From: Alphaproteobacteria bacterium
Lineage (GTDB): Bacteria; Pseudomonadota; Alphaproteobacteria; UBA828
Reading direction: 5' to 3'
Length of the DNA: 64,000 nt
NCBI GenBank assembly: GCA_965237415.1
Contig: CBDEFM010000002.1
Coordinates: forward strand, 1,632,001-1,696,000
The notes under the pieces are model-generated. The model was not told where the DNA came from and did not search any database. It worked only from the letters and a program-made list of their open reading frames with translations. Each line of letters starts with the position of its first letter. Position 1 is the first letter of the stretch. Both the position numbers and the translations under genes were made by a program. Shown here piece after piece: positions 1 through 64,000 of the stretch.

Positions 1-230
1 GCAGCGCGTAAGTTTCTCTTTCTTATAATGCCAACCGTATGCGTTTCCGAGAAGGATGCGTGCGCGCTGAACGCATCGAAGTAAAGCCGTCTAAGACGGG
101 AGTAGACTCGGATGGCTGTCGAAATTGACGCTAACTCGCGTACCTTATACCTTTCTTGGAGCGGTGGCCTCGAGGGAGGTGCCCTTGAGGCCGGGTACTG
201 CGGCGAAGACCACAGGGAGGGTCGCAGGCG

Positions 231-1208
231 ATGACGGTGGATTTCGGCGTGCGCCGGCTCGGCCACGCGAACGTCAGTGTGCGGAACCTCGACCGTTCCG
301 TCGCATTCTTCGAGACAATCTGCGGCTTCGAGGAGGTCGGCATCGAGGTCGGCACCGGCGCGGGGTTCGTTTCCAATGGCAACAGCCATCACGATGTCGG
401 CATGGTGGAGATCGGCCGCCCCTTCCGCGGCCGCGACGGCGAGGTGATCCTCGAGGAGGGTTTCGAGCAGCCGGGGCTCAACCATCTCGGCTGGGAGGTC
501 GATAACGAGGCGGCGCTGGTGGCGGCAATCGAGCGCGCCGTCGCCGCCGGCTGCAAGGACTACCTCACCATCGACCATACCTTCTCGCACTCCTTCTACG
601 TGCCCGACCCGGACGGCATCTTTCACGAGTTCTATGCCGACGTGATGCACGACTGGCGCTCGGTCTTCAAAGGCGGCCCGATCCCCAACATCTCGGCCCG
701 CTGGGACCGGGCGGCGGAACCGCCGAGCGCCGAGCCCAAGTGGCAGCGTGCGCCGGACTACCAGCGTGTCGCCGACGCGCCGGTCCATCCGCTGCGGACG
801 ACGCGTGCGGTGATGGTAGTGGACGATGTTGAGCGCTCGCTCGGCTTCTATACCGAGTTCGCGGGCCTCGATGTCGCCTACATGGCGCCGGACGCGGCTT
901 ACGCCTACCTGCGGGGCGTTGCGCCGACGCCCGATTTTCACTGCGCGCTCTTCGCCAGGACGAACGGTCTGGAGACGGGCTGCCACCACTTCTCGTGTGA
1001 AATGGCGGACGAAGCGGCGGTTGCCGAAGCCGAGGCTGCGCTTGCCGCACGGGGAATCGAGACCGTGGCCGCGGTCGATGGCGCCACCAAGCGGAGCTTC
1101 TACCTGAGGGACCCAGACGGCTTCCTGGTCGAGTTCTATGCAACCCGCGATTGCGACTTCGCGGCCGCCGCGGCCGCGCCGGCCGCGCGGAGGCCGTTCC
1201 ACGCCTGA
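231..1208 (+). CDS. Two-domain VOC/glyoxalase family protein (extradiol dioxygenase-like)
   Basis: LGHANVSVRNLDRS, NHLGWEV and SFYVPDPDGIFHEFY; second module ends SFYLRDPDGFLVEFY. Confidence 0.85.
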   Translation: MTVDFGVRRLGHANVSVRNLDRSVAFFETICGFEEVGIEVGTGAGFVSNGNSHHDVGMVEIGRPFRGRDGEVILEEGFEQPGLNHLGWEVDNEAALVAAIERAVAAGCKDYLTIDHTFSHSFYVPDPDGIFHEFYADVMHDWRSVFKGGPIPNISARWDRAAEPPSAEPKWQRAPDYQRVADAPVHPLRTTRAVMVVDDVERSLGFYTEFAGLDVAYMAPDAAYAYLRGVAPTPDFHCALFARTNGLETGCHHFSCEMADEAAVAEAEAALAARGIETVAAVDGATKRSFYLRDPDGFLVEFYATRDCDFAAAAAAPAARRPFHA

Positions 1209-1236
1209 GCCGCCGGCGAGCCAGAGAGGTACGACG

Positions 1237-2400
1237 ATGAGCCTGGACTACGTGATCTCTGCGGATTCCCACATCATCGAGCCCCTCGACCTGTGGGAGA
1301 AGGCGCTCGGTGCGAAGTGGGGCGACAAGGTCCCCCGTGTCGTCGACCGCTACAAGGGCATTCCCGGCAACTACTACTTCTTCGGCTATGACTACATCGA
1401 CCTCGGCGTGGTCCAGCCGGAGGACGCGGCGGATTCCACCGAGGAATCCTCGGCCATGGACCCCGAGCTTGCCGACAAGGTGAACCGCTCCAACCAGGAC
1501 CCTGCGCTCCGCCTCGAACTGATGGAGATGGACGGGGTTCAGGCCGAGATCGTCAACTCGACCTTCGCGCTGCTCTGCATGCGGATCGAGCACCCGCAGC
1601 TCGTGCAGGACGTCTGCCAGGTCTACAACGACTGGATCGTCGACTATTGCAGCCACGACCCGAGGCGCCTGCTCGCCTCCGGCATGCTGCCGCCAGACGA
1701 TGTCGACTGGGCCGTCGTCGAGCTCGAACGGCTCGCGAAGAAGGACGTGCGCACGGTCTTCATCTACACCGACGTGAAGCCCCACATGCCGCCCTACCGC
1801 GACCCCTACTACGACCGCCTGTGGGCGGCGGCGGCCGATCTCGACATCCCGGTGACGATCCATATCGTGGCGGGGCGCGTGCGCGACCCCTTCACCATCA
1901 TCCACGATCACGAGCGCGGCGATGTGGCACGGCTCTGGCTCGAGCTCTTCTCCGACGCAGGGCCGATCCTCGCCAACGAGTTCATCTTCGGCGGCATCTT
2001 CGATCGCCATCCCAAGCTGAAGCTCATCCTCGGCGAGTACGAAATCTGCTGGCTGCCCTGGTTCCTGTTCCGCACGCAGCAGCTTCAGGGGGCAGTCGCG
2101 AACTCGCTCAAGGTCACGCCGGTCAAGAAGCCGGTCCAGGAGTATCTGCACACGCAGGTCTGGCACACTTTCGTGGACGACAAGTTCGCCGACCGCGCCT
2201 TCGATGTCGCAGGCCCGTCGCAGGTCATGTGGGGCTCGGACTTTCCCCATCCGCGCAACACCTTCCCCCACAGCCACGAGGTCCTGAACCGGGTCCTCGC
2301 CAATGTCGATGACGAGACCAAGGCGAACGTGGTGGGGCTCAACTGCGCCCGCCTCTTCAACCTCGATATCCCGGCGCCCGCGCGAGCGGCAGCGGAGTAA
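1237..2400 (+). CDS. Amidohydrolase_2 family protein (copy 1)
   Basis: ISADSHIIEP, YNDW, TIH, MWGSDFPH; ATG at 1237 follows a GAGAGG RBS. Confidence 0.9.
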   Translation: MSLDYVISADSHIIEPLDLWEKALGAKWGDKVPRVVDRYKGIPGNYYFFGYDYIDLGVVQPEDAADSTEESSAMDPELADKVNRSNQDPALRLELMEMDGVQAEIVNSTFALLCMRIEHPQLVQDVCQVYNDWIVDYCSHDPRRLLASGMLPPDDVDWAVVELERLAKKDVRTVFIYTDVKPHMPPYRDPYYDRLWAAAADLDIPVTIHIVAGRVRDPFTIIHDHERGDVARLWLELFSDAGPILANEFIFGGIFDRHPKLKLILGEYEICWLPWFLFRTQQLQGAVANSLKVTPVKKPVQEYLHTQVWHTFVDDKFADRAFDVAGPSQVMWGSDFPHPRNTFPHSHEVLNRVLANVDDETKANVVGLNCARLFNLDIPAPARAAAE

Positions 2401-2433
2401 CCCAGTCGGCTCATTGAGCCGAGGAGGCCGGCA

Positions 2434-3597
2434 ATGACCCTGAACTACGTCGTCTCGGCGGATTCACACATCTTCGAGCCCTTCGACCTTTGGGAGAAGG
2501 CGCTCGGCACCAAGTGGGGCGACAAGGTGCCGCGGCTGGTCAGCGAATGCGAGGGCGTGCCTGGCAGCTACTTCTACCTGGGCCATGAATATATCGATCT
2601 CGACAATGTCGAGCCCGAGGAAGCCGCGGATTCGACCGAGGACACCGTACCGCTGGACCCTGACTTGCTCGACAAGGTGAACCGTTGCAGCAGCGACCCT
2701 GGGCTCAGGCTCGAGCTGATGGATCTGGACGGCGTCTCTGCCGAGCTCATCAATTCGAGCTTCCTGCTGTTCAGCATGCGGATCGCCCATCCGCCGCTGC
2801 TTCAGGATGTCTGCACGGTCTACAACGATTGGATCGCCGAGTATTGCGGCCACGCCCCGAAGCGCCTGCTGGCTGCGGCCATGCTGCCAACCGACGATGT
2901 CGACTGGGCCGTGGCCGAGATGCAGCGCCTGGCCAGGAAGGGCATTCGCACCGTCTGCATCTATACGGACGTGAAGCCCCACATGCCGCCCTACCGCGAT
3001 CGCTACTACGATCCGCTGTGGGCCGCCTCGGTTGATCTCGACATGCCGATCACGCTCCACATCGTCACCGGGCAGGTGCGCAACCCCTTTACCATCGTCC
3101 ACGATCACGAGCGCGATCAGATCGCGAGGATGATGATCGAGGTTTTCTCCGACGTGGGCCCGATCCTCGCCAACGAGTTCATCTTCGGCGGCGTCTTCGA
3201 CCGCTTCCCCAAGCTCAAGGTCATTCTCGGGGAATACGAAATCTCGTGGGTTCCCTGGTTCCTGTTCCGCATCCAGCAGATTCAGGGATCGCTCGGCCAG
3301 TCGCTCAAGATCGCGCCGATCGAGAAGCCCGTCGAGGAGTATCTTCATAGCCAGGTGTGGCACGGTTTCGTCGACGACAAGTACGCCGACCGCGCCTTCG
3401 ATGTCGCCGGCCCAACGCAGGTGATGTGGGGATCGGACTTCCCTCATGTGCGGAACACCTTCCCCAACACCCACAAGATTCTCGAGCGGGTGTTGACGAA
3501 CGTGGACGATGAGACCAAGGCGAACGTGGTGGGGCTCAACTGCGCCCGCCTCTTCAACCTCGACGTGCCCGCGTCGGCGCGGGCGGCGGCGGAGTAG
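2434..3597 (+). CDS. Amidohydrolase_2 family protein (copy 2, tandem paralog)
   Basis: Same motifs and same length (387 aa) as copy 1; GAGGAGG RBS. Confidence 0.9.
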   Translation: MTLNYVVSADSHIFEPFDLWEKALGTKWGDKVPRLVSECEGVPGSYFYLGHEYIDLDNVEPEEAADSTEDTVPLDPDLLDKVNRCSSDPGLRLELMDLDGVSAELINSSFLLFSMRIAHPPLLQDVCTVYNDWIAEYCGHAPKRLLAAAMLPTDDVDWAVAEMQRLARKGIRTVCIYTDVKPHMPPYRDRYYDPLWAASVDLDMPITLHIVTGQVRNPFTIVHDHERDQIARMMIEVFSDVGPILANEFIFGGVFDRFPKLKVILGEYEISWVPWFLFRIQQIQGSLGQSLKIAPIEKPVEEYLHSQVWHGFVDDKYADRAFDVAGPTQVMWGSDFPHVRNTFPNTHKILERVLTNVDDETKANVVGLNCARLFNLDVPASARAAAE

Positions 3598-3696
3598 AGG
3601 CGTCACCCGCGGTACAGGCCCGCATCTCTCACCACTGTCGCGGTCCGCTTCCGCCTTCCGCCTGGAGCACGACAAGAAACCTAAACTGGGTCTTAC

Positions 3697-4020
3697 CTAA
3701 TCGGGCATGACCGATGCCAGATAGGACCGCGCAATCGCGTCGAACAGTTTCTTCTCGTCGCCCGACAGGCATGGCCGGATCTCGCCGAGATCGCCGATCG
3801 TGTTGACGTTCGGGATCACCGCGTGATGGCTCGCGCCCTTGAGGCCCTTGTCGTGGAAGCTGCCGTTGCGTCCTTTGCGGATCACCGGCGGAGACGGCAC
3901 GGGGACACGATCGGGACGGCGGCGTAAGCTTTGCCTGCTCGCAGTCCGGCGACGATCTTCGGCACGTCGGCGATCGCGCTCTCCGGCAGGTAGCGCACCT
4001 CGGCACGCGGATACCCCCAC
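3697..4020 (-). pseudogene. DNA topoisomerase III (type IA) internal fragment, frameshifted
   Basis: YPRAEVRYLPE in one frame, then SHHAVIPN...EKKLFDAIARSYLA in another. Confidence 0.7.
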
Positions 4021-4136
4021 CGGGTCGTGAGCTGCTGCCTCGCGCGGTCGCCCCGTTTCTCGATCGGGTTTCGAAAACCCGCCGTGAAGGTCTTGCGGTT
4101 TCCGATCAGGCCCGGAATCACTCAGTCGTAGAGCGC

Positions 4137-4455
4137 CTATAGCTCCTGAAGATTGTTCTCGAGAGGCGTCCCGGTCAGCGCCAGACGCTGGCGGGCGCGA
4201 ATGTCCCGAATGCGTTTCGAGACGCCCGCGGCAGGGTTCTTCACCGCCTGCGCCTCGTCCAGAACGGCGGTGTCGTAGTCGTGGCGGAACAGCGCTTCAT
4301 GGTCCCGGTTCAGCAGCGGGTAGGTCGTGATGACGAGATGATGGTGGGGGATTTCCGGGAAGCGCTCACGCCGGTCGGATCCGTGAAGGACCAGAAGCTT
4401 CAGATCCGGGACAAAGCGTGCGGCCTCGCGCCGCCAATTGCCGACCACCACCCGA
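4137..4455 (-). pseudogene. SNF2-family helicase ATPase fragment
   Basis: NWRREAARFVP, LVITTY, VLDEAQAVKN, LALTGTPLENNLQEL then a stop; no motif I. Confidence 0.85.
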
Positions 4456-5124
4456 TGCACTGACAAATGATCGTCTGCTTGCCGAACGCTGTTGCGCCGC
4501 AGCGCGGCAGGCCGCCGTTGCCCGGGAGGAAGCGGACCTGACGCCACGTGCGGACGCCTCGAGACCTACTACGACGAACTCGTCTGCTGGCGACCGGGAC
4601 GGAGACTTCCCCGTCTCGACAACCCTTGCGTCGATTTCGAGTGGGTTCTTCGCGAGTACGTATGGAGCGGTAGTACCGGTTCTGCTTCATTGGGGTAGAC
4701 AACGGCCCGAGCTGGCCAGATTTTCCGCACATGGCCGGTTTCGCCCGGCCCGGCCGGCGGGTTCACTGGCGGGGACCAGCCGAGCTGCCACAGGGGAGGA
4801 TTTTCTGGCCCCGTCGGGACATCCCCGACACGAGCGATCTGCAAAGGGCTGGGCGAAGCACGAGCCGGCCGCGGCGCTGCTCTCCTGTTACGCCCTGGTG
4901 CAGTCAAATAGCGTCATTCCTCTGTCCCCTCGGACCAAGCATTTTCCGATGGGACTCCGAAGACAACGGTATTGGGAGTCCTTCCCGCAAGCGGCTACAT
5001 TGCTGCTCTCCGGCACGCGGCCCGAGTATGCGGACACCGGTCTCGGGGCAGGCGGCCAGGCGCGGTGCGACAACTTCGAAGGAAGAAAGTGCGCGATGAG
5101 CATTCGGCAAGATTTGGCCGACCG

Positions 5125-5970
5125 ATGAGCGCACACCGTTACTTCACGCCGGTGGCCGGCCTTCCGCCGCAGCAGGCGCTGTTGACCGACCGCGCCGTGA
5201 TCACCGAGGCGTACACGATCATTCCGCGAGGCGTGCTGCGCGACATCGTCACCAGCCGCTTCCCGCACTGGCAGGGCACTCGCGCGTGGGTGCTGTCGCG
5301 TCCGGTCGCGGGATTCGCGACGACGTTTTCCCAGTCAATCGTCGAGCTCGACCCGGGAGGCGGCAGCGAGTGGCCCGAGCCGGGCGGCCACGTCGAATGC
5401 GTGCTGTTCGTCATGGCCGGTGAATTGCGGCTCACGCTCGATGACACCGAACACACGCTTTCACCCGGCGGCTATGCCTATGTAGCGCCGGCCACGCGCT
5501 GGACGGTCGCGAACGCGGGAAACGCGCCCGTCTGCTTCCACTGGATCCGAAAGGCCTATCAGCCCCTGGAAGGTGTCGACGCGCCCGAGTACTTCGTGAC
5601 TTCCGACCACGACGTCGTGCCGGTGCCGATGCCGGACACGGACGGCGCCTGGGCGACGACGCGTTTCGTGGACGGGGACGACATGCGCCACGACATGCAC
5701 GTGAACATCGTGACCTTCCAGCCGGGGGCGTCGATTCCCTTCGCCGAGACCCACGTCATGGAACACGGGCTCTACGTGCTCGAGGGCAAGGCGGTGTACC
5801 GGCTCAACCAGGACTGGGTGGAGGTCGAGGCCGGTGACTACATCTGGCTGCGCGCCTTCTGTCCGCAGGGCTGCTACGCCGGTGGACCCGGGCCGTTTCG
5901 TTACCTGCTGTACAAAGATGTGAACCGCATCGCGAGGCTCCCCGTCCCAGGTGCGCCCGCGCCCGCGTAG
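5125..5970 (+). CDS. allE: (S)-ureidoglycine aminohydrolase (bicupin)
   Basis: GLPPQQALLTDRAVITEAY, DMRHDMHVNIVTFQPG, ETHVMEHGLYVLEG, YLLYKDVNR. Confidence 0.9.
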   Translation: MSAHRYFTPVAGLPPQQALLTDRAVITEAYTIIPRGVLRDIVTSRFPHWQGTRAWVLSRPVAGFATTFSQSIVELDPGGGSEWPEPGGHVECVLFVMAGELRLTLDDTEHTLSPGGYAYVAPATRWTVANAGNAPVCFHWIRKAYQPLEGVDAPEYFVTSDHDVVPVPMPDTDGAWATTRFVDGDDMRHDMHVNIVTFQPGASIPFAETHVMEHGLYVLEGKAVYRLNQDWVEVEAGDYIWLRAFCPQGCYAGGPGPFRYLLYKDVNRIARLPVPGAPAPA

Positions 5971-6615
5971 GGCCCGGCCTTTCCTGATCTGCGGGACCGA
6001 TTGCGGAGTCCGGGGGCGCGACCAGCGCCAGGATTCCCTTCGTCTTGCGAGCCCGCAACCATCGACGCAACCGATGGCGCGCGGGCATCCACGGCTCGAT
6101 ACGCCGCCAGAGCCCTCCGACGCGCGACGCGGTCCCGCTACGCCGGAGGATGAGCCATGCCGCCCGGCGGGCGGGGCTGCCCAGTCGGACGAGAACGTGG
6201 CGTTGATCGTCGATACCCTCTGGCCGCTGGTCCAGCAGGGAACGCTGTCCATCCCGCGCGGCGGCTATCTCATCGGACGCGGACGCGGACGCATCATCGT
6301 CGAGCGCGCATGGCCGTAGCGACCCGGCGCGCGTCGCCGCGCACTGCTCGGCGCATCGTCGATCGGCAGCGAGAGCGCCGCCCGAATTGCCTCACCGGGT
6401 CGATCTGGCCCTGAGCGACGGCGTGGCGGTTGGGCGCCGTATCGGCCATCATGATCGGATCGTGGCACCCGATGTGCGAGGGTCGCCTAGTCACCTGACA
6501 CTGAAGTTGAGATCATTTTCAATTGGCAGTGTCGTCACACTAAGTCGCTCTATTGTCGAAGAATGTGGTCGTGCAATATAGTTGTCTTTATGTGGCGAAC
6601 TTCAGATTCAGGTGA

Positions 6616-6790
6616 CTAGACCGAATACGGATTCGACCGACTTCCCGAGATCCGACCATGGACCCGGCATGGCGTATCGAATTCGACCCAGCGCACCATG
6701 CCGCGTTCGAAATAATCCAGCCCGCGCGCGAACGCCACGTGGCCGATCGCGCGCCGCAGATCGCCTCTCCCGATCGTTTCCAGGCCGATC
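6616..6790 (-). pseudogene. N-terminal relic of a SWIM/SNF2-type helicase
   Basis: Frame missing from the ORF track reads DLRRAIGHVAFARGLDYFERGMV...VHGRISGSRSNPYSV*. Confidence 0.55.
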
Positions 6791-6942
6791 TGCCTGCTTC
6801 CTCTGCCACGGCGTCATGCTGCGGCGGCTTCCAGCGATTCTGCACGGACTCTGTATCCGGCAATACGGCAATCGCTGATCCACCTCACGCCGCGTTCGTC
6901 GCTTGCGCCGCACTAGTCTGGTGCCGCACCCGGGAAAACCGC

Positions 6943-6976
6943 CAGGACCAACCTATTTTCAGGACCAACCTATTTT
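6943..6976. repeat. 17-bp perfect tandem duplication CAGGACCAACCTATTTT x2
   Basis: Read directly. Confidence 0.85.
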
Positions 6977-7341
6977 CGCACGGAACAAAGGGTCAAGTCC
7001 GGTCCCGGCCCGGTATCCCGGCCTGACGATGAACGCGGTCCTGCCTGCCAGTCGAGGCCGATTGCGCCGCCAGCAGGGTGCGTCAAGCCGTTTGCCCGAT
7101 GCCCCGCATCGTGCGCCCTGCGCGCGTGGTCGCGCGACGCGCGGCGCGGCTTTCCTGCCCTGACGGCCCGACAGCACCGCGCAGACCATGACCGTGGTGA
7201 GAAATCCGGGTCAGGTCCGGGGTGACATCATGAGCTGCCGGGGCGACAGGCGACATTCGGCATCGGGGAAGAACGGCAATTCCTGCGATCGGACCTGACG
7301 GGACCATGCACCGGGCTCCGAAGGAACCCGGCCTGTTCCCG

Positions 7342-8553
7342 CTATTCCGGGCTCTCCCTGATCCAACCGTTCTCGAAGACCGGGCCGTCGCAGCCACAGA
7401 AGCGGGCGATGCGGTCGAGTTCGCGCCCGATGCGCTCCAGCCGCCCCTTGCCGAGGCGCACGCCGCGCTCGGGCCAGAGCGCCCGCACGCACAGGCGTCC
7501 CTCCCGGCGGCGCATGTCGATACGCCCGACCAGCCGGTCGCCCTCCAGCAGCGGGAAGACGTAGTAGCCGTATTCGCGCTTCTTCTCCGGCACATAGATC
7601 TCGATGCGATAGCGGAAGCCGAACAGCCATTCGGTGCGCTTGCGGTCGCGCAGCAGCGGGTCGAAGGGGCTGAGCACGCGCACCCCGGCGGGCAGCTCCG
7701 GCGCCCGTTCGGCCTGCTCGCATATGTCGGGACGCGCGAACAGGTGGCGGGCATCGCCGGGCCGCGCGCCTTCCACCTCCGCCTCGACCAGTTCGCTGGC
7801 GTCCCGGGCGGCGCACCAGGACCGCGCCTCGTCGAGAGAAGCCGTGTCCCAGAAGGCCGCGATCTCTCGGGGCGAAGCGAAGCCGAGCCGGTCGAGAGCG
7901 CCCGCGCATGCCCAGTCGAGCGTTTCCCGATCATCCGGCACGGCGGCGCGGAAGGGCTCCGGGATCACGCGGTCGGCCAGGTCGAAGACCTTCTGGAACC
8001 CCTCGCGCCGGTCGATGGCGAGCGCGCCGGTGCGCCAGAGGAATTCCAGCGCCGTCTTCGACGGATGCCAGTCCCACCAGCCGGATGGGTCACTCCGTCG
8101 GCCGCCGCCGAATTCGCGCGCCATGACGGGCCCGCCCTCGCGGATGCGCTCCAGCACGTCGTCGAACCGGTCCTCGAACCCCGCCCGGCGCCAGTTCCGC
8201 CAGCGCGCGCGCAGCATTTCGGCGTCGCGGCGGAACCGCAGCCGCCAATAGGGATAGAACGACATGGGGATGACCGACGCATCGTGGGTCCAGTGCTCGA
8301 ACAGCGCGCGCCGCCGTTCCAGCAAGTCGTCGAGCTGTTGCGGCCGGTAGCTTCTGCGCCGGGAGGCCAGAATCATATGGTGGGCGCGCTCGACCGTGGC
8401 GATGCTGTCGATCTGGACGAAGCCCAGCCGCTCGATCAGCCCTGCAAGATCTTCTCCCTCCGGCTGGCGCCCAAGGCCGTGCCGGTCGAGGAACAGCTTC
8501 CGGGCAACCCGGTTGGAGAGGCGCGGCAGCGGCTTGCCAGCACAGCCACGCAT
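7342..8553 (-). CDS. ycaQ: YcaQ/AlkZ (HTH_42) family crosslink-repair DNA glycosylase
   Basis: LGFVQIDSI (QxD), LFEHWTHDAS, LSPFDPLLRDR, YRIEIYVPEKKREYGYYV. Confidence 0.88.
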   Translation of the reverse strand: MRGCAGKPLPRLSNRVARKLFLDRHGLGRQPEGEDLAGLIERLGFVQIDSIATVERAHHMILASRRRSYRPQQLDDLLERRRALFEHWTHDASVIPMSFYPYWRLRFRRDAEMLRARWRNWRRAGFEDRFDDVLERIREGGPVMAREFGGGRRSDPSGWWDWHPSKTALEFLWRTGALAIDRREGFQKVFDLADRVIPEPFRAAVPDDRETLDWACAGALDRLGFASPREIAAFWDTASLDEARSWCAARDASELVEAEVEGARPGDARHLFARPDICEQAERAPELPAGVRVLSPFDPLLRDRKRTEWLFGFRYRIEIYVPEKKREYGYYVFPLLEGDRLVGRIDMRRREGRLCVRALWPERGVRLGKGRLERIGRELDRIARFCGCDGPVFENGWIRESPE

Positions 8554-9118
8554 GACAACCTCGCCTCGATCCTCTGAACCCACAGCCAATCACTGCATTC
8601 CCTTCAATGCCAGGAGTTTCTCAGCAGCCTGCTTGGCCCCCACCGCCCTCCCGCCAACAACGACGAACCCGCTTCGGAACCAGCCCCGCCTCGGGTGCCA
8701 CTCGAATGCGCTGGTGTGAGATGCTGGCAAGACCGTCGTCAACACTGGCAGTTACCCAACACTCCGGGCGTCAGAGTGCCCGACCGCACTTCACTTCCTT
8801 GTCCGGGCCGTGGGGCGCTCCACCTCGCTCGGCCAGCAGCCGTTACGTACGCCGTGCAGGGGCGGACCAGGCGCGCCGCATCGGGTTCCGGGCAGCGGCC
8901 TACGCCGCGCGCGCCCGTCGCCGGGAAGGGCCATACTGGCGGAGTTTTCCTCCGCCGCGGCGGGGCCATCCCGCCGCTACCGTTGTCTGATTTCTCTCCG
9001 CCGTTGACATAATCATGCTGCCACGCCCCTCACCTAAGGCAAGATGATCGGCTGGAGCATTATTCGGCCGCCATTAACACACGCAATTGACACACGGCCC
9101 CGGTCGTCGTCCGCAGCA

Positions 9119-10636
9119 TCACCATTTGCCGCGCCTCGCCCGAAGGTGCGCACGCAGTCGCTCGACGCCGCGTGCGGAGACGCCAAGACCCTTCCGGGTG
9201 CGCCGCCACAGGATGTCCTCGGCGGTCCGGGCCCACTCGTGCTCGACCAGATACGCGATCTCCGCCGCGTAAAGCCCGGCCCCGAAGTGCTCGCCGAGGT
9301 CAGCGACGCTGCTGCGGCCGGCGAGCAGGGCATGGATGTCGGTGCCGTAGTGGCGGACGCAGTGACGGAGAAGCCGCTCCGGCATCCATGAATAGCGCGC
9401 GGCGCATTGCGCGGTGAAATCACCGATGTCTGCGTTGGGGATGTCTCCACCGGGGAGAGGAGCGTCGTCCGTCCATCGCGATCCATTGACACGGAGAGGC
9501 CCCGCCAGCATGTCCACCGCCCGCTCGGCAAGCCTGCGGTACGTCGTGATCTTGCCACCATATACTGAGAGCATCGGCGCCGGAGCCGGGTCGAGGTGCA
9601 GCACGTAGTCGCGGGTGACCTCGCTCGCGTTCTCGGCCTGGTCGTCGAACAGTGGACGGATACCGGAGTACGTCCACACCACGTCGCGTGGGGCAACGGG
9701 GTTCTCGAAGTAGACGTTGGCGGCGGCACAGATGTAGTCGACTTCCTGGGGCGTGATCTCGACCCGCCCGGGCGCGCCCTCGAACTCCACGTCGGTCGTC
9801 CCCAGCAGGGTGTAGTCCTCCTCGAAGGGGATCGCGAACAGCACGCGGCCGTCGCCGGCCTGGAATATGTAGGGATGAGCGTGGTCGAAGAGCTTGCGCA
9901 CAACGATGTGGCTCCCCTTGACGAGCCTGACTCTGTGCTTCGCCCCGGCGCCGCCTGCGAGCGAGCGGATCCGGCCGACCCATGGACCGCTCGCGTTGAC
10001 GACGCTCCGCGCCCGGACGGTGAAGCGCTCGCCCGACACCCGATCGGCAAGGACCGCCGTCCAGCTCGAGCCGCACGGTGCGAGCGAGACGCAGGCGGTG
10101 CGGGTGCGGACCTCCGCCCCCCTGGCGTGCGCATCGCGGGCGTTCAGTACCACCAGCCGCGAATCCTGCACCCAGCAGTCCGAGTACTCGAAGGCCCGGC
10201 GGTAGCGGCCCTGCAACGCGCGCCCGCTCGCGTGCCGGCGGAGGTGGATGCTCGCGCACGGCGGCAGCAGGCCGCGCCCGCCGAGGTGGTCGTAGAGAAA
10301 GAGGCCCAGCCGGATCATCCACCAGGGGCGCAGCCCGGCGTGATGCGGGAGCACGAAGCGCATCGGCCAGATGATGTGCGGGGCGTTGCGCAGGAGCACC
10401 GCGCGCTCGCGCAGCGAGTGGCGCACAAGTCGGAAGTCGCGGTGCTCCAGGTAGCGAAGCCCGCCGTGGATCAGCTTGGTGCTGGCCGACGAGGTGTGCG
10501 CGGCCAGATCGTCCTGCTCGCACAGCAGAACGTCGAGGCCGCGCCCCGCCGCGTCCCGGGCGATGCCGGTGCCGTTGATGCCGCCGCCGATGACGAGCAG
10601 GTCGACCGTGCGCGGCGACGAACCCCTCACACCCAT
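9119..10636 (-). CDS. glpD: FAD-dependent glycerol-3-phosphate dehydrogenase
   Basis: IGGGINGTG, TSSASTKLIHGGLRYLE, GGKITTYR, EDILWRRT. Confidence 0.95.
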   Translation of the reverse strand: MGVRGSSPRTVDLLVIGGGINGTGIARDAAGRGLDVLLCEQDDLAAHTSSASTKLIHGGLRYLEHRDFRLVRHSLRERAVLLRNAPHIIWPMRFVLPHHAGLRPWWMIRLGLFLYDHLGGRGLLPPCASIHLRRHASGRALQGRYRRAFEYSDCWVQDSRLVVLNARDAHARGAEVRTRTACVSLAPCGSSWTAVLADRVSGERFTVRARSVVNASGPWVGRIRSLAGGAGAKHRVRLVKGSHIVVRKLFDHAHPYIFQAGDGRVLFAIPFEEDYTLLGTTDVEFEGAPGRVEITPQEVDYICAAANVYFENPVAPRDVVWTYSGIRPLFDDQAENASEVTRDYVLHLDPAPAPMLSVYGGKITTYRRLAERAVDMLAGPLRVNGSRWTDDAPLPGGDIPNADIGDFTAQCAARYSWMPERLLRHCVRHYGTDIHALLAGRSSVADLGEHFGAGLYAAEIAYLVEHEWARTAEDILWRRTRKGLGVSARGVERLRAHLRARRGKW

Positions 10637-10848
10637 CTGAATACGGCCTCGCGTTGGCGGTGGCTGAGGGCCGACGAGTTTGCAGGCGGTCGTGTCATGG
10701 GAGGCGATGGCTGCGCATTGCGTCGTCCAGACGGTGAATTGGATCAGTAGCAGACCTTCTATCGTCTCCTTATGGCTGTCGACACCCGAATCGGCCCATG
10801 GCCGAGCCGTCGGGCGCCTGAAACCGGGAGGTCGCGTCGCCGGGAAAC

Positions 10849-10875
10849 GGCGGGAGCACACGGTGTGCTCCCGCC
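10849..10875. promoter_or_regulatory. Perfect 12-bp inverted repeat in the glpD/glpK divergent spacer
   Basis: GGCGGGAGCACA-CGG-TGTGCTCCCGCC; function unknown. Confidence 0.4.
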
Positions 10876-10926
10876 AGCCGCGGCGCACGACCCGCCGGTT
10901 GCGCAACGGGGGCGGGCTTCCATAGC

Positions 10927-12408
<1,482 letters not shown>

Positions 12409-12486
12409 ACGCTGCAGTACCTAGCCCGAATATTTTTGGCAGGGTCATGGTCCGCGCAGCGGTAACCGCATCGGAAGGAGAGGTCA

Positions 12487-12645
12487 ATGACGGTCCCTGC
12501 AATGCCGGATACCATTGCAGTCGTTGGCAACAGTCTCATTGGTCACGGATTGGCCCGGAATTTCGTTGTTGCGGGCCACTGCGTCGTCGCCCACATGAAC
12601 CAAGGCCTCTCCAGGGAAACTACAACGTCATGGGCTCCGCAGTGA
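12487..12645 (+). pseudogene. Degenerate N-terminal Rossmann fragment, 3-hydroxyacyl-CoA dehydrogenase-like
   Basis: GAAGGAGAGG RBS, then MTVPAMPDTIAVVGNSLIGHGLARNFVVAGH and an early stop. Confidence 0.45.
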
Positions 12646-12729
12646 CGGATCAATATCCCGGCACATTCTGTCCCACTAAGGGAGGATCACCCGTGTGGGA
12701 TACTGCGGCCGGTCGACTAGCGGCTCCGT

Positions 12730-13542
12730 TCACACCCGTGAGGGCATGTGGGAGGCATCAAGTCGACGGTGAATAAGGGATAACGTGGAGAGCAAATCCT
12801 CGGCATCCGGGCGTGCCATATTCCAATTGATCCTAGCCTCATGAGCAACCGGGTTTCGAAACATGCCGAAGACCCCCTTAACCAGATTGAGAAAGCCACG
12901 TTGTTCCGACTTTTCGCTTTCAGTTTGAAGCAAATTAATCGCGATCATCGGTAGTGGGCCGCCTAATGCTCGATCGGCCAAAGTCGCACCGTCATCAGTT
13001 AAACTCGTCTTTTCTCTCATTTTCTCCGCAACACTCTTGGTGGCTTCTAGCACTGCATGGAAGAAATTGTCCGTCAAGAGTTCGGCCTTACAAAACTTCA
13101 GCACGTCCGGGTGCACGTCCCGGCGCTTCAGAGATGCTCGCAGCGCATCGGCCCGTTGTTCAGCTTCCGTTAGCGTTTTGGCTCTCCTGACAGAGGCAAG
13201 TTCTCCGTCTTCCTGCACTGACAGGCCGCAAAACGAAAGCGCCCCATTCAGGTTGTGCCGCATAGTCTCAAATTGGTCTTGCTCGCCCCGGTAGCGTGTT
13301 GGCTTCATGGCTTTGCGGATGAAGGCCAGGACAGCAGTACGGTTTCGCTTCCTATTTTGGTAGTCGACAAAAGCGTTATGAAGGCGTTTCCACTTTGTGG
13401 CAGCTGGATCAACATCGCGCAACTTGGCTAGTCGCAAGATATGTCCAATCTCGGAGCCAGTAAGCCCTTCGGTCGTATGGCCAAGCGCTTTGGCGATTGC
13501 CTCCAATTCATCCGCCGCAAATAGTTCCGGTTGCTTTACCAT
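12730..13542 (-). CDS. TIGR02391 (Ymh) family protein, HEPN-type
   Basis: GLTGSEI, TKWKRL, FHAVLEATKSV, SEQRGF, FRNPVAH (RxxxxH); lower GC. Confidence 0.85.
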   Translation of the reverse strand: MVKQPELFAADELEAIAKALGHTTEGLTGSEIGHILRLAKLRDVDPAATKWKRLHNAFVDYQNRKRNRTAVLAFIRKAMKPTRYRGEQDQFETMRHNLNGALSFCGLSVQEDGELASVRRAKTLTEAEQRADALRASLKRRDVHPDVLKFCKAELLTDNFFHAVLEATKSVAEKMREKTSLTDDGATLADRALGGPLPMIAINLLQTESEKSEQRGFLNLVKGVFGMFRNPVAHEARINWNMARPDAEDLLSTLSLIHRRLDASHMPSRV

Positions 13543-13565
13543 TGTTCTTTGCCGCTTGAAGTTTT

Positions 13566-14069
13566 CTAAAAGGCCTCATCCGGGAAGTCTTCATGAGTTA
13601 GCCATACAAAGTCGCGATCTGAAATACTTCCGGCGACGATCTTTTCTTCTGCCGCCCGTAAGTAGACAGGAAAGTTTCGTTCGAGTGCTTTTCCAAATTC
13701 CTTGTCCGTTTCGTAATTCGCACGGTCCATATCATCAATGATTCCATATGGGATCGCTACGGTATACGGATGACCGCGATAGCGGACTCGCAGCATCAAT
13801 TTGTGCGCGTCTGTCTTGACGTTTCGACTGTATTCGATCTCGACTTTCCGAAACCTGACCCCTACGCCGCCGCCATTATCGGGTATGAATTCGACGCCGG
13901 CTGCTTCTATCGCGCTTTGAATGGCCAATAGATTCTGCCTCATCGGTGTTCTATAGTTGCTCTCAAATTCGGTCACAGTGGTACGGGCCACCTGAGCGTT
14001 CAGGGCTAATTCGTGCTGGCTCCAGTTCAATAGGGCCCTCCCCGCCCTGCATTGCGCCGCATTCAGCAT
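13566..14069 (-). CDS. XRE-family HTH protein with a C-terminal extension (DUF1488-like)
   Basis: QCRAGRALLNWSQHELA...EAAGVEFIPDNGGGVGVR plus about 90 extra aa. Confidence 0.8.
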   Translation of the reverse strand: MLNAAQCRAGRALLNWSQHELALNAQVARTTVTEFESNYRTPMRQNLLAIQSAIEAAGVEFIPDNGGGVGVRFRKVEIEYSRNVKTDAHKLMLRVRYRGHPYTVAIPYGIIDDMDRANYETDKEFGKALERNFPVYLRAAEEKIVAGSISDRDFVWLTHEDFPDEAF

Positions 14070-14196
14070 CGAAGTCTCCGGCAATGGCTATTTGTTCGAC
14101 TTCCGTCATTTTGTTTGATGTCGGACGATTCGTCAAGACCCCCAGTTGGATTTCTTGAGGGGACCCCTTGTGTGGACAGTTTCCGACGGCTGACTG

Positions 14197-14262
14197 GCTG
14201 ACGCGGTGGCGCGCACGCTCACGCGCCCGGCATCGACCGGCGAGAATGAGCGCCAGCGATAG
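14197..14262 (+). repeat. Right copy of the glpK 3'-end repeat (displaced gene end)
   Basis: Encodes ADAVARTLTRPASTGENERQR* versus ADAVARTLTRPASTSEKEKQR* in glpK. Confidence 0.85.
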
Positions 14263-14280
14263 ATGGCGAGGCAATGCGGG

Positions 14281-15354
<1,074 letters not shown>

Positions 15355-15356
15355 CG

Positions 15357-16217
15357 TCAGCCCTTCACCGCCCCCATCGTCATCCCCTTGATGAAGTAGC
15401 GCTGGAAGAACAGGAACACCACGAGCGTCGGCAGGCTCGCGATCAGCGACAGCGCTCCCTGCACCCCCCAGGCCACCGAGTACTGCCCCCGGAGGTTCAC
15501 GATCCCCAGCATGATGGTCCGCTGCTCGTCGGATTGGGTGAAGATGAGCGGCCACAGGAAGTCGTTCCAGATCCAGGTGAACTGGAGCGTCGCCAGCACC
15601 GCCAGCGCCGGCAGGCTCAGCGGCAGCGCCACCCGGGTCAGCACCTGCCACTCGTTCGCGCCTTCCAGGATGGCCGCCTCACGCAGTGCATTTGGGACGG
15701 TGGCGAAGAAGTTGCGCATCAGCAGCGTGCAGATGGGGATGCCCATCGCGGTGTGGATGATGATGATGGGGTACAGCGTGTCGATCAGATCCACGGCGTT
15801 GAAGAGCCGGAACAGTGGGATCAGGATCACCTGCGGCGGGAAGAACATGCCGGAGACGATGGCGAGGAAAAGCAGGTTGCTGCCGCGGAACGGCAGTTTG
15901 GTGAACACGTAGCCGGCCAGCGACCCCAGCGCGATCGAGGCCACCGTCGCAGGAGCAGTGACGAGGAGCGTGTTGAGGAAGTACCGGTGCACGGCCGGAT
16001 TGCCAAGCACCTCGGCGTAGTTGCCCCAGTACAGCTCGGACGGGATCGTCCACAGCGCGCCCAGGGCGATGTCGCGGGTGGTCTTGATCGAGGACAGCAG
16101 CACGCCGGCGGTGGGGGCCAGGAACAGCACCGCCAGACACGCGAGCACGATGAAGATCACCGCGGGCCACGGGTTGAACCGCCTGCGCGAGTCCGGGACG
16201 AACGCCGCGTCAACCAT
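15357..16217 (-). CDS. Carbohydrate ABC permease (MalG type)
   Basis: EAAILEGA motif, WNDFLWP. Confidence 0.93.
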   Translation of the reverse strand: MVDAAFVPDSRRRFNPWPAVIFIVLACLAVLFLAPTAGVLLSSIKTTRDIALGALWTIPSELYWGNYAEVLGNPAVHRYFLNTLLVTAPATVASIALGSLAGYVFTKLPFRGSNLLFLAIVSGMFFPPQVILIPLFRLFNAVDLIDTLYPIIIIHTAMGIPICTLLMRNFFATVPNALREAAILEGANEWQVLTRVALPLSLPALAVLATLQFTWIWNDFLWPLIFTQSDEQRTIMLGIVNLRGQYSVAWGVQGALSLIASLPTLVVFLFFQRYFIKGMTMGAVKG

Positions 16218-17091
16218 GAATCTCGTCGACCTTGCGCAACTGGCGGAAGTAGACGCGGACGATGGTCAGCGCGATCAGGAACAGGACCACCGAGATGGCG
16301 CTGCCGTAGCCCATCAGGTACTTCTTGAACGACTCGTTGTACATGTGCATGGCCAGCGTGTCGGAGCTGTTGAACGGCCCGCCGCCGGTCATGGTGTAGA
16401 GGATGTCGAACCCCTTGAGCGAGTTGATGACGTTGAGCGCGATCACCACCACGGTGGCCGGGGCGAGCAGAGGGATGACCACCAGGCGGATGCGCTGCAC
16501 GGTTCGCGCGCCCTCGATCTCGCACACCTCCAGCAGCTCCTCGGGGATGGTGGTCAGCCCGGCCAGAAAGATCACCATCGAGAGCCCGGTCTGCTGCCAC
16601 GACCAGGCGACGATCACCGACCACAACGCGCTATCCGGCTTCGCCAGCCATGCGTAGTTGAACCGCTCGCCGCTCACCGCCTCCACCACGGTGTTCAGCA
16701 GCCCCCAGTCCGGCTGGTAGATCCACACCCAGATCTGCCCGACCACCACGGCCGAGAGGCAGATCGGAAGGTAGAAGATCGACTTGAACACCGACCCGCC
16801 GGGAATGCGGCTGTCGATCAGCAGGGCGAGCCCAAGCCCGAGCGCGGTCGGCACGAGGATCGCCGCGACGATCCAGAGCGCGGTGTTGATCGCGGCGTTG
16901 AGGAACAGCTTGTCGGTGTGGATCTTGAGGAAGTTGTCGAAGCCGACGTAGTCGTAGTCGGGATTGAAGCCGTTCCAGTTGGTGAAGCTGTAGTAGAAGG
17001 AACTCGCGAGCGGCCAAACCACGAACGCCGCAAACACCGCAAGCGGCAGCGCCAGCAGAATCACCCGCCAGAAACGGTTCTCCCGTTCCAT
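16210..17091 (-). CDS. Carbohydrate ABC permease (MalF type)
   Basis: VGFDNF, LAGLTTIPEEL, MTGGGP, MGYGSAI. Confidence 0.93.
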   Translation of the reverse strand: MERENRFWRVILLALPLAVFAAFVVWPLASSFYYSFTNWNGFNPDYDYVGFDNFLKIHTDKLFLNAAINTALWIVAAILVPTALGLGLALLIDSRIPGGSVFKSIFYLPICLSAVVVGQIWVWIYQPDWGLLNTVVEAVSGERFNYAWLAKPDSALWSVIVAWSWQQTGLSMVIFLAGLTTIPEELLEVCEIEGARTVQRIRLVVIPLLAPATVVVIALNVINSLKGFDILYTMTGGGPFNSSDTLAMHMYNESFKKYLMGYGSAISVVLFLIALTIVRVYFRQLRKVDEIHG

Positions 17092-17168
17092 CGATCACTG
17101 CTCATGACGGAAAGTGGACGGGCCGCCGGGTAAATTCCGCCCGGCGGCCCGCCCGCACGAGACCGCGT

Positions 17169-18440
17169 CTACTCCGTGAACGCCTGCGCGGCGTCCGCGG
17201 CGACCTGTGCGAGGATGTCGTCCACTTGGCTCGGGTCGTCCATGAAGCGCGAGAACATGGAGAGCCCGACCTCCGCCACCGGCGGTGGCGTCGCGAGGTC
17301 GTAGTTGAACGCGAAGTTGTCCGCCCCGGCCACGGTGGCGGAAACCCGCTGCATGACCTCGTTGTAGTTCGCCGGATCGACGTTGACGTTGGCGGAGAGC
17401 GCCCCGTATGCGCCGGTCCAGCTCGCCTGCACATCGGCGCTCGACATCATGTAGCTCAGGAACGCCTCGGCGCCGGCGCGGTTCTCCCCGTCGTTGGAGA
17501 TGACCAGACCGTCCACCGGACCGACCACCGACGCGGGAACGCCCTCGGCGATGGACGGGAACGGGAAGAAGTCGTAGTCCTTGCCGGCCTCCAGCCCGAG
17601 TCCGTTCCAGTAGCCGGTGATCCAGGTGCCCATCAGGGTCATCGCCGCGTCGCCGCGGGCCACCTTGTCCGACGCATCCGTCCACGAATCGGCGTTGGCG
17701 TTGGGAGCGAAGTAGCCCTTGTCCGCCAGATCCTTCCACGTCGCCATGGCGGCCTTGACCTCGGCGTCGTCATAGGCGGCGGAGCCGTTCATCAGACTTG
17801 CGCGATAGTCGGGGCCGGCGGTGCCCAGGAGCAGGTAGTCGAACCAGAACTGGGCGGGCCAGCGATTCTTCGAGCCGAGCGCGATCGGCGTCACGCCGTT
17901 TGCCTTCAGCGTCTCGCACAGCGACAGGAACCCGTCCCAGGTCGTCGGCATATCGGTGACGCCTGCGTCCGCGAGCACCTGGGTGTTATAGAACATGCCC
18001 GCGTAATGGTAGTTGAACGGCACCAGGTAGCGCTTGCCGTTGTACATGGTGGCGCTGTCGGCCACGGACTTCGCGACGACATTGTCGAGGCCGTCCCGGG
18101 CCCACATGTCGTCGATGGGGTGGAGGCTTCCGGAATCGACGACGAACTGCGTCCGCGCTCCGGCCCAGTAGCTGAAGACGTCAGGCAGGCTGTCGCCGGC
18201 CGCGCGCACCAGGATATCGGTCTTGAAGTCCTCGTGACCGATGGGGCTGTTCTTGATCGTGTAGCCCGTGTCGGCTTCGAACTTCGCGACCTGCTCGTTG
18301 AAGATCTTGAGTCCGAACTCCCCGGTGAAGTAGTGCGTCAGAGTGACGTCGCCGCCTTGCGCGAAGGCGGGCGCGCCGAGCACCAGGGCCGGCACGACCG
18401 CCACGGCGGCCAGCAACCCGCGCCTGTTGAGAGTGATCAT
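17169..18440 (-). CDS. Carbohydrate ABC solute-binding protein
   Basis: NRRGLL signal, PDVFSYWAG, PTTWD, AMTLMGTW. Confidence 0.9.
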   Translation of the reverse strand: MITLNRRGLLAAVAVVPALVLGAPAFAQGGDVTLTHYFTGEFGLKIFNEQVAKFEADTGYTIKNSPIGHEDFKTDILVRAAGDSLPDVFSYWAGARTQFVVDSGSLHPIDDMWARDGLDNVVAKSVADSATMYNGKRYLVPFNYHYAGMFYNTQVLADAGVTDMPTTWDGFLSLCETLKANGVTPIALGSKNRWPAQFWFDYLLLGTAGPDYRASLMNGSAAYDDAEVKAAMATWKDLADKGYFAPNANADSWTDASDKVARGDAAMTLMGTWITGYWNGLGLEAGKDYDFFPFPSIAEGVPASVVGPVDGLVISNDGENRAGAEAFLSYMMSSADVQASWTGAYGALSANVNVDPANYNEVMQRVSATVAGADNFAFNYDLATPPPVAEVGLSMFSRFMDDPSQVDDILAQVAADAAQAFTE

Positions 18441-18702
18441 GGAATTCCCCCTTGCGGTTGACATGCCAGCGCTTTCGATGAGCGCCTCGGCAGTCAAGCG
18501 CATCGCTCCCAGCGGTGTCAACGGAAACGGGGCGGATGCACCAGGGTGCTGCACGCGAGCGTGCCGAACGGTCGATGAGACGCCGGCGGCATGTGTTGCG
18601 CGACGGCGCGGAATCCGCCTACTTTCGCAGCGTATCGGCGCCGCGGGACGACCCCGCGTGGCCGGCGTCTCCACCCGCTGCCGCGACGGGAGCTGACGAG
18701 CC

Positions 18703-19797
18703 ATGCAGACCGGTCCCATCGGAGTCGGCATCGTGGGCACGGGCCGCATCTCCGATCTGCACGCCATCGAGTACCTGGCCAGCCCGCTGGCGCGGATCGT
18801 GGCGCTCTGCGATGTGGACAGGGCGCGCGCGGCGGGGCGGGCGGCGGCCTGGGGCCTCGACGACATCGCCATCGACGACGACATCGATGTCCTGCTCGCC
18901 CGCCCGGACGTGGATCTTGTCGAGATCCTGCTCCCCCATCACCTGCATCTCGAAGCGGCACTGAAGTCCGTCGACGCCGGCAAGATCGTCTCGCTCCAGA
19001 AGCCGATGTGCATCTCACTCGAGGAGGCCGACCGCCTGGTCGCCGCCGCGGAAGCCTCGGATCGCCCCTTCAAGGTGTTCGAGAACTTCCTGTTCTACCC
19101 CCCTGTCGTCCGGGCGCGGGAGCTGATCGCCGAGGACGCGATCGGCACGCCGCTCTCCATCCGCATCAAGAGCAACCCGGGGCGGAGCGCGACCGCCTGG
19201 GACGTGCCGGAAAGCGCCATCGCCTGGCGGCAGCGGCCCGAGCAGTCCGGCGGCGGGCCGCTGGTGTTCGACGACGGCCACCACAAGTTCGCCCTCGCCT
19301 GGCACTTCATGGGCGAGCCGGAGGAGGTCCACGCCTTCATCGGGCATACCGAAACGGCGGACCACCGGGCGCGGCTGGACGCGCCCTCGATCGTGTCGTT
19401 CCGCTTTCCCGGCAACCGCATCGGCAACCTGGAGATCGTCCATTCGCCGGAGCTCGAGGTCGCAACCCGGCACTATGCCCAGGACGACCGTGTGGAGATC
19501 ACCGGCAGCAGGGGAGTGATCTGGGTGAACGGCGGCCACGGGCGCCTGGGCGACGCGCCGCCGCTCGCGTTGTACCGGGACGGCGCCCTCACCGAGTTCC
19601 GCGACGTGGAGACCGGCTGGGAGCAGAGCTTCGTGCTGTCCACACGCCACTTTCTGGAGGTCGTGTCGCAGGGCGGGCGTCCGGTGCTGACCGCGCGCGA
19701 GGGCCGGCAGGTACTGCGCTTCGCGCTCGCCGCCCTGGAGTCCGCCCGCCTGCGCAGGCCGGTGCCGGTCGCTGCCGAAGGAGGACCCTGCGCATGA
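18703..19797 (+). CDS. Gfo/Idh/MocA oxidoreductase
   Basis: GIVGTGRIS, LQKPM, GGPLVFDDGHH. Confidence 0.9.
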   Translation: MQTGPIGVGIVGTGRISDLHAIEYLASPLARIVALCDVDRARAAGRAAAWGLDDIAIDDDIDVLLARPDVDLVEILLPHHLHLEAALKSVDAGKIVSLQKPMCISLEEADRLVAAAEASDRPFKVFENFLFYPPVVRARELIAEDAIGTPLSIRIKSNPGRSATAWDVPESAIAWRQRPEQSGGGPLVFDDGHHKFALAWHFMGEPEEVHAFIGHTETADHRARLDAPSIVSFRFPGNRIGNLEIVHSPELEVATRHYAQDDRVEITGSRGVIWVNGGHGRLGDAPPLALYRDGALTEFRDVETGWEQSFVLSTRHFLEVVSQGGRPVLTAREGRQVLRFALAALESARLRRPVPVAAEGGPCA

Positions 19798-21695
19798 CGA
19801 ACACCACTGGCACGCTCGGATCGCCGCCATCGTCGATGGACGAGAGAGCGGGCTGGCTCGCCGATGCCGGCGGCCTGAACGCGGCCATCGATGCCGGGCG
19901 GCTCGGCGAGGCGGTCGCCCTCCCCCTCGCCGAGGCGCTGGTGCTGGGCCTGATGCGTCAGGGAGTGACGAAGTACCTCGCGATCTTCGGGCACGGCTCC
20001 ACCGCGATCGGGGAGGTGCTGCGGGTTTACCAGGCCCACGGTCTGGTCCGGTGCTGGCAGTTCCGCAACGAGGTCGCGATGGCGCACGCCGCCACTGCGC
20101 TCCGCTGGGTGTACGGAGAGCCGTCCGCAGTCGTCACGTCCATCGGGCCGGGAGCGATGCAGGCAATGGCCGGATCGCTGGCGGCGGCCTCCAATGGGGT
20201 CGGCGTCTATCACCTCTACGGCGACGAGACCACCCACGGCGAAGGCTACAACATGCAGCAGGTGCCCAAGCCGGCACAGGGGCTGTTCGGGCAGATGACC
20301 TCGCTGATGGGCGAGTCCTGGACCCTGCACAGCCCCGGCGCGCTGCGGGCGGCGTTGCGCCGGGGCGCGATGACGGTGTTCCACCCATGGCGGGCCGGTC
20401 CGTTCTACTTCAACCTGCCCATCAACACCCAACCCGCGGAGACCCTGATTCGGCTCGATGCCCTGCCGGCGGCGCCCGAGTTCTCCCCTGCCGCACCCGC
20501 CGGCGAGGAAGCATACGCCCAGGCGGCGGCGCTCGTCGCCGGCGCCCGGCGCGTCGCGGTCAAGGCGGGCGGGGGGGCGCGACCCTTCGCCAGCGCGATC
20601 CGGGAGTTCGTGGAGCGCGCGGGGGCGGCGGTGGTGCTCAGCCCCGGCTCGACCGGGGTGATGCCCGACGACCACCCGCAGAACCTGCACGTCGGCGGCT
20701 CCAAGGGAACCATCAGCGGCAACTTCGCGATGGAGGAAGCGGACCTGCTGGCGGTCATCGGCAGCCGGGCGGTGTGCCAGAGCGACTGCTCGGGGACGGG
20801 ATGGCCGAAGGTCCGCCACGTCGTCAACATCAACGCCGATCCGGAGGACGTCCAGCACTACAACCGCACCTCTGCGCTCTGCGGCGATGCCGGTGCGGTA
20901 CTGGAGCGCCTGAACGACGTGCTGCGTCGCGATCATCCGCAGGCACCCGCGAGCAAGCGGGAGTGGCTCGACGCCTGCGCCGCGAAGAAAGCCGAGTGGC
21001 GGGCGTTCAGGACCGCGCAGCTCGATGCCGCCGCCCCCATCGACACGGTCTGGCAGCGGGCGGTGTTGACCCAGCCCCAGGCGATCGCGGTGACCGCGGC
21101 GTTCTGTAAGGCGCGGGGCGCCATCAAGTTCTTCGACGCCGGCGACGTGCAGGCCAACGGTTTCCAGATCGTCGAGGACGACTCGCCATACGAGACCTTT
21201 ACCGAGGCGGGTGCGTCCTACATGGGGTTCTCGGTGTCGGCCCTGCTAGCCGGTGCACTGGCCGACCACGGGCGCTATGCCGTCGCCTTCACCGGCGACG
21301 GTTCGTTCACGATGAACCCGCAGGTCTTGATCGACGGCGTGGAGCACGGCGTGCGCGGCGCCATCGTCCTGTTCGACAACCGCCGCATGGGCGCGATCAG
21401 CCAGTTGCAGCGTGCGCAGTACGGAGCGGAATTCCGCACCTCGGACTCCGTACCGGTGGACTACGTGCAGATGGCGGCATCGGTCGCGGGAGTGAAGGCG
21501 TTGTCGGGAGGGTTCGATCCGTCCTCCCTGGCCGCGGCGCTTGAAGAGGCGTTCGATTACGACGGCCTCAGCCTCATCCACGTCCCGGTCTACTTCGGGG
21601 ACGATCCCCGGGGCGGCATGGGGGCCTACGGGCGCTGGAACGTCGGCAACTGGTGCGACGACGTGCAGGACCGTTACGTGCGTACACTGATCTGA
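19794..21695 (+). CDS. ThDP-dependent enzyme, IolD-like ring hydrolase
   Basis: AIFGHG, RNEVAMAHAA, TSIGPG, SYMGF, GDGSF...DN; start overlaps the upstream stop (ATGA). Confidence 0.85.
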   Translation: MTNTTGTLGSPPSSMDERAGWLADAGGLNAAIDAGRLGEAVALPLAEALVLGLMRQGVTKYLAIFGHGSTAIGEVLRVYQAHGLVRCWQFRNEVAMAHAATALRWVYGEPSAVVTSIGPGAMQAMAGSLAAASNGVGVYHLYGDETTHGEGYNMQQVPKPAQGLFGQMTSLMGESWTLHSPGALRAALRRGAMTVFHPWRAGPFYFNLPINTQPAETLIRLDALPAAPEFSPAAPAGEEAYAQAAALVAGARRVAVKAGGGARPFASAIREFVERAGAAVVLSPGSTGVMPDDHPQNLHVGGSKGTISGNFAMEEADLLAVIGSRAVCQSDCSGTGWPKVRHVVNINADPEDVQHYNRTSALCGDAGAVLERLNDVLRRDHPQAPASKREWLDACAAKKAEWRAFRTAQLDAAAPIDTVWQRAVLTQPQAIAVTAAFCKARGAIKFFDAGDVQANGFQIVEDDSPYETFTEAGASYMGFSVSALLAGALADHGRYAVAFTGDGSFTMNPQVLIDGVEHGVRGAIVLFDNRRMGAISQLQRAQYGAEFRTSDSVPVDYVQMAASVAGVKALSGGFDPSSLAAALEEAFDYDGLSLIHVPVYFGDDPRGGMGAYGRWNVGNWCDDVQDRYVRTLI

Positions 21696-22100
21696 CCACG
21701 CGCGCAGAGGCGCCCGGCTTGGCTGGCCGGTTCGGACAAGAACGGCCCCGGACGCCCGGGCCTCACCCGACACCCTGTCAATCGGCTTTCGATATTGCCC
21801 CCCTTCTCTAATCGGGTTGGCTAAACCGAGCTCTCCTCCGGTCCCACCGACCTGGAGCGGGCCCCTGGGGGGTGGACGGTTTCAGGCGTCTGACTCGGTA
21901 TATCAAGTACGAATGCGTTGACTACGGTACGGCTCGCCGGCGCCCAATTTACGAAGATGGGGAGAATGTTCTCGACTGCGTCGTCACGGTTGCACTGGAC
22001 ACGAGACCAAACATGAACCAACGTGGAAACTGGGCTAGTAGTTGGTCGATATAGAGTGGCCACGGTAGCTGATGAATCGACCACACAGGGAGATAGACAC

Positions 22101-23750
22101 ATGACGATAAGACGAAAGTGCAACGCGGCCATGGCCGCAGTTGCCGCTGTGATATTCGGTTTGGGAGCGTGGGGCGGAGCGCCGGACGAAGCCCGAGCGG
22201 CGAAGGATACCCTCGTTATCGCTATTCCGGGTTTACCGCAGGGTGTAGATCTGGACAGGCATATCGGCCCGCAGACTTGGACGATGGGCGCGCAGCTCTT
22301 CGCCCTCGGAATGGAGTGGGAGTACGGACCGTATCCCTACAGCACGGGCGCCTATTTCGATCCGGACAAGATACCGGGGTTCGCCTACCCGATTGGCTAT
22401 ACGAACCGGAACATGCAACCCGGTATCATGAATGCTTGTGATACTTCGGAGGATGGAAAGACTGTCACCTATCACATTCGCCCGGGCGTCGTGTCTGTTT
22501 GGGGAAATGAGTTCACTGCCGATGACGTGATGTGGCGGATCGAACGGGAACGTGCGGTGCCTGTGATCTATGCGCTCATCAGCAGGCTCTTCAACATGCA
22601 CGAGGCGAGCTACGAAAAAATCGACAAGTATACCGTCAAGATCACCAACGAGACGGCAATGCCATTGGCCTGCCCGGGCCTGACCAATTTCTATCAGACT
22701 TGGCACGATTCGACCGAAGTTATGAAGCACGCCACCGAGGAAGATCCCCTTGCCAGCGGGTGGACAGCGACCAACGGCGGCGGCTTTGGTGCCTATCGCG
22801 TGACGGCGTGGGAAGCGGGCAAGCGGGTGGTGATGGAAGCAAATCCGAACTTCTGGCGCGGCGAGCCCAAGATCAAGCGCATCATCTATCTGGCCGTGCC
22901 GGAATCCACGGGGCGCCTGACACTTCTCAAAGCCGGCAAGGTGGACATGGCCGAAGGCTTGTCACCCGACGAGGTCATGTCGCTTCAGGGCGAAGATGCT
23001 GCTCAGGGCGTCGCGGTGCGCGGCAATAGGCAAATGTGGCTCATCCTCAACAATTTGACGAAGCCGTTCGACGATGTGCGGGTGCGTCAGGCGATTAACT
23101 ATGCGATGCCCCGGGAGGACATCGTCAACAGCGTCTATCGCGGCATGGGGGCGCCGTGGCATGGCGTCATCTCGAGTGTAACGCCGGGATACGAGAACCT
23201 GAAACCCTACACGTTCGATCTCGAGAAAGCGCGCCAGCTCATTTCCGACGCCGGCTATGGCGACGGTTTCGAAGCCGAACTTGCATATAGTGCCGGCGAG
23301 CCGGAAATGGAGAATCTCGCCATTATTCTGCAAACCTCGATGGCAAAAATCGGCGGCAAATTGGAGTTGAAGCGGCTACCCGTCGCTGCGCATTCGGACT
23401 TGGTGCAAACCCGAAAGGCGCAAATGGCGTTCTGGATCGACAGCCCGATCCAGCCGGACGTCAACTACGTGGTCAACCTCGTTTACACCTCGGGCCCTTT
23501 GTCGCTGGTCAACTACTCCAATTTTGAGGACCCCATGGTTGACGAGCTTATCGAAACCGGCGCAGGCATTGTAGACGCCGAGCAGCGCCTTGAGCACCAC
23601 AAAGGTGTCCAGCAGCGAATACAAGAACAATCCGCATTCGGCTGGACAGTGGAGCCGTATTTCCGTATCGGGCTTTCCAGCAATCTAAAGGGCTGGCGCT
23701 GGTATACGGCGCAATACTACAAGCTTCACGAAGTGGAATTCGTGGAATAG
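22101..23750 (+). CDS. Family 5 ABC solute-binding protein (orphan)
   Basis: Signal peptide, FTADDV, PFDDVRVRQAINYA; no adjacent permeases. Confidence 0.88.
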   Translation: MTIRRKCNAAMAAVAAVIFGLGAWGGAPDEARAAKDTLVIAIPGLPQGVDLDRHIGPQTWTMGAQLFALGMEWEYGPYPYSTGAYFDPDKIPGFAYPIGYTNRNMQPGIMNACDTSEDGKTVTYHIRPGVVSVWGNEFTADDVMWRIERERAVPVIYALISRLFNMHEASYEKIDKYTVKITNETAMPLACPGLTNFYQTWHDSTEVMKHATEEDPLASGWTATNGGGFGAYRVTAWEAGKRVVMEANPNFWRGEPKIKRIIYLAVPESTGRLTLLKAGKVDMAEGLSPDEVMSLQGEDAAQGVAVRGNRQMWLILNNLTKPFDDVRVRQAINYAMPREDIVNSVYRGMGAPWHGVISSVTPGYENLKPYTFDLEKARQLISDAGYGDGFEAELAYSAGEPEMENLAIILQTSMAKIGGKLELKRLPVAAHSDLVQTRKAQMAFWIDSPIQPDVNYVVNLVYTSGPLSLVNYSNFEDPMVDELIETGAGIVDAEQRLEHHKGVQQRIQEQSAFGWTVEPYFRIGLSSNLKGWRWYTAQYYKLHEVEFVE

Positions 23751-23963
23751 CCCAAGCAGGAAAACGATACGAGTGACGGCTCGTGGCAGCCTCGTTCGTA
23801 TGACCGGCATGGCTGCACGGGCGGCCATGGGTGAGACGAATATCGAGGGGGCCCGAAGAGGCACGAGAATGGAGGGTGGGCATGAACGTGCCCACCCTCG
23901 GCTCCTGGTTCGCGGCCGGTGCACCTGCGAAGCGTAAGCTCCGCTGCCGCGAGCGACTAAGAG

Positions 23964-25151
23964 CTATCCCCAGAGCCGCTCGGTTGCGAGCGCGGCGCCG
24001 TCTGCGAGCATGCGGAGCTTCGCCCACACCACGTCCTCGGCAACGAACTGGTAGCCGGCGAAGGTGCTGAATCCGCAGTCCGTGCCGGCGATCACGCGCC
24101 GCTTGTCGCCCATCACCTCGGCATAGAGGCAGATGCGGTCAGCGACCACCTCGGGGTGCTCCAGATAGTTGGTGGTCACGTCGATCACGCCCGGGATCAG
24201 GACCATGGGCTCTGGCGGCGGGTTCGCCTTGATCGCCTTCCACTCGTGCTGGTGGCGCGGGTTGGCACAGGCGATGCTGAGCGCGCCGACCTTGGCCTCG
24301 TAGATCAGCGGCAGCAACGGCGCCAAGTCGCAGTCGTCGATATGGGGGCCGTCCCAATTGCCGAAGCAGACGTGGAGCCGCACCTTCTCCGCCGGGATGT
24401 CGGCAAGGGCCACGTTGAGCGCCCGGATGTGGAGCGCGACCCGCTCCAGGAAGTCGTCGAACGGCCGGTCCTGGAACATGAACTGGCGCTCCATGGCGAG
24501 GTCGGGAGCGTCGATCTGTAGCAGATGGCCTGAGGCGACAATGCGGTCGTACTCCTTCTTGAGCTCGTGCCCGAGCGCCATGACGTAATCCTCGTCGCGC
24601 GGATAGTCGGGATTGTCGTCGGCGCGCAACATGGTCGTGGAGACGATGCCGGGCGAGGCGGCGGTCATGAAGGTCTCCGCGAAGCCGCTGCCTGCGCGTT
24701 CGAGCGAGGCTGCGAACTGTGCGATCTCGAAGCTCAGGTCCGCCAGGTCGGGTTCGTAGACGACGGCGGTCTCGGCTTGTGGGGCGTTGAAGACCTTCGG
24801 CCGGTCCTTGTCCCCGCTCCAGCTTCGCTCCGTGAACATCGCCGCGTAGCCCGGAAACTTGACCATGTCGGTGAGCATCTTGCGCTGGGATTCGCCGCCG
24901 AAGCCGGACATGCGCTGCGGCACGTAGGTCTGGAAGCCGACGCGGGATTCCTCGCCGTCATTGCCGATGTCGACGCCGCTCTCGATCTGTTTGTCGACGA
25001 CCCAGTTGATCGCCGCTGCGACCTCGCGTTCGAACGCGGCCTGATCGATCGTCCGTCCGTGCTCGCGTTGGATCAGCAGTTCCTCGAGCGCCGGCGGCCG
25101 CGGCAGACTGCCGACGTGGGTTGTCAGCACCCGGTCTTCGCTGGTCAACAT
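23964..25151 (-). CDS. Cobalamin-independent methionine synthase II family protein (Zn thiol alkyltransferase)
   Basis: TTHVGSLPRP, QIDAPD, HVCFGN (HxC), GTDCGF. Confidence 0.9.
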   Translation of the reverse strand: MLTSEDRVLTTHVGSLPRPPALEELLIQREHGRTIDQAAFEREVAAAINWVVDKQIESGVDIGNDGEESRVGFQTYVPQRMSGFGGESQRKMLTDMVKFPGYAAMFTERSWSGDKDRPKVFNAPQAETAVVYEPDLADLSFEIAQFAASLERAGSGFAETFMTAASPGIVSTTMLRADDNPDYPRDEDYVMALGHELKKEYDRIVASGHLLQIDAPDLAMERQFMFQDRPFDDFLERVALHIRALNVALADIPAEKVRLHVCFGNWDGPHIDDCDLAPLLPLIYEAKVGALSIACANPRHQHEWKAIKANPPPEPMVLIPGVIDVTTNYLEHPEVVADRICLYAEVMGDKRRVIAGTDCGFSTFAGYQFVAEDVVWAKLRMLADGAALATERLWG

Positions 25152-25859
25152 GGGGGCGGCCTCCCGATATTTCCGTGTCGTCGGATGAGTGTCGCGTGCG
25201 GTTCGCGGAGACGCAACCAGTGCATTCTGCCCACGTGGCCGCGCGCGCTCTCTCTCAAGAGAACCCCTTCAGGGGTGCGCGCGGAGGTTGCGTTGCCCCG
25301 CGCGCGGGGCCCGTCCGTAAACTACGCAGACAAGCTACCGCCGAAGCCCGTGGTACATTTTTGCGCCGCCTCGCCGGCGGATGCGGCCTATCCTTGCAGG
25401 TCGAGCCGCGCGTGGATCTCAACACCTTGGTGCCGCGCTCAAATATCGACGACGAATGCGTCGCGGCCATCACCGGACAACGGAACGGTCATTCCCATAC
25501 CGGCCCAACCGAACCGTTACGGGATTAATTTGACAAGGACGCGCAGGCATTTGATTGAATCCTCTTGCGCTTTGATTACAGGGCTGTGACATGACAATTT
25601 GCGGGATTGGGACAAAAGAGAAATATGGCGCCAGAACAGCGAGTTATAAGTCGTCTAGGGTTGGACTACTGGGTGCGGTGTTAGAACTGGTGAGAATTCC
25701 GGGCTAAGTGGGATTCTGCGCAGCAGGTGGCCGTGTTGCGGCACGCGACCGTGATGAAATTCGCGCGCTATTCCGCCCGCCGTGGCTCGCATGCTCTCGC
25801 TCTGCATGGCGCGACGATGGCGCGGGTGCCGCACGCCGCCCACCGCACCATGGTCCGGG

Positions 25860-26687
25860 CTAAGACCGCAGAAAAGCCGTCACGGTCTCGACGAATTTTT
25901 GGGGGTGCTCCACCTCGGGCAGGTGGCCGCAGTCCTCGAACACGCTGAGCGCCGCGCCGGGAACGCGCCCATAATTCTTCTCGATCACCTCGATCGGGGC
26001 GCGGATGTCCTGCCGGCCGCTGAGGAAGAGCGTCGGCACGTCGATGGTCTCGGGCCGCATGCGCACCGCCTCGTCGTCCACATGGTCGATCATGCTCTGG
26101 CCGTAGGCGAGGTAGGAGGAAAGCCGGTCGGGCTGGGCGTAGACCGTGACCTGCATCAGCGCAATATCGGCGGGCGAGCGCGCCGGGTCGTGGCAGATTC
26201 GGCCCATGCGGTCGATGCAGGATTGCCAGGTCACGTCCGTCATCGCCGTGGTGCCGTTCGCCATGGTCGCCCGGATCGTCTCCGGTGGCAGCTTGCCGGA
26301 ATCGGAGACCGGCGTGTGCAGGCCGTCGATGATCAGCGCCGAGATGCGCTCGGGCCGCGCGGCATAGAGCAGCGGCGCCAGCAGGCCGCCGAGCGAGCTG
26401 CCGAGCACGCCGCAGCGCTCGATCCCCACCGCGTCCATGAAGCCTTCGAGGTGGCGTGTCATCACAAGCGGCGCGGCGTCCGCGCCCGGGTCCTTGAAGT
26501 CGGTGAAGCCGTGGCCGAGGATGTCCGGCGCGTACACTGAGAAGTGCGCCGCCAGCGGGTCGAGCACATGCGCCCAGATGTCGGCGCTCAGCCCGAAGCC
26601 GTGGATGAGCAGAAGGGTCTCGCCCTTATCGCCTTCATAAAGATACCTCGTGCGGGTACCGTCGATATCGATGAACGCTGCGCGCAA
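25860..26687 (-). CDS. Alpha/beta hydrolase (meta-cleavage product hydrolase-like)
   Basis: LLIHGFG, GSSLGG, GRQD, CGHLP. Confidence 0.85.
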   Translation of the reverse strand: MRAAFIDIDGTRTRYLYEGDKGETLLLIHGFGLSADIWAHVLDPLAAHFSVYAPDILGHGFTDFKDPGADAAPLVMTRHLEGFMDAVGIERCGVLGSSLGGLLAPLLYAARPERISALIIDGLHTPVSDSGKLPPETIRATMANGTTAMTDVTWQSCIDRMGRICHDPARSPADIALMQVTVYAQPDRLSSYLAYGQSMIDHVDDEAVRMRPETIDVPTLFLSGRQDIRAPIEVIEKNYGRVPGAALSVFEDCGHLPEVEHPQKFVETVTAFLRS

Positions 26688-26755
26688 TGTCTGCTCCCTT
26701 GGCTGGCGGCCGAGGGTAGCATGGGGCGCCGCTCTCGACGGAACAGGAGAACGAC

Positions 26756-27619
26756 ATGGAGCGCATTCCGGTACAGGTGGACGGCCACAGCGTCACCGCC
26801 TTCAGCAAGGGCACGGGCGACGACGTGATTCTGGTGGTCCACGGCGGGCCGGGCGTGCCATCGAATTACGTGCGCGACGCCCATCTCTGCTACGCCGACC
26901 AGGGGTTCCGGGTGGTCTCGTGGGATCAGCTCGGCTGCGGCGAGTCCGACCGGCCGGACGACGATTCGCTCTGGACCGTCGAGCGCTACGTGGACGAGAT
27001 GGAGACGGTGCGCAGCACGCTCGGCCTCGGCCGCGTCGCCGTGGTCGGCAACTCATGGGGCGGGATGCTCGGCCTCGAATACTGCCTCGCCTACCCCGAC
27101 AACGTGAAATGCTTCGTCTCCAGCAGCATCGCCTACGACTTCCGCGAGGTTCAGCAGGGCTTCGTCCGCTGCAAGCAGAACCTCGGCGACGAGACGGTGA
27201 GGATGATGGCGCGCCGCGAATCCGAAGGCACCACCGAACACCCGGAGTACCAGGCGGCCCAGACGATCCTGCTCCACCGGCACATGTGCCGGATGGAGAC
27301 CTGGCCCGAGCCGGTTCAAAAATCCCTCGACGATGTCGGGCTCGGCCCACTCCAGCGCATGTTCGGGCCGCACCTCTTCAACTGCACCGGCACGCTCCGC
27401 TGGTACGACCGTGTGGGCGACCTGCATCGGGTGACGACGCCGGTGCTGGTCGTAGCCAGCGAGCACGACTACGTCCTGCCGGAGCTCTGCGCCGTCTCCT
27501 GCCAGTACCTCCCGAACTCGGAGTACGCGTTCTTCCCCGGCTGCGCCCACATGCCGTTCTGGGAAAACCCGGAGGGCTACCACGCCGCCGTCGGCCCCTT
27601 CCTCGACAAGTACCGGTAG
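26756..27619 (+). CDS. Proline iminopeptidase-family alpha/beta hydrolase
   Basis: HGGPG, DQLGCGESD, GNSWGG, HMPFWE. Confidence 0.88.
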   Translation: MERIPVQVDGHSVTAFSKGTGDDVILVVHGGPGVPSNYVRDAHLCYADQGFRVVSWDQLGCGESDRPDDDSLWTVERYVDEMETVRSTLGLGRVAVVGNSWGGMLGLEYCLAYPDNVKCFVSSSIAYDFREVQQGFVRCKQNLGDETVRMMARRESEGTTEHPEYQAAQTILLHRHMCRMETWPEPVQKSLDDVGLGPLQRMFGPHLFNCTGTLRWYDRVGDLHRVTTPVLVVASEHDYVLPELCAVSCQYLPNSEYAFFPGCAHMPFWENPEGYHAAVGPFLDKYR

Positions 27620-27720
27620 GCTCCGCTCTTGATGGGTGGGAAATAACGGCGCAGGCCACGAGCGACGACGGTATCCGAAGCCACCGCCTGTGTAACGAGT
27701 CACGGCACTGCGTCCGCCTC

Positions 27721-28833
27721 TCAGAACAGGGCTGGTCGAAATCTGAGTCTCAACGGTCCATCCGGGTATGTTCCACGTCTTCGTCGGGCCGGAGGATCGA
27801 TTACTTCGATTGTCGGAGGCTCGGCGAGTTCAAGTTTTTTCAGGACGCGCTTATAGTGTGTCTCCCGAAACGCCGTTTCTGCCACCACGAAGTGCTCAAT
27901 CTCTTCAACCGAAGCGTCGCGTCCTCCAAAATGCGCGAGCAACTGCCGTTCCAGCAGGTCGAATCGAGGCTCGTTTCCGAATAGCACTGCTTGGTTGGGG
28001 TCAGTGGCGTCCGAAAAACTGAACTCGCCCCCCTGATCGACCCTCCACATGGCATCCTTCATTCTACTGAGACCGAGGATGCTGTTGGTCGCATAAAACA
28101 GGTAATAGTCTACTCTATCTCTATTGTTTCTCATCTCGAACGAACGCACATACTTGGCGCCCACGCCATCTCGCAATTGCCGATAATATAGGTCGTGAAG
28201 GAAACGTTTACGGATTCGCGGCTCGGCAAGTCGGCGCCCTTCCCGCCGCTCCTGCGTGCCGAAAAATGCGTCGAAATGCTTTTCCTGATCGGGGAGGTTG
28301 AGGAAACGGTTGATCTCTTCGTACATGAAGTTGACCAGGACTTCACAACTCGGGTGTCTCAAAATTTCACGAACAATTAATAATTGAACGTCACTCCACC
28401 CGAAAGGGTCGATGAATGCGAAAGTTGGTGGCAGAGGGAGACCCGCATTCTTGTAAGAATCCAAAACTTTGCCGAACGCTGTCTCGAAGCTCTCGTCGCC
28501 ATACAATTCTAGTTGAAAATTATCGGGCAGGCCTAAGCTGGCGATAATCTCGCTGAGCACGTCGGCGCGATCTTTTCTCTCCTCGACGAATACGAATCGA
28601 ATCCTCGCCCTGACGTGAGCTGGTTGATGAAGTGCTATGCGAAGCGCGATTATCGGAGAGCCGTCCTCCCCTTTCGAATACCGCCCTGGTCCAGCGAATC
28701 CGTCCACGTACATAACCTCGGGAAAGCCCCGCGCCATGATTGGCGTCCAGGCCTGAAGATATCGTCGCAAAATCTCGTGCTTTGCCCGCGTGTGCGGGTC
28801 GAGATCCCAAACGGTCTCTTTGGGCGCCGCCAT
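27721..28833 (-). CDS. tcmP: Three-Cys-motif partner protein TcmP (SAM-binding fold)
   Basis: HTRAKHEILRRYL, YVDGFAGPG, FAFIDPFG, YYLFYATNS. Confidence 0.85.
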   Translation of the reverse strand: MAAPKETVWDLDPHTRAKHEILRRYLQAWTPIMARGFPEVMYVDGFAGPGRYSKGEDGSPIIALRIALHQPAHVRARIRFVFVEERKDRADVLSEIIASLGLPDNFQLELYGDESFETAFGKVLDSYKNAGLPLPPTFAFIDPFGWSDVQLLIVREILRHPSCEVLVNFMYEEINRFLNLPDQEKHFDAFFGTQERREGRRLAEPRIRKRFLHDLYYRQLRDGVGAKYVRSFEMRNNRDRVDYYLFYATNSILGLSRMKDAMWRVDQGGEFSFSDATDPNQAVLFGNEPRFDLLERQLLAHFGGRDASVEEIEHFVVAETAFRETHYKRVLKKLELAEPPTIEVIDPPARRRRGTYPDGPLRLRFRPALF

Positions 28834-28868
28834 TGCAAATGCTTTACTTGTTGCTCCGACGCCGCTTT

Positions 28869-29636
28869 CTAGACCGCCACCATCCCGCGAGGCCGTTCAG
28901 GGGTCGCAGCAATCGGCACGCTCGGCCACTGGTTCCACTCCCGACCGTCCAGTGATCGGCCGCCGGCCTTGGGAGTACGGCCGCCCCATTGCTTGAAGAA
29001 GAACGGGACCCTGTGAGCTACGCAATGATTCCTGATTTGGCGGACCCAGTCTGGATGCATTGGCCGCGCTCCTGGGCCGCTCTCGCCGCCCACGATGGTC
29101 CAATGGATGCCGTTGAGATCGAGTTGATCGACCGGCCCGATAAGGGGCTCCAACGACAGGAAGCGCACCCGCGCTGCCGTGTCTCCCAGGTGCCGGACTC
29201 TCGACAACTTGGTGCCATCCTCAACCGAGACCCCCATCCATATATGGGCCGGCGCAGGTCGATCGGCGTAGCGGGCGTTGACATACGCGCGTAGGCGAGA
29301 ACTGCGCTTGGTGAGAACCTGAAACACGTGCCAGTCGGCGCTCTCCATGGTTTCGAACACGGCATCGACGAACGCGCGTGGCACGGCCTTGTGAAACAGA
29401 TCGCTCATCGAATTGACGAAGATCATTCGCGGCCGACGCCAAGCCATCGGCTGGCTCAACCGCTTCGGCCGCAGCGTGAGATCGAAGCCTCGCTCGAACG
29501 GGTGGTCTTTCACTCCGCGAAAACGCTCGGCGAACCGTTCGGCATAGCAGCGGTCGCAACCGGCGCTGATCTTGGTGCACCCCGTCACTGGGTTCCAGGT
29601 CGCGTCGGTCCACTCGATTGCCGTGCTATCGGCCAT
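28869..29636 (-). CDS. DUF5131 / phage Gp37-Gp68 family protein (CX6CX2C, radical-SAM-like)
   Basis: IEWTDATWNPVTGCTKISAGCDRCYA, FVNSMSDLFH, LTKR, GGESG, FFFKQWGG. Confidence 0.92.
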   Translation of the reverse strand: MADSTAIEWTDATWNPVTGCTKISAGCDRCYAERFAERFRGVKDHPFERGFDLTLRPKRLSQPMAWRRPRMIFVNSMSDLFHKAVPRAFVDAVFETMESADWHVFQVLTKRSSRLRAYVNARYADRPAPAHIWMGVSVEDGTKLSRVRHLGDTAARVRFLSLEPLIGPVDQLDLNGIHWTIVGGESGPGARPMHPDWVRQIRNHCVAHRVPFFFKQWGGRTPKAGGRSLDGREWNQWPSVPIAATPERPRGMVAV

Positions 29637-29642
29637 GACTCT

Positions 29643-29671
29643 ATCCTAGAACATAACAAGAACAACAGCAA
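29643..29671 (-). promoter_or_regulatory. Sigma70-type promoter with an alphaproteobacterial LexA box (29649-29663)
   Basis: Minus strand TTGCTG-N17-TAGGAT; spacer contains GTTC-TTGTTAT-GTTC; ATG 6 nt after the -10. Confidence 0.75.
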
Positions 29672-29709
29672 CTGCTACCGCGACAAGCTCGTTCGCTAGG
29701 CCGCCTACC

Positions 29710-30882
29710 TCAGTACCCGCGTGCCATGCCGAGGTCGTGCACGGCGATGTAGTTGAGGATCATCTCCTCCGAGACCGGCGCGAAGCGGAAGAGGCGCGCG
29801 TCGCGCCAGAGCCGCTCCAGGTGCGTCTCCTTGGCATAGCCCATGCCGCCCATGGTCTGCATCGCGCGCTCGATGCCCTCGGCGGCGGCTTGCGCGGCGA
29901 TGAGCTTGGCCATGTTGGCTTGCGAGCCGTAAGGCATGCCCGCATCGTGCAGGGCGGCCGCCTTGTGGTTCATCACCGCAGCGCACTCGATCTCCGCCTT
30001 CGCCTGGGCCAGCGGAAACTGCAGGCCCTGATAGGAGGAGATCGGCCGCTCGCCGAAGATGCGGCGATCGTTGGCGTAGTCGATCGCGAGGCCTAACGCG
30101 AGCCGCACCGTGCCGACGAGGCCAGCGGTGGTGACGATGCGCTCGGTGTTGAGCACGTCCAGCAGCGCCGCCCAGCCGCCGTGCAGCGTGCCGACCAGCT
30201 CGTCGCCCGCGACCGGCGTGTCCTCGAAATAGACGTTGCTCGCCGGCACGCAATGGGTGCCCGCCTTCTCGATGGTGGAGTGCGTCAGCCCTTCGCGCTC
30301 GACATCGATGAGGAAGAGCGAGATGCCGTCGGTGCGGCGCTGCGAGTCCTCGACCTTCTTGGTGCGGGCGACGACCAGCATCTTGTCCGCCGTCGGCACC
30401 GCCGAGATCCAGATCTTCCGCCCGTTGAGCCGCCAGCCGTTGCCGTGAGCCGCGGCGAAGGTGCGAAGCGCCAGGCTGTTGGTGCCGGCGTCGGGCTCGG
30501 TGAGCGCCATGCAGCACTCGATGTCGCCCGCGATGAGTGGCGGCAGCAGGTCGCGGCGCATGGCCTCCGAGCCGTAGCGCGCAATGGCAACGCCGCCGAA
30601 GATCGGGTTCACCATGAAGATCTGGGCGAGGGTCGCGCCCGCGCCGGATTCGCAGAGCGCCTCGATCACCAGCGCCTGATCGAGCATGCCGAGCCCGGCG
30701 CCGCCGTACTCCTCGGGCAGCGCGATGCCGCCGAAGCCCGCGTCGCAGATCGCCTGCCACATCTCGCTCGGGTAGGCGCCCCGCTCATCCAGCGCGCGCC
30801 AATAATCAAGGCCGTACGCGGCACCGATGCGCCGCGCCGTCTCGAGCATCAGCGCCTGTTCTTCGGTGAGCTGGACCTCCAC
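29710..30882 (-). CDS. Acyl-CoA dehydrogenase
   Basis: PEEYGGAG, ALTEPDAG, NGRKIWIS, LNTERI, MGGMGY. Confidence 0.93.
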   Translation of the reverse strand: MEVQLTEEQALMLETARRIGAAYGLDYWRALDERGAYPSEMWQAICDAGFGGIALPEEYGGAGLGMLDQALVIEALCESGAGATLAQIFMVNPIFGGVAIARYGSEAMRRDLLPPLIAGDIECCMALTEPDAGTNSLALRTFAAAHGNGWRLNGRKIWISAVPTADKMLVVARTKKVEDSQRRTDGISLFLIDVEREGLTHSTIEKAGTHCVPASNVYFEDTPVAGDELVGTLHGGWAALLDVLNTERIVTTAGLVGTVRLALGLAIDYANDRRIFGERPISSYQGLQFPLAQAKAEIECAAVMNHKAAALHDAGMPYGSQANMAKLIAAQAAAEGIERAMQTMGGMGYAKETHLERLWRDARLFRFAPVSEEMILNYIAVHDLGMARGY

Positions 30883-30885
30883 GGC

Positions 30886-31668
30886 TCAGGCGCCCTTGAA
30901 CCGGGCCTCGCGCTTCTCGAGGAACGCGCGGCAGCCCTCGTGCGCGTCCTCGCTGTCGAGCACCAGCGAGATCATGGCCTGCTCGTGGGCGAGCGCCGCC
31001 GGCAGCGGCATGTCGGCGCCGGCGTCGATGGTGCGCTTGAGATAGCGGAGCGCGAGCGGCGACTTGCTCGCGATCGTCTCGGCAAGGGCCAGCGCCTCGT
31101 CCATCAACGCCTCGGGCGCGACGACGCGGTTGGCGAGGCCGAGCGCCACCGCCTCCTCCGCCCCGATCGGCACACCGGTGAACATCAGCTCCTTGGCCCG
31201 GCAGAGAGGAATCTGGCGGATCAGGCGTTGCGTGCCGCCGGCACCGGGGAAGAGCCCGAGATTGATCTCGGGCACGCCGATCTTCGCCTTCGCCGAGAGC
31301 AGCCTGATGTCGGTGGACAGCATCAGCTCCGCACCGCCGCCGAGGGCGAAGCCGTTGACGGCAGCGATGGTCGGCTTGTCCAGGGTCTCGATCCGACGGA
31401 ACAGCCGGTGAATGTGCTCGGCGAACTCCTCGTAATGGGCAAGGCCCTGGCGCGAGTCGAGATCGGCGATATCGCCGCCGGCGACGAACGCGCGGCCCGC
31501 GCCGGTGAACAGCACGACCCGCACTGCCGGATCGCCTTCCACCTGGCTCACGGCGTCGTCGAGGGCTAGGCAGGTCGGCAGGTCGAGCGCGTTCAGCCGC
31601 TCCGGCCGATTGATCGTGATGACCCCTGCCCGGCCCGCGGTCTCGACCAGCACGGCGCTCTCGCTCAT
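30886..31668 (-). CDS. Enoyl-CoA hydratase/isomerase
   Basis: NRPERLNAL, FVAGGDI, GGGAEL, PEINLG (both catalytic Glu present). Confidence 0.93.
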   Translation of the reverse strand: MSESAVLVETAGRAGVITINRPERLNALDLPTCLALDDAVSQVEGDPAVRVVLFTGAGRAFVAGGDIADLDSRQGLAHYEEFAEHIHRLFRRIETLDKPTIAAVNGFALGGGAELMLSTDIRLLSAKAKIGVPEINLGLFPGAGGTQRLIRQIPLCRAKELMFTGVPIGAEEAVALGLANRVVAPEALMDEALALAETIASKSPLALRYLKRTIDAGADMPLPAALAHEQAMISLVLDSEDAHEGCRAFLEKREARFKGA

Positions 31669-31821
31669 GCCCTTCTCCTTGCTCTTTGCATATCCCTCAG
31701 GCGCCGGGCGCTCGCTCCGCTCGATCGTGCGCCCCGCGCGCGTGGACGCGCGACGCTACGCGCCAACGAAGCGCGGCGCAGTCGCGCCGTCCGGGCCTCC
31801 GGCCCGGTTCCTCCCGGTGCG

Positions 31822-33021
31822 TCAGTGGCGGGTCGACCCCAGGATGGTCACGCAGGCGGCGGCAGCATCCGCGCCGATCCAGCCACCCGCGTTTTCGGCG
31901 AGACCGAACCGCGCGCCTTCCCGCTGGCGCGCGCCCGAACGGCCGCGCATCTGGTCGGCGAGCTCGACGAGCTGCGCCGCCCCGGTCGCGCCGATCGGGT
32001 GGCCCTTGCTGATGAGCCCGCCGCTCGGGTTGATCGGCATGCGGCCTTCGAGCGCAGTGACGCCATCCCTGAGCAGCCCGACGGCATCGCCGGGGGGACA
32101 GAAACCGAGCTGCTCGGAGAGCATCAGCTCCGCCGGCGCGGCGGCGTCATGGATCTCGGCTACGCTGATGTCCTCGGGCCCGAGCCCCGCCGTCTCGTAG
32201 GCGGCCCGCGCCGCAACTTCGGCCACCGGCGGCGCCTCCGGATCGTCGCCCTGGCCGGAGCGCAGCTCGCTGGCGAGCACCGCGACAGGGTTCACCGCCT
32301 TGCGCTGGGCGTAGTCCTCGCTCATCAGCACCAGCGCGGCGGCGCCGTCGCCGATCGGCGAGCACATCATCAGCGTAAGGGGCTCCGCGATCATGCGGCT
32401 CACCAGCACGTCCTCGACCGTGACCGCCTCCTGAAACTGCGCCTTCCCGTTGAGCGCACCGGCCCGGCGCTGCTTGACCGAGACCCGCGCGTAATCGGCA
32501 GGCGTCGCGCCGGTCCGCTCCGCAAAGTCCCGAGCGAGGTTCGAATAGAGATCCATGAAGACCGAGCCCGAGCCGGCACCGCCGGGGGCGATCCGCTTCT
32601 TGAGTTCCTCGAACTCGTCGCGGTCCGCCGCCGCCTCCAGTGCCTTGAGCGGCACTGTCCTGTCCTCGTTGCTCATCTTCTCGGCGCCGACCGCGAGCGC
32701 CACATCGCACTGGCCGGAGCCCACGGCCAGCACCGCCAGATGAAACGCGGTGGATGACGAGGCGCAGGCGTTCTCGACATTGACGATCGGCTTGCCGAGC
32801 AGCCCGGTATGACGCAGCGCGACCTGGCCGCGCACGCATTCCTGCGCGCCGAGCAGCCCGCCCGCCGCATTGCCGAAGAAGACTATGCCGACCTCGTCGG
32901 CCGCGGTGTCCGCGTCGGCAAGTGCCGCCGTCGCGGCTTCTGCGGCGAGCGCGCGCAGGTTCGTCTCCAGGAACTTGCCGAACCGGGTCATCCCGGTCCC
33001 GCCGATCATCACCTTGCGCAT
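31822..33021 (-). CDS. SCP2-type thiolase family protein
   Basis: VENACASSS, DGAAA, EIHDA, NPSGGLISKGHPIGATG. Confidence 0.92.
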   Translation of the reverse strand: MRKVMIGGTGMTRFGKFLETNLRALAAEAATAALADADTAADEVGIVFFGNAAGGLLGAQECVRGQVALRHTGLLGKPIVNVENACASSSTAFHLAVLAVGSGQCDVALAVGAEKMSNEDRTVPLKALEAAADRDEFEELKKRIAPGGAGSGSVFMDLYSNLARDFAERTGATPADYARVSVKQRRAGALNGKAQFQEAVTVEDVLVSRMIAEPLTLMMCSPIGDGAAALVLMSEDYAQRKAVNPVAVLASELRSGQGDDPEAPPVAEVAARAAYETAGLGPEDISVAEIHDAAAPAELMLSEQLGFCPPGDAVGLLRDGVTALEGRMPINPSGGLISKGHPIGATGAAQLVELADQMRGRSGARQREGARFGLAENAGGWIGADAAAACVTILGSTRH

Positions 33022-33058
33022 GTCATTCCTCCGAAAACGCTGCCCGCGACGGCACGCC

Positions 33059-34051
33059 TCAGGCCGTAAAGCCGAGAGAGGCGCGGAAGGCGCTCGCCGC
33101 GCCCCTGGCCTGCTCGGCGGCGTTCGCGTTGTCGGGCAACGCGGCGCAATAGGCGCCGATGGCGGCATCGCCGAGCGGTGCCCATTTGGCGACCCAGTCC
33201 GCCATCGTGGCCGCGTTGCCTTCCGTCCCGCGCGCGAATTCGACGAGCGCGCCGGTCCAACGCCGAGACCGCTCGCTGTCCTCCCACTGGGCATCCAGCA
33301 TCTGGGCCAGCAGCGTGTCGCGGCTAGCCCGTGCCGAGCGGACGAGCTGGCGGATGCACGCCTCGTCGAAGGCCGGTTTGGCGACGATGTTGAGGGCGAT
33401 GAAGTGCTCCGCCCAATCGTAGGTGGCGAGGACACGCTCCAGCAGTTCGCGGAAGCCCTGCCAGCAAGGGGCCTCCTCCCACGCCTTGCACTCGCCCGTG
33501 ACGAAGCCCGCATCGGCGTGGGCGTTGGCAAGTTCCCTGGTGCGGTAGGCGACTCGCGAGACCCAGCGGAGCTGATCGGCGGCCTGGAACATGGTGCAAT
33601 TCTCGATCGTGCTCGCCGGCACGATCTGCACCAGGTAGGCCGAGCCCATCTGCAGGCAGTGGAGCGGATAGCGCGTTGGCGTGTAGAGCCGCGCCAGCGC
33701 CGCCACCCAGTCCGCGTCCAGGCTGCCGTCGTGGGCGTTCTTCGCATGATCGCGGAGCAGGCCGTCGACATAGGTCTCGTGCCCGTCCTGCATTACGTTG
33801 TAGGAGCGGTAGACCACCTCGTCCGGGTCGCGGAAGGCGTCCCAGTCGTCGTGCTTGAGCGGCGAGTTGTTGCGGTATCGGAGATACCACTTGTTCATGT
33901 CGATGTCGGGCGAGAGCGCCCACGGCATCTCGTCGTCGGTGCTCCAGAGCAGGTTGGTCGAGACGATCTCGTACTCGCTCGGCCTGCGCCGCTTGCCGGC
34001 GAGGTGGCTCCAGGTCTTCAACGGCTTCAACAGGTCGGACTGATCGCTCAT
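33059..34051 (-). CDS. Soluble diiron monooxygenase hydroxylase beta subunit (TmoE/TouE-like)
   Basis: LKPLKTWSHLA...RPSEYEIVSTNL, DWDAFRDPD, RYPLH, WQGFRELLE, DSERSRRWT. Confidence 0.88.
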   Translation of the reverse strand: MSDQSDLLKPLKTWSHLAGKRRRPSEYEIVSTNLLWSTDDEMPWALSPDIDMNKWYLRYRNNSPLKHDDWDAFRDPDEVVYRSYNVMQDGHETYVDGLLRDHAKNAHDGSLDADWVAALARLYTPTRYPLHCLQMGSAYLVQIVPASTIENCTMFQAADQLRWVSRVAYRTRELANAHADAGFVTGECKAWEEAPCWQGFRELLERVLATYDWAEHFIALNIVAKPAFDEACIRQLVRSARASRDTLLAQMLDAQWEDSERSRRWTGALVEFARGTEGNAATMADWVAKWAPLGDAAIGAYCAALPDNANAAEQARGAASAFRASLGFTA

Positions 34052-34298
34052 GGGATGGTCACCGTCGCCGTGGCTTGTTCGCCGCGTGGGCGCGCGCCGG
34101 GCGTGGCGATTGTCCCCATCCGCCCGGACGCACGCAAGGCTGCTTCCATGGGCCGAAGCGGAGGAAGCGATTCGCACCTGTTCGCTATAAGAGATAATTA
34201 TAGATATCCAACACAAATACTCATTGGTCTCTTACTGGATGTATCGCCTATATGGATTGCGTCCGGCTTCTCAAGACGCCCATTTTCGGAGGAGAGGG

Positions 34299-35327
34299 AT
34301 GAGCCTTACGAAGATTGCCGGAGCCCTCGCGGTGGCCGGCGCGGTGACGTTTGCGGCCGGGCTTCAGAGCCAGGCCGCAACGCTCGACGATGTGAGGGCC
34401 GACGACCGGCTCAGATGCGGCATCAATCCGGGTCTGCCGGGCTTCTCCCATACCGACGACAGGGGCAGGTGGTCGGGATTCGAGGCGGCTTATTGCCGGG
34501 CGCTGGCCGCCGCCGTGCTGGGCGATGCGGAGAAGATCTCGTTCGTCACCCTGACCGGGAAGACGCGATTCCCGGCCTTGGCCTCCGGAGAAGTCGACAT
34601 CCTGTCGCGCAACACCACATGGACCTACTCGCGCGATGTCGACCTCGGCTTCACCTTCATCGGCATCAACTACTATGACGGCCAGGGCTTCCTCGGCCGC
34701 CGGGAGCTCGGCGTGGAGAGCGCCATCGAGCTCGACGGCGCCTCGGTCTGCATCCAGACCGGCACGACCACCGAGCTCAACCTCGCGGACTTCTTCCGCG
34801 TCAACGGCATCGGCTACGAGCCTGTGCCGCTCGAGACCAATGCGGAGGCCCGCGCGGCCTACGAGGCGGAGCGCTGCGATGTCTACACGACGGACGTTTC
34901 GGGCCTCGCGGCGACGAAGTCGACCTTCGACGACCCGGACGCGCACGTGATTTACCCGCAAATCATCTCGAAGGAGCCGCTGGGTCCCCTGGTACGCCAG
35001 GGCGACGACCAGTGGGCGGACATCGCACGCTGGGTGCTGAACGCGCTGATCACGGCCGAGGAGCTCGGCGTGACCCAGGCGAACGTGGCGGAGATGGCGA
35101 AGGGGACCGACCATCCCGAGATCAACCGGATGCTGGGGACGGAAGGCTCGCTCGGCGAGATGCTGGGCCTCGATGCCAAGTGGGCGGTGCGCGCGATTGC
35201 GGCGGAGGGCAACTACGCCGAGATCTTCGAGAAGTACCTTGGCGCCGGCAGCCCGCTCGGCCTGCCGCGCGGCTTCAGCGCCCTCTACAGCGACGGTGGC
35301 ATCCTTTACTCACCCCCGTTCCGCTAA
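34299..35327 (+). CDS. aapJ: General L-amino acid ABC solute-binding protein (AapJ/BztA)
   Basis: SRNTTWT, YYDGQGF, GTTTELN, ISKEPLGP, YSPPFR. Confidence 0.9.
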   Translation: MSLTKIAGALAVAGAVTFAAGLQSQAATLDDVRADDRLRCGINPGLPGFSHTDDRGRWSGFEAAYCRALAAAVLGDAEKISFVTLTGKTRFPALASGEVDILSRNTTWTYSRDVDLGFTFIGINYYDGQGFLGRRELGVESAIELDGASVCIQTGTTTELNLADFFRVNGIGYEPVPLETNAEARAAYEAERCDVYTTDVSGLAATKSTFDDPDAHVIYPQIISKEPLGPLVRQGDDQWADIARWVLNALITAEELGVTQANVAEMAKGTDHPEINRMLGTEGSLGEMLGLDAKWAVRAIAAEGNYAEIFEKYLGAGSPLGLPRGFSALYSDGGILYSPPFR

Positions 35328-35353
35328 AAGGCGACGCCCACCGGGCGGTGCGC

Positions 35354-36732
35354 TGTCGAGAACAATCTGAGTTGGCCGGTTTATGTACCATATGGATTGA
35401 CCGCTTCTGTTGCGGTTGCTGGCCCTGTGGGGAAGTGCTCGGGCGCGGCGCGGCTGTCCACTTGTCCACAGGGCATCGGCCGGTCGCGTCGAAGCGTCTC
35501 ATGCGGCCTGCCGGGTTGGGGTGTCGATCGGTTGGCCATCGGCGTGGTATCGCGCCAGACATCGCGGTCCATGGAAGACGGCCATTGTGCCGTCGGGGTA
35601 TTCGTGGACGCGGATCCTGGCCTTGACGTAATGGCGGCGGTGGCGGCCGGCGGGGATCTGAAGTTCCAGGCGCTTGTAGCGCACCGTGTTGTCGTTCGAG
35701 ACGGTGCGCTCCTCGTGGATGCAGAGGATGTCGTCGAGCGCGCCTGCGAAGGGCACGAAGGCGCTGCCCTGGTCCTCGGCCGGGGCCGCGAAGCGGGCGT
35801 TGTGTTGTGGCAGGAAGAGCTCCTTGAGGAAGCGGTTGGCCTCGGCGATCTCGGTGATGCCGGCGAGCCTGAGTTCCTGGGGCAGGCGTTTCTGCAGGGT
35901 CCCGAACATGCGCTCGGAGCGCCCCCTGGCCTCGGGCGAATAGGCCGCGATCAGCTCGATGTCGAGCTGCTGAAGCGCACGGCCGACCTGGGTCGGGGTG
36001 TCCTTGTCCACCGTGCCGCCGGCCTCGGGCGTGTTCCAGTAGTGGCTGGCGCGGTCGGCGTAGAACGAGCAGAACAGGCCCTTGGCCCGGATCGCCTCGG
36101 ACACCCCCTGGAAGCTCGACATGGTGCCCTCTTCGGCGACGAAGAAGGCCGAGTAGATATCGCCGGTCGCATCGTCCATGGTGACGATCAGGTCCCACCA
36201 TCGACCGGGGACCCACGCGTGGCTCGAGCCGTCCTGATGCAGCATCATGCCGGGGAGCGCACGGCGCGGCCGCTTGCGCCGGTGCGCCCCACGCCTGGGC
36301 GCCGCGCGCCTGCGCCCGTGGGCTTGCAAGCTCAGCCGCAGCCAGTTGTAGCTGCGCTTGAAGCCGTGATCGGCCACCAGCTTCTCGTGGAAGTGCTTGG
36401 CCGTGAAGTCCCAGTAGCGGGTGTCGAACAACTCCAGCACCCGCGCCACCTCGTCCGCCGGCGCGCGCCGCGCCGAGAGGCGGCCCAGGCGGCGGTCGTA
36501 GAGACCCTCCGCGCCTTCCGCCTCGTAGCGATCGCGCCAGCGCCGGAAGGTGCGCTCCGAGACACCCAGAACCTCCGCCGCCTCCGCCTGGCTCAAGCCA
36601 CCCCGATGGGTGCGCCCGTAAACCTCCTCGAACTTCATCAATCTCAGTCCCTGTACCTGCTCCGTCCGACGCATCGCCGCCCTCCATGGCTTGGAGGCGT
36701 TCTAAAACCGGACAGATCGCGTGTTACCGACA
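35354..36732 (-). mobile_element. ISNCY/IS1202-like (IS481-related) insertion sequence
   Basis: TGT...ACA ends; imperfect IRs TGTCGAGAACA..CCGGTTT / TGTCGGTAACA..CCGGTTT; no TSD seen. Confidence 0.8.
35499..36674 (-). CDS. DDE transposase (ISNCY/IS1202-like)
   Basis: HTH, HQDGSSHAW, MDDAT, YADRASHY, SPEARGRSER. Confidence 0.92.
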   Translation of the reverse strand: MRRTEQVQGLRLMKFEEVYGRTHRGGLSQAEAAEVLGVSERTFRRWRDRYEAEGAEGLYDRRLGRLSARRAPADEVARVLELFDTRYWDFTAKHFHEKLVADHGFKRSYNWLRLSLQAHGRRRAAPRRGAHRRKRPRRALPGMMLHQDGSSHAWVPGRWWDLIVTMDDATGDIYSAFFVAEEGTMSSFQGVSEAIRAKGLFCSFYADRASHYWNTPEAGGTVDKDTPTQVGRALQQLDIELIAAYSPEARGRSERMFGTLQKRLPQELRLAGITEIAEANRFLKELFLPQHNARFAAPAEDQGSAFVPFAGALDDILCIHEERTVSNDNTVRYKRLELQIPAGRHRRHYVKARIRVHEYPDGTMAVFHGPRCLARYHADGQPIDTPTRQAA

Positions 36733-36749
36733 GCAGCGAGGACCGCCGC

Positions 36750-36778
36750 TTGACCCTGTGTCGCCGCCTCCCTATCGT
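36750..36778 (+). promoter_or_regulatory. Probable tRNA-Lys promoter
   Basis: TTGACC-N17-TATCGT followed by a GC-rich discriminator. Confidence 0.55.
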
Positions 36779-36791
36779 TTCGCGCCGCGGC

Positions 36792-36866
36792 GCGCCCGTA
36801 GCTCAGTGGTAGAGCATCTGACTTTTAATCAGAGGGTCCCTGGTTCGAACCCAGGCGGGCGTACCA
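36792..36866 (+). tRNA. tRNA-Lys (UUU)
   Basis: GCGCCCG/CGGGCGT acceptor, TCTGA-CTTTTAA-TCAGA anticodon arm, GTTCGAA, encoded CCA. Confidence 0.97.
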
Positions 36867-36914
36867 ACAAATTCAATCATTTCGCGGATTTTCAGGAGAG
36901 TCGCAAAGCGACCA

Positions 36915-36936
36915 TGTCAGCACGGTGTCAGCACGG
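36915..36936. repeat. 11-bp tandem direct repeat TGTCAGCACGG x2 (possible integrase arm site)
   Basis: Read directly, about 50 bp after the tRNA; the arm-site role is inference. Confidence 0.6.
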
Positions 36937-37057
36937 CGCGGCCATCCTGCGGAACGGGGATCACGGGCAACACGGCAGCGGATCCTTCCTTACCTAGCCG
37001 CAACCCGAGGTTCGCCGCCCGGGCGCCGCTATGCCAAGCAATTGGAGCGGCGACTAG

Positions 37058-37870
37058 GGCCTGTTCACACTAACGCAGTGCATCGCATATGAGCGCGAAG
37101 AGGATGAACCCGAGGAAGATCACGTCGAGCTTCTCGAATCGAGAGAAGATTCGGCGGAAGCCCTTGAGGCGTCGGAACAGGCGCTCGATTTCGTTGCGCC
37201 GCCTGTACATCTCCCGGTTGTATACCCAGGGGTCGCGCCGGGTCTTGAGCGGCGGAACCACGGGTGTGAAGCCGAGGTCGAGCGCCAGTTGGCGTGTCTC
37301 GTTGCCTTCGTACGCGCGGTCCATGATCAGACAGGGCTGGTGCGGTTGCGCGCCGAGGCGCTGGAGCAGCTTGCGCCCTTCGGGAGCATCGTGGGCCTGT
37401 CCGGGCGACAGCGAGAACGTTATGGCCGTCCGGGCATCCGCGGCAACCATATGAAGCTTGGTGGTCCAGCCGCCTCGGGATCTGCCGATCGACTGCGGTC
37501 CGTTTTTTTTAGCGCCCCAGTCCCGTCGGGATGCACCTTGACGATGGTGCTGTCCAGCGACAGCGCTTCGAGCTTGATGCGCACGATCTGTTCTCGTTGC
37601 AGCTGTTCGAAGACCCGGTCGAGGACGCCGTTCTTCGACCAGCGGTTCATGCGCATGTAAATGGTGTGCCAATTGCCGAAGTGACTGGGCAAGCCGCGCC
37701 ATTTGCAGCCATGCTCCGCCACGTACAGGATGGCGTTGAGCACCTGCAGGTTCGACAGGCTGACGTTGCCGCGTTGCACCGGAAGGTACGGGGCAATGCG
37801 AGCGTATTGGGCTTCCGTGATCTCCATCCGAGAATGATAACACGATTCGCATAATTAGCGTGAACAGGCC
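37058..37870 (-). mobile_element. IS5 family element (IS427-group-like)
   Basis: IRs GGCCTGTTCAC / GTGAACAGGCC flanked on both sides by CTAG. Confidence 0.92.
37070..37827 (-). CDS. IS5 transposase, two ORFs joined by a probable programmed -1 frameshift
   Basis: LNAILY..GCKWRGLP..LDSTIVKVH, then GRSRGGWTTKLH..DRAY..YRRRNEIER; A8 run at 37503-37510. Confidence 0.9.
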
Positions 37871-38976
37871 CTAGACGAGGCCGCGCCGGGTCGATTGCAT
37901 GGCGGCTGTGAACAATAGTATCGGACGTCACCAAGCGCGTGACGTTGCAGGACGGCCCGGACGGTTCGAGTTGATAACCACCAGTCAACCCCGTCGGGAA
38001 CCTCGCGCGTCCCATGAACCGCGCGGAGTGAAGAGCCGGGGCGCCCGACCCTACCTCGATCCAGCCTCCCGCCTCCCCTGCATCTCAGGGGCCTCGCCAG
38101 GTCACCTCAACCGTGGCGGCGTCGCCACCGCTCCTTCTACGCTCAGACCCCACCACCCCGTGCGGGCAGGTCAACCGAGGCGGCAGCGTGGGCTAAACGT
38201 CGTCTCGTTACAGTTACCCGGACAACGCCCACCACTCACATAATGATTTAGACCCCCAAGCGGCCTTCATACCTTACTACATTATCCCACCAAGGAGTTG
38301 TTTTACTGGACGCCAGCCCAGCAGACCTTACCATTCGCCAAACTGAACTAGGGCCACTCTCCCCAATATACATGTCGCAGAGGAGAAAAACCGCCCTATT
38401 TGGGAAAACGACGTGTCGAGAGCCGTATTACTACTATCCCGTTTGGCCGATACTGGCCAGTACTCAGACGACTCAGGTCTGCGTTATTTCGGTACACCAA
38501 CGATGCTCTATACTCAAGAGCTTCCCCTTTTGTTAGTGCAGTACTATAGACCCGATCGAATATCCGTATTTGTCATTACAATATCATAACATGTCCTCCA
38601 TAACTCTCAATGTCTCGCTACTGTCAGTCAGTTACACTTGACCTATCTCACTTTCGTACATACCGTAACTGCGCGTATGGTTGGACATGCTTCTCTCTTT
38701 CGGTGGGTTACAATGCCCCGAGACACCGTGCGTCCTAAGTTACTAAGCTACACATCTGGTGAATTGTCCGACACGGATATGAAAACATATATTGGATTAT
38801 TGTGCCGACACATTCAACCACATTACGCCGAAAACGACAATACCCAATTATCCTGAGATTTTGAAAATAACCAAAGGACGGAGACAGGCAGCCGTAAACA
38901 ATCGAACTCCTCAGGCTTTTCGTGCGAGTCTCAATGTCACTGTTCGCCCGCATGTACTCAGAGAAAACTCCTACAA

Positions 38977-39843
38977 ATGCCTGTTAACGTAAGCGGTCCT
39001 TTGGTAAGCATAATCGTGCCGGTCCACAATACGGCCGCTTCCCTTCACAGGGCACTGAGGTCCGTGCTTAGCCAGACACTGACTGATTATGAACTCATAT
39101 TAGTGGATGATTGCTCTGCAGACGAGAGTATTAGAATGTTAAAGAAGTATGGCGAGCTCGATGAGCGAGTGAGGCTTTTTTCGACCTCCAGGAACAGCGG
39201 CCCTGGGGCAGCGCGTAACGTCGGTCTCAAGAATGCACGTGGACGGTACATCGCGTTTTTGGATGCAGATGATTTTTGGGTGAGCAACAAACTAGAACTG
39301 CAAATTCGATCCTTTGAAGACGATAAAGTAATATTATCTCACACAAGAGTGGTCCTTCTTAACACACGGGGCGATATAGTGGGAATTGTAAACGGCCGGA
39401 AGAAAATGCATTTGTTTGACATGTACGTTGGAAATCGCGTTACCATGAGCAGTGCAATGATTCGGAGAAACGTGGTTGGCGGGCAAGAAATGCCAAGACT
39501 ACGAAACCGTGAGGATTATGCGTATTGGATATCTCTACTGCAGCGTAACGATGGTTATATTACGTGTGTTCCTGAAGTCTTGGTTGGGTATGTCAAAATG
39601 CCAGGGTCAGTATCGTCGAATATTTTGCGGAACGTCGTGGATACTTACCGAATGTACGTCTCAGAAGTGGGCATGAGTCCGGTAAAGGCTGTGATGTTGG
39701 TGGTGGTATTCTCCTGCTTTAAATTTTATAAGGAGGTGAAGGCGAGATTTAATTGGATGCTTTTATCGCAATACGAGAAAATGAATCTAAAGACGTCTAT
39801 TGACCTCTATTGGAATTGGGATAAGCAAGGAGAAAGGCCATAG
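38977..39843 (+). CDS. Glycosyltransferase family 2 (low GC)
   Basis: VSIIVPVHN, VDDCSAD, GPGAARN, FLDADD, EDY. Confidence 0.92.
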   Translation: MPVNVSGPLVSIIVPVHNTAASLHRALRSVLSQTLTDYELILVDDCSADESIRMLKKYGELDERVRLFSTSRNSGPGAARNVGLKNARGRYIAFLDADDFWVSNKLELQIRSFEDDKVILSHTRVVLLNTRGDIVGIVNGRKKMHLFDMYVGNRVTMSSAMIRRNVVGGQEMPRLRNREDYAYWISLLQRNDGYITCVPEVLVGYVKMPGSVSSNILRNVVDTYRMYVSEVGMSPVKAVMLVVVFSCFKFYKEVKARFNWMLLSQYEKMNLKTSIDLYWNWDKQGERP

Positions 39844-39995
39844 CCGAGTGTCTGCGCTGTTCGAAGAAATCTGGACGATGGCGGCCTCAAGGAAGTGTGC
39901 AGAGATAGCGTCTATAGCGGTGGTGTGTATAGAGATGGATATCACCTGACATTGCCGCCCCTGTGTAGCCGGTTTGCGGCCGCAGCGCCCCAACT

Positions 39996-40751
39996 CTATG
40001 CCGCGTTCTTATATTCCTGCAGCACCTCGTCGATCGGCCCGCGAGCCTCGACTCTTCCCGCGTCGAGCAGGACGCCCGTGGTGCAGACGCGCTGGAGAAG
40101 GCCTACATTCTGGGATGCGAGCACCAAAATTCCGGCACACTCTACGAACTCCTCGAGCCGGCGCTTTGCTTTCTCGACGAAGGCGCGGTCGCCCATGCCC
40201 AACCATTCGTCCATCAACAGGATCTCGGGCTCGAAGCAGGTGCAGACGGCAAAGGCGAGCCGCAGCCGCATACCCGCCGAATATGTATGCACCGGCATCG
40301 CCAGATAGTCGCCAAGCTCGGTGAACGCCGCGATCTCGTCCATACGCTCGCGCACCTGCTCCGGCATCAGTCCCAGGAAGAGCCCCCGGGTCATGATGTT
40401 CTCGTAGCCCGTCGCTTCCGAATTGATACCGAGCGACACGCTCAGCAGCGAAGCCGTTCGGCCGTGTCGATAAACGCGACCGTGCGCGGGTTCATAGGCA
40501 CCCGCGAGCACGCGCAGCAGCGTCGTCTTGCCAGCGCCGTTGGGGCCGACAAGACCGACCCGATCACCGTGCTTGAACGCGAGACTCACGTCTTCGAGCG
40601 CACGCACCCACAGCCGTCTGCCGGCGCCGCGCGCGATGCGCCCGCCCGTGCCGTGATGCAGCAATCGATTCTTCAGCGAGCGCGTATTGGTGCTGTAGAC
40701 GGGGAAGTCGACCGTGACCGACTCGAGCCGAAGGCTGACCGCGGCGCTCAT
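39996..40751 (-). CDS. wzt: Polysaccharide export ABC ATP-binding protein
   Basis: GPNGAGKTT, TGYENI, YSAGMRLRLAFA; no C-terminal carbohydrate-binding domain. Confidence 0.88.
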   Translation of the reverse strand: MSAAVSLRLESVTVDFPVYSTNTRSLKNRLLHHGTGGRIARGAGRRLWVRALEDVSLAFKHGDRVGLVGPNGAGKTTLLRVLAGAYEPAHGRVYRHGRTASLLSVSLGINSEATGYENIMTRGLFLGLMPEQVRERMDEIAAFTELGDYLAMPVHTYSAGMRLRLAFAVCTCFEPEILLMDEWLGMGDRAFVEKAKRRLEEFVECAGILVLASQNVGLLQRVCTTGVLLDAGRVEARGPIDEVLQEYKNAA

Positions 40752-41704
40752 ACCCAGTAGGCGATCCGCCAGCGATAGCGGCGGAAGAACGCGAACGCCA
40801 AGACCCAGCCCCCGATCGTCATGCTCAGCACCGCGATCCAGGAGGAGAGCCCCGGCACCTCCCCCAGCAGCGGCGCCCGCACCACCTCGACCAGATGGTA
40901 GAAGGGGTTGAATTCCAGCACCATGGCGCGCTGCGGGACGAGCTCCGGCATCCAGATGATCGGAGTCACAAAGAAGCAGATGCGTACGATGCTCGCCACG
41001 ATCGGCGGCACGTCGCGGAAGCGGGCCGAGACGATGCCGAACAGCAGGACCGCCCAAATGCCGTTGAGGCAGAGGAGCACGAGACCCGGCAGGGCGAGAA
41101 GGCCGGCCCAGCCCGGCCAGACCCCGAAAACAGCGGCCACGACGACGAAGACCAAGGCATTGTGAAAAAGGATGAGGAGGTTACGCCAGAGCAGGCGATA
41201 CACGTGGACGGAGAGCGGCAACCCCACTTGCTTGATTATGCTCTCCGCATTGATGAACACTTGGCAGCCGTCGGTGATGACGCCGGAGATCAGCGCCCAT
41301 ACGATGAAGCCGAGCGCGAGGAACGGCACATACTCCGCGATCTCGACCTGGAGCAGCATTCCATAGAGAAAACCCAGCGCGCTCACCAACGCGCCCATGC
41401 TCAGCGTCAGCCAGAACGGTCCCAGCACGGAGCGCCGATAGCGCTGCCGGATATCTCGCCAGCCGAGCAGGTACCACAGGTGATGCGCTCGCACGCCCTG
41501 TACGAGATCGAAGAGAGCTAGCGCGGTCTGCGACGGAGCCGGCGCCAGGCTCGATTTCGAGGCATCGTCGAAGACCTGCGCTGCCGCTTCCTCGCCCGCC
41601 CCCGCCGGACGAGCGCCCGCATCCACTCGCGATGTTGGCAATGCCGCCCCTCTCACTGCCGCGCGGGACCGAGGCCGCGACCACCCCGTCGGCCCCTTCC
41701 ACAC
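40748..41704 (-). CDS. wzm: Polysaccharide export ABC-2 permease (start uncertain)
   Basis: DIRQRYRRSVLGPFW, ARFRDV, FFVTPIIW, NPFYH. Confidence 0.88.
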   Translation of the reverse strand: MWKGPTGWSRPRSRAAVRGAALPTSRVDAGARPAGAGEEAAAQVFDDASKSSLAPAPSQTALALFDLVQGVRAHHLWYLLGWRDIRQRYRRSVLGPFWLTLSMGALVSALGFLYGMLLQVEIAEYVPFLALGFIVWALISGVITDGCQVFINAESIIKQVGLPLSVHVYRLLWRNLLILFHNALVFVVVAAVFGVWPGWAGLLALPGLVLLCLNGIWAVLLFGIVSARFRDVPPIVASIVRICFFVTPIIWMPELVPQRAMVLEFNPFYHLVEVVRAPLLGEVPGLSSWIAVLSMTIGGWVLAFAFFRRYRWRIAYWV

Positions 41705-41957
41705 GCTCTCGGAGACCTGCTGCGCCGCGGACTCTAGCGAAACCGCTTATCGTATCAAGCGTGCATGCATGCTTTGGCGGTGCCCAAGCGCGAGAGGTTG
41801 GTTCCCAGCAGGGCTGGCCCGGTCTATCGATCAGAAGAGACGGGGCTCGACGGGGAGCCCGCACGTTGGCCAGTCGGAATGGCCTTCGGCACCCACGGCG
41901 AACATCCCCCCGCTCCTCCCGTGGGACGAGAGGGCCGGCGTGAAGGGGGGGCGTCGC

Positions 41958-42971
41958 TCAGCCTGCGGCTTGAGCCTTCTTTTCTTCGAGGGCGCGGAGG
42001 ACGACCTCGGGCGTCACCGGAATCTCGGTGATGCGCACATCGAGCGCGTTGTTGATGGCGCTCACGATGGCCGGAATCGGGCCGTTGGTCACCATCTCGC
42101 CCACGCCCTTGCCCCCATAGGGGCCGCTCTCGGCCGGGTATTCCAGCACCTCGCAAGTGACCTCGGGCATCTCCGCCGCCCCGGGCTGCAGGTAGTTCTG
42201 GAAATCGACCGGCGCCGGATCGATCGCCGGATAGCCGGGCGCGGTGGTCTCGTAGAGCGCGTGGCCGATGCCCATCCACGAGCCGCCGACGATCTGGCCC
42301 TTCACGAGGTCGGGGTTCACCTGCTGGCCCACCTCGTAGACGCTCTTCACGTCCAGCACCTCGACCATCCCGGTCTCGGTATCGACCTCGACCTCGACGA
42401 CGGTGCAGGCATGGGCCTGGGTCGAATCGGGATCGCACTCCCCGGTCTCCGGGTCCATCGGGCTCGGCGGCTTGAGATAGGCGCCGCGTCCGGCAATGCT
42501 CTTGCCCTGGGCGAAATGGGCGGCACCGGCGACCTCGCCGACCGAAACGCACTTCTCGGCCACGCCCTTGATGTGGATGTTGCCGTCGCCGTCGGTCTCC
42601 AGATCCTCCGGGCTCGCCTCCAGCAGCTCGCCGGCCACCTCCAGCATCGCCTTGCGCGCCTCCTGCGCCGCCATCACCACCGCATTGCCGGCGCGGTGAG
42701 TGGTGCGGCTCGCGAAGGTGCCGGTGCAGTGGGGGCCGGTGTCGGTATCGGCGGTCTCCACCACGATGCTCTCGTAGGGGACGCCGAGGGCCTCTGCCGC
42801 GATCTGCGCAAGCACGGTGCGGAGCCCCTGGCCCAGGTCGACGCTCGCCATGGTGACGACGAAGTCTCCGGCCGGCGTCATGTGGATCAGCGATTGGGTG
42901 GGATCGCCGCCGAGATGCATCCCGGTCGGATAGTTCACGGCTGCGAAGCCGGTGCCCCTTACCTTGGCCAT
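41958..42971 (-). CDS. Xanthine dehydrogenase-family Mo subunit, C-terminal half
   Basis: DLGQG, GTFASR, NPDLVKGQIVGG, GKGVGE. Confidence 0.9.
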   Translation of the reverse strand: MAKVRGTGFAAVNYPTGMHLGGDPTQSLIHMTPAGDFVVTMASVDLGQGLRTVLAQIAAEALGVPYESIVVETADTDTGPHCTGTFASRTTHRAGNAVVMAAQEARKAMLEVAGELLEASPEDLETDGDGNIHIKGVAEKCVSVGEVAGAAHFAQGKSIAGRGAYLKPPSPMDPETGECDPDSTQAHACTVVEVEVDTETGMVEVLDVKSVYEVGQQVNPDLVKGQIVGGSWMGIGHALYETTAPGYPAIDPAPVDFQNYLQPGAAEMPEVTCEVLEYPAESGPYGGKGVGEMVTNGPIPAIVSAINNALDVRITEIPVTPEVVLRALEEKKAQAAG

Positions 42972-44317
42972 CAGCTTGCCTTTCTGTCCCAGGAGGTCAT
43001 CGCTTGGTATTCCGCCGGCAGCTCGTGGCCCGCAAGCCGCGCCGCGGCCTGGATGGTCTCCACCATCGCCGCGTCCTCGTTCACCTTGCGATGCGCCCGC
43101 ATGTCGCCGTTGCGGTAGGCGTTGAGCAGCCGGAGCTGCCACGGGTCCATGCCGATGGTCTTGGCGATCTTGTCCATCTGCAGCTCGATGGCGAACGACG
43201 CGGCCATGACGCCGAAGCCCCGCATGGCGCTCGACGGCGGCCGGTTGGTGAAGACCACCCGCGCGTCGACCCACACGTTGGGAATCGTGTAGGGCCCCGG
43301 CATATGGCCGGCGTGCTTCATCGAACCGTAAGAGCTGAAGCGCAGATAGGCGCCGGAATCCTGATATGAGGTGATCTTGCGGGCGACGATGCGCCCGTCG
43401 TTCATCACCCCGTCCTTGACGTAGAGGCGCCAGGCCGAGCGGGTGGAGGACACCTGCATCTCCTCTTCCCGCGTGTACTTGAACTTGACCGGGCGCCCGG
43501 TCCGCATGACGGCCAGCACCGAGATCGGCTCCACCGCCACGTCCACCTTGCCGCCGAAGCCGCCGCCCACGGTGCCGCCGAGGAAGCGCAGCTTGCCCGG
43601 CGCAATCCCAAGGATGGCGGCGGTGTTGTCGCGCGCGAAGTGCACCGCCTGGGTGTTGGTGTGCACCGTGATGCGCCCGTCGCCGCCGGGCTTGGCGATG
43701 CAGCCGTTGGTCTCCATCGGCGCCTGCTCGATGGGGCTGGTCTGGTAGCGGTCCTCGACGATGTGGTCGGCCTCGGCGAAGCCCTCCTCGACATCGCCGA
43801 AGCGGATCTGCGCGGCGCCGTGATCGTCCGGGTAGATGTAGTGGTTGCGCGGCCAGTGGGCGGTCAGCGCCGGCACCGAGCCCGAGATCGCCTCCTCCAC
43901 GTCGAACACGCCGGGCAGCGGGTCGTAGTCCACCTCCACCTTGGCGGCGCCGGCGCGGGCGGCCTCGGCGCTCTCGCCCAGCACGGCGACGATGGGCTCG
44001 CCCCGCCAGCGCACCTTGTCGAAGGCGAGGACGGGCTCGTCCTCGGGCCCGACGCCGACGGCAGCAAGGCCGTTCCACACCTTCTTACCGGGAAGGTCCT
44101 CATGGGTGAGCACGCAGACGACACCGGGGCTTGCCTCCGCCGCGCTGGTGTCCACGCGCGTAATCCGGGCGTGGGGCTCCGCGCTCCGGTGCATCTTGAG
44201 ATGCAGCATGCGCGGGTAATAGTTGTCCTCGTAATAGGTCGTCTGGCCGCGCGTGTGGCTATCGAGGTCGCGCTGTCCGACGTTCCGGCCGACGACGCCG
44301 AGTTCCTTCATCGACAT
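42971..44317 (-). CDS. Xanthine dehydrogenase-family Mo subunit, N-terminal half
   Basis: RSAEPHARI, GGGFGGK, GPYTIPN, AMRGFG. Confidence 0.9.
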   Translation of the reverse strand: MSMKELGVVGRNVGQRDLDSHTRGQTTYYEDNYYPRMLHLKMHRSAEPHARITRVDTSAAEASPGVVCVLTHEDLPGKKVWNGLAAVGVGPEDEPVLAFDKVRWRGEPIVAVLGESAEAARAGAAKVEVDYDPLPGVFDVEEAISGSVPALTAHWPRNHYIYPDDHGAAQIRFGDVEEGFAEADHIVEDRYQTSPIEQAPMETNGCIAKPGGDGRITVHTNTQAVHFARDNTAAILGIAPGKLRFLGGTVGGGFGGKVDVAVEPISVLAVMRTGRPVKFKYTREEEMQVSSTRSAWRLYVKDGVMNDGRIVARKITSYQDSGAYLRFSSYGSMKHAGHMPGPYTIPNVWVDARVVFTNRPPSSAMRGFGVMAASFAIELQMDKIAKTIGMDPWQLRLLNAYRNGDMRAHRKVNEDAAMVETIQAAARLAGHELPAEYQAMTSWDRKAS

Positions 44318-44808
44318 TAGCTCGCCTCCTCCCCGGTATCCGAGAGCACCTGCGCAGCCTGCTGCACGGCGCGGACAATGGGCGCGAACCCGGTGCAGCG
44401 ACAAAGATTGCCCGAGAGCCCCTCCACGATCTCATCGCGGCTGGGCGCAGGATTGCGGTCGAGCAGCGCCTTGGCCGCCATGACCATGCCGGCGGTGCAG
44501 TAGCCGCATTGCGCCGCGTAGTTCTCGACGAAGGCCTGTTGCAGCGGCACGATCGCGTTGGTCTCGTTGAGGCCTTCGAGGGTGGTGACCTCGGCCCATT
44601 CGGCGCGCTCGGCGAGCGTGAGGCAGGAGAGGTGAAGCTCCCCATCCACGAGCACCGAGCAGCTGCCGCAGCCGCCCTGTCCGCAGCCGCTCTTGACCGC
44701 ATTGAGCTGCAGCGAATCCCGCAGCACGTCCTGCAGCGTCGCCAGCGGTTGGATCACCACCGCTTCGTCACGGCCGTTGACCGTGAGGCGTATCAGCTTG
44801 TCTTCCAT
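44317..44808 (-). CDS. (2Fe-2S)-binding subunit (CoxS-like)
   Basis: CGQGGCGSC...C, QCGYC, NLCRCTG. Confidence 0.95.
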   Translation of the reverse strand: MEDKLIRLTVNGRDEAVVIQPLATLQDVLRDSLQLNAVKSGCGQGGCGSCSVLVDGELHLSCLTLAERAEWAEVTTLEGLNETNAIVPLQQAFVENYAAQCGYCTAGMVMAAKALLDRNPAPSRDEIVEGLSGNLCRCTGFAPIVRAVQQAAQVLSDTGEEAS

Positions 44809-44830
44809 CCTTGCCTCCCGCTCAACGTCG

Positions 44831-45646
44831 TCAGGCGAGCGCCGCCAGCACCCGTCGGACGAACACGCCGGTCATGCGCCGGCGATACCATTCGCTCGCG
44901 ACAGCATCGGTCTGGGGCGTAACGGCGCTCTCGGCCGCCTGGGCCGCCGCCGTCACCGCCGCCTCGTCGAGGCTGGAGCCGATCACCGCCTGCTCCGCTT
45001 CGGCGCAGCGGAAGGGGTGCGCGCTCGCCCCGCTGAGCGCGATCCGCGCGTCGCTCACCGTACCGCCATCCTTTTCCACGCAGGCGGCGACCGTGACCAC
45101 CGACGGGGTCGAATAGCGGCGCCGCGCGCACTTCATGTAGGCGGCGGCGCCTGTCGGCGCGTCGATCTCGATCCGGGTCAGCAAGCCTGTGCGGGGCGGC
45201 GTGCCGTCGGACCAGCCGGCGTAGAAGGCTTCGATCGGTTGGGTCTCCTCGCCGTCGGCAGTCGCGAAGACGAGCCGCGCGCCGAGGGCGAGAAGCGCCG
45301 GCGCGAGATCGCCGAAGGGGGCGCGGGCGAACAGGTTGCCGCCGACCGTCGCCATGTTCTGCACCGCCGGGCCGCCGATCTCGCGGGTCGCGGCCTGGAG
45401 TGCGGCAATCGGCACGGCCTCGCGCAGCACGCTCAGCGGGACCGCGGCGCCGACAGACCAGCCGCCGTCGCGGCTCACCACCCGGTCGAGGCCGAGGCGG
45501 TCCACCCCGATCAAGTAGCCCTCGTCCGACGGATAGGTCTCGCGCATCAGGCTGGTGCCGCCGGCGAGCACTGCCGCCGCGGCACCGTGGCGCGCGATCA
45601 GGTCGGCCGCCTCGTCGATCGAGCCGGGCCGAAGAAACTCTGGCAT
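44831..45646 (-). CDS. FAD-binding subunit (CoxM-like)
   Basis: LAGGTSL, QNMATVGGN, ASEWYRR. Confidence 0.92.
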   Translation of the reverse strand: MPEFLRPGSIDEAADLIARHGAAAAVLAGGTSLMRETYPSDEGYLIGVDRLGLDRVVSRDGGWSVGAAVPLSVLREAVPIAALQAATREIGGPAVQNMATVGGNLFARAPFGDLAPALLALGARLVFATADGEETQPIEAFYAGWSDGTPPRTGLLTRIEIDAPTGAAAYMKCARRRYSTPSVVTVAACVEKDGGTVSDARIALSGASAHPFRCAEAEQAVIGSSLDEAAVTAAAQAAESAVTPQTDAVASEWYRRRMTGVFVRRVLAALA

Positions 45647-45777
45647 GGACGCCGTCCTCCGACCGTTGAAATACCGCCCGCGCCCGTCCGGCCCATGTCG
45701 TGCACCGGCGGCGCGCGGCGCGCATCCTAACGCAGCAACGCTCGGATCACACCCGCATATCCGCGCCGGGTAGTGTC

Positions 45778-46659
45778 TCAGTTTGAAATTTCGCGCTTGC
45801 GGTAGGTCGCAGGCCGCTTGGGCTTCGACGCTCGCGCATCGATCAGCCCGACGATCCACTCCATGTCCCTCAGCGTGTCGGACACGCCAGCGGCCATCGC
45901 GGGCGACATGCGCAGGCTCTTATGCATCCGGCAGAAGTTGTAGTGCACGAAGTAGAGCGACAGCATGTGAAGGTGATTCTCCAGCTTCTTGGAGAAGGCA
46001 TTCGTGAGCCGGGTGAAGCGGCGCATCCCCATCCGCATAGTCAGGTTTGACCGTTCGACGTAGGACGTGCTGACGGCCTCAGGATCGGAACTGCCCTCGA
46101 CCCGGCGCCGCTTCGTCCCGATGCATGTGGCGGGGCTGTAACGCTTCTCAGCGCCCGGCGCCTCGCCGTAGAGCTTGATTAGCTGGGCATAGTCCACATC
46201 GCCACCAAAGGCGCCCTCGACGGCTTCCAGATACGCCTTGTGGCCGTCGGTGGTCAGTTGAACGCGGTTTGCCAGCCGGGCGCGCAGGTCGTCCATGAAC
46301 TCGATAGCCGTGGCGCCTGAGCGGTCGCCAACTTCCCACGAGATGATCAGTTTGGAGTCGGCTTCAATCGCCGTCCACGTCCACACGTCGCCGGCGCCCT
46401 TCGGGGCAGCCTTGGCACGCGCGACGTTCTTTTCCTTCGCGTAGCAGAAGGACCAAATCTCATCGCACTGGACGCGGCTGGCAGACACGTCGCGCACGGC
46501 CTCATCGTGATAGGCCGCGCACGCCTCGCCAGCCTCGACCATGAGCTTGGAGACCGTGTTGATTGAAACGTCCATAACACGACTGACCGAGCGCATGGAC
46601 ATGCCCTCGACCAACATGTTGAGGATTTGGACTCGCTTGTCAGTTGGCAGCCGGTTCAT
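45778..46659 (-). CDS. IS1-family DDE transposase (single ORF)
   Basis: HTH, QCDEIWSF, TTDG, TSYVERSNLTMR, RRFTRLTNAFSKK; stop lies inside the IR. Confidence 0.92.
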   Translation of the reverse strand: MNRLPTDKRVQILNMLVEGMSMRSVSRVMDVSINTVSKLMVEAGEACAAYHDEAVRDVSASRVQCDEIWSFCYAKEKNVARAKAAPKGAGDVWTWTAIEADSKLIISWEVGDRSGATAIEFMDDLRARLANRVQLTTDGHKAYLEAVEGAFGGDVDYAQLIKLYGEAPGAEKRYSPATCIGTKRRRVEGSSDPEAVSTSYVERSNLTMRMGMRRFTRLTNAFSKKLENHLHMLSLYFVHYNFCRMHKSLRMSPAMAAGVSDTLRDMEWIVGLIDARASKPKRPATYRKREISN

Positions 46660-46665
46660 ACCCCT

Positions 46666-46694
46666 GATATAGGGGCGTATTCACTTGTTGTCAA
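46666..46694 (-). promoter_or_regulatory. Internal transposase promoter
   Basis: TTGACA-N17-TATATC, 6 nt before the ATG; -10 lies within a CCCCT/AGGGG inverted repeat. Confidence 0.65.
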
Positions 46695-46894
46695 GCATTA
46701 CTTTCATCTTGGGGCGGGTTAGGAGCCCTTACCGGAGTTAATTCGACATTGCCATTTCCCAATGGATGAATCGCAATGCGCTCATTCCATGGCATCCCTG
46801 TCTTCTCCCGCACAACCCTTGTTTGGCAAACTGGAATATCCTTCACAGAAAATGCAAACTTCAGCTCGATGTTTATGAAATTTTGAAAAACCAT
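46691..46894 (-). CDS. Small IS cargo protein, weakly AbrB/MazE-like
   Basis: VREKTGMPWNERIAIHPLGNGNVELTPV; starts 5 nt after the upstream stop. Confidence 0.4.
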   Translation of the reverse strand: MVFQNFINIELKFAFSVKDIPVCQTRVVREKTGMPWNERIAIHPLGNGNVELTPVRAPNPPQDESNA

Positions 46895-46899
46895 GGGAC

Positions 46900-47172
46900 T
46901 TACTCACCCACATAATAGAAATACAGCTCTCCATCTGCACGCTTAACCGCCACGAACCACCATTCCATGAAATGAAAGGGATACGGCTCATTGGCATGCA
47001 TGAGGTGCGATGAAATCTGTAGCGACTCGCCATTCCCAAGAAAGGGCGATCTTACGGGTGGCACTGCAACGCCTTGATAAGCGCCAACTTCAGAAACCGC
47101 CCAGCCCTGTTGTTGAGACATTGTGGCAAGAACGCCTCGTGTGGTCACAGCGTCTTGCTCCTTCATGAGCAT
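46900..47172 (-). CDS. Hypothetical IS cargo protein (90 aa)
   Basis: GGGGAGG RBS, 2-nt gap after the upstream ORF, low GC. Confidence 0.6.
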   Translation of the reverse strand: MLMKEQDAVTTRGVLATMSQQQGWAVSEVGAYQGVAVPPVRSPFLGNGESLQISSHLMHANEPYPFHFMEWWFVAVKRADGELYFYYVGE

Positions 47173-47174
47173 GG

Positions 47175-47465
47175 CTACTGAACCTCCCCGTCGATGTTGG
47201 ACTCCGGCCCGCCACTGACAGACACTTGCACTTGGTGCCTCACGGCAACTTCTGGATCACCGTCCGCTGTAAATGCTGGATTCCCGTCCTTATCGAGGAC
47301 GCGAAATATCTTGTGAACGACGACTTTGATCCGCACATTATCACCGCTCGCAAGACTATACTCATTCCAGCGCTCTTTATCGGCATCAAACGACTCTTCG
47401 CGGACGTTCCGGGTCTGCCCATCAATTTCCATTTCCCGGATATTATAATTTCGGCTCTTAGGCAC
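47175..47465 (-). CDS. Hypothetical IS cargo protein (96 aa, beta-rich)
   Basis: GGAG RBS and GTG start; ERWNEYSLASGDNVRIKVVV...GDP. Confidence 0.65.
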   Translation of the reverse strand: MPKSRNYNIREMEIDGQTRNVREESFDADKERWNEYSLASGDNVRIKVVVHKIFRVLDKDGNPAFTADGDPEVAVRHQVQVSVSGGPESNIDGEVQ

Positions 47466-47467
47466 GG

Positions 47468-47692
47468 CTATGCTCCAGGCCATCTGGTAGTTGCGGCCTT
47501 GCGCGCGATCGCGCTGCGCTCATCCGGCGTCAGGGACGCCTGGCGCGCGCGTGCGCCAGCATGGCCGGCTCGCACCTTGTTCGGTTGCTTGTATTGTGTG
47601 TCCTCAATTTCGCCAGTTGCTATCCTGGCGACGTGTACGGCGCACCCAACCACGTCAGCCGGGCGCTTCTCTCCTCGTGGCCCCTTGGGCAC
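47468..47692 (-). CDS. Small basic protein commonly associated with IS1-type transposases
   Basis: MPKGPRGEKRPADV...IATGE...LTPDERSAIARKAA..RW. Confidence 0.8.
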   Translation of the reverse strand: MPKGPRGEKRPADVVGCAVHVARIATGEIEDTQYKQPNKVRAGHAGARARQASLTPDERSAIARKAATTRWPGA

Positions 47693-47760
47693 GGCTAGCG
47701 CCGTTCCACGTCGGGCACTCGCTCCACTCTGTTCGCCATGCTCATCTCCGCTCCCCCTCT

Positions 47761-47841
47761 AGGTTCCCTAGGTTCCCCAGGTTCCCCAGGTTCCCCAGGT
47801 TCCCCAGGTTCCCCAGGTTCCCCAGGTTCCCCAGGTTCCCC
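47761..47841. repeat. 9-bp tandem repeat (AGGTTCCCC) x9
   Basis: Eight perfect units plus one AGGTTCCCT. Confidence 0.95.
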
Positions 47842-48128
47842 GTGTCCCACATGGTATCACAGGATATCCCATGTCAAGCCCAGTCTGGGCCAGCGGACCC
47901 CCAGTGCCCGTTCAAGCATACCGTTTCCCGGCAACCTTATGCCCGTCTCAGATTCTCGCCAGCGGTAAAGCTGGCAAGCGGACGGCACTGGAGCATGACC
48001 GTCAAGGGGCGACCGATTTCAAACTGAGTCACTACCCCGCGCCGACATAGCTGGCGTGCCGCTCTGACCTTGCCGCGCCGCCGGCAGGGCGGCTATCGTC
48101 CGCCGCGCAATCGATGGCGAGGCGCGCT

Positions 48129-49466
48129 ATGGCAACGAGGCCCGACGCGGTCGGCCGGAATCTCGACCTGGAGAGCGCGGTCGACGAGGTGACGGCGCGC
48201 TATGCGGCGGCCAATCCCGGCAGCCGGGCGCAGTACGAGCGCGCACGCGAGAGTATGCCGGGCGGCAACACGCGCACCGGCATGTTCTACCCGCCCTTCC
48301 CGCTCGCGATCGAGAAGGCGGCCGGCGCGACGCTGACCGACGTCGACGACCACACCTACACCGATTTCGTCGGCGACTTCTCTGCCGGTCTCTACGGCCA
48401 TTCTCACCCGGTGATCCGCGAGGCGGTGCAGGCGACGCTGGATTCCGGGATGGCCTATGGCTCGACGAGCCCCTACGAGGCGCGGCTTGCGGCGCTCGTC
48501 TGCGCGCGCTTCCCCTCTATCGAGCAGGTGCGATTCACCACCTCCGGCACCGAGGGCAACATGCTGGCGCTCGTCACCGCCCGTGCGGTGACCGGCAAGG
48601 ACTCGATCATGGTGTTCGAGGGCGCCTATCACGGCGGCACCATCTACTTCGGCCGCGAGGCCGCGCCCATCGTCGTGCCCTTCCCTTTCGTGATCGCCCC
48701 TTACAACGACGCGGAAGAGGCGCGGCGCCTGATCAGGGAGAACGCACACCGCCTCGCCGCGGTTCTGGTCGAGCCGCTCCAGGGCGCATCCGGCGCGATT
48801 CCGGCCTCGGTTGAATTTCTCGCAGCGTTGCGCGAGGCCTGCAGCGCCCACGACGTACTGCTGATCTTCGACGAGGTGATGACCTCGCGGGTCGCGCCGG
48901 ACGGGCGCCAGGGGCAACTCGGCATCGTCCCCGACCTGACCACGCTCGGCAAGTATATCGGCGGCGGCTTCTCCTGCGGTGCCCTCGGCGGCCCCGCGGA
49001 GATCATGAAGTGTTTCGACCCCTCCAGACCCGACTCCTTCGTTCACCACGGCACCTTCAACAACAACGTGTTCATGTTGATCGCCGGCGCCGCGGGCCTG
49101 GAGAAAATCTTCACACCGCCGGTGCAGATTGCGCTGAATGAGGCCGGCGATGCGCTGCGCGACGCCCTCAATGGGCTTGCCGCCCGCCACGGCGCCTCGT
49201 TCCAGGTGACCGGGCTCGGCTCGATCATGACGATGCATTTGCAGCGTGAGCCGATCCGCTCGATCCGCGACATTGCGCCGCGAGATTCACGCCTGCGCCA
49301 GCTCCTGCATCTCGACCTGATCGACAAGGGCTTCTTCACTGCCCGGCGCGGCTACATGGCGCCCTCGCTCGCCATTGCGGGGACGGACTGCGACGGCCTG
49401 ATCGAGGCGGTCGACGAATTCCTGACCCACCACGGCCATCTTCTGGACGCCGCGCCGGACGGATGA
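48129..49466 (+). CDS. Class III PLP aminotransferase (GSA-aminomutase/beta-transaminase-like)
   Basis: MPGGNTR, SGTEGN, GAYHG, FDEVMTSR, TLGKYIGGG, GTFNNN. Confidence 0.9.
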   Translation: MATRPDAVGRNLDLESAVDEVTARYAAANPGSRAQYERARESMPGGNTRTGMFYPPFPLAIEKAAGATLTDVDDHTYTDFVGDFSAGLYGHSHPVIREAVQATLDSGMAYGSTSPYEARLAALVCARFPSIEQVRFTTSGTEGNMLALVTARAVTGKDSIMVFEGAYHGGTIYFGREAAPIVVPFPFVIAPYNDAEEARRLIRENAHRLAAVLVEPLQGASGAIPASVEFLAALREACSAHDVLLIFDEVMTSRVAPDGRQGQLGIVPDLTTLGKYIGGGFSCGALGGPAEIMKCFDPSRPDSFVHHGTFNNNVFMLIAGAAGLEKIFTPPVQIALNEAGDALRDALNGLAARHGASFQVTGLGSIMTMHLQREPIRSIRDIAPRDSRLRQLLHLDLIDKGFFTARRGYMAPSLAIAGTDCDGLIEAVDEFLTHHGHLLDAAPDG

Positions 49467-49520
49467 CCGATCGGTCCAGGCCGGCGTCCGCCGGTGCCAA
49501 CGCTCAATGAGGGAGAGAGA

Positions 49521-49919
49521 ATGACCGATAACGAACGCCGCAATCTCGCGGTGATTACCGAGGTTTGCGATGCCTTCAACCGGCACGATGTGGAAGGCAT
49601 CCTCCGACACTTCACCGACGATGCGGATTGGTTGCTCTCGCGGGGCACGCCACCGGAGGGCGATCGCGTGCAGGGGATGGAGGCCATCCGCGCCATGCTG
49701 CGGCGGCGCTTCCGCACCATTCCCGACATGGCTTGGGAGATACATAGCCACTGGGTCGGCGGCAACCGGGGCTGCTCGGAGTGGACCGTCTCCGGCACCG
49801 AGACCAACGGCAACAAGATCAAGTGGCTCGGCATCGACGTGTGGGAGCTGAACGACGACGGCAAGGTCGTCACCAAGGACACCTACTGGAAATTCGCGGG
49901 CGACGAGGCGCCGGAATAG
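49521..49919 (+). CDS. NTF2/SnoaL-like protein
   Basis: DAFNRHDVEGIL, SEWTVSGT, KDTYWK. Confidence 0.88.
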   Translation: MTDNERRNLAVITEVCDAFNRHDVEGILRHFTDDADWLLSRGTPPEGDRVQGMEAIRAMLRRRFRTIPDMAWEIHSHWVGGNRGCSEWTVSGTETNGNKIKWLGIDVWELNDDGKVVTKDTYWKFAGDEAPE

Positions 49920-49995
49920 TCACCGCGCACTGCTGTTGACAGCGTTCCGGCCGGCTCTCTAAATAAGCATGGCGCAACCGGCGCGGGACGCTGCC

Positions 49996-50088
49996 GGAGG
50001 GATGGCCGAGTGGTCGAAGGCGGCGGTTTGCTAAACCGTTGTACGGTGACAAGCCGTACCGTGGGTTCGAATCCCACTCCCTCCGCCA
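49996..50088 (+). tRNA. tRNA-Ser (GCU)
   Basis: GGAGGGA/TCCCTCC acceptor, GCGGT-TTGCTAA-ACCGT arm, long variable arm, GCCA end. Confidence 0.97.
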
Positions 50089-50979
50089 CTTCCTTGTAGT
50101 AATCCATTGTAATAGAACGACAATTAGAGGGGGCTTCGGTCGATGCCCCCTATTTTCTACCTTATTTGAGACGCGATTTCACGGCACGCCCCAGAAACCC
50201 ACCGGACAATTGGCCCTCTCGCCAATCGCGCACCGACGGTGCTGAGACCGCCTATGGGCCCCGTTCCTCGGCTACACCGATGATCGCGAGTAACGCGTCA
50301 CGGTCGGTGCCGCAAGTCGCGAACCTTGCGTTTAGGCATCGATGAAGCCAGGAGCCGCCGACCGAGGATCCCATCAAGCTCCAAGTCATCAACGCGACGT
50401 CCATGGCAAGGGCGCCTACTCAAGGATGTCTCTATGCATGTCGTAGAGGATTTCGCCCGGATCACCGGGCAGCGTCTCGACCCTATCGAAGATCAGGGGC
50501 AGCGTCGACCTAAGCAGCTCCTCAAGAACGGGCTAGTAGAGTTCGCCTAGCGAGGTCGGGAAATCGGCTGGTTTGTAGGCCGGGTCGTGCAGATCCCAGG
50601 GACGGGCCCGGATTCCCGATGCGAACCAGCCTTATGGGGTATCGAAGGAGGGGCAGCAATCGGGCACGCGGAAGTGCGTCCCCGCGACCGTGCCGGCGGC
50701 TTCATCCCAAATGATTGTGCGGAGCTCGTCACTGCGCTTTCCGTCCGGGAGAATGATCACATTGACAGCCAAGACAACGATTGTGGCCTCGCTTCAGCCC
50801 GTCGTCCGCTGCCCGTCGAATTGCCGCCGCTGTCACCATCGCGCCAACCGTGAGAGGCATGCTTCCACCGCCCGGTTTCGGGAGATGCCCGATCCGGCAT
50901 CCGAGGGTCTGACCACCGAAATGCCGAATTCATACACATCCAAACACCCCACTGGTGTCGCACCTACATGATCGGAAGG

Positions 50980-51203
50980 ACACCATCGGGTTCGCGATCA
51001 TCCTCACCGCCGGGCTCAGCTTCGTCGGCGCAGGCGTCCGCCCGCCCACGCCTGAATGGGGCAGCATGATCGCGATCGGCGCGCAGCAGCTGATCCTGGG
51101 CGAGTGGTGGCCCTCGGTCTTTCCCGGCGCCGCCATTTCGCTGACGGTGCTGGGCTACGCCTTCGTCGGCCACACCATCGAAGCAGAGTTCCGCGAGACA
51201 TGA
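50980..51203 (+). pseudogene. 3' remnant of a DppC-type ABC permease
   Basis: AGLSFVGAGVRPPTPEWGSMI...WWPSVFPG; 5' part absent. Confidence 0.85.
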
Positions 51204-53155
51204 GCGCCGAGGCACTGCATGCCGATTCGGGAGGCGACGACATCCTCTCGGTGCGCGGCCTCACGGTGGCGTTCGCCGGGAGCGAGGGCACTGAGCACGT
51301 CGCGGTGAACGACTTTTCCCTCACCATCGGCGCCGGCGAGTTCGTCGGCGTCATGGGCGAGCCGGGCTGCGGCAAGTCGACGGCGGCGATTGGCATGATG
51401 GGCCTGGTGCGCCCACCCGGCCGCATCGTCTCGGGCGAGGTGCACTATCTCGGGCGCGACATGCTGGCCATGAATGATGCGGAGCTCGATGCGATCCGCG
51501 GCAAGGACATCGGCCTGATCGTGCAGAGCCCGCGCACCTCGCTCCATCCCATGCTGACGGTCGGCCGCCAGATCGAGAACGTCTACCTTGCGCACAACCG
51601 CGTGAGCCGCAAGGCAGCCCGCGCCAGGGCCATCGAGATGCTGCAGCTCGTCGGCATCAACGACCCCGAGCGGCGGGTGAAATCCTATCCTCACGAGCTC
51701 TCCACAGGCATGACCCAGCGCGTACTGATCGCCATGGCCATGAGCTCCGGCCCGAGGCTCCTGATCGCGGACGAGCCGACCAGCGGCCTCGACGTCACGA
51801 TCCAGGCGCAGTTCCTCGATCAGATGTGGGAGACGGCGAACCGCCTCGAATATATCGAGGTCGTCGCCGGGTTCTCGGCGATGGGCGCGGCGGTCGCCAC
51901 GATCAACACACGACTCGCGGCGAACGAGCTCGAGGCGATCTGCCGCGATTGCGGGCCGCGCGTGCTGGTGGTCGATCAGGCCTGCGAGGAACTCGCCCGG
52001 AGCGCCGCGCTGGACGGGATCGAGCGCGTGCTGGTGATCGGCGGCAGTTACGACGAGTGGCTCGCCCGCGCGACACCCGAAGAGCCGGACGAGACGCCGG
52101 AAGAGTGGCAACCCTTCGCCATCTCCTACACCTCGGGCACCACGGGCACGGCGAAGGGCATCGTGCTCTCCCACCGCTCGCGGGTCCTCTCATGCTTCGG
52201 CATGGCGGCGGAATATGGCTGCTACGGGCCGGACGACACCCACCTTGCGTTCGCGCCGCTGTTCCACGGCGGCGGCTTCGTCTTCGCGCTGGCCGCCGTC
52301 TTCTTCGGGGGCTTCTGCGAGCTGCTGCCCCGGTTCGACCCGGAGGCGGTGATGAAGCGACTCTGCGACGGCCGCTTCACCGGCACGTTCATGGTGCCGA
52401 CGCACTTCCACGCCATCCTTAACCTGGGCGAGGGTGTTCTCGCGGGCTACCGCGACCACGGGCTGACAGCGCTGGTCTCCAACGCGGCGCCTCTGCCGCA
52501 AGTCACCAAGGAGAAGATCGTCGCCCAGTTCGGCGAGGGCGTGCTGCACGAAACCTACGGATCGACCGAGGCCGGCATCGTCACCAACCTGCGACCGCCC
52601 GATCAGCTCCGCAAGAAGAGCTGCGTCGGGCTCCCCTTCGTCGGCAACCGCATCCACCTGCTCGACGACGAGGGGAAGGAGGCCGCACCCGGCGAGGTAG
52701 GCGAGCTCTTCAGCACCTCGCCCTATCTCTTCAACGGCTACTGGAACAAGCCGGATGAGACCACGGCGACGATGCGGGACGGCTGGGTCTCGGCCGGCGA
52801 CATGGCGCGGCGCGACGAGGAAGGCTACCTCTATATCGTCGACCGCAGGAAGGACATGATCATCTCCGGCGGGGTCAACGTCTATCCGCGCGAAGTGGAG
52901 GACGCGCTCTCGCGGCATCCGGCGGTGCGCGAGGTGGCCGTGGTCGGCGTGCCGGACGAGTATTGGGGCGAGCGGATCAAGGCGTTCGTCGTCCCGCTGG
53001 CGAACGCGCAGCCCTTGCCCGAGGAACTGATCGCCTACGGCAAGGAGAACCTTGCCGGCTTCAAGGTCCCCAAAGAGGTCGATTTCATCGACGCGCTGCC
53101 GCGCAATCCGGGCGGCAAGGTACTGAAGCGGGTGCTCAGGGAGACGGGCGCGTGA
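51200..53155 (+). CDS. In-frame chimera: truncated DppD-type ABC ATPase fused to an N-truncated acyl-CoA synthetase
   Basis: GEPGCGKST...DEPTSGLD, junction near 51838, then [30 protein letters not shown]. Confidence 0.8.
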
Positions 53156-54693
53156 GCGGCGGCACCGACACGATCGAGCATCGTTTCGTCGCTTACGGCG
53201 AGCGCCGGGTCATGGTGCGCCGCGCCGGCAGCGGCCCGCCGGTCGTGCTGCTCCATGAATCGCCCCGCTCGTCGGCGGCGTTCATCCCCATGATCGAGGC
53301 GCTGGCCGAGCGCTTCACCGTCATCGCGCCCGACACGCCCGGGTATGGCGGCTCCGATCCTCTGGAGCTGCACCGGCCACAGATCGCCGACTACGCCGAC
53401 GCGCTCAAGGAGGTGGTGGACGCCCTCGGCCTGGAGCGCGCAGCCCTCTTCGGCCGTCACACCGGTGCCGCCATCGCGATCGAGTTCGCGAACCGCTATC
53501 CGGCGCAAGTCAGCGGCGTCGTGCTGGAAGGCTGCCCGGCCTTCACGCCTGAGGAGATGGAAGAGCTCGTGGCGAGCTACCTGCCGCCCTTCCGCCCAGT
53601 CTGGGACGGCGGCCATGTCGCCTGGCTCTGGTCCCGCATCCGTGACCAGTTCCGCTTCTTCCCCTGGAACCGCCAGGGGCCCGCGTCAAGGCTCGCCATC
53701 GACATGCCCCCCGACCCTCGATACTGAATCGGATCGCCACGGACCTCCTGCTGGCCGGCGACGGCTACCGAGTCGCCTATGAGGCGGCGTTCCGCTACGA
53801 CGGCGCCGCGGCCGCGGCGGCCGCGCGCGTGCCGGCCCACTACATGGCGACCGAGACCGACGTCCTCTTCCCCCACCTCGACCGCCTTCATTCGCTCCCG
53901 GACAACGCGGAGATCCACCGACTGACGGACGCGGAGCGGTTGACCGCGATCGGCGACTTGCTGAGCGCCTGCGCCGCCGGGTTGGCGCCGGCACCGCCGC
54001 CGCCGAAGGAGGCGGGCACGCGCCGCTTCGTCCAGGTGGACGGCACATCGCTCATGGTCCGACAGTGGGGCAGCGACGGCGCGCGGCCGCTGCTGCTCGT
54101 CGCCGATCTGCCGGGATCCACGCAAGGCCTCGGCCCCATCGCCGCCCATCTGGCGAAGGGGCGCCGGGTCATCGCCATCGATCCCCCCGGCCACGGCCTC
54201 TCCTCCCCCCGCTCCGGCCGGCACGACCGACGGCGGTGTCGAGAGCGTGGCCCGCGCGGTGGCATCCCTTGGGCTCGGGCAGATCGCTGTCGCCGGCATC
54301 AACAGCGGCGCATGCTGGGCCGCGCACCTCGCCGCGCACCTCGGGGCAGGCTGCGGCCGTCTGGTTCTGATCGACCCGCCGACCGACCCCGCGGCCCTCT
54401 CCGACCGGCTGCCCGCAACCGCGCTTGCGCCCTGCTGGAGCGGCGCTCATCTGCTCACCACCTGGCACCTGGCGCGCGAGTCCTTGCTCTACAGGCCCTG
54501 GTTCACGCCCACGAATGGCGCGCGGATACCGGTCGAGATCGGGTTCGACGTGGACCTCCTGCATCAGCGCTTCGTCGATACGGTCATCGCCGGCGAAGCC
54601 TTCCCCGAGACAGTGCAGGCGGTGTGCGAACAGCCATGGCCGGCCATGCTCGCGCCGCTGGCGGGACGGGTCGCGGTGGTGACCGGCGAAGGA
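53152..54693 (+). pseudogene. Tandem two-domain alpha/beta hydrolase-fold gene with two frameshifts
   Basis: LHESPRS..DTPGYGGS; shift near 53715; second domain IDPPGHGLS; shift near 54207; both shifts next to C runs. Confidence 0.7.
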
Positions 54694-56199
54694 ATGCCGG
54701 ACGCGGCGGAACGCACCTACTACGCCCACGACATCGCAGGCCCGGCGTCGCACGCGCCCGAGCTCGTCGTGCGCCCGCCGAGCGTGGGCGCGACCGTCGC
54801 CTGCGTCGCCGCGATCACCGGTGCGGGCCATGCGCTCACCGTGCGGGGCGGCGGCCATTCCTACACGGGCGGGTACGGACCCACACGGCCTGGCACGGTC
54901 ATCCTCGACATGAGCGCGCTCGACCGGGTGGTCGAGATCGACGAGGCCGATGGCTGGGTGACCACCGAGGCCGGCTGCACCTGGCGCACGCTCCACGACG
55001 CGCTTGCGGCGGTGGGCCGCCGCACCCCGTTCTTCGGTCCTCTCTCCGGCATTGTCGCGACGGTCGGCGGTGCCGCATCGCAGAACGCAGCGTTCTTCGG
55101 CTCGGCGCGGCACGGCCCGATGTCGGCGAGCGTGCTGGGCCTCGACGTGGTGACAGCAGACGGCACCCTGATACGGCTCGGGAGCGTCGGCGATAAGGGG
55201 TTCGCTCGGGACTTCGGGCCCGATCCCGTGGGGCTCTTCTTAGGCGACAGCGGCGCCTTCGGCGTGAAGGTACGCATCACCATGAGGCTCGTTGCCCTGC
55301 CCGCGGCGGTCCGCTTCGCCTCGTTTGCGTTCGAGAGCTTCGAGGCCGTGATCGATGCGCAGATCGCCTTGGCGGGCTTCGACGCGATCGCCGAGAGCTA
55401 TGGCTTCGATGCCGAGACTCACGAGAACCTGCGCCGCGCCGGCTTCACCATCGGCGAGGGGGCGGCGGCGCTCCGTGACGTTGCGCAGGCCGAGCGCGGG
55501 CGCGCCAGCGGCATTGCGGCGGCGGTCAGGACCGCGGCAGGGATCCGGCGCGCCGTAGGCGAAACGCGCAACTCGCTTCACCTCGTGATCGAGGGCGCGA
55601 GCGAAGCGGCGGCGGTCGAGGCCGCCGACGCGATCGCCGCCTGCGCCGGTCGCCACGGCGGCACCGAGATTCCAGACACGATCCCCCGCATCACCCGGTC
55701 GCGGCCCTTCCGCCCACTAAGATCGCTGCTCGGTCCCGACGGCGAGGCCTGGCTGCCGATGCACGGCCTGCTCCCGCTTTCCCGTGCACGCGCCGGCTTG
55801 CAGGCGGCAGAAGACCGCCTCGCGGCCCATGAGGCCGAGATGCGCACGCTCGGTATCCGTGTCACGCGGCTGACGACCATGGTCGGCGACCGGCTGCTGC
55901 TGGAGCCGCAGTTCTTCTGGCCGGATGCCCTCTCGCCCTTCCATCTGCGCGCCGTCACCGACGCGCAAAGGGCGCACTTCGGGGATCGGGCGCCCAACGA
56001 GGCTGTGCGGGCACGGGTTCACGCCTTGCGCGCGTCCCTGGTCGAGGCGCTCGCGGCCCACGGCGCGACCCACTACCAGATCGGCACATACTATCCCTAC
56101 CTGGAGCGTATCGATCCGGGTCAGCGCGCACTCATCGAGTCGGTCAAGCGGGCGCTCGACCCGAAAAACCTGATGAGCCCTGGCGCGCTCGGGCTCTGA
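54694..56199 (+). CDS. FAD-linked oxidase (GlcD/VAO family), in frame with the upstream hydrolase tail
   Basis: VRGGGHSYTGGY, ATVGG, GDSGAFGVK, KRALDPKNLMSPG. Confidence 0.85.
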   Translation: MPDAAERTYYAHDIAGPASHAPELVVRPPSVGATVACVAAITGAGHALTVRGGGHSYTGGYGPTRPGTVILDMSALDRVVEIDEADGWVTTEAGCTWRTLHDALAAVGRRTPFFGPLSGIVATVGGAASQNAAFFGSARHGPMSASVLGLDVVTADGTLIRLGSVGDKGFARDFGPDPVGLFLGDSGAFGVKVRITMRLVALPAAVRFASFAFESFEAVIDAQIALAGFDAIAESYGFDAETHENLRRAGFTIGEGAAALRDVAQAERGRASGIAAAVRTAAGIRRAVGETRNSLHLVIEGASEAAAVEAADAIAACAGRHGGTEIPDTIPRITRSRPFRPLRSLLGPDGEAWLPMHGLLPLSRARAGLQAAEDRLAAHEAEMRTLGIRVTRLTTMVGDRLLLEPQFFWPDALSPFHLRAVTDAQRAHFGDRAPNEAVRARVHALRASLVEALAAHGATHYQIGTYYPYLERIDPGQRALIESVKRALDPKNLMSPGALGL

Positions 56200-56403
56200 C
56201 ACACCGGCGATAAAATCAATTCAACTGGAGACAAGGCCGGACATCATCTAACATCCCCATAACGCGGGGCACCCTGAGGGGCTGATCAGGGTCTTGGGCG
56301 CCATACTGCCAACCCGGACTTCGCCCCTGGTCAGGCCACCTCGGTGTCCGGCACATTTGCGGACAACGTCGCGCCGGCATCGGTGCGAAGCAAGGGGAAT
56401 GCA

Positions 56404-57984
56404 ATGACCATCGAGCAGAAATTGCGGGAAATGGCGACGAAGAGCGGCATCACCCGTCGCGGGTTCATGCAGCGGGCGCTGGCCTTGGGTGCCACGATGG
56501 CGCTCGCGACGACCCTCGCCGACCAAGCCTTTGCGGAAGCGAAGCAGGGAGGCCGCTTCCGTTGCGGACTGGGTCACGGAGCGACCTCGGATTCGCTGGA
56601 TCCGGCGACGTTCCTCGACCTCTACATGCAGACCGTGAACGCGTCCTCACGGAACAACCTGACGGAGATCGCCCAGGACGGCAGTCTGATCCCCGAATTG
56701 GCCGAGGGAATCGACACCGCCGACGCCATGACGTGGAAGTTCACCCTGCGCCAGGGCGTCACGTTCCACAACGGCAAGACAATGGACGCGAACGACGTCG
56801 TGGCGTCGCTCAACCACCATCGCGGCGAGGATTCGAAATCGCCTGCCAAGGAGCTGCTCAAGGCCGTCGTCGACATGCAGTCGGACGGTGCCAACGCGGT
56901 CGTCATCACCCTAAGCGAGGGCAACGCCGACTTCCCGGTCGTCTTGAGCGACTACCACATACCGATCATGCCGGCGGACGGCGACGGGGTGGACTGGCAG
57001 TCCGGCACCGGCACCGGCGCCTACGTGCTCGAGAGCTTCGAGCCCGGCGTGCGCACCACGCTGAAGCGCAACCCCAATTTCTTCAAGACCGGGTTCGGGC
57101 ACTTCGACGAGGTGGAGATCATCACCGTCGCCGACGTGGCGGCGCGCACCAACGCGCTGACCACCGGCGAGATCGACGCCATGGACCGGGTCGATCTCAA
57201 GACCGCGCACCTCCTCGAACGCCAGGAAGGCGTCAGGCTGGTCGAGACAAGCGGCACGCAGCACTTCACCTTCACGATGCGCTGCGACACGCCGCCCTTC
57301 GACAACGTCGACGTGCGGCTGGCGCTGAAGCACGCCATCGATCGCGACGCCATCGTCAGGACGATACTGCGCGGTCACGGCACCCTCGGCAACGACCATC
57401 CGATCAGCCGGTCCAACCGCTATCACGCGGGCAACCTGGAGCAGCGCGCCTATGACCCGGACAAGGCCATGCACCACCTCAAGAAGGCGGGCATGGAGGG
57501 TCTGTCCATCGACCTGAGCGCCGCTGATGCGGCGTTTGCGGGCGCGGTCGATGCCGCGGTGCTCTACAAGGAGCACGCGGCCGCAGCCGGCATCAACATC
57601 AACGTGGTCCGCGAGCCGAACGACGGCTATTGGTCCAACGTGTGGATGGTCAAGCCCTACTGCGCCGTGTACTGGGGCGGCCGGCCGACCGAGGACTGGA
57701 TGTTCTCGACCGCCTATGCGGCGGACGCGGCGTGGAACGACAGCTTCTGGAAGCACGACCAGTTCAACCAGTTGCTGCTCGCGGCCAGGTCCGAGCTGGA
57801 CGAGGCGAAGCGGCGGAGCATGTACGAGGAGATGCAGTCGATCGTCAGCGACGACGGCGGCGTTCTCATCCCCATGTTCGCCAACTACGTCATGGGGCTC
57901 TCCGATAAGATCGGCCACGGGCAGATGGCGGCGAACTGGGCGATGGACGGCTTCAAGTGCGCGGAGCGCTGGTGGTTCGTCTAG
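56404..57984 (+). CDS. Family 5 ABC solute-binding protein with Tat signal
   Basis: ITRRGFM, LRQGVTFHNG, GTGAY, DVRLALK. Confidence 0.93.
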   Translation: MTIEQKLREMATKSGITRRGFMQRALALGATMALATTLADQAFAEAKQGGRFRCGLGHGATSDSLDPATFLDLYMQTVNASSRNNLTEIAQDGSLIPELAEGIDTADAMTWKFTLRQGVTFHNGKTMDANDVVASLNHHRGEDSKSPAKELLKAVVDMQSDGANAVVITLSEGNADFPVVLSDYHIPIMPADGDGVDWQSGTGTGAYVLESFEPGVRTTLKRNPNFFKTGFGHFDEVEIITVADVAARTNALTTGEIDAMDRVDLKTAHLLERQEGVRLVETSGTQHFTFTMRCDTPPFDNVDVRLALKHAIDRDAIVRTILRGHGTLGNDHPISRSNRYHAGNLEQRAYDPDKAMHHLKKAGMEGLSIDLSAADAAFAGAVDAAVLYKEHAAAAGININVVREPNDGYWSNVWMVKPYCAVYWGGRPTEDWMFSTAYAADAAWNDSFWKHDQFNQLLLAARSELDEAKRRSMYEEMQSIVSDDGGVLIPMFANYVMGLSDKIGHGQMAANWAMDGFKCAERWWFV

Positions 57985-58007
57985 GCTAGTCGTCGCCGCA
58001 TGGCGGC

Positions 58008-58964
58008 ATGAGCCAAATTCTTATCATGGTGGCCCAGCGCTTTGCGCTGGGCCTCCTCACCCTTTTTGCCGTCTCACTGATCATCTTCCTCGGTGTCGAG
58101 CTGCTACCGGGAGACATCGCCCAGGCCCTCCTGGGCCAAGGAGCGACCGAGGAAACGGTCGCCGCGTTTCGCAGAGAGTTGGGGCTCGACCTCCCGCCGC
58201 ACGAGCGCTACATCGCCTGGCTCGGCGGCATGGTGCAGGGCGATTTCGGCCAATCTCTCGCCAACAAGCGCGAGATTGCCGAACTCATCGGCGTGCGGCT
58301 GGGGAACACGCTGTTCCTCGCCTTCATCGCCGCAGTCATCTCGATTCCCCTGGCGCTCGGCTTGGGGATTCTGGCGGCGCTCTACCGCAACACCCTCTAC
58401 GACCGCGCGGTCAACGTCCTCACGCTGTCCTCGATTTCCTTTCCCGAGTTTTTCGTCGCCTACATCCTGATCCTCGTTCTGGCGGTCCAGCTCGGGTGGT
58501 TCCCGAGCATCTCAAACATCGGCCAGGAGCTTGGGTTTTGGGAGCGGGTCTACCGTACCGTCCTCCCGGCGCTGACGCTGACGCTCGTGGTGGTCGCACA
58601 CATGATGCGGATGACACGTGCGGCGATCATCAACTTGTTGGCGAGCCCCTATATCGAGATGGCGACTCTCAAGGGGCTCTCGCGGGGGCACATCATCGTC
58701 AAGCACGCGCTCCCCAACGCGCTCGCACCGATCATCAACGTGGTGGTCATCAACCTCGCGTACCTGGTGGTGGGCGTGGTGATCGTCGAGGTTGTCTTCG
58801 TCTATCCGGGGCTGGGGCAGCTGCTCATCGACGCCGTGCGTGCGCGCGACCTTCCGGTGGTGCAGGCCACGGGTCTGCTCTTCGCCGCCGCTTACATCCT
58901 GCTCAACCTGACCGCGGACGTGCTGTCGATCATGACGAATCCGCGGCTCTTGCATCCGCGATAG
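58008..58964 (+). CDS. DppB-type ABC permease
   Basis: LGLDLP, GDFGQS, HALPNAL, VFVYPGLG. Confidence 0.93.
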   Translation: MSQILIMVAQRFALGLLTLFAVSLIIFLGVELLPGDIAQALLGQGATEETVAAFRRELGLDLPPHERYIAWLGGMVQGDFGQSLANKREIAELIGVRLGNTLFLAFIAAVISIPLALGLGILAALYRNTLYDRAVNVLTLSSISFPEFFVAYILILVLAVQLGWFPSISNIGQELGFWERVYRTVLPALTLTLVVVAHMMRMTRAAIINLLASPYIEMATLKGLSRGHIIVKHALPNALAPIINVVVINLAYLVVGVVIVEVVFVYPGLGQLLIDAVRARDLPVVQATGLLFAAAYILLNLTADVLSIMTNPRLLHPR

Positions 58965-58986
58965 GGAGAGCGGCAAGGCGACAGCG

Positions 58987-59817
58987 ATGCGGGAAGCCCT
59001 CAAAATTCTTCTAAAGTCGCCGTGGAGCGCCCGGTTCGGGATTCTCGTCGTTACCTTCTACGTGTTCGTCGCGATCTTCGGGCCCGTGCTGACGCCTTAT
59101 GGCGAATCCGAAATCGTCGGTTTCGAATACGAGCCCTGGGGCGCCGAGTTCCTGCTCGGCACCGACAATCTGGGTCGGGACATGCTGACCCGCCTCATCT
59201 ACGGCGCCCGCAACACCATCGGCATCGCCTTCCTCACGACCGTGCTGGCGTTCTTCGTCGGCTGCGTGGCGGGCTTTCTGGCAGCAACGGTGGGCGGCTG
59301 GACCGAGCAGGCGATCAGCCGTTTCAACGACATCCTGATGGCGATCCCGCAGCTCATCTTCGCACTGCTGATCCTCACCATCGCCGGCACGTCGGTCCCG
59401 GTGCTGATCGTGGTCATTGCCGTGCTCGACTCCACCCGCGTCTACCGCCTGGCGCGGGCAGTCGCGATGAACATCGTGGTCATGGACTATGTGGAGGTCG
59501 CGCGCCTTAGGGGCGAGGGGCTATGGTGGATTATGCGGAGCGAGGTGCTTCCCAATGCGCTGCCGCCGCTTATCGCCGAGTTCGGGTTGCGATTCTGCTT
59601 CGTCTTCCTGCTGCTCAGCGCGCTCAGCTTCCTCGGCCTCGGCATCCAGCCGCCCACGGCCGATTGGGGCAGCATGGTGCGCGACAACGCCACCCTGATC
59701 ACGTTCGGCGACTTCACGCCCATCCTGCCGGCGGCGTCCATCGCGCTGCTCACCATCGGCGTGAACTTCATCGTCGACTGGCTCCTCCACAAATCGTCCG
59801 GGCTCAAGGATGCATAG
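58987..59817 (+). CDS. DppC-type ABC permease
   Basis: LGTDNLGRD, LSFLGLGIQPPTADWG. Confidence 0.93.
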   Translation: MREALKILLKSPWSARFGILVVTFYVFVAIFGPVLTPYGESEIVGFEYEPWGAEFLLGTDNLGRDMLTRLIYGARNTIGIAFLTTVLAFFVGCVAGFLAATVGGWTEQAISRFNDILMAIPQLIFALLILTIAGTSVPVLIVVIAVLDSTRVYRLARAVAMNIVVMDYVEVARLRGEGLWWIMRSEVLPNALPPLIAEFGLRFCFVFLLLSALSFLGLGIQPPTADWGSMVRDNATLITFGDFTPILPAASIALLTIGVNFIVDWLLHKSSGLKDA

Positions 59818-61501
59818 CGGGGAAACATCCGGCGGCCCCCGCGAGCCCCTGCTCACGATGACGGGGCTGCGCATCGAAGGGCAGGCCGACGACGAGTGGC
59901 ACGAGATCGTGCACGGCGTCGACGTGGTGCTTCACCGTGGCGAAATCTTGGGGCTGATCGGCGAGTCAGGCGCCGGCAAGTCCACCATCGGGCTCGCGGC
60001 CATGGGCTACGCCCGGCCGGGCTGCCTGCTCACCGGCGGCGATATCGTGTTCGACGGCGTGGAGCTGCGCGGTGCCCCGCGGGATCACACGCGGGCCCTG
60101 CGGGGCGCGCGCATCGCCTATGTCGCCCAGAGCGCGGCGGCCGCCTTCAATCCGGCGCACCGGCTGATCGACCAGTTCTCCGAGGCGCCGGTGCGTCACA
60201 AGGTCAAATCCCGCGCCGCGGCGGAAACAGACGCCAAGGACCTCTACAAGCGGCTTCAGTTACCCGAGCCCGAGAAGATCGGCTACCGCTATCCGCACCA
60301 GGTCTCCGGCGGCCAGCTTCAGCGCGCGATGGTCGCCATGGCCATGTCATGCCGCCCCGACCTCATCGTCTTCGACGAGCCGACGACGGCGCTCGACGTC
60401 ACCACCCAGATCGAGGTGCTCGCCGCGATCAAGGACGTGGTCAGGCAGTTCAATACGGCCGCCATCTATATCAGCCACGATCTCGCAGTCGTCGCCCAGA
60501 TGGCCGACCGCATCATGGTGCTGCGCCACGGCAACCTTGTGGAAGAAGGAACGGCCGACCGCATCGTCAATCACCCGACGCAGGACTACACGCAGAAGCT
60601 TCTCGCCGTACGCTCCTACCGCAAGCCCACCGCAGAGCCCCCGGCGGAGGAGCCGCTGTTGCGCGTAGACGGCGTGTCCGCGCGCTACAGGCGATCCGCG
60701 CGTGTCCTGGAGAGCATCGATCTCGCAATCGGCCGGCAACGCACGGTCGCGATCGTGGGCGAGTCGGGCAGCGGCAAGAGCACGTTGGCGCGCGTCGTCA
60801 CCGGATTGCTGCCGCCGGAGGAAGGCAAGCTCGTCTTCGACGGCGAGGCGCTGGCACCCGCGCTCGCGCGACGGCCGCGCGAACAACTTCGTCGTCTGCA
60901 AATGATCCATCAGATGCCGGACACGGCATTGAACCCGCGCCACCGCACGCGCGACGTCATCGGCCGGCCGCTCACGTTCTATTCCGGATTGCGCGGACGC
61001 AAACGCGAGGACCGGGTGCGCGAGCTCCTGGACATGGTCGAGCTCGATCCCGACGAATTCATCGACCGCTACCCGGCCGAGCTTTCGGGCGGTCAGAAGC
61101 AGCGGGTGTGCATCGCCCGCGCTCTGGCTGCTCAGCCGGACCTGATCATCTGCGACGAGGTGACCTCGGCGCTCGACCAGCTGGTTGCCGAGCGAGTCCT
61201 GCAGCTCCTGCAGCGCCTTCAGGACGACCTGGGCGTTTCCTACATGTTCATCACCCACGACTTCGCCACGGTGCGGGCCATTTCCGACGAGATCGTGGTC
61301 ATGTTCCAGGGGCGCATCGTCGAACAAGGCGCGAGGAACGAGGTGCTGACGCCGCCGCATCACGCGTACACGGATCTGCTGCTCTCGTCGGTGCCGGAAA
61401 TGAAGATCGGCTGGCTCGACCAGACGCTGGCCGGGCGGGGGGAGCGCCAGGCGGGTGGCGATGAGGTTTTAAAGAAAGGCGTGCCGCCCGCTCATGGTTA
61501 A
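59810..61501 (+). CDS. Fused DppD/DppF ABC ATP-binding protein
   Basis: Two Walker A motifs (GESGAGKST, GESGSGKST) and two signature motifs. Confidence 0.93.
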   Translation: MHSGETSGGPREPLLTMTGLRIEGQADDEWHEIVHGVDVVLHRGEILGLIGESGAGKSTIGLAAMGYARPGCLLTGGDIVFDGVELRGAPRDHTRALRGARIAYVAQSAAAAFNPAHRLIDQFSEAPVRHKVKSRAAAETDAKDLYKRLQLPEPEKIGYRYPHQVSGGQLQRAMVAMAMSCRPDLIVFDEPTTALDVTTQIEVLAAIKDVVRQFNTAAIYISHDLAVVAQMADRIMVLRHGNLVEEGTADRIVNHPTQDYTQKLLAVRSYRKPTAEPPAEEPLLRVDGVSARYRRSARVLESIDLAIGRQRTVAIVGESGSGKSTLARVVTGLLPPEEGKLVFDGEALAPALARRPREQLRRLQMIHQMPDTALNPRHRTRDVIGRPLTFYSGLRGRKREDRVRELLDMVELDPDEFIDRYPAELSGGQKQRVCIARALAAQPDLIICDEVTSALDQLVAERVLQLLQRLQDDLGVSYMFITHDFATVRAISDEIVVMFQGRIVEQGARNEVLTPPHHAYTDLLLSSVPEMKIGWLDQTLAGRGERQAGGDEVLKKGVPPAHG

Positions 61502-61550
61502 TATGACTCGGCCAGTCTGATTGGCCGTGTTTGTAGAAGGAGGTCTCGCC

Positions 61551-62660
61551 GTGAATCGTGCTGTTAAATTGGCCGAAGACACAGCCGCTACGACCGATGC
61601 GCGCATGAATACGTCGACGGTGTGGACGCTGCCCGCCCGCTGGTACGCGGATCCCGAGATCTACGAGGCCGAAAGGCGTCGCATCTTCTCGCGCCACTGG
61701 CTCTGGATCGGGCGCGAGGCGGAGGTCGCCGAGCCGGGTCAGTATGTGACGGCCGCCCCCGCCGGCTTCCCGCTCTTCGTACGCCGCTCCGAGGACGGCA
61801 CGTTGCGCGCCTTTCACAATGTCTGCCGGCACCGAGCCTCCAAGCTTCTGACCGAGCCGAGCGGGCACTGCAATATCATCGAATGCCCCTATCACGGCTG
61901 GCGCTATCGCCCGGACGGCGCGCTCGACCACACGCCGCTGTTCGGCGAGGCAGCGGACTTCCCGAGGAGCGAGCTCTCCCTGTTTCCCGTCGCCGTCGAG
62001 GTCTGGCGCGGTCTCCTCTTCGTCTGCCTGGCCCCGGAGGCGCCGCCGCTCATCGAGTGGCTCGGCCCGATAGAGGAGGCGGTCGGGCGGACTGCACCGG
62101 AGCGGGTCAACTTCGGGCGGGAAGTGACGTTCATGGTCGATTGCAACTGGAAGACCTACATCGACAACTATCAGGAGGGCTATCACATCCCGACCCGGCA
62201 CCCCTCGCTGCACCGGGATCTGGATTGGACGCGGTACCGGGTCATCAATTTCGAGGGCGGCAGCCTCCATGACGCGCCGCAGAAGGGACGCTCGACCCAT
62301 CCCGGCAGCTACGGGTGGCGCTTTCCCAATTTCACGTTCAACTCGTACCCGGACGGGGTTTCCTTCTTGCGGATGGAGCCGGTCGGTCACGGGCAGACAC
62401 ACCTTGTCTATCAATTCTGGGTGCCGGACGGGGCGAGCGCGGCGGAGTTGGAAGCAACGGCGGCCTACGGCACCCAACTGGCCGAGGAGGACATAGGGAT
62501 CGTGGAGGTGGTCCAGGGAAATTTGAGCACGGGCGTCTACGAACGCGGGCCGCTGAGTCCGCGCCACGAGAACGGCCTCTTTCACTTCCACGAGATGGTG
62601 CGCGAGGCCGTCGACTCGGCGCCGCCGCGGGCCGCGACCGCGGTAAGAGTTTCGGATTAG
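61551..62660 (+). CDS. Rieske non-heme iron oxygenase alpha subunit (choline monooxygenase/CntA-like)
   Basis: NVCRHR...CPYHGW; NWK..DNYQEGYHIPTRH; EED; AAGGAGG RBS. Confidence 0.9.
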   Translation: MNRAVKLAEDTAATTDARMNTSTVWTLPARWYADPEIYEAERRRIFSRHWLWIGREAEVAEPGQYVTAAPAGFPLFVRRSEDGTLRAFHNVCRHRASKLLTEPSGHCNIIECPYHGWRYRPDGALDHTPLFGEAADFPRSELSLFPVAVEVWRGLLFVCLAPEAPPLIEWLGPIEEAVGRTAPERVNFGREVTFMVDCNWKTYIDNYQEGYHIPTRHPSLHRDLDWTRYRVINFEGGSLHDAPQKGRSTHPGSYGWRFPNFTFNSYPDGVSFLRMEPVGHGQTHLVYQFWVPDGASAAELEATAAYGTQLAEEDIGIVEVVQGNLSTGVYERGPLSPRHENGLFHFHEMVREAVDSAPPRAATAVRVSD

Positions 62661-63762
62661 AGCGCGCTGGCCTGATGGACTGACTTCTCCAGCCATTCTG
62701 GGCGAATCGCGATCCCCCATCCGGGGCCGCCCGGAATCTCGACCTTCCCGTCCCTCGCGACCGGCAGCTCGTCGTAGATGCCGTACTGCCAGGGATAGAA
62801 GCCGGCCCCCTCGATGGAGAACTCCACGTAGGGCCCCGCGTTCTCCAGCGCACCCATCAGGTGCAGGGTGAATATCGTGACCAGAGAGAGATTGGCGGCG
62901 TGCGGCGTGACCGCCATGCCGGCATCGCGTGCCATGCGCGCGACGCGGAGGAAGCGGTCGCCCCGCCGACGTAGCAGACATCCGGCTGCGCCACGTCCAT
63001 CGTCCCGCTGTCGATCAGGTATTGCCAGAGGGTGAGGTTGTTGTCCTGTTCGCCGCCCGTCACGTCGAGATCGAGCGCCTCCTTGACCGCCCGCGTCCAT
63101 TTCGGCTTCCAATAGGGACAGGGCTCCTCGAAGTGGCACACCGCGTTCTCTTCCAGGAGCCGGCCGAGCGCGATCGCCTGCTCGGGCGCGTAGCAGCTGT
63201 TTCCGTCGACCAGCAGGGCAACGTCATCGCCGAGCGCGCGGCGAACCTCCCGCACGATCGCCTCAGAGCGGCCCGGCCACTGGTCCTGCCCGCGGCCGCA
63301 TTCCGCGCCCACCCGGAACTTGAAGGCGTCGTACCCGTGGCGGTCGCGCAGCCGTAGGAAGCGCTCCGCCTCCGCCTCGGGCGTGATGTCCCGACTCATG
63401 CTGGAGGCGTAGACGCGAAGCGGTCGCGGGGTGCCGCCCAGCAGTTCGCACACGCTCTTGCCCTCGAGCTTGCCGTGCAGATCCCAGATGGCGGTATCGA
63501 GGCCGCCGAGCGCCCGGCACAGATGGGAGCCCGGAAACTTGTGCTCCCTCTCGCAAATCCGATCGAGCAGATCTCCCAGTCCGTCGAGCGACGAGATGTC
63601 CTGGCCGAGCGCCCAGGGCGCGACCTGCCGGTGCAGCACGGTCGCGGAGATGTCGGCATGGTAGGTCGAAACCTGTCCCCATCCTTCCGCGCCGTCGTCG
63701 GCGGTGATCCGCGTCAGCCCGACCTCGCGGGTGCAGAACGTCTCGATCTTTTGAATCTTCAT
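62657..63762 (-). pseudogene. Mandelate racemase/muconate lactonizing family enzyme with one frameshift
   Basis: [31 protein letters not shown] then a shift near 62960 to RFLRVA..TPH; may be a sequencing error. Confidence 0.8.
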
Positions 63763-63792
63763 CGACTTGTGCTCACAGTTGTCGAACCGCGG

Positions 63793-64000
63793 TCAGTCCG
63801 GAAAGACGATGACATGGCGCAGACCCTGGGAGCGCCGCGCGTGCGCGATCGCCTCGTTGATCTCGGCCAACGGTCTGCGCGATGCGACCAGCTCATCCAG
63901 CTTGAGCCGGCCCGAGCGGTAGAGCCGGAACAGCCTCGGCGCGTCGACGCGGAGCCTCGCATCGCCCACCCGCACGTTCGCGGTGTTGATGGCCGCGCCG
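63793..64000 (-). pseudogene. Zn-dependent alcohol dehydrogenase 3' part with an apparent internal deletion (runs off the window)
   Basis: GAAINTANVRVGD is joined directly to ARLRVDAPRL..GRLKLDEL..INEA. Confidence 0.7.

Follow-up and report, generated by a model that had tools for sequence, protein, structure and literature searches.

An intact IS1-family element with small passenger genes, and its relatives with variable, often defence-related cargo

In a 64-kb window (the whole stretch of DNA that we analysed), we identified an intact copy of an IS1-family mobile element. Very probably, it belongs to a widespread clade of IS1-family elements that encode their transposase in a single ORF, always carry passenger genes (a transporter IS), and combine a fixed core with variable cargo.

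Results

Boundaries and layout of the element

The element spans positions 45769-48036 of the window, or 2268 bp (Table 1). It is inserted in the intergenic region that separates an FAD-subunit gene from an aminotransferase gene. Its 21-bp inverted repeats match at 20 of 21 bases, with one mismatch, and both ends start with GGTAGTG. The first-pass annotation had described near-perfect 21-bp repeats and an exact 8-bp target-site duplication around 2268 bp, of which the transposase is just 882 bp; the ends, the presence of CCGCGCCG on both sides, and the ORF at 45778-46659 confirm this description. If up to 3 mismatches are allowed, the 21-bp end pattern has just two matches in the 64 kb, as compared to 0 in 100 shuffles. 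The stop codon of the transposase gene (tnp) sits within IR-R, and the repeat encodes the final codons, E-I-S-N-stop.

All of the genes are on the minus strand. The gene for a 74-aa basic protein comes first, followed by three tightly coupled small ORFs (the cargo) and then by the gene for the 293-aa transposase. The GC content of the cargo is 50.2%, as compared to 65.8% for the basic gene, 61.7% for tnp, and 65.5% for the remainder of the window, so the three ORFs are low in GC, as had been claimed. A megablast search of a plasmid collection with the whole element gave no match.

Table 1. Features of the element, with positions in the window
Feature	Positions	Strand	Remarks
Target-site duplication, copy 1	45761..45768	.	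CCGCGCCG; abuts the element end; exact match to copy 2
Inverted repeat next to the transposase (IR-R, element orientation)	45769..45789	.	GGTAGTGTCTCAGTTTGAAAT; from the end-repeat search
Transposase	45778..46659	-	Single ORF, 293 aa / 882 bp; N-terminal HTH (about residues 8-40) and DDE domain
Putative transposase promoter block	46666..46694	-	TTGACA, 17 nt, TATATC, then AGGGGT and ATG; from sequence, with a proposed function
Cargo ORF 3	46691..46894	-	67 aa; stop TGA within the -35 hexamer of the putative tnp promoter
Cargo ORF 2	46900..47172	-	90 aa; GGAGG 10 nt upstream of ATG
Cargo ORF 1	47175..47483	-	102 aa as listed; probable start GTG 47465 (96 aa), 2 nt past the basic gene's stop; GGAG upstream
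Conserved basic protein	47468..47692	-	74 aa; GTG start; net charge about +7; in 75/75 delimited relatives
Possible upstream ORF	47695..47850	-	Putative; 51 aa; stops 2 nt ahead of the basic gene, with the 9-bp tandem repeat inside
Tandem repeat	47761..47841	.	Nine copies of AGGTTCCCC (GGGGAACCT on the minus strand); reads Gly-Glu-Pro in frame
Inverted repeat at the basic-gene end (IR-L, element orientation)	48016..48036	.	Reverse complement is GGTAGTGACTCAGTTTGAAAT
Target-site duplication, copy 2	48037..48044	.	CCGCGCCG; at the other element end

A single-ORF transposase of the IS1 type

IS1-family elements have ends that start with GGnnnTG (the ISfinder definition), and their target duplications are 8-9 bp. 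Both ends of the element and its 8-bp duplication have this form. The sequence of the transposase also supports an IS1-type enzyme. By far its best match is the NCBIfam model transpos_IS1 (NF033558; E = 2.6e-20), with a score of 73.2 bits against a curated cut-off of 100. Pfam's DDE_Tnp_IS1 (PF03400) scores 28.3 bits, above its gathering score of 24.1, in a match that spans only residues 198-237 (40 residues). Given these two matches, one above and one below its cut-off, we retain the earlier assignment to the IS1 family. The transposase has at least 8000 homologues; the best 120 of these are 73-93% identical, and the precomputed Pfam family is PF03400 for all 120. Residues D66, D138, and E202 are invariant in the alignment of the family. 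The protein begins straight with the HTH, and its match to HTH_Tnp_IS1 is weak (E = 0.012).

Classical IS1 is 768 bp long and has no passengers; its transposase depends on a programmed -1 frameshift that joins insA and insB', and has an N-terminal zinc finger ahead of the HTH. In IS1, insA sits just inside the left end. Like IS1 of Escherichia coli, our element has the DDE_Tnp_IS1 signature, GGT..TG ends, a duplication of a typical length, and a small gene (here for the basic protein) where insA lies. Unlike IS1, it encodes the transposase in one uninterrupted ORF, so the insA/insB' arrangement is absent, and we found no N-terminal zinc finger (no match to Pfam's InsA_N at E ≤ 1). We take the uninterrupted ORF to fit the single-ORF subgroups of IS1 and not classical IS1. 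The basic protein has no similarity to InsA in Pfam or NCBIfam, and elements of the present clade have cargo between the basic gene and tnp.

A fixed core shared with related elements

Searching contigs from one genome per species, we found 583 relatives and kept the best 80 loci. In 75 of the 80, both inverted repeats could be delimited. The ends and the basic gene are common to all 75, and the ends start with GGTAGTG in nearly all of them. These elements are 2140-4790 bp long (median 2955), with none shorter. In every one, at least 560 bp of cargo separates the basic gene from the transposase. As the 80 loci were those with the highest scores, more distant relatives might lack cargo. We considered whether one locus (L052) is a circular or tandem copy, and rejected this, as the 229 bp upstream of it do not match the element's own end (65/229 bases).

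The putative promoter of the transposase also recurs. On the minus strand of the window, TTGACA lies at 46694-46689 and TATATC at 46671-46666, with 6 nt between TATATC and the ATG. Most of the listed related elements repeat the block, as TGCTTGAC(A/G)-N17-TATAxx, directly ahead of the ATG. The first-pass annotation had proposed that tnp has its own promoter: the motif is present and it recurs, but the -10 hexamer is imperfect. A scan for consensus promoters and terminators reported 0 sites; the promoter went uncalled because the scanner requires a T at position 6 of the -10 hexamer.

The fixed core comprises the 21-bp GGTAGTG ends, a gene near the left end for a basic protein of roughly 75 aa, a conserved putative promoter abutting the ATG of tnp, an HTH-DDE transposase whose stop codon is usually within the right end, and the 8-bp target duplication. 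The transposase would move the whole unit, including the cargo. The basic protein, given its insA-equivalent place, may be a nucleic-acid-binding regulator or cofactor of transposition.

Rapid turnover of cargo in related elements

From one element to the next, the stretch that separates the basic gene from the transposase promoter is nearly always different, even at 96% transposase identity. For instance, two relatives at this level of identity (L027 and L035) share DNA at the ends, over the 5' portion of the basic gene, and across the promoter and tnp, but nowhere else. Among 59 pairs of elements with transposases that are at least 80% identical, only 7 have any cargo family in common. The first-pass annotation had suggested a variable cargo slot between the basic gene and the transposase. 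Unrelated DNA does occupy this place in the 75 elements, but it is not the only place: relatives also have cargo upstream of the basic gene or downstream of the transposase. There are up to three cargo positions: before the basic gene, from the basic gene to the tnp promoter, and after the transposase.

In 58 of 74 elements, at least one ORF of 100 aa or more has a match in Pfam (E ≤ 1e-5); the cargo of the other 16 has no recognisable domain. The most frequent domains (with the number of elements) are Peptidase_M78+HTH (15), SocA_Panacea (9), nSTAND/AAA_16 (7), and P63C (6); others include Fic, PemK, NYN, AAA_21, DCD, and MTase+HNH. PADLOC models matched 27 of 105 cargo ORFs (E ≤ 1e-6), namely RmrA, RmrT, PD-Lambda-2_B, PD-T4-5, SoFic, PDC-S13, HEC-04, and HEC-09. 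The ORFs in the slot were called with a longest-ORF heuristic in GC-rich DNA, so some of them are spurious.

The recognisable cargo is mostly defence or toxin-antitoxin genes, including Rosmer RmrT/RmrA, PD-Lambda-2, PD-T4-5, SoFic, HEC-04/09, Panacea antitoxins, and MazF. Rosmer consists of adjacent RmrT and RmrA genes; in L017, RmrA (E = 4e-120) adjoins RmrT (E = 2e-23). L035 also contains both RmrA and RmrT, L002 contains RmrA only, and in L034 and L062 a match to RmrT lies beside a Peptidase_M78 ORF; Rosmer is absent from the element in the window. Some of the relatives' cargo is not obviously defensive, such as DUF1330, Sel1, and nested IS66 and IS5-like transposases.

Three small genes in the cargo position

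Models from Pfam, NCBIfam, PHROG, and PADLOC (0 families at E ≤ 1 for PADLOC) match none of the three cargo ORFs, and we recognised no toxin or antitoxin family among them (Pfam, NCBIfam, PADLOC); the ORFs are small, adjacent, and coupled. It had been suggested earlier that the slot may spread uncharacterised genes; the cargo of the relatives is not limited to such genes and is largely known defence or toxin-antitoxin genes.

Each of the three ORFs is conserved elsewhere, and the pattern of conservation in the alignments looks like that of proteins, which bears out the earlier proposal on this point. Cargo ORF 1 has 10 homologues (54-90% identity), five of which begin at the position aligned to V7. 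Cargo ORF 2 has 13 homologues besides itself (39-87% identity); its exact sequence is present, unnamed, in public collections, and it has no match of 0.9 or more in Atlas. For cargo ORF 3, we found 67 representative clusters (E ≤ 1e-3), which conserve the motif DIPVCxTRIxRxGRGxPWNxxxAVHPLxDG. Pfam gave two isolated weak matches and no family across 44 members of the ORF 3 family, and the family's profile had only chance-level matches to PDB sequences (E ≥ 0.23). The AF2 model of ORF 1 is all-beta (pLDDT 67); neither this model nor that of ORF 3 (pLDDT 68) has a fold match in PDB at E ≤ 0.001.

If GTG 47465 is the true start of ORF 1, in line with the five homologues above, then the gaps from the basic gene through ORF 3 are 2, 2, and 5 nt, and the first-pass description of four co-oriented small ORFs with 2-5 nt gaps is correct. 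Shine-Dalgarno-like motifs are present. Judging from this arrangement, the middle position of this copy appears to hold a translationally coupled operon of three genes, with read-through from the basic gene. The composition of the operon is foreign.

Because the cargo that is swapped in and out of related elements often consists of defence or toxin-antitoxin systems, we consider the three ORFs to be candidates for a new system of this kind. By analogy with the contents of this slot in the relatives, the chances are about even that the operon acts as a small module of an anti-phage or toxin-antitoxin-like kind, by which the element would earn its retention. A bolder reading, which we offer with more doubt than confidence, is that the clade is a dedicated miniature shuttle for immune or addiction modules. 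The shuttle would have a fixed chassis, with a near-leaderless tnp promoter, and up to three cassette positions with fast turnover; the basic protein would have a part in the regulation of the chassis or the exchange of the cassettes; and the operon in the window would be a new small defence or abortive-infection system.

Another explanation is that the three small ORFs work for the element itself instead of forming a defence or addiction module. They could, for example, regulate transposition, influence the choice of target, or act as anti-host factors. This would fit with their translational coupling to the conserved basic gene, with their very small size, and with the lack of any match to defence models. 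But blastp and profile searches found the three ORFs in 0 of the 75 related elements, in which the ends and the transposase are retained; therefore, the transposition machinery does not need them. Also, the equivalent slot elsewhere holds complete known defence systems. We consider a role in transposition to be unlikely.

Mobility of the elements and coding status of the small genes

The target-site duplications of the 75 related elements speak for ongoing transport: in 65, from many different hosts and at unrelated sites, all 8 bp are duplicated exactly. Of the others, 4 show one mismatch, 4 lack a duplication, and 2 are at contig edges. A fixed, immobile relic, with cargo diversity that arose from old recombination, would fit with the four relatives without duplications, with the single copy in the 64-kb window, and with the presence of most protein clusters of the transposase family on just 1-3 contigs. 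Against this, the ORFs of the copy in the window are all intact, its ends differ by one base, and its duplication is exact; also, the transposases of the relatives are 64-85% identical in records that are labelled as several phyla. So, we think it very unlikely that the element is a relic. It is more improbable still that the small ORFs lack a function and arose as chance open frames or by decay of longer genes: their structural models are of moderate confidence, but core residues are invariant among their relatives, the most distant of which are 39-54% identical, they are tightly spaced with ribosome-binding motifs, and long chance ORFs are less likely in a stretch of 50% GC than in the 65% GC background.

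Comparison with other transposons

The long single-ORF subgroup of IS1 (ISMhu11 type) reaches about 4.6 kb. Like members of that subgroup and transporter IS in general, our element has passenger genes inside the ends of an otherwise IS-like element. Transporter IS (tIS), as defined by ISfinder and described in PMC9330008, have passenger genes within the IS ends. The IS1595 family includes examples. Here, the basic gene and tnp are separated by three conserved ORFs, and known defence genes lie in the same place in relatives. Our literature search, which covered published papers, turned up no account of the clade and nothing on its basic protein, its three cargo positions, or its defence cargo, and a search on "ISMhu11" found no paper. 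A described IS with fixed, annotated passengers was likewise not found in the literature, and PGAP labels the transposases of the relatives merely as "IS1 family transposase".

According to Lima-Mendez et al. 2020 (PMC7157771), the transposition modules of the Tn3 family hold toxin-antitoxin pairs, for which a role in stable establishment is proposed. The present elements are similar in that addiction-type modules adjoin the transposition genes of a DDE transposon. Unlike the present elements of 2-5 kb, Tn3-family transposons have a transposase of about 1000 aa, a resolvase, and ends of 38-40 bp. The present elements also differ in carrying whole defence systems besides toxin-antitoxin pairs and in having cargo that changes far faster than the transposase diverges. 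The cargo of Tn7-like transposons is similarly rich in defence systems, as described by Benler et al. 2021 (PMC8649781). Tn7-like transposons are large, with several transposition proteins and attachment sites; here, there is a single small transposase and the 8-bp sites vary.

Implications for finding defence systems

If the rule for the slot holds, then any set of genes between the basic gene and the tnp promoter becomes a candidate for a defence or addiction module. Given the size of the transposase family (the homologues and relatives counted above), it could be mined for defence systems. This would be akin to mining defence islands or Tn7 cargo, but with boundaries to the base pair from the 21-bp ends and the 8-bp duplications. 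If the shuttle reading is true, thousands of relatives would form a ready catalogue of further systems that can be found by position alone. The clade also indicates that the transfer of complete immune systems, between records that are labelled as distant bacterial groups, is not limited to large transposons, integrons, and prophages but is possible for IS-sized elements too. Mechanistically, the elements raise the questions of how cassettes are exchanged so rapidly and what role the universally kept basic protein has.

The basic protein and the left end

A 14-nt repeat flanks the basic gene. We considered that it marks a cassette junction but rejected this as unproven, since chance alone would yield about one such pair in 2.8 kb. 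The tandem repeat upstream had a sub-threshold match to Rfam's H19_3 (29.9 bits vs. 46), which we judged to be spurious. No comparable array was found among the relatives listed in the TRF output (to about L059).

The consensus of the basic protein is MPKGPxGEKRPADVIGxAVxVAxIATGEIEE...GGxARAxxLTPERRxEIAxKAAxxRW. It has no match in Pfam, NCBIfam, or PADLOC (0 families at E ≤ 1), and its profile has only chance-level matches to PDB sequences (E ≥ 0.23). Three runs of complex prediction for the transposase with the basic protein scored 0.01, 0.50, and 0.04, as compared to a mark of 0.32, which counts neither way on binding. The protein's nearest clusters in Atlas, which have no Pfam family, are automatically named "RNA-binding protein family"; we treat this name as a lead and not as a result.

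Boundaries, insertion site, and genes of the element

The element is delimited at both ends, combines a fixed chassis (ends, basic gene, promoter, and transposase gene) with replaceable contents, and is inserted with an 8-bp duplication. The first-pass annotation had reported near-perfect inverted repeats and an exact duplication, and this holds: the ends are GGTAGTGTCTCAGTTTGAAAT and its inverted copy with one mismatch between the arms, and CCGCGCCG lies on both sides. With up to 3 mismatches allowed, the end pattern was found at two sites only in the 64 kb, and in 0 of 100 shuffles. The insertion point lies in the intergenic region of two ordinary, divergently oriented genes, and the surroundings are not a defence island. 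Because the element splits this divergent promoter region (~190 bp), expression of the molybdopterin-dehydrogenase operon and of the aminotransferase gene may change.

Features of the element and its neighbours (window coordinates)
Feature	Position	Strand	Remark
Molybdopterin dehydrogenase, FAD-binding subunit gene	44831-45646	minus	neighbour of the element
Divergent promoter region	45647-45768 and 48045-48113		split by the element
Target duplication CCGCGCCG	45761-45768 and 48037-48044		directly abuts both ends
Element	45769-48036		all genes on the minus strand
Transposase, 293 aa	45778-46659	minus	stop codon within the inverted repeat
Cargo ORF, 67 aa	46691-46894	minus	
Cargo ORF, 90 aa	46900-47172	minus	
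Cargo ORF, 102 aa	47175-47483	minus	
14-nt junctions	47457-47470 and 47684-47697		one at each end of the basic gene
Basic protein, 74 aa	47468-47692	minus	
Possible upstream ORF, 51 aa	47695-47850	minus	stop 2 nt before the basic gene
Nine tandem 9-bp units	47761-47841		in frame in the 51-aa ORF
Class-III aminotransferase gene	48114-49466	plus	neighbour of the element

The 102-aa cargo ORF carries a spurious N-terminal extension, which is an out-of-frame reading of the 3' end of the basic gene. In five homologues the start aligns to residue 7, where the window has GTG (47465), two bases past the stop of the basic gene and with GGAG upstream. If the first cargo ORF starts there, the gaps between the small ORFs are 2, 2, and 5 nt, the range that had been described. 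Two homologues have the extension as well (MVWGI.. vs. MAWSI..), which suggests that they, too, may immediately follow a basic gene. The low GC content noted for the three middle ORFs was confirmed (50.2%, vs. 65.8% for the basic gene, 61.7% for the transposase gene, and 65.5% for the remaining window). The proposed transposase promoter, TTGACA-N17-TATATC, was found 6 nt 5' of the ATG. A consensus promoter scanner did not call it because the -10 hexamer ends in C. The last codons and TGA stop of the 67-aa ORF enter the conserved promoter block, so the cargo exactly fills the slot between the basic gene and the promoter.

The basic gene is bracketed by two copies of a 14-nt junction (stop TAG, CC, GTG CCn AAG) with 13 of 14 bases alike, so that its product and the first cargo protein share the start Val/Met-Pro-Lys. 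Chance alone should give about one pair of this kind in 2.8 kb, yet the agreement in register is striking. The tandem units (GGGGAACCT) would encode Gly-Glu-Pro repeats in the possible 51-aa ORF, perhaps as a leader peptide or spacer of variable length. We saw no such array in relatives among the TRF matches listed (to about L059).

Assignment to the IS1 type

Based on the signature of its transposase, its ends, and its duplication, we assign the element to the IS1 type. The NCBIfam IS1 model is by far the best match to the transposase (E = 2.6e-20), with 73 bits vs. a cut-off of 100, and Pfam's DDE_Tnp_IS1 matches above the gathering score, across 40 residues only. The transposase begins directly with a helix-turn-helix, and the window's protein has neither an InsA-type zinc finger nor a frameshift. 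With a single ORF and no zinc finger, the element is not a classical IS1. The transposase family is very large (at least 8,000 homologues). Among the 120 matches listed, identity to the window's transposase was 73-93%, and the only named homologue was "IS1 family transposase."

Related elements share a fixed chassis

Scanning one genome per species gave 583 relatives, and we took the best 80 loci with 5-kb flanks. Both inverted repeats could be delimited in 75 of these. Four loci (L010, L021, L023, and L029) were left out because one end was missing in the searched stretch or at a contig edge, and L074 was left out because it had no intact ORF with the motif used for delimitation. The 8-bp duplication was exact in 65 elements, had one mismatch in 4, was absent in 4, and fell at a contig edge in 2; target sequences vary between loci. 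The elements are 2,140-4,790 bp long (median 2,955), and none of the 75 is near the 0.9 kb of a transposase gene alone. By title, the records are mostly from Alphaproteobacteria; other labels include Gammaproteobacteria, Acidobacteriota, Latescibacterota, Binatia, Nitrospirales, Desulfarculales, and Syntrophaceae, and many of the records are metagenome bins, with the usual caveat on labels. At one locus (L052, 1-260), a gap of 8 bp separates the delimited element's left end from the right end of a second element of the family. The 229 bp upstream are not a copy of the element's own end (65/229 bases match), so two different family members abut.

The basic gene is present in all 75 elements (74 by blastp, plus L012), as well as in L010 and L074. 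In L071 alone, it runs in the opposite direction to the transposase gene (element coordinates 34-261), where it adjoins a minus-strand PD-Lambda-2_B-like cargo gene. The consensus of the protein is MPKGPxGEKRPADVIGxAVxVAxIATGEIEE, a variable acidic linker, and GGxARAxxLTPERRxEIAxKAAxxRW. It had no match in Pfam, NCBIfam, PADLOC, or PDB sequences; in a protein atlas it lies near clusters of up to 2,739 members that are auto-named "RNA-binding protein" and have no Pfam family. The C-terminal GGxARA...RW motif may be a separate small module. The N-terminus of P63C cargo resembles it (in L070, element coordinates 505-1536, minus strand, 50% identity over 46 aa, E = 1.5e-5 by blastp; also in other P63C cargo), and two PHROG families of larger phage proteins match it weakly.

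Before the transposase ATG, most elements examined share ATGCTTGAC(A/G), ~17 nt, a TATA-rich hexamer, and ~6 nt, often AGGGGC. With so short a distance from the -10 to the ATG, a transposase transcript from this promoter would probably have little or no leader. Inside this block is an inverted repeat, TGCTT...AAGCA. Six elements with short leaders (L002, L018, L036, L049, L058, and L068) have TATGCTTAGCG..AAGCATAGGAG in common ~40 nt before the basic gene. This motif is similar to the TGCTTGAC..AAGCA block ahead of the transposase gene and could represent a shared operator. In 47/75 elements, the stop codon of the transposase is inside the right end or adjoins it.

Cargo turnover

A variable cargo slot between the basic gene and the transposase had been proposed from the window alone, and the contents catalogued from the relatives bear this out: the chassis is constant and the cargo differs. 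Across the 75 elements, the basic gene lies 33-1,892 bp from the left end, and 562-3,564 bp separate it from the transposase. There is nothing 3' of the transposase in 47 elements and 100-1,363 bp in 28. Slot ORFs fall into many small families, the largest in 13 loci. By these sequence comparisons, cargo changes much faster than the chassis diverges. A cargo family is in common for just 7 of 59 element pairs at 80% or higher transposase identity, and for 103 of 2,043 pairs at 60-70%. In L027 and L035, whose transposases are 96% identical, the common DNA is confined to the two ends, a 95-nt stretch of the basic gene, and the promoter with the transposase gene. The longest elements, L007 (1105-5894) and L008 (2067-5888), owe their size partly to transposases nested in the cargo slot (IS66-type in L007; DDE_Tnp_1 with DUF772 in L008).

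Cargo of the relatives and of the window

From 74 elements (excluding L012), we took 159 non-overlapping ORFs of at least 100 aa; this longest-ORF heuristic gives some spurious ORFs. At least one Pfam match (E ≤ 1e-5) was found in 58/74 elements: HTH_3 plus Peptidase_M78 (15 elements), SocA_Panacea antitoxin domains, each time followed by an ORF of ~130 aa without a known family (9), nSTAND1/AAA_16 ATPases (7), P63C (6), SDH-type proteases (3), Bro-N, Fic, AAA_21/AAA_15, PemK/MazF, NYN, DUF4760, DUF6941, and MTase+HNH (2 each), and a dCTP-deaminase-like protein and nested IS66 and IS5-like transposases (1 each). PADLOC was run on 105 of the 159 ORFs (those omitted were mostly leader ORFs and further members of families already included), and 27 of them, from 24 loci, had matches at E ≤ 1e-6. 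These included RmrA (up to E = 4e-120) with RmrT adjoining, which is the Rosmer system, along with PD-Lambda-2_B, PD-T4-5, SoFic, PDC-S13, PDC-M06B, HEC-04, HEC-09, and type II methyltransferases. Thus, the recognisable cargo is mostly immune or addiction modules. Sixteen of the 74 elements have unrecognised ORFs alone.

The window's three cargo ORFs had no relative in the 75 elements or their 5-kb flanks (by blastp and profile search), and no match in Pfam, NCBIfam, PHROGs, or PADLOC. They are conserved elsewhere. The 102-aa ORF has 10 homologues (54-90% identity) and the 90-aa ORF has 13 besides itself (39-87% identity); matches to the two come from contigs with the same five lengths, so they may form a conserved pair. 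The 67-aa ORF matches 67 representative clusters (E ≤ 1e-3) and has a conserved Cys, Trp, His motif. AF2 models of the 102-aa and 67-aa ORFs are small beta-rich folds of moderate confidence, and a fold search of the PDB found no neighbour for them.

Proposed working and comparison with known elements

We propose that the transposase binds at the GGTAGTG ends and mobilises the entire unit. A transcript starting at the left end would span upstream ORF, basic gene, and cargo, with translational coupling, while the transposase would be expressed from its own weak promoter. The basic protein, whose position is that of insA in IS1, might bind nucleic acid and tune transposition or expression. The cargo would benefit the host or the element, for example by phage defence or post-segregational retention, which would explain the persistence of single copies. 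Homologous recombination between co-resident elements via the conserved blocks would account for the shuffling of existing cargo but not for its first capture.

The literature already recognises IS that carry passengers ("transporter IS") as a category (PMC9330008), and it describes toxin-antitoxin pairs in Tn3-family modules (PMC7157771) and defence cargo in Tn7-like elements (PMC8649781). A search of the full-text literature turned up no account of the clade, of the basic protein, or of the defence cargo; ISfinder or the main IS reviews may already list the clade. RefSeq annotates two plasmid copies with "IS1 family transposase" and "hypothetical protein" only.
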